6,957 nt of DNA from a virus (Duplodnaviria > Heunggongvirae > Uroviricota > Caudoviricetes), in IMG/VR virus record IMGVR_UViG_2671180473_000006; one strand, written 5' to 3'. Of this stretch, positions 1-6,957 are shown one piece after another. The notes under the pieces are model-generated. The model searched no databases. It had not been told where the DNA came from and was given only the letters and a program-made list of their open reading frames with translations. How positions within the stretch are numbered: the stretch's first letter is position 1; the number at the start of each line of letters is the position of its first letter. The position numbers and the translations under genes are program-made.

Positions 1-1
1 G

Positions 2-310
2 TCACTCTCGTCTGGGGAATATCTCCCCGGCAGCCTTCAGGGAAAAATATCATCAGATGGCTGCTTAAAAAAAGAACAAATGGTAGTGTCCGCTATTGCC
101 AGTACACCTCATCCATCACCGAAAAAAATTGGCTTTTACACCATTGGCGATAAAAGCATTTACCTGTATGACCTACGCCGCATGGATGAAATCATGGAGG
201 CTCTTGATAATCGTTCGTCGATGGATTGGTGTGTTGCTGTTCATGATATGAATGCAGGGTTTGATGAAAAGATTTTGTTCCCCTCATCAGTTGAAAGCAC
301 TGCGGGTTAA
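2..310 (+). CDS. Hypothetical phage protein, probably the 3' part of a gene that starts upstream of the window (first in-window ATG at 80)
   Basis: Frame 2 is open from nt 2 to the TAA at 308-310. The ATG at 80 has no convincing Shine-Dalgarno, so the gene likely starts before the window. I do not recognise the product. Confidence 0.4.
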   Translation, partial: SLSSGEYLPGSLQGKISSDGCLKKEQMVVSAIASTPHPSPKKIGFYTIGDKSIYLYDLRRMDEIMEALDNRSSMDWCVAVHDMNAGFDEKILFPSSVESTAG

Positions 311-320
311 GGAGTAACAC

Positions 321-488
321 ATGACCACTATTACCAAAGAACGTATTGAATTGTTCATTAAAAACCCGCTTGAAAACGGGCTTACCCGTGGTGAACAAAT
401 GGAACTGGCACGGATTGCGCTGGCATCGCTGGAAGCAGAGCCGGTTGTGTTCTGGTTTGAAAAATATCAAGAAGGGGCTACGGCATGA
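321..488 (+). CDS. Small hypothetical protein (55 aa), N-terminal paralog of the next ORF
   Basis: Strong SD AAGGAG at 309-314, 6 nt before ATG 321. Absent from the ORF track only because it is under 60 aa. Stop TGA 486-488 overlaps the next ATG (ATGA). Translation [55 protein letters not shown]. Confidence 0.55.
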
Positions 489-829
489 CGACTTTTACCA
501 GAGAGCAGTTAATAGCTCACGCAGAGGAGACTATTGAAGCACAGAGACTGTGCATACCGGGCACAATCGACCATGACATCATCCGCACATATAAGATGGA
601 TATTGCTGTTCTGGAAATCGCACTGGTATCGCTGGCAGCAGAGCCAGCCGGTAAATTGCATGAATACAAACCAGTGGGATATCAGCGTCTGGTCGATGAG
701 TTAACCATGCTGGTAAAGCAGTTAACCTGGCAACTGAGGAAAGCGAAGCCAGACTGCAAATTACCGGATAAGGCGATGAGTTATCTGGAGCGGAACGGAC
801 TGATAAGCGTGGAGGATATTTTACGATGA
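485..829 (+). CDS. Hypothetical protein (114 aa), paralogous to ORF 321-488
   Basis: ATG 485 overlaps the upstream stop (ATGA coupling). Shares the MTT.T(K/R)E N-terminus and the IAL(A/V)SL(E/A)AEP motif with ORF 321-488; nt 415-445 and 617-647 are about 26/31 identical. Confidence 0.6.
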
Positions 830-909
830 CCTGGCCTGAAGCATTAACAACGGTAGGAATTGCGATGGCGGTGGCGCTGGTGGTGTATTCGATTTGCCGC
901 TGGGGATAA
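826..909 (+). CDS. Possible 27-aa hydrophobic (single-TM) peptide, translationally coupled
   Basis: ATG 826 overlaps the TGA 827-829 of the upstream ORF. Translation [27 protein letters not shown], stop TAA 907-909. It is short, so coding status is uncertain. Confidence 0.35.
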
Positions 910-916
910 AAACGGT

Positions 917-944
917 TTGCGGGAAAAGGAGAGTTAAGTAGAAT
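917..944 (+). promoter_or_regulatory. Candidate promoter of the hok/mok mRNA (-35 TTGCGG 917-922, -10 TAGAAT 939-944)
   Basis: Sigma70-like hexamers with 16-nt spacer. The predicted start near 951 coincides with the 5' element GGGTGCTTGAGG (951-962) that is complementary to 1326-1338 near the mRNA 3' end. Confidence 0.35.
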
Positions 945-1004
945 TGCAGCGGGTGCTTGAGGCTATCTGTCTCAGGCATGAACACCAAAAGGCAGATAGA
1001 GAAA

Positions 1005-1072
1005 AGCCCCAGTTAACATTACGCGTCCGGCAAGACGCTTAACATTAATCTGAGGCTCAATCTATGAACGGC
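1005..1072 (-). ncRNA. sok: Candidate Sok-like antisense RNA (approximate ends)
   Basis: Inference from hok/sok architecture: minus-strand -35 TTGCCT (1102-1107) and -10 TAACCT (1079-1084) with 17-nt spacer would give an antisense transcript across the mok SD/start (1051-1066). A GCGTC/GACGC hairpin lies at 1023-1038. Boundaries are not determined. Confidence 0.25.
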
Positions 1073-1276
1073 AAATCTAGGTTAGCCTCTTACGTGCCGA
1101 AAGGCAAGGAGAAGCAGGCTATGAAGCAGCAAAAGGCGATGTTAATCGCCCTGATCGTCATCTGTTTAACCGTCATAGTGACGGCACTGGTAACGAGGAA
1201 AGACCTCTGCGAGGTACGAATTCGAACCGGCCAGACGGAGGTCGCTGTCTTCACAGCTTACGAACCTGAGGAGTAA
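1064..1276 (+). CDS. mok: Mok-like reading frame (in-frame N-terminal extension over hok)
   Basis: ATG 1064 preceded by GAGG about 8 nt upstream. The 70-aa ORF ends with the Hok sequence and its N-terminal extension resembles what I recall of chromosomal Mok proteins (KEK.AMKQ.KAM junction). Confidence 0.5.
   Translation: MNGKSRLASYVPKGKEKQAMKQQKAMLIALIVICLTVIVTALVTRKDLCEVRIRTGQTEVAVFTAYEPEE
1121..1276 (+). CDS. hok: Hok-family type I toxin (51 aa, small membrane killer protein)
   Basis: Translation MKQQKAMLIALIVICLTVIVTALVTRKDLCEVRIRTGQTEVAVFTAYEPEE is near-identical to Hok/Gef/RelF family proteins as I remember them. SD AAGGAG 1106-1111 lies 9 nt upstream. Confidence 0.85.
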   Translation: MKQQKAMLIALIVICLTVIVTALVTRKDLCEVRIRTGQTEVAVFTAYEPEE

Positions 1277-1345
1277 GAGACCAGGCGGGGGAGAAATCCC
1301 TCGCCACCTCTGATGGGGCAGGCATCCTCAATGCACCCACACTTA

Positions 1346-1370
1346 ACCCGCTTCGGCGGGTTTTTGTTTT
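1346..1370 (+). terminator. Rho-independent terminator at the 3' end of the hok mRNA
   Basis: Stem ACCCGC/GCGGGT with a TTCG tetraloop (1346-1361), followed by TTTTTGTTTTTATTTT. Confidence 0.6.
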
Positions 1371-1496
1371 TATTTTCAACGCGTTTGAAGTTTTAGATGG
1401 TGCCGGAATAGAATCAAAAATACTTAAGTAGCGCGCAGGGAGAAGAGGGATGGACCCCGAACAGGGGAGTGCTATTTATCTGGAAGGATTCTGTTG

Positions 1497-1778
1497 ATGA
1501 AAATCGAAGAATTACGTGAAATTTTTAGTGAAGATGGCCTCTATACTGTGCGCGTTGAGAATGGCGCTATTGTCAGCCACTGCCTTCCAGACTACACAAT
1601 TCTGATAATTCAGCCGTCTTTGCCAGCAGGCACGGGCGGCGCTCTCACGCATTTAAATCTGATTGGTACCAGCATCCCCCATGCACTGAAGAACAGGCCG
1701 AATGGCTCATTCAGTGTTACCGCAGGCGCGGATGCGAGGTTAAAAAAGCCCTTAGCCTCGACTACCGTCACTGGATAA
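1497..1778 (+). CDS. Hypothetical protein in the Rem position of Qin-type prophages (between hok and the DUF968 gene)
   Basis: SD GGAAGGA 1482-1488, ATG 1497 (the track's 1494 is TTG), stop TAA 1776-1778. Its C-terminal half overlaps a second open frame (see findings), so the true 3' end is uncertain. Confidence 0.5.
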   Translation: MKIEELREIFSEDGLYTVRVENGAIVSHCLPDYTILIIQPSLPAGTGGALTHLNLIGTSIPHALKNRPNGSFSVTAGADARLKKPLASTTVTG

Positions 1779-1853
1779 TCTCCGTCAGGCTCCCTTACTC
1801 CGAACGGCCAACGCGTCCGTCCCGCACATTCCAGCAACGGATCTGGAGGTAAT

Positions 1854-2912
1854 GTGCGGGTATTACTTCGACCTGTTCTGGTACCGGAACTCGGTCTGGT
1901 TATCGTTAAGCCAGGCCGTGAATCAATGTCAGCATTCCATAACGGCAGAATACTGGTGGAGCCGGAACCAAAAAGCATGCGTAATCTGCCGTCCGGGGTC
2001 GTTCCTGCCGCTCGCCAGCCGCTGGTGGAAGACAAAACATTGCTGCCGTTTTTCAGTAACGCACGGGTGATTCGTGCTGCTGGTGGTGCTGGTGCATTGT
2101 CTGACTGGCTGTTGCGCCATATTAAATCCTGCCAGTGGCCACACGGCGATTATCATCACAGCGAAACCGTCATTCACCGTTATGGTACCGGCGCAATGGT
2201 GTTGTGCTGGCACTGCGACAACCAGCTGCGTGACCAGACATCCGAATCACTCGAGCAACTTGCTCATCAAAACCTGTCAGCATGGATGATTGACGTCATC
2301 GGTCACGCAATAAGCGGTACGCAGGAGCGTGAATTATCTCTGGCTGAATTATCCTGGTGGGCGGTCCGCAATCAGGTGGCGGACGCGCTACCGGAAGCGG
2401 TATTACGTCGTTCGCTGGGGTTGCGTGCGGAAAAAATTCGCTCTGTGTACAGTGAAAGCGACATCATACCGGGAGAGCAGACAGCCACCAGCATACTGAA
2501 GCAGCGCACAAAAAATATTGCGTTACTGCCTCACGTCCACCAGCAACAGAACCCACCACAGGAAAAGACGGTGGTCAGCATTGCCGTTGATCCGGAGTCA
2601 CCGGCTCAGTATCTCCAGCGCCAGAAATCACAACGGGAAGAGATGCCTGTATACACGCGCTGGGTAAAAACGCAGAAATGCATGACGTGTGGCAATCAGG
2701 CAGATGATCCGCATCACATCATTGGTCATGGACTGGGAGGGATGGGAACAAAGGCTGATGATTTGTTTGTTATTCCGTTATGCCGTAAATGCCGTAACGA
2801 ACTACATGCCGGAGTAAAAGATTTTGAAGAGAAACACGGCAGTCAGCTGTTGTTGCTGATTCGTTTTTTAATGCACGCGAGAAATTCGGGTGTTCTGAAG
2901 TGGAAAGCATAA
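1854..2912 (+). CDS. DUF968/YdfU-like lambdoid prophage protein with a C-terminal HNH-like Cys/His motif
   Basis: 352-aa ORF; GTG 1854 with GGAGG at 1845-1849 (alternative ATG at 1926). C-terminus CMTCGNQADDPHHIIGHG...CRKCRNELH has a CxxC...HH...CxxC...H pattern. Position (after hok, before rusA and Q) matches ydfU in Qin-type prophages. Family assignment is from memory. Confidence 0.65.
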   Translation: MRVLLRPVLVPELGLVIVKPGRESMSAFHNGRILVEPEPKSMRNLPSGVVPAARQPLVEDKTLLPFFSNARVIRAAGGAGALSDWLLRHIKSCQWPHGDYHHSETVIHRYGTGAMVLCWHCDNQLRDQTSESLEQLAHQNLSAWMIDVIGHAISGTQERELSLAELSWWAVRNQVADALPEAVLRRSLGLRAEKIRSVYSESDIIPGEQTATSILKQRTKNIALLPHVHQQQNPPQEKTVVSIAVDPESPAQYLQRQKSQREEMPVYTRWVKTQKCMTCGNQADDPHHIIGHGLGGMGTKADDLFVIPLCRKCRNELHAGVKDFEEKHGSQLLLLIRFLMHARNSGVLKWKA

Positions 2913-3293
2913 ATGACCGAGCGCATAGAATTTGTTTTACCTTACCCGCCGACGGTGAACACTTACTGGCGTCGTCGTGGCAGCACATATTTTGTATCAA
3001 AAGCCGGGGAGCGTTATCGCCGGGCAGTGGCGCTTATTGTTCGCCAGCAGCGGCTGAAATTAAGCCTGTCCGGAAGGTTGGCAATAAAAATTATTGCAGA
3101 ACCACCGGATAAGCGCCGCCGTGACCTGGACAATATTCTGAAAGCGCCGCTGGATGCGCTGACGCATGCGGGGTTGCTAATGGACGATGAGCAGTTTGAT
3201 GAAATCAATATCGTTCGTGCTCAGCCAGTATCTGGTGGACGTCTGGGGGTGAAGATTTATCCCATAATGCTTGAAGGGCAGGTCAAAAAATGA
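2913..3293 (+). CDS. rusA: Crossover junction endodeoxyribonuclease RusA (Holliday junction resolvase)
   Basis: 126 aa with the RusA pattern: LPYPPTVNTYWRRRG near the N-terminus, the acidic motif RRRDLDN, DALTHAGLLMDDEQ and GGRL. ATG directly follows the DUF968 stop. Confidence 0.9.
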   Translation: MTERIEFVLPYPPTVNTYWRRRGSTYFVSKAGERYRRAVALIVRQQRLKLSLSGRLAIKIIAEPPDKRRRDLDNILKAPLDALTHAGLLMDDEQFDEINIVRAQPVSGGRLGVKIYPIMLEGQVKK

Positions 3294-4111
3294 AACTGGA
3301 AGATTTACCGAAATACTACTCCCCAAAATCCCCCGGCCTGACTGATGCATCGGCCTCAACGTCGAAAGATGCGCTGAGTATCACTGATGTGATGGCCGCG
3401 CAGGGCATGACACAGAATCGGGCTGAGATGGGGGTTTCTGCGTTCCTTGGGAAAATGGGCATTAGTATGAATGACAGAGAGCGGGCAACAGAATTGCTGA
3501 CAGAATATGCACTCAGTCGGTGTGATCGCGTGGCGGCGTTAAGAAAACTCCCGGCAGAAATAAAACCGGCAGTGATGCGTATTATGGCTTCGTATGCGTT
3601 TGAAGATTATGCCCGTAGCGCGGCGAGCAAAAAACAGTGCCCCTGCTGTCACGGAAAAAAATTTATTGAAAGCGAGGTTTTTACAAACAAGATCCAGTAT
3701 CCGGATGGTAAGCCGCCGGTATGGGCAAAGTGTACGAAAGGTGTGTATCCGTCTTACTGGGAAGAATGGAAAAAAGTCAGGGAGGTGGTAAAAGTTGCCT
3801 GTCCGGAGTGTGGCGGAAAGGGTGAGGTTTCCACCGCCTGTAAGGATTGCCGTGGGCGTGGTGTCGCCATTCATCGTGAAGAGTCGGTAAAACGTGGTAT
3901 GCCTGTTATCAGAGACTGCCAGCGTTGTGGTGGTCGTGGCTATGAAAGACTACCATCAACGGAGGCATTTAATGCTATATGCGAGGTGACAAACCAGATA
4001 ACACGCGCGTCATGGGAAAAAACAGTTAAGAAATTTTATGATGCGCTGGTGACCCGGTTTGATATTGAAGAAGCATGGGCTGAGCGGCAGTTAAAAAAGG
4101 TAACTAGGTAA
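3290..4111 (+). CDS. Q: Late-gene antitermination protein Q (lambda Q family) with an expanded zinc-finger region
   Basis: ATGA overlap with rusA. Shares with lambda Q the motifs YSPKSP, TDVMAA.GM and TVK..YDALV. Carries four CxxCxGxG motifs (CPCCHGKK, CPECGGKG, CKDCRGRG, CQRCGGRG). Immediately followed by a PR'-like promoter. Confidence 0.85.
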   Translation: MKLEDLPKYYSPKSPGLTDASASTSKDALSITDVMAAQGMTQNRAEMGVSAFLGKMGISMNDRERATELLTEYALSRCDRVAALRKLPAEIKPAVMRIMASYAFEDYARSAASKKQCPCCHGKKFIESEVFTNKIQYPDGKPPVWAKCTKGVYPSYWEEWKKVREVVKVACPECGGKGEVSTACKDCRGRGVAIHREESVKRGMPVIRDCQRCGGRGYERLPSTEAFNAICEVTNQITRASWEKTVKKFYDALVTRFDIEEAWAERQLKKVTR

Positions 4112-4116
4112 CAAGG

Positions 4117-4156
4117 TTGATTTTTCCGGAATCTGTGGTAAATTCGTTATAACGAT
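4117..4156 (+). promoter_or_regulatory. Late promoter PR' with sigma-dependent pause element (Q-utilisation region)
   Basis: -35 TTGATT (4117-4122), 16-nt spacer, -10 TAAATT (4139-4144), then AACGATGGG at 4151-4159. The hexamer and its 6-nt spacing from the -10 match lambda PR' (TAAATT-N6-AACGAT) as I recall it. Confidence 0.7.
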
Positions 4157-4192
4157 GGGCGTTTTATGCCTGACGTTAGAAGAGTTTCTACA

Positions 4193-4216
4193 ACCCGCCG
4201 CCGAGCGGGTTTTTTA
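4193..4216 (+). terminator. tR'-like intrinsic terminator ending a short (~65 nt) PR' leader RNA
   Basis: Stem ACCCGC/GCGGGT (4193-4198 with 4205-4210), 6-nt loop, then a run of seven T (4210-4216). Confidence 0.65.
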
Positions 4217-4335
4217 TGACTGAAATCGCGTCAGTACAGTAAACGCGCTGGTGGCGGTGAATACCTGTCTTTCAGCTTGCTGGCTTTTTCGACAAGAGTT
4301 ATTGGTGTGTCACGTTAACCGGAAAAGGAAAAGAC

Positions 4336-4533
4336 ATGCTAAAACAGCAGGATATGACAGAAACCGCCAGAGTGGTGTTTAATGAATTAAGCGTTACCGA
4401 ACCGGCGACAGTCGGGGAGATAGCGCAGAATACTTACCTTTCACGCGAACGCTGCCAGTTAATACTGACCCAGCTGGTTATGGCGGGTCTGGCAGACTAT
4501 CAGTTCGGTTGTTACAGACGCCTTCCGCAGTGA
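4336..4533 (+). CDS. Small hypothetical protein (65 aa) with a winged-helix/HTH-like segment
   Basis: SD AAGGA 4325-4329, 6 nt before ATG 4336. The segment ATVGEIAQNTYLSRERCQLILTQLVMAGL resembles a DNA-binding helix-turn-helix. No family recognised. Confidence 0.5.
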   Translation: MLKQQDMTETARVVFNELSVTEPATVGEIAQNTYLSRERCQLILTQLVMAGLADYQFGCYRRLPQ

Positions 4534-4543
4534 AGGCTTTTTT
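4520..4543 (+). terminator. Intrinsic terminator overlapping the stop of the small ORF
   Basis: Stem GCCTTC/GAAGGC (4520-4525 with 4532-4537), loop CGCAGT, followed by TTTTTTATTT. Confidence 0.5.
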
Positions 4544-4560
4544 ATTTGTGGTAAATGGGC

Positions 4561-4591
4561 GGCTGGTGGGTGTTAGGGGCACCCACCAGCC
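4561..4591. repeat. Perfect 12-bp inverted repeat (GGCTGGTGGGTG / CACCCACCAGCC) with 7-nt loop; each arm contains a Chi octamer
   Basis: Read directly from the sequence. No T-tract follows on either strand, so it is not a canonical terminator. Confidence 0.8.
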
Positions 4592-4683
4592 ATCTGCTCA
4601 TGCGTTGGGTTCACAAGCAAACCTCAGGCCCACTGCTTTGCGCAAAAGCAGAATGAGCCTATCAGAGACAGGCTTAATGATCC

Positions 4684-5742
4684 ATGCTTAATACTGTAAA
4701 AATATCCAGTTGTGAGTTAATCAACGCCGACTGCCTGGAATTTATCCGGTCGTTACCCGAAAATTCTGTTGACCTGATAGTCACGGACCCGCCGTACTTT
4801 AAAGTGAAGCCTGAGGGCTGGGATAACCAGTGGAAGGGCGACGATGATTACCTGAAGTGGCTGGACCAGTGTCTGGCGCAGTTCTGGCGGGTGCTGAAAC
4901 CTGCCGGAAGTCTTTACCTGTTCTGTGGTCATCGCCTGGCATCTGATATCGAAATCATGATGCGTGAACGCTTCAGTGTGCTGAACCATATTATCTGGGC
5001 GAAGCCGTCCGGACGCTGGAACGGATGCAACAAGGAAAGCCTGCGGGCGTATTTCCCCGCCACAGAGCGCATTCTGTTCGCGGAACATTATCAGGGGCCG
5101 TATCGTCCGAAAGATGCCGGGTATGCGGCGAAGGGCAGTGCACTGAAACAGCATGTGATGGCCCCGCTGATTTCTTACTTTCGTGATGCGCGAGCTGCCC
5201 TGGGGATAACGGCAAAACAGATTGCAGATGCCACAGGAAAGAAAAACATGGTGTCGCACTGGTTCAGTGCCGGTCAGTGGCAGTTGCCGAATGAAAGCGA
5301 TTATCTGAAATTACAGGCGCTGTTTGCCCGGGTGGCAGAAGAGAAGCATCGGCGTGGTGAACTGGAAAAGCTCCACCACCAGCTGGTGGATACGTATACC
5401 TCACTGAACCGGCAGTATGCGGAGCTGCTGAGTGAATATAAACATCTGCGGCGGTATTTTGGCGTGACGGTGCAGGTGCCGTATACCGATGTGTGGACGC
5501 ATAAACCGGTGCAGTTCTATCCCGGGAAACATCCGTGCGAAAAACCGGCAGAAATGCTGCAGCAGATAATCAGCGCTAGCAGTCGTCCGGGTGACCTGAT
5601 TGCAGATTTTTTCATGGGGTTGGGTTCGACAGTGAAAGCGGCACTGGCGCTCGGGCGTCGTGCAATTGGCGTTGAGCTGGAGACTGAACGTTTTGAGCAG
5701 ACGGTTCGGGAAGTACAGGATTTAGTCAGCCAGAACGGATGA
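4684..5742 (+). CDS. DNA N6-adenine methyltransferase (beta-class, N6_N4_Mtase-like), apparently orphan
   Basis: 352 aa. DPPY (motif IV) in DLIVTDPPYF near the N-terminus and FxGxG (motif I) in DFFMGLGST near the C-terminus, i.e. beta-class order. About 140 aa inserted between them. No restriction endonuclease gene adjacent. Confidence 0.85.
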   Translation: MLNTVKISSCELINADCLEFIRSLPENSVDLIVTDPPYFKVKPEGWDNQWKGDDDYLKWLDQCLAQFWRVLKPAGSLYLFCGHRLASDIEIMMRERFSVLNHIIWAKPSGRWNGCNKESLRAYFPATERILFAEHYQGPYRPKDAGYAAKGSALKQHVMAPLISYFRDARAALGITAKQIADATGKKNMVSHWFSAGQWQLPNESDYLKLQALFARVAEEKHRRGELEKLHHQLVDTYTSLNRQYAELLSEYKHLRRYFGVTVQVPYTDVWTHKPVQFYPGKHPCEKPAEMLQQIISASSRPGDLIADFFMGLGSTVKAALALGRRAIGVELETERFEQTVREVQDLVSQNG

Positions 5743-5782
5743 TATTGAAGAATTAATTACGCGTCGTTATTATGCGGCTCCC

Positions 5783-5858
5783 GGCCCTTTAGCTCAGTGG
5801 TGAGAGCGAGCGACTCATAATCGCCAGGTCGCTGGTTCAAATCCAGCAAGGGCCACCA
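5783..5858 (+). tRNA. tRNA with CAU anticodon, ileX/ileZ-like (tRNA-Ile2, lysidine; Met not excluded)
   Basis: Manually folded cloverleaf: 7-bp acceptor GGCCCTT/AAGGGCC, D stem GCTC/GAGC, anticodon loop CTCATAA, T loop TTCAAAT, 3' CCA encoded. Closely resembles E. coli ileX as I recall it. Confidence 0.9.
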
Positions 5859-5865
5859 TCACATA

Positions 5866-5942
5866 CCGCCATTAGCTCATCAGGAAAGAGCGCCAGCCTT
5901 CGAAGCTGGCTGCGCGGGGTTCAAGTCCCCGATGGCGGTCCA
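5866..5942 (+). tRNA. tRNA-Arg, anticodon UCG (reads CGA/CGG)
   Basis: Manually folded: acceptor CCGCCAT/ATGGCGG, anticodon stem CCAGC/GCTGG with loop CTTCGAA, T stem CGGGG/CCCCG, CCA encoded. Unusual C1-G72 first pair. Confidence 0.8.
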
Positions 5943-5955
5943 TTATCTGCATCAT

Positions 5956-6957: not shown

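What the first reader, a model, noticed from the sequence alone, without database searches (positions are those of the whole stretch)
4336..5742. Small winged-helix-like ORF plus orphan beta-class N6-adenine methyltransferase as Q-dependent cargo
Both genes lie between PR'/tR' and the tRNA cluster, so they should be expressed only by Q-antiterminated late transcription. A 65-aa HTH-like protein directly upstream of a methyltransferase resembles the controller-protein arrangement of restriction-modification systems, although its HTH is not obviously Xre-like. No endonuclease is present, so this is an orphan (anti-restriction or epigenetic) methylase. The ~140-aa segment between motif IV (DPPY) and motif I (FxGxG) presumably determines target specificity.
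Basis: partly seen in the sequence, partly recalled or inferred. Interest (0 to 1): 0.45.

Follow-up and report, generated by a model that had tools for sequence, protein, structure and literature searches.

The report
Prophage non-specific adenine methylase with partner gene
This is a common late-gene module of lambda-like prophages: a close relative of the known non-specific adenine methyltransferase M.EcoGII, preceded by a small winged-helix gene that always travels with it and by a conserved folded RNA leader, so the enzyme is ordinary but its control is not yet understood.

Summary
Both ORFs are real and lie at the stated coordinates. The 352-aa protein is not a new orphan methylase with a hidden target. 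[quoted passage not shown] It carries one unusual substitution, S313L in motif I. The 65-aa ORF is under purifying selection and models as a minimal winged helix. Every homologue examined, down to 42% identity, sits directly upstream of this methylase family. It is not like an R-M controller protein: it has no Xre-type HTH, there is no endonuclease, and a terminator hairpin holding its stop codon separates the two genes. In addition, 21 of 78 species-level loci have the methylase without it. The inverted repeat at 4561-4591 is helix P2 of a conserved, roughly 130-nt structured leader fused to the methylase start codon. That leader is supported by covariation and has no Rfam family. Expression driven mainly by Q is plausible from the layout (Q, PR'-like promoter, tR', a second terminator) but was not shown. 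Verdict: a known kind of module, with an uncharacterised partner gene and leader RNA worth testing.

The parts
3290..4111 (+). Q-type antiterminator gene (273 aa), upstream context
   Evidence: Pfam PF03589 Antiterm E=1.6e-53; PHROG anti-termination protein Q-like.
4117..4156 (+). PR'-like late promoter: TTGATT (4117-4122), 16 nt, extended -10 TGgTAAATT (4136-4144), then AACGAT (4151-4156)
   Evidence: Read from the sequence. It falls below the scan threshold (8 of 12 matches). The resemblance to lambda PR' (TAAATT, 6 nt, AACGAT pause element) comes from my memory, not from a tool.
4192..4220 (+). tR'-like intrinsic terminator (AACCCGC...GCGGGTT + T6)
   Evidence: Terminator scan. RNA fold of 4150-4225 gives z = -2.9. 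Homology to phages with other Q types starts here.
4276..4313 (+). Conserved 'block U' upstream of the wH gene: CTTGCTG-N12-(C/A)AGAGTTAY-TGTRTG; function unknown (promoter, operator or 5'UTR element)
   Evidence: Conserved from E. coli to Xenorhabdus and Photorhabdus. Present in 62 of 65 wH+ loci and 0 of 26 wH- loci. No consensus RNA fold. No sigma-70 match above threshold.
4336..4533 (+). 65-aa winged-helix protein gene (PHROG 331; named 'TrmB family transcriptional regulator' by NCBI)
4520..4546 (+). Terminator-like hairpin t2 (GCCTTC-CGCAGT-GAAGGC + T6); the wH stop codon TGA (4531-4533) lies across the loop and the 3' stem
   Evidence: Terminator scan. The hairpin is kept by compensatory changes in Klebsiella, Salmonella and the Stx2c phage. 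A hairpin holding the stop codon is also present in Xenorhabdus and Photorhabdus. On its own it is thermodynamically unremarkable (z = -0.3).
4553..4683 (+). Conserved structured leader of the methylase mRNA. No canonical Shine-Dalgarno before the ATG.
   Evidence: Alignments A2 and A4. RNAalifold. Pair counts: 88.6% of cells paired against 29-44% in slid controls, 17 pairs with double changes, 0 of 500 shuffles as good. Covariance model R1 gives one hit per locus, always abutting the methylase ATG, at 85-177 bits. MFE -63.4 kcal/mol, z = -4.9. No Rfam family.
4684..5742 (+). M.EcoGI/GII-family beta-class N6-adenine DNA (and RNA) methyltransferase, 352 aa
   Evidence: PF01555 E=8e-42. 324/349 identical to M.EcoGII. 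Phage 1720a-02, which the M.EcoGII paper names as a close relative, is 94.7% identical in DNA.
5086..5463 (+). Central segment (about residues 135-260): HTH-containing four-helix domain plus charged helical linker
   Evidence: It aligns without gaps to M.EcoGII residues 135-260. The domain description comes from the SUPREM paper. There is a weak Pfam HTH_3 hit at residues 167-195.
5620..5622 (+). Codon TTG = Leu313 in motif I (FMG-L-G); every other family member examined has Ser (TCG)
   Evidence: S in 108 of 108 aligned homologues. 54 GSG against 1 GLG in viral contigs, and that one (L124) is 100% identical to the window. CcrM has Val at this position.
5745..6032 (+). Promoter-like site (5745-5773) and tRNA cluster Met/Ile(CAT)-Arg(TCG)-Arg(TCT) that ends the module
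   Evidence: ARAGORN, Rfam tRNA, promoter scan TTGAAG-17-TATTAT.

Best explanation
The region is the late-operon anti-restriction module of a lambdoid, non-Stx prophage.

Its core is an M.EcoGII-family methyltransferase. By 93% identity to the characterised enzyme, it should methylate adenines in essentially any sequence context. Such an enzyme is toxic to the host, so it must stay off in the lysogen.

The layout provides several layers of insulation. Transcripts from the PR'-like promoter should stop at tR' (4192-4220). Read-through, or any transcription that starts at the wH cassette, should meet a second terminator-like hairpin (4520-4546). The methylase ORF itself is preceded by a roughly 130-nt, five-helix structured leader that lacks a normal Shine-Dalgarno sequence.

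After induction, Q-modified RNA polymerase would read through both terminators. The methylase would then be made late and would methylate replicating phage DNA before packaging, so that the DNA is protected from restriction in the next host.

The 65-aa winged-helix gene is a separate, mobile cassette made of block U, the ORF and the stop-codon hairpin. It is inserted between tR' and the leader in about 70% of species-level loci, and it was never found away from this methylase family. I read it as a dedicated nucleic-acid-binding accessory of the methylase that tunes its expression or its action. I do not read it as an R-M controller protein.

Shown here: gene identities, the winged-helix fold, linkage of the two genes, purifying selection, and the conserved RNA structure. 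Taken from the literature on M.EcoGII: non-specific activity, silence in lysogens and toxicity. Inferred: Q dependence, the anti-restriction role in this particular phage, the function of the leader, and the function of the wH protein.
For: Identity of the enzyme. It is 324/349 identical to M.EcoGII (sequence from the supplement of PMC11551740). The M.EcoGII paper describes a large prophage-borne family that includes phage 1720a-02, which is 94.7% identical to the window in DNA. M.EcoGI and M.EcoGII are listed as non-specific orphan methylases. A 2025 review describes them as silent in lysogens and toxic, and pairs them with Mu Mom.

Layout. The same order, Q then wH then methylase then lysis genes, appears behind three different Q families in Klebsiella and Salmonella and in distant relatives.

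Linkage. 63 of 65 viral contigs with the wH gene have the full methylase. 54 of 78 species loci with the methylase have the wH gene. wH homologues at 42% and 53% identity are still directly upstream of an N6_N4 methylase.

Selection. The wH gene has dN/dS 0.04. Synonymous sites are saturated between E. coli and Klebsiella or Salmonella, yet the leader stays 72-84% identical.

Leader. The covariance model hits once per locus, always at the methylase ATG, including 21 loci that lack the wH gene.
Against: No expression or methylation data exist for this element. The S313L change at a family-invariant motif-I residue could weaken or abolish SAM binding, although CcrM carries Val at that position. 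The PR' assignment rests on a sub-threshold promoter match and on my memory of lambda PR'. Block U could be a promoter that makes the wH gene independent of Q. The leader occurs without the wH gene, so the wH protein cannot be essential for the leader's function. G.U pairs exceed A.C mismatches by only 102 to 57, so the strand assignment of the structure is supported only modestly. The t2 hairpin alone is not exceptional thermodynamically (z = -0.3), and its T-run is weaker in other taxa.
Confidence: 0.65

Rival explanations
1. The small protein is a controller (C-protein-like) transcription factor. It binds DNA, for example the 4561-4591 repeat, and switches the methylase gene on or off.
For: It is a small nucleic-acid-binding fold encoded immediately upstream and is strictly linked to the methylase. 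A conserved non-coding block (block U) sits upstream of its own gene and could be an autoregulatory operator.
Against: It has no Xre-type HTH; the best Pfam hits are sub-threshold winged-HTH families. No endonuclease is present. A conserved terminator hairpin separates the two genes. The 4561-4591 repeat covaries as an RNA helix, whereas an operator would keep its sequence. Block U is not palindromic. The methylase and leader are maintained without the small gene in 21 of 78 loci. The protein's net charge is about -1.
Confidence: 0.15
2. Com/Mom-like post-transcriptional control. The wH protein binds the structured leader RNA and unlocks, or locks, translation of the toxic methylase. Phage Mu Com does this for mom.
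For: The modification enzyme is toxic and late-expressed, and a review explicitly pairs it with Mom. A small ORF lies directly upstream. The leader is conserved, covaries and has no canonical Shine-Dalgarno. Winged-helix domains can bind RNA; SelB winged helices are among the structural neighbours.
Against: The leader is equally conserved in loci that lack the wH gene. In Photorhabdus and Xenorhabdus (wH present), the leader is reduced to P2 plus its flanks, and the P2 loop sequence varies. The most distant wH-positive loci have a plain terminator plus a Shine-Dalgarno instead of the leader. The protein is not a zinc finger like Com.
Confidence: 0.12
3. The wH protein acts on the product rather than on expression. 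It would read or shield 6mA-rich DNA, or serve as a partner subunit of the methylase. For example, it could protect hypermethylated phage DNA from 6mA-dependent Type IV nucleases, or restrain methylation of host nucleic acids.
For: Linkage is one-way and strict: wH is never found without this methylase, but the methylase is found without wH. Winged-helix domains of DpnI and HhiV4I sense 6mA, and wH-nuclease fusions cut M.EcoGII-modified DNA. The best sequence and fold matches include the winged-helix dimerisation domains of SAM-dependent methyltransferases, at non-significant scores. It is a minimal, stand-alone winged helix of the same size as Z-alpha domains.
Confidence: 0.1
4. This particular copy is a decaying or attenuated remnant. 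The S313L change in motif I inactivates the methylase, so the module does nothing in this prophage.
For: Leu313 is unique against 108 of 108 homologues and against 54 viral contigs. Leaky expression of a non-specific methylase is toxic, so loss-of-function alleles could be selected.
Against: It is the only family-unique substitution in 352 residues, and the ORF, leader and wH gene are all intact. An active beta-class enzyme, CcrM, has Val at this position. A sequencing error cannot be excluded, because the only other record with Leu is 100% identical to the window and may be the same genome.
Confidence: 0.2

Closest known systems
M.EcoGII / M.EcoGI (E. coli O104:H4 C227-11 prophage methyltransferases; Murray et al. 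2018, PMC5778455)
   Same: 93% amino-acid identity over the full length. Same beta-class motif order, same central HTH domain and charged linker, same prophage setting, orphan status, and membership of the same very large enterobacterial prophage family.
   Different: 352 aa against 349 aa. About 25 substitutions, including the unique S313L in motif I. Activity was not tested here. The published work does not describe the upstream winged-helix gene or the structured leader, as far as the papers I read show.
Phage Mu com-mom
   Same: A toxic DNA-modification enzyme that is silent in the lysogen and made late. A small ORF lies immediately upstream. A structured RNA precedes the start codon of the modification gene. 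The review pairs Mom with M.EcoGII.
   Different: Com is a zinc-finger protein, whereas this protein is a winged helix. The chemistry differs (Mom versus N6-methylation). The leader here exists without the small gene in many loci. No evidence yet that the small protein touches the RNA.
Controller (C) proteins of Type II restriction-modification systems
   Same: A small DNA-binding-type protein encoded just upstream of a methyltransferase gene.
   Different: C proteins are Xre-type HTH dimers that bind palindromic C-boxes and control an endonuclease. Here the fold is a winged helix, no endonuclease or C-box-like palindrome is present, and a terminator lies between the genes.
Minimal stand-alone winged-helix domains (Z-alpha of PKZ/ZBP1/ADAR1; N-terminal winged helices of IclR/MarR/ArsR regulators; SelB winged helices)
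   Different: Sequence identity is only 5-25%. In a hand alignment to the ADAR1 Z-alpha sequence as I remember it, the hallmark Asn and Tyr of helix 3 correspond to Gln41 and Thr45. No effector or dimerisation domain is present.

Membership tests
M.EcoGI/GII family of non-specific beta-class N6-adenine methyltransferases | Beta-class motif order: motif IV (DPPY) near the N-terminus and motif I (FxGxG) near the C-terminus | tested here: met
   DPPY at residues 35-38 and FMGLG at 310-314. PF01555 E=8e-42 spans residues 29-340.
M.EcoGI/GII family of non-specific beta-class N6-adenine methyltransferases | Close full-length sequence identity to the characterised enzyme | tested here: met
   324/349 (93%) identical with 2 gap positions. 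The reference sequence was machine-read from a PDF supplement, so a few mismatches may be reading errors.
M.EcoGI/GII family of non-specific beta-class N6-adenine methyltransferases | Central four-helix HTH domain plus the highly charged linker, which is absent from the site-specific relative M.PflMI | tested here: met
   Residues 135-260 align without gaps to M.EcoGII, including EEKHRRGELEKLHHQLV...EYKHLRR. There is a weak HTH_3 hit at residues 167-195.
M.EcoGI/GII family of non-specific beta-class N6-adenine methyltransferases | Intact SAM-binding motif I as in all family members (F-x-G-S-G) | tested here: inconclusive
   The window has Leu313 where 108 of 108 homologues have Ser. CcrM, an active enzyme, has Val at this position.
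M.EcoGI/GII family of non-specific beta-class N6-adenine methyltransferases | Methylates adenine in any sequence context; silent in the lysogen; toxic when expressed | not testable with these tools
   Known for M.EcoGII only. This needs a methylome and expression experiments.
R-M controller (C) proteins | Xre-type helix-turn-helix fold | tested here: not met
   No HTH_3 or HTH_31 hit for the 65-aa protein. AF2 gives a winged helix.
R-M controller (C) proteins | Cognate restriction endonuclease in the same locus | tested here: not met
   The neighbours are Q, tRNAs and lysis genes in the window and in related loci.
R-M controller (C) proteins | Palindromic C-box operator upstream of the C gene; the C gene co-transcribed with its target | tested here: not met
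   Conserved block U is not palindromic. A terminator-like hairpin separates the wH gene from the methylase.
TrmB / MarR-type winged-HTH transcription regulators (the name NCBI gives the small protein) | Score above the curated family threshold | tested here: not met
   TrmB 18 bits against a 25.6 cut-off, MarR_2 14.7 against 27. NCBIfam gives no hit above cut-off.
TrmB / MarR-type winged-HTH transcription regulators (the name NCBI gives the small protein) | Winged-helix fold | tested here: met
Z-alpha (Z-DNA/Z-RNA binding) domains | Conserved helix-3 Asn and Tyr and wing Trp that contact Z-form nucleic acid | tested here: inconclusive
Mu Com/Mom-type translational control | Structured RNA immediately upstream of the modification gene's start codon | tested here: met
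   Five helices supported by covariation, ending 8 nt before the ATG.
Mu Com/Mom-type translational control | The small upstream-encoded protein binds that RNA and activates translation | not testable with these tools
   Counter-indication: the leader is conserved in 21 loci that lack the small gene.
Any curated RNA family (Rfam 15) for the leader | Match to a covariance model | tested here: not met
   No + strand hit in 4553-4683 at E<=1. The only hit there is a minus-strand P26 match at 24 bits against a gathering score of 36.

The most novel reading that the evidence does not exclude
The winged-helix protein and the covarying roughly 130-nt leader together form a previously undescribed, dedicated control or partner system for non-specific adenine methyltransferases. 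It could be a Com/Mom-like RNA-level switch, or a writer-reader pair in which the free winged helix recognises or shields 6mA-saturated phage DNA. On this reading the leader is a new cis-regulatory RNA class of enterobacterial prophages.
Probability: 0.2. Interest if true: 0.6.

Novelty: new member of a known kind. Interest (0 to 1): 0.35.

Why it matters
M.EcoGII is a widely used reagent, for example in chromatin footprinting and RNA-methylation tools. It is also the textbook example of a non-specific phage methylase. How phages keep such a toxic enzyme silent, and then deploy it, has not been worked out.

This locus shows that the natural gene comes with three conserved elements. The first is a double-terminator arrangement. 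The second is a structured leader that is conserved where synonymous sites are saturated. The third is a small winged-helix gene that occurs only next to this enzyme family.

Each element is directly testable and could explain both the silencing and the anti-restriction strategy. The enzyme itself is a routine family member, and nothing here changes what is known about its chemistry.

Tried and rejected
(1) Dam (GATC) enzyme: rejected. The motif order is beta-class and the closest characterised relative is M.EcoGII, not Dam.

(2) ORF 4509-4691 (60 aa) in the spacer: rejected. It has no family hits, and indels break the frame across species.

(3) A conserved uORF starting at the invariant AUG, GUG or UUG at 4555: rejected as a coding feature. 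Its length ranges from 3 to more than 43 codons and the peptide is not conserved.

(4) A pseudoknot between the P5 loop (AUCAG) and CUGAU at -7 to -3: 82% of cells pair, but covariation is no better than in shuffles. Inconclusive.

(5) Block U as a sigma-70, sigma-54, sigma-E or sigma-28 promoter, a LexA, CRP, IHF or DnaA site, or an RNA hairpin: there was no convincing match by eye, no scan hit, and RNAalifold found no consensus structure on either strand. Left unexplained.

(6) Known RNA family for the leader: none in Rfam at E<=1. A literature search for such a motif found nothing specific.

(7) Defence-system membership: PADLOC gives only generic Type II and orphan methylase models, plus a meaningless 14-bit hit for the small protein.

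(8) DpnI-like 6mA-sensing winged helix: no sequence or top-ranked fold match.

(9) Prophage sRNA literature (AgvB/EcOnc, StxS): nothing was found that maps to this spacer.

(10) Methylase mentions in Stx-phage genomics papers concern other methylases, or gave no information on this gene.
Full report
WHAT IS IN THE WINDOW. The window is the nin-to-late-region segment of a lambdoid prophage. In order it holds:
- a hok/sok toxin-antitoxin locus;
- a DUF968/HNH gene;
- rusA;
- a 273-aa Q antiterminator (PF03589);
- the two ORFs of the finding;
- three tRNAs;
- the prophage sRNA STnc100.

No stx genes follow. The closest complete E. coli genome is 96.8% identical and continues into iraM, a SASA esterase gene and lysis genes. 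The best species-level match for the methylase is Escherichia albertii at 96%. One IMG/VR contig is 100% identical over 4192-5760.

CHECK OF THE OBSERVATION. Both ORFs are at the stated coordinates. The large one is a beta-class amino-methyltransferase: PF01555 at E=8e-42, DPPY at residues 35-38 and FxGxG at 310-314. Its solved relatives are M.BceJIV-like enzymes, RsrI, CcrM, MboIIA and DpnA.

The small ORF has a good Shine-Dalgarno sequence. It gives only sub-threshold TrmB and MarR hits but a strong PHROG 331 match, a family of unknown function. AlphaFold models it as a textbook winged helix with pLDDT 88.6.

It is a real gene. Homologues at 81-100% identity occur in Escherichia, Shigella, Salmonella, Klebsiella, Citrobacter and Buttiauxella. 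dN/dS against the Salmonella allele is 0.04. The family is narrow: an exhaustive search of 1.84 billion cluster representatives found 61 at E<=0.001, many of them fragments.

IDENTITY OF THE METHYLASE. The M.EcoGII paper describes a very large family of prophage methylases in E. coli and names phage 1720a-02 as carrying a very similar enzyme. That phage is among the best DNA hits of this window, at 94.7%. I took the M.EcoGII sequence from the supplement of the SUPREM paper. The window protein is 324/349 identical to it, with the central domain and the charged linker aligning without gaps.

M.EcoGI and M.EcoGII are recorded as non-specific orphan methylases. [quoted passage not shown] So the enzyme is a routine member of a known family. 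In that enzyme the segment is a four-helix HTH domain plus a charged linker, credited with non-specific binding.

One detail is unusual. Leu313 replaces a Ser that is invariant in 108 of 108 aligned homologues, through a single TCG-to-TTG change. Among viral contigs the count is 54 GSG against 1 GLG, and that one contig is identical to the window. CcrM has Val at this position, so the change may attenuate the enzyme rather than kill it. I cannot decide this with the tools available.

TRANSCRIPTIONAL LAYOUT. Six bases after the Q stop codon lies TTGATT, then 16 nt, then TGgTAAATT, then 6 nt, then AACGAT (4117-4156). From memory this looks like lambda PR' with its pause element. It scores below the scanner's threshold. 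A strong intrinsic terminator follows at 4192-4220. Homology to phages that carry other Q types begins at this point.

A second terminator-like hairpin at 4520-4546 holds the small ORF's stop codon across its loop and 3' stem. It is kept by compensatory changes in Klebsiella, Salmonella and an Stx2c phage. A hairpin around the stop codon is also present in Xenorhabdus and Photorhabdus. The methylase is therefore insulated twice from upstream transcription. This fits a toxic gene that is read only by antiterminated polymerase, but no expression data were available.

The tRNA cluster has its own promoter-like site at 5745-5773.

THE SPACER IS A CONSERVED STRUCTURED LEADER. The roughly 130 nt between the genes is at least as conserved as the coding DNA. 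Window versus Klebsiella, Salmonella or the Stx2c phage gives 72-84% identity, while synonymous sites in both genes are saturated or nearly so.

I fetched one methylase locus per species, 80 loci from Escherichia to Yersinia, Serratia, Providencia, Xenorhabdus and Photorhabdus. In these and the loci fetched earlier, a profile of the leader hits 63 of 91 loci, always ending exactly at the methylase ATG. An alignment of 58 distinct leaders folds into:
- a long-range helix P1 that encloses the hairpins P2 and P3;
- two further hairpins, P4 and P5, downstream of P1 (plus my own inspection).

For this structure 88.6% of cells are paired, against 29-44% when partners are slid by 1-3 columns. Seventeen pairs show changes on both sides, against 5-11 in the slid controls. 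No shuffle out of 500 reaches the observed values. In P2 alone, 9 of 12 pairs carry compensatory changes.

A covariance model built from this structure finds one hit per locus at 85-177 bits, with weak hits in Photorhabdus. The window's leader folds at -63.4 kcal/mol, z = -4.9. G.U pairs exceed A.C mismatches 102 to 57, which gives modest support for the + strand, meaning the mRNA. There is no Rfam family for it.

The ATG is preceded by CUGAUC(C/U) and not by a canonical Shine-Dalgarno. My own inference is that UGAUC could pair with GAUCA in the 16S rRNA 3' tail.

In Photorhabdus and Xenorhabdus only the 5' flank, P2 and its 3' flank survive. In the most distant loci a P2-like hairpin is followed by a U-run and a normal Shine-Dalgarno, which makes it a plain terminator. 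The common denominator is a stable hairpin immediately upstream of the methylase.

LINKAGE OF THE WINGED-HELIX GENE. Of 78 informative species loci, 54 carry the wH gene directly upstream of the methylase, and 21 carry the full leader and methylase without it. In the opposite direction, 63 of 65 viral contigs with the wH gene and enough downstream DNA have the full methylase, one has a partial gene and one has none. wH homologues at only 42% and 53% identity still sit between a Q gene and an N6_N4 methylase, or directly upstream of one. So the small gene depends on the methylase, but the methylase does not depend on the small gene.

The wH gene brings its own conserved upstream block, CTTGCTG-N12-CAGAGTTAY-TGTRTG (window 4276-4313). 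This block is present in 62 of 65 wH+ loci and in none of 26 wH- loci. It has no consensus RNA fold and no convincing sigma-70 match. In loci without the cassette, heterogeneous genes or Q itself lie upstream of the leader. I therefore see block U, the ORF and the stop-codon hairpin as a discrete cassette inserted between tR' and the leader.

Cys40 and Cys59 are invariant among the close homologues. Cys40 persists in most distant ones. The net charge is about -1.

VERDICT ON THE CONTROLLER ANALOGY. It fails each testable criterion. There is no Xre HTH, no endonuclease and no palindromic box. A terminator lies between the genes. The proposed operator is an RNA helix. The target gene is maintained without the supposed controller. 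What does survive is a strong functional link between the two genes.

MOST LIKELY MECHANISM. This is a late, Q-unlocked anti-restriction methylase. In the lysogen it is kept silent by two terminators and a structured leader. The wH protein is a dedicated accessory. I rank its possible roles as follows: a regulator of methylase expression at the DNA or RNA level; then a partner of the methylase or a reader of its 6mA product; then an unrelated passenger gene. None of these is shown.

NOVELTY. The enzyme and its general biology are known. I did not find the wH partner, block U or the leader RNA described in the papers I could search or in Rfam. These are modest but testable leads.

Noticed in passing
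window 4553-4683: The spacer upstream of the methylase is a conserved leader of about 130 nt with five helices. It is supported by covariation across more than 50 species, always abuts the methylase ATG, and has no Rfam family. It looks like an undescribed cis-regulatory RNA of M.EcoGII-family genes.
   Followed up: yes
window 4276-4313: A conserved non-coding block, CTTGCTG-N12-(C/A)AGAGTTAY-TGTRTG, lies upstream of the winged-helix gene. It is present in 62 of 65 loci with that gene and in 0 of 26 without it, from E. coli to Xenorhabdus. No promoter, operator or RNA-fold assignment could be made.
   Followed up: partly
window 5620-5622: Codon TTG (Leu313) replaces the family-invariant Ser in SAM-binding motif I of the methylase. 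It could be an attenuating mutation or a sequencing error. The only other record that carries it, IMG/VR contig L124, is 100% identical to the window.
   Followed up: partly
window 4520-4546: The stop codon of the small ORF sits inside a terminator-like hairpin, and this arrangement is conserved in all taxa examined. A ribosome terminating there would melt the hairpin, so translation of the small ORF could modulate read-through into the methylase leader.
   Followed up: partly
window 951-1276: A hok/sok type I toxin-antitoxin locus: the Rfam sok model scores 112 bits at 951-1126, and a Hok/Gef ORF lies at 1064-1276.
   Followed up: no
window 6109-6298: A full-length match to the prophage sRNA STnc100 (Rfam RF02076, 123.6 bits) lies downstream of the tRNA cluster and its terminator (6047-6072).
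   Followed up: no
window 5745-5773: A promoter-like site (TTGAAG-17-TATTAT) lies between the methylase stop codon and the first tRNA. The tRNA cluster may therefore be transcribed independently of the late operon. The first tRNA (anticodon CAT) is called Met by ARAGORN but is annotated tRNA-Ile in related genomes.
   Followed up: no
window 6489-6957: A 367-nt run of N (6489-6855) is followed by a sequence that by eye repeats the stretch starting at about 5990: the 3' half of tRNA-Arg(TCT), its terminator and the downstream bases. This suggests a scaffold join or a duplicated tRNA region.
   Followed up: partly
window 4151-4220: The PR'-like promoter and tR' should produce a constitutive short RNA of about 70 nt, analogous to lambda 6S RNA or StxS. 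The 4150-4225 segment folds with z = -2.9.
   Followed up: no
L010 1629-2054 (Stx2c phage) and L008 4424-4843 (Salmonella): Some relatives carry an extra ORF of about 140 aa between Q/tR' and the winged-helix cassette (a lipoprotein-like ORF in the Stx2c phage). This stretch appears to be a hotspot for cargo insertion. The Stx2c phages also carry a strongly diverged allele of the winged-helix protein (dN/dS 0.48 against the window).
   Followed up: no
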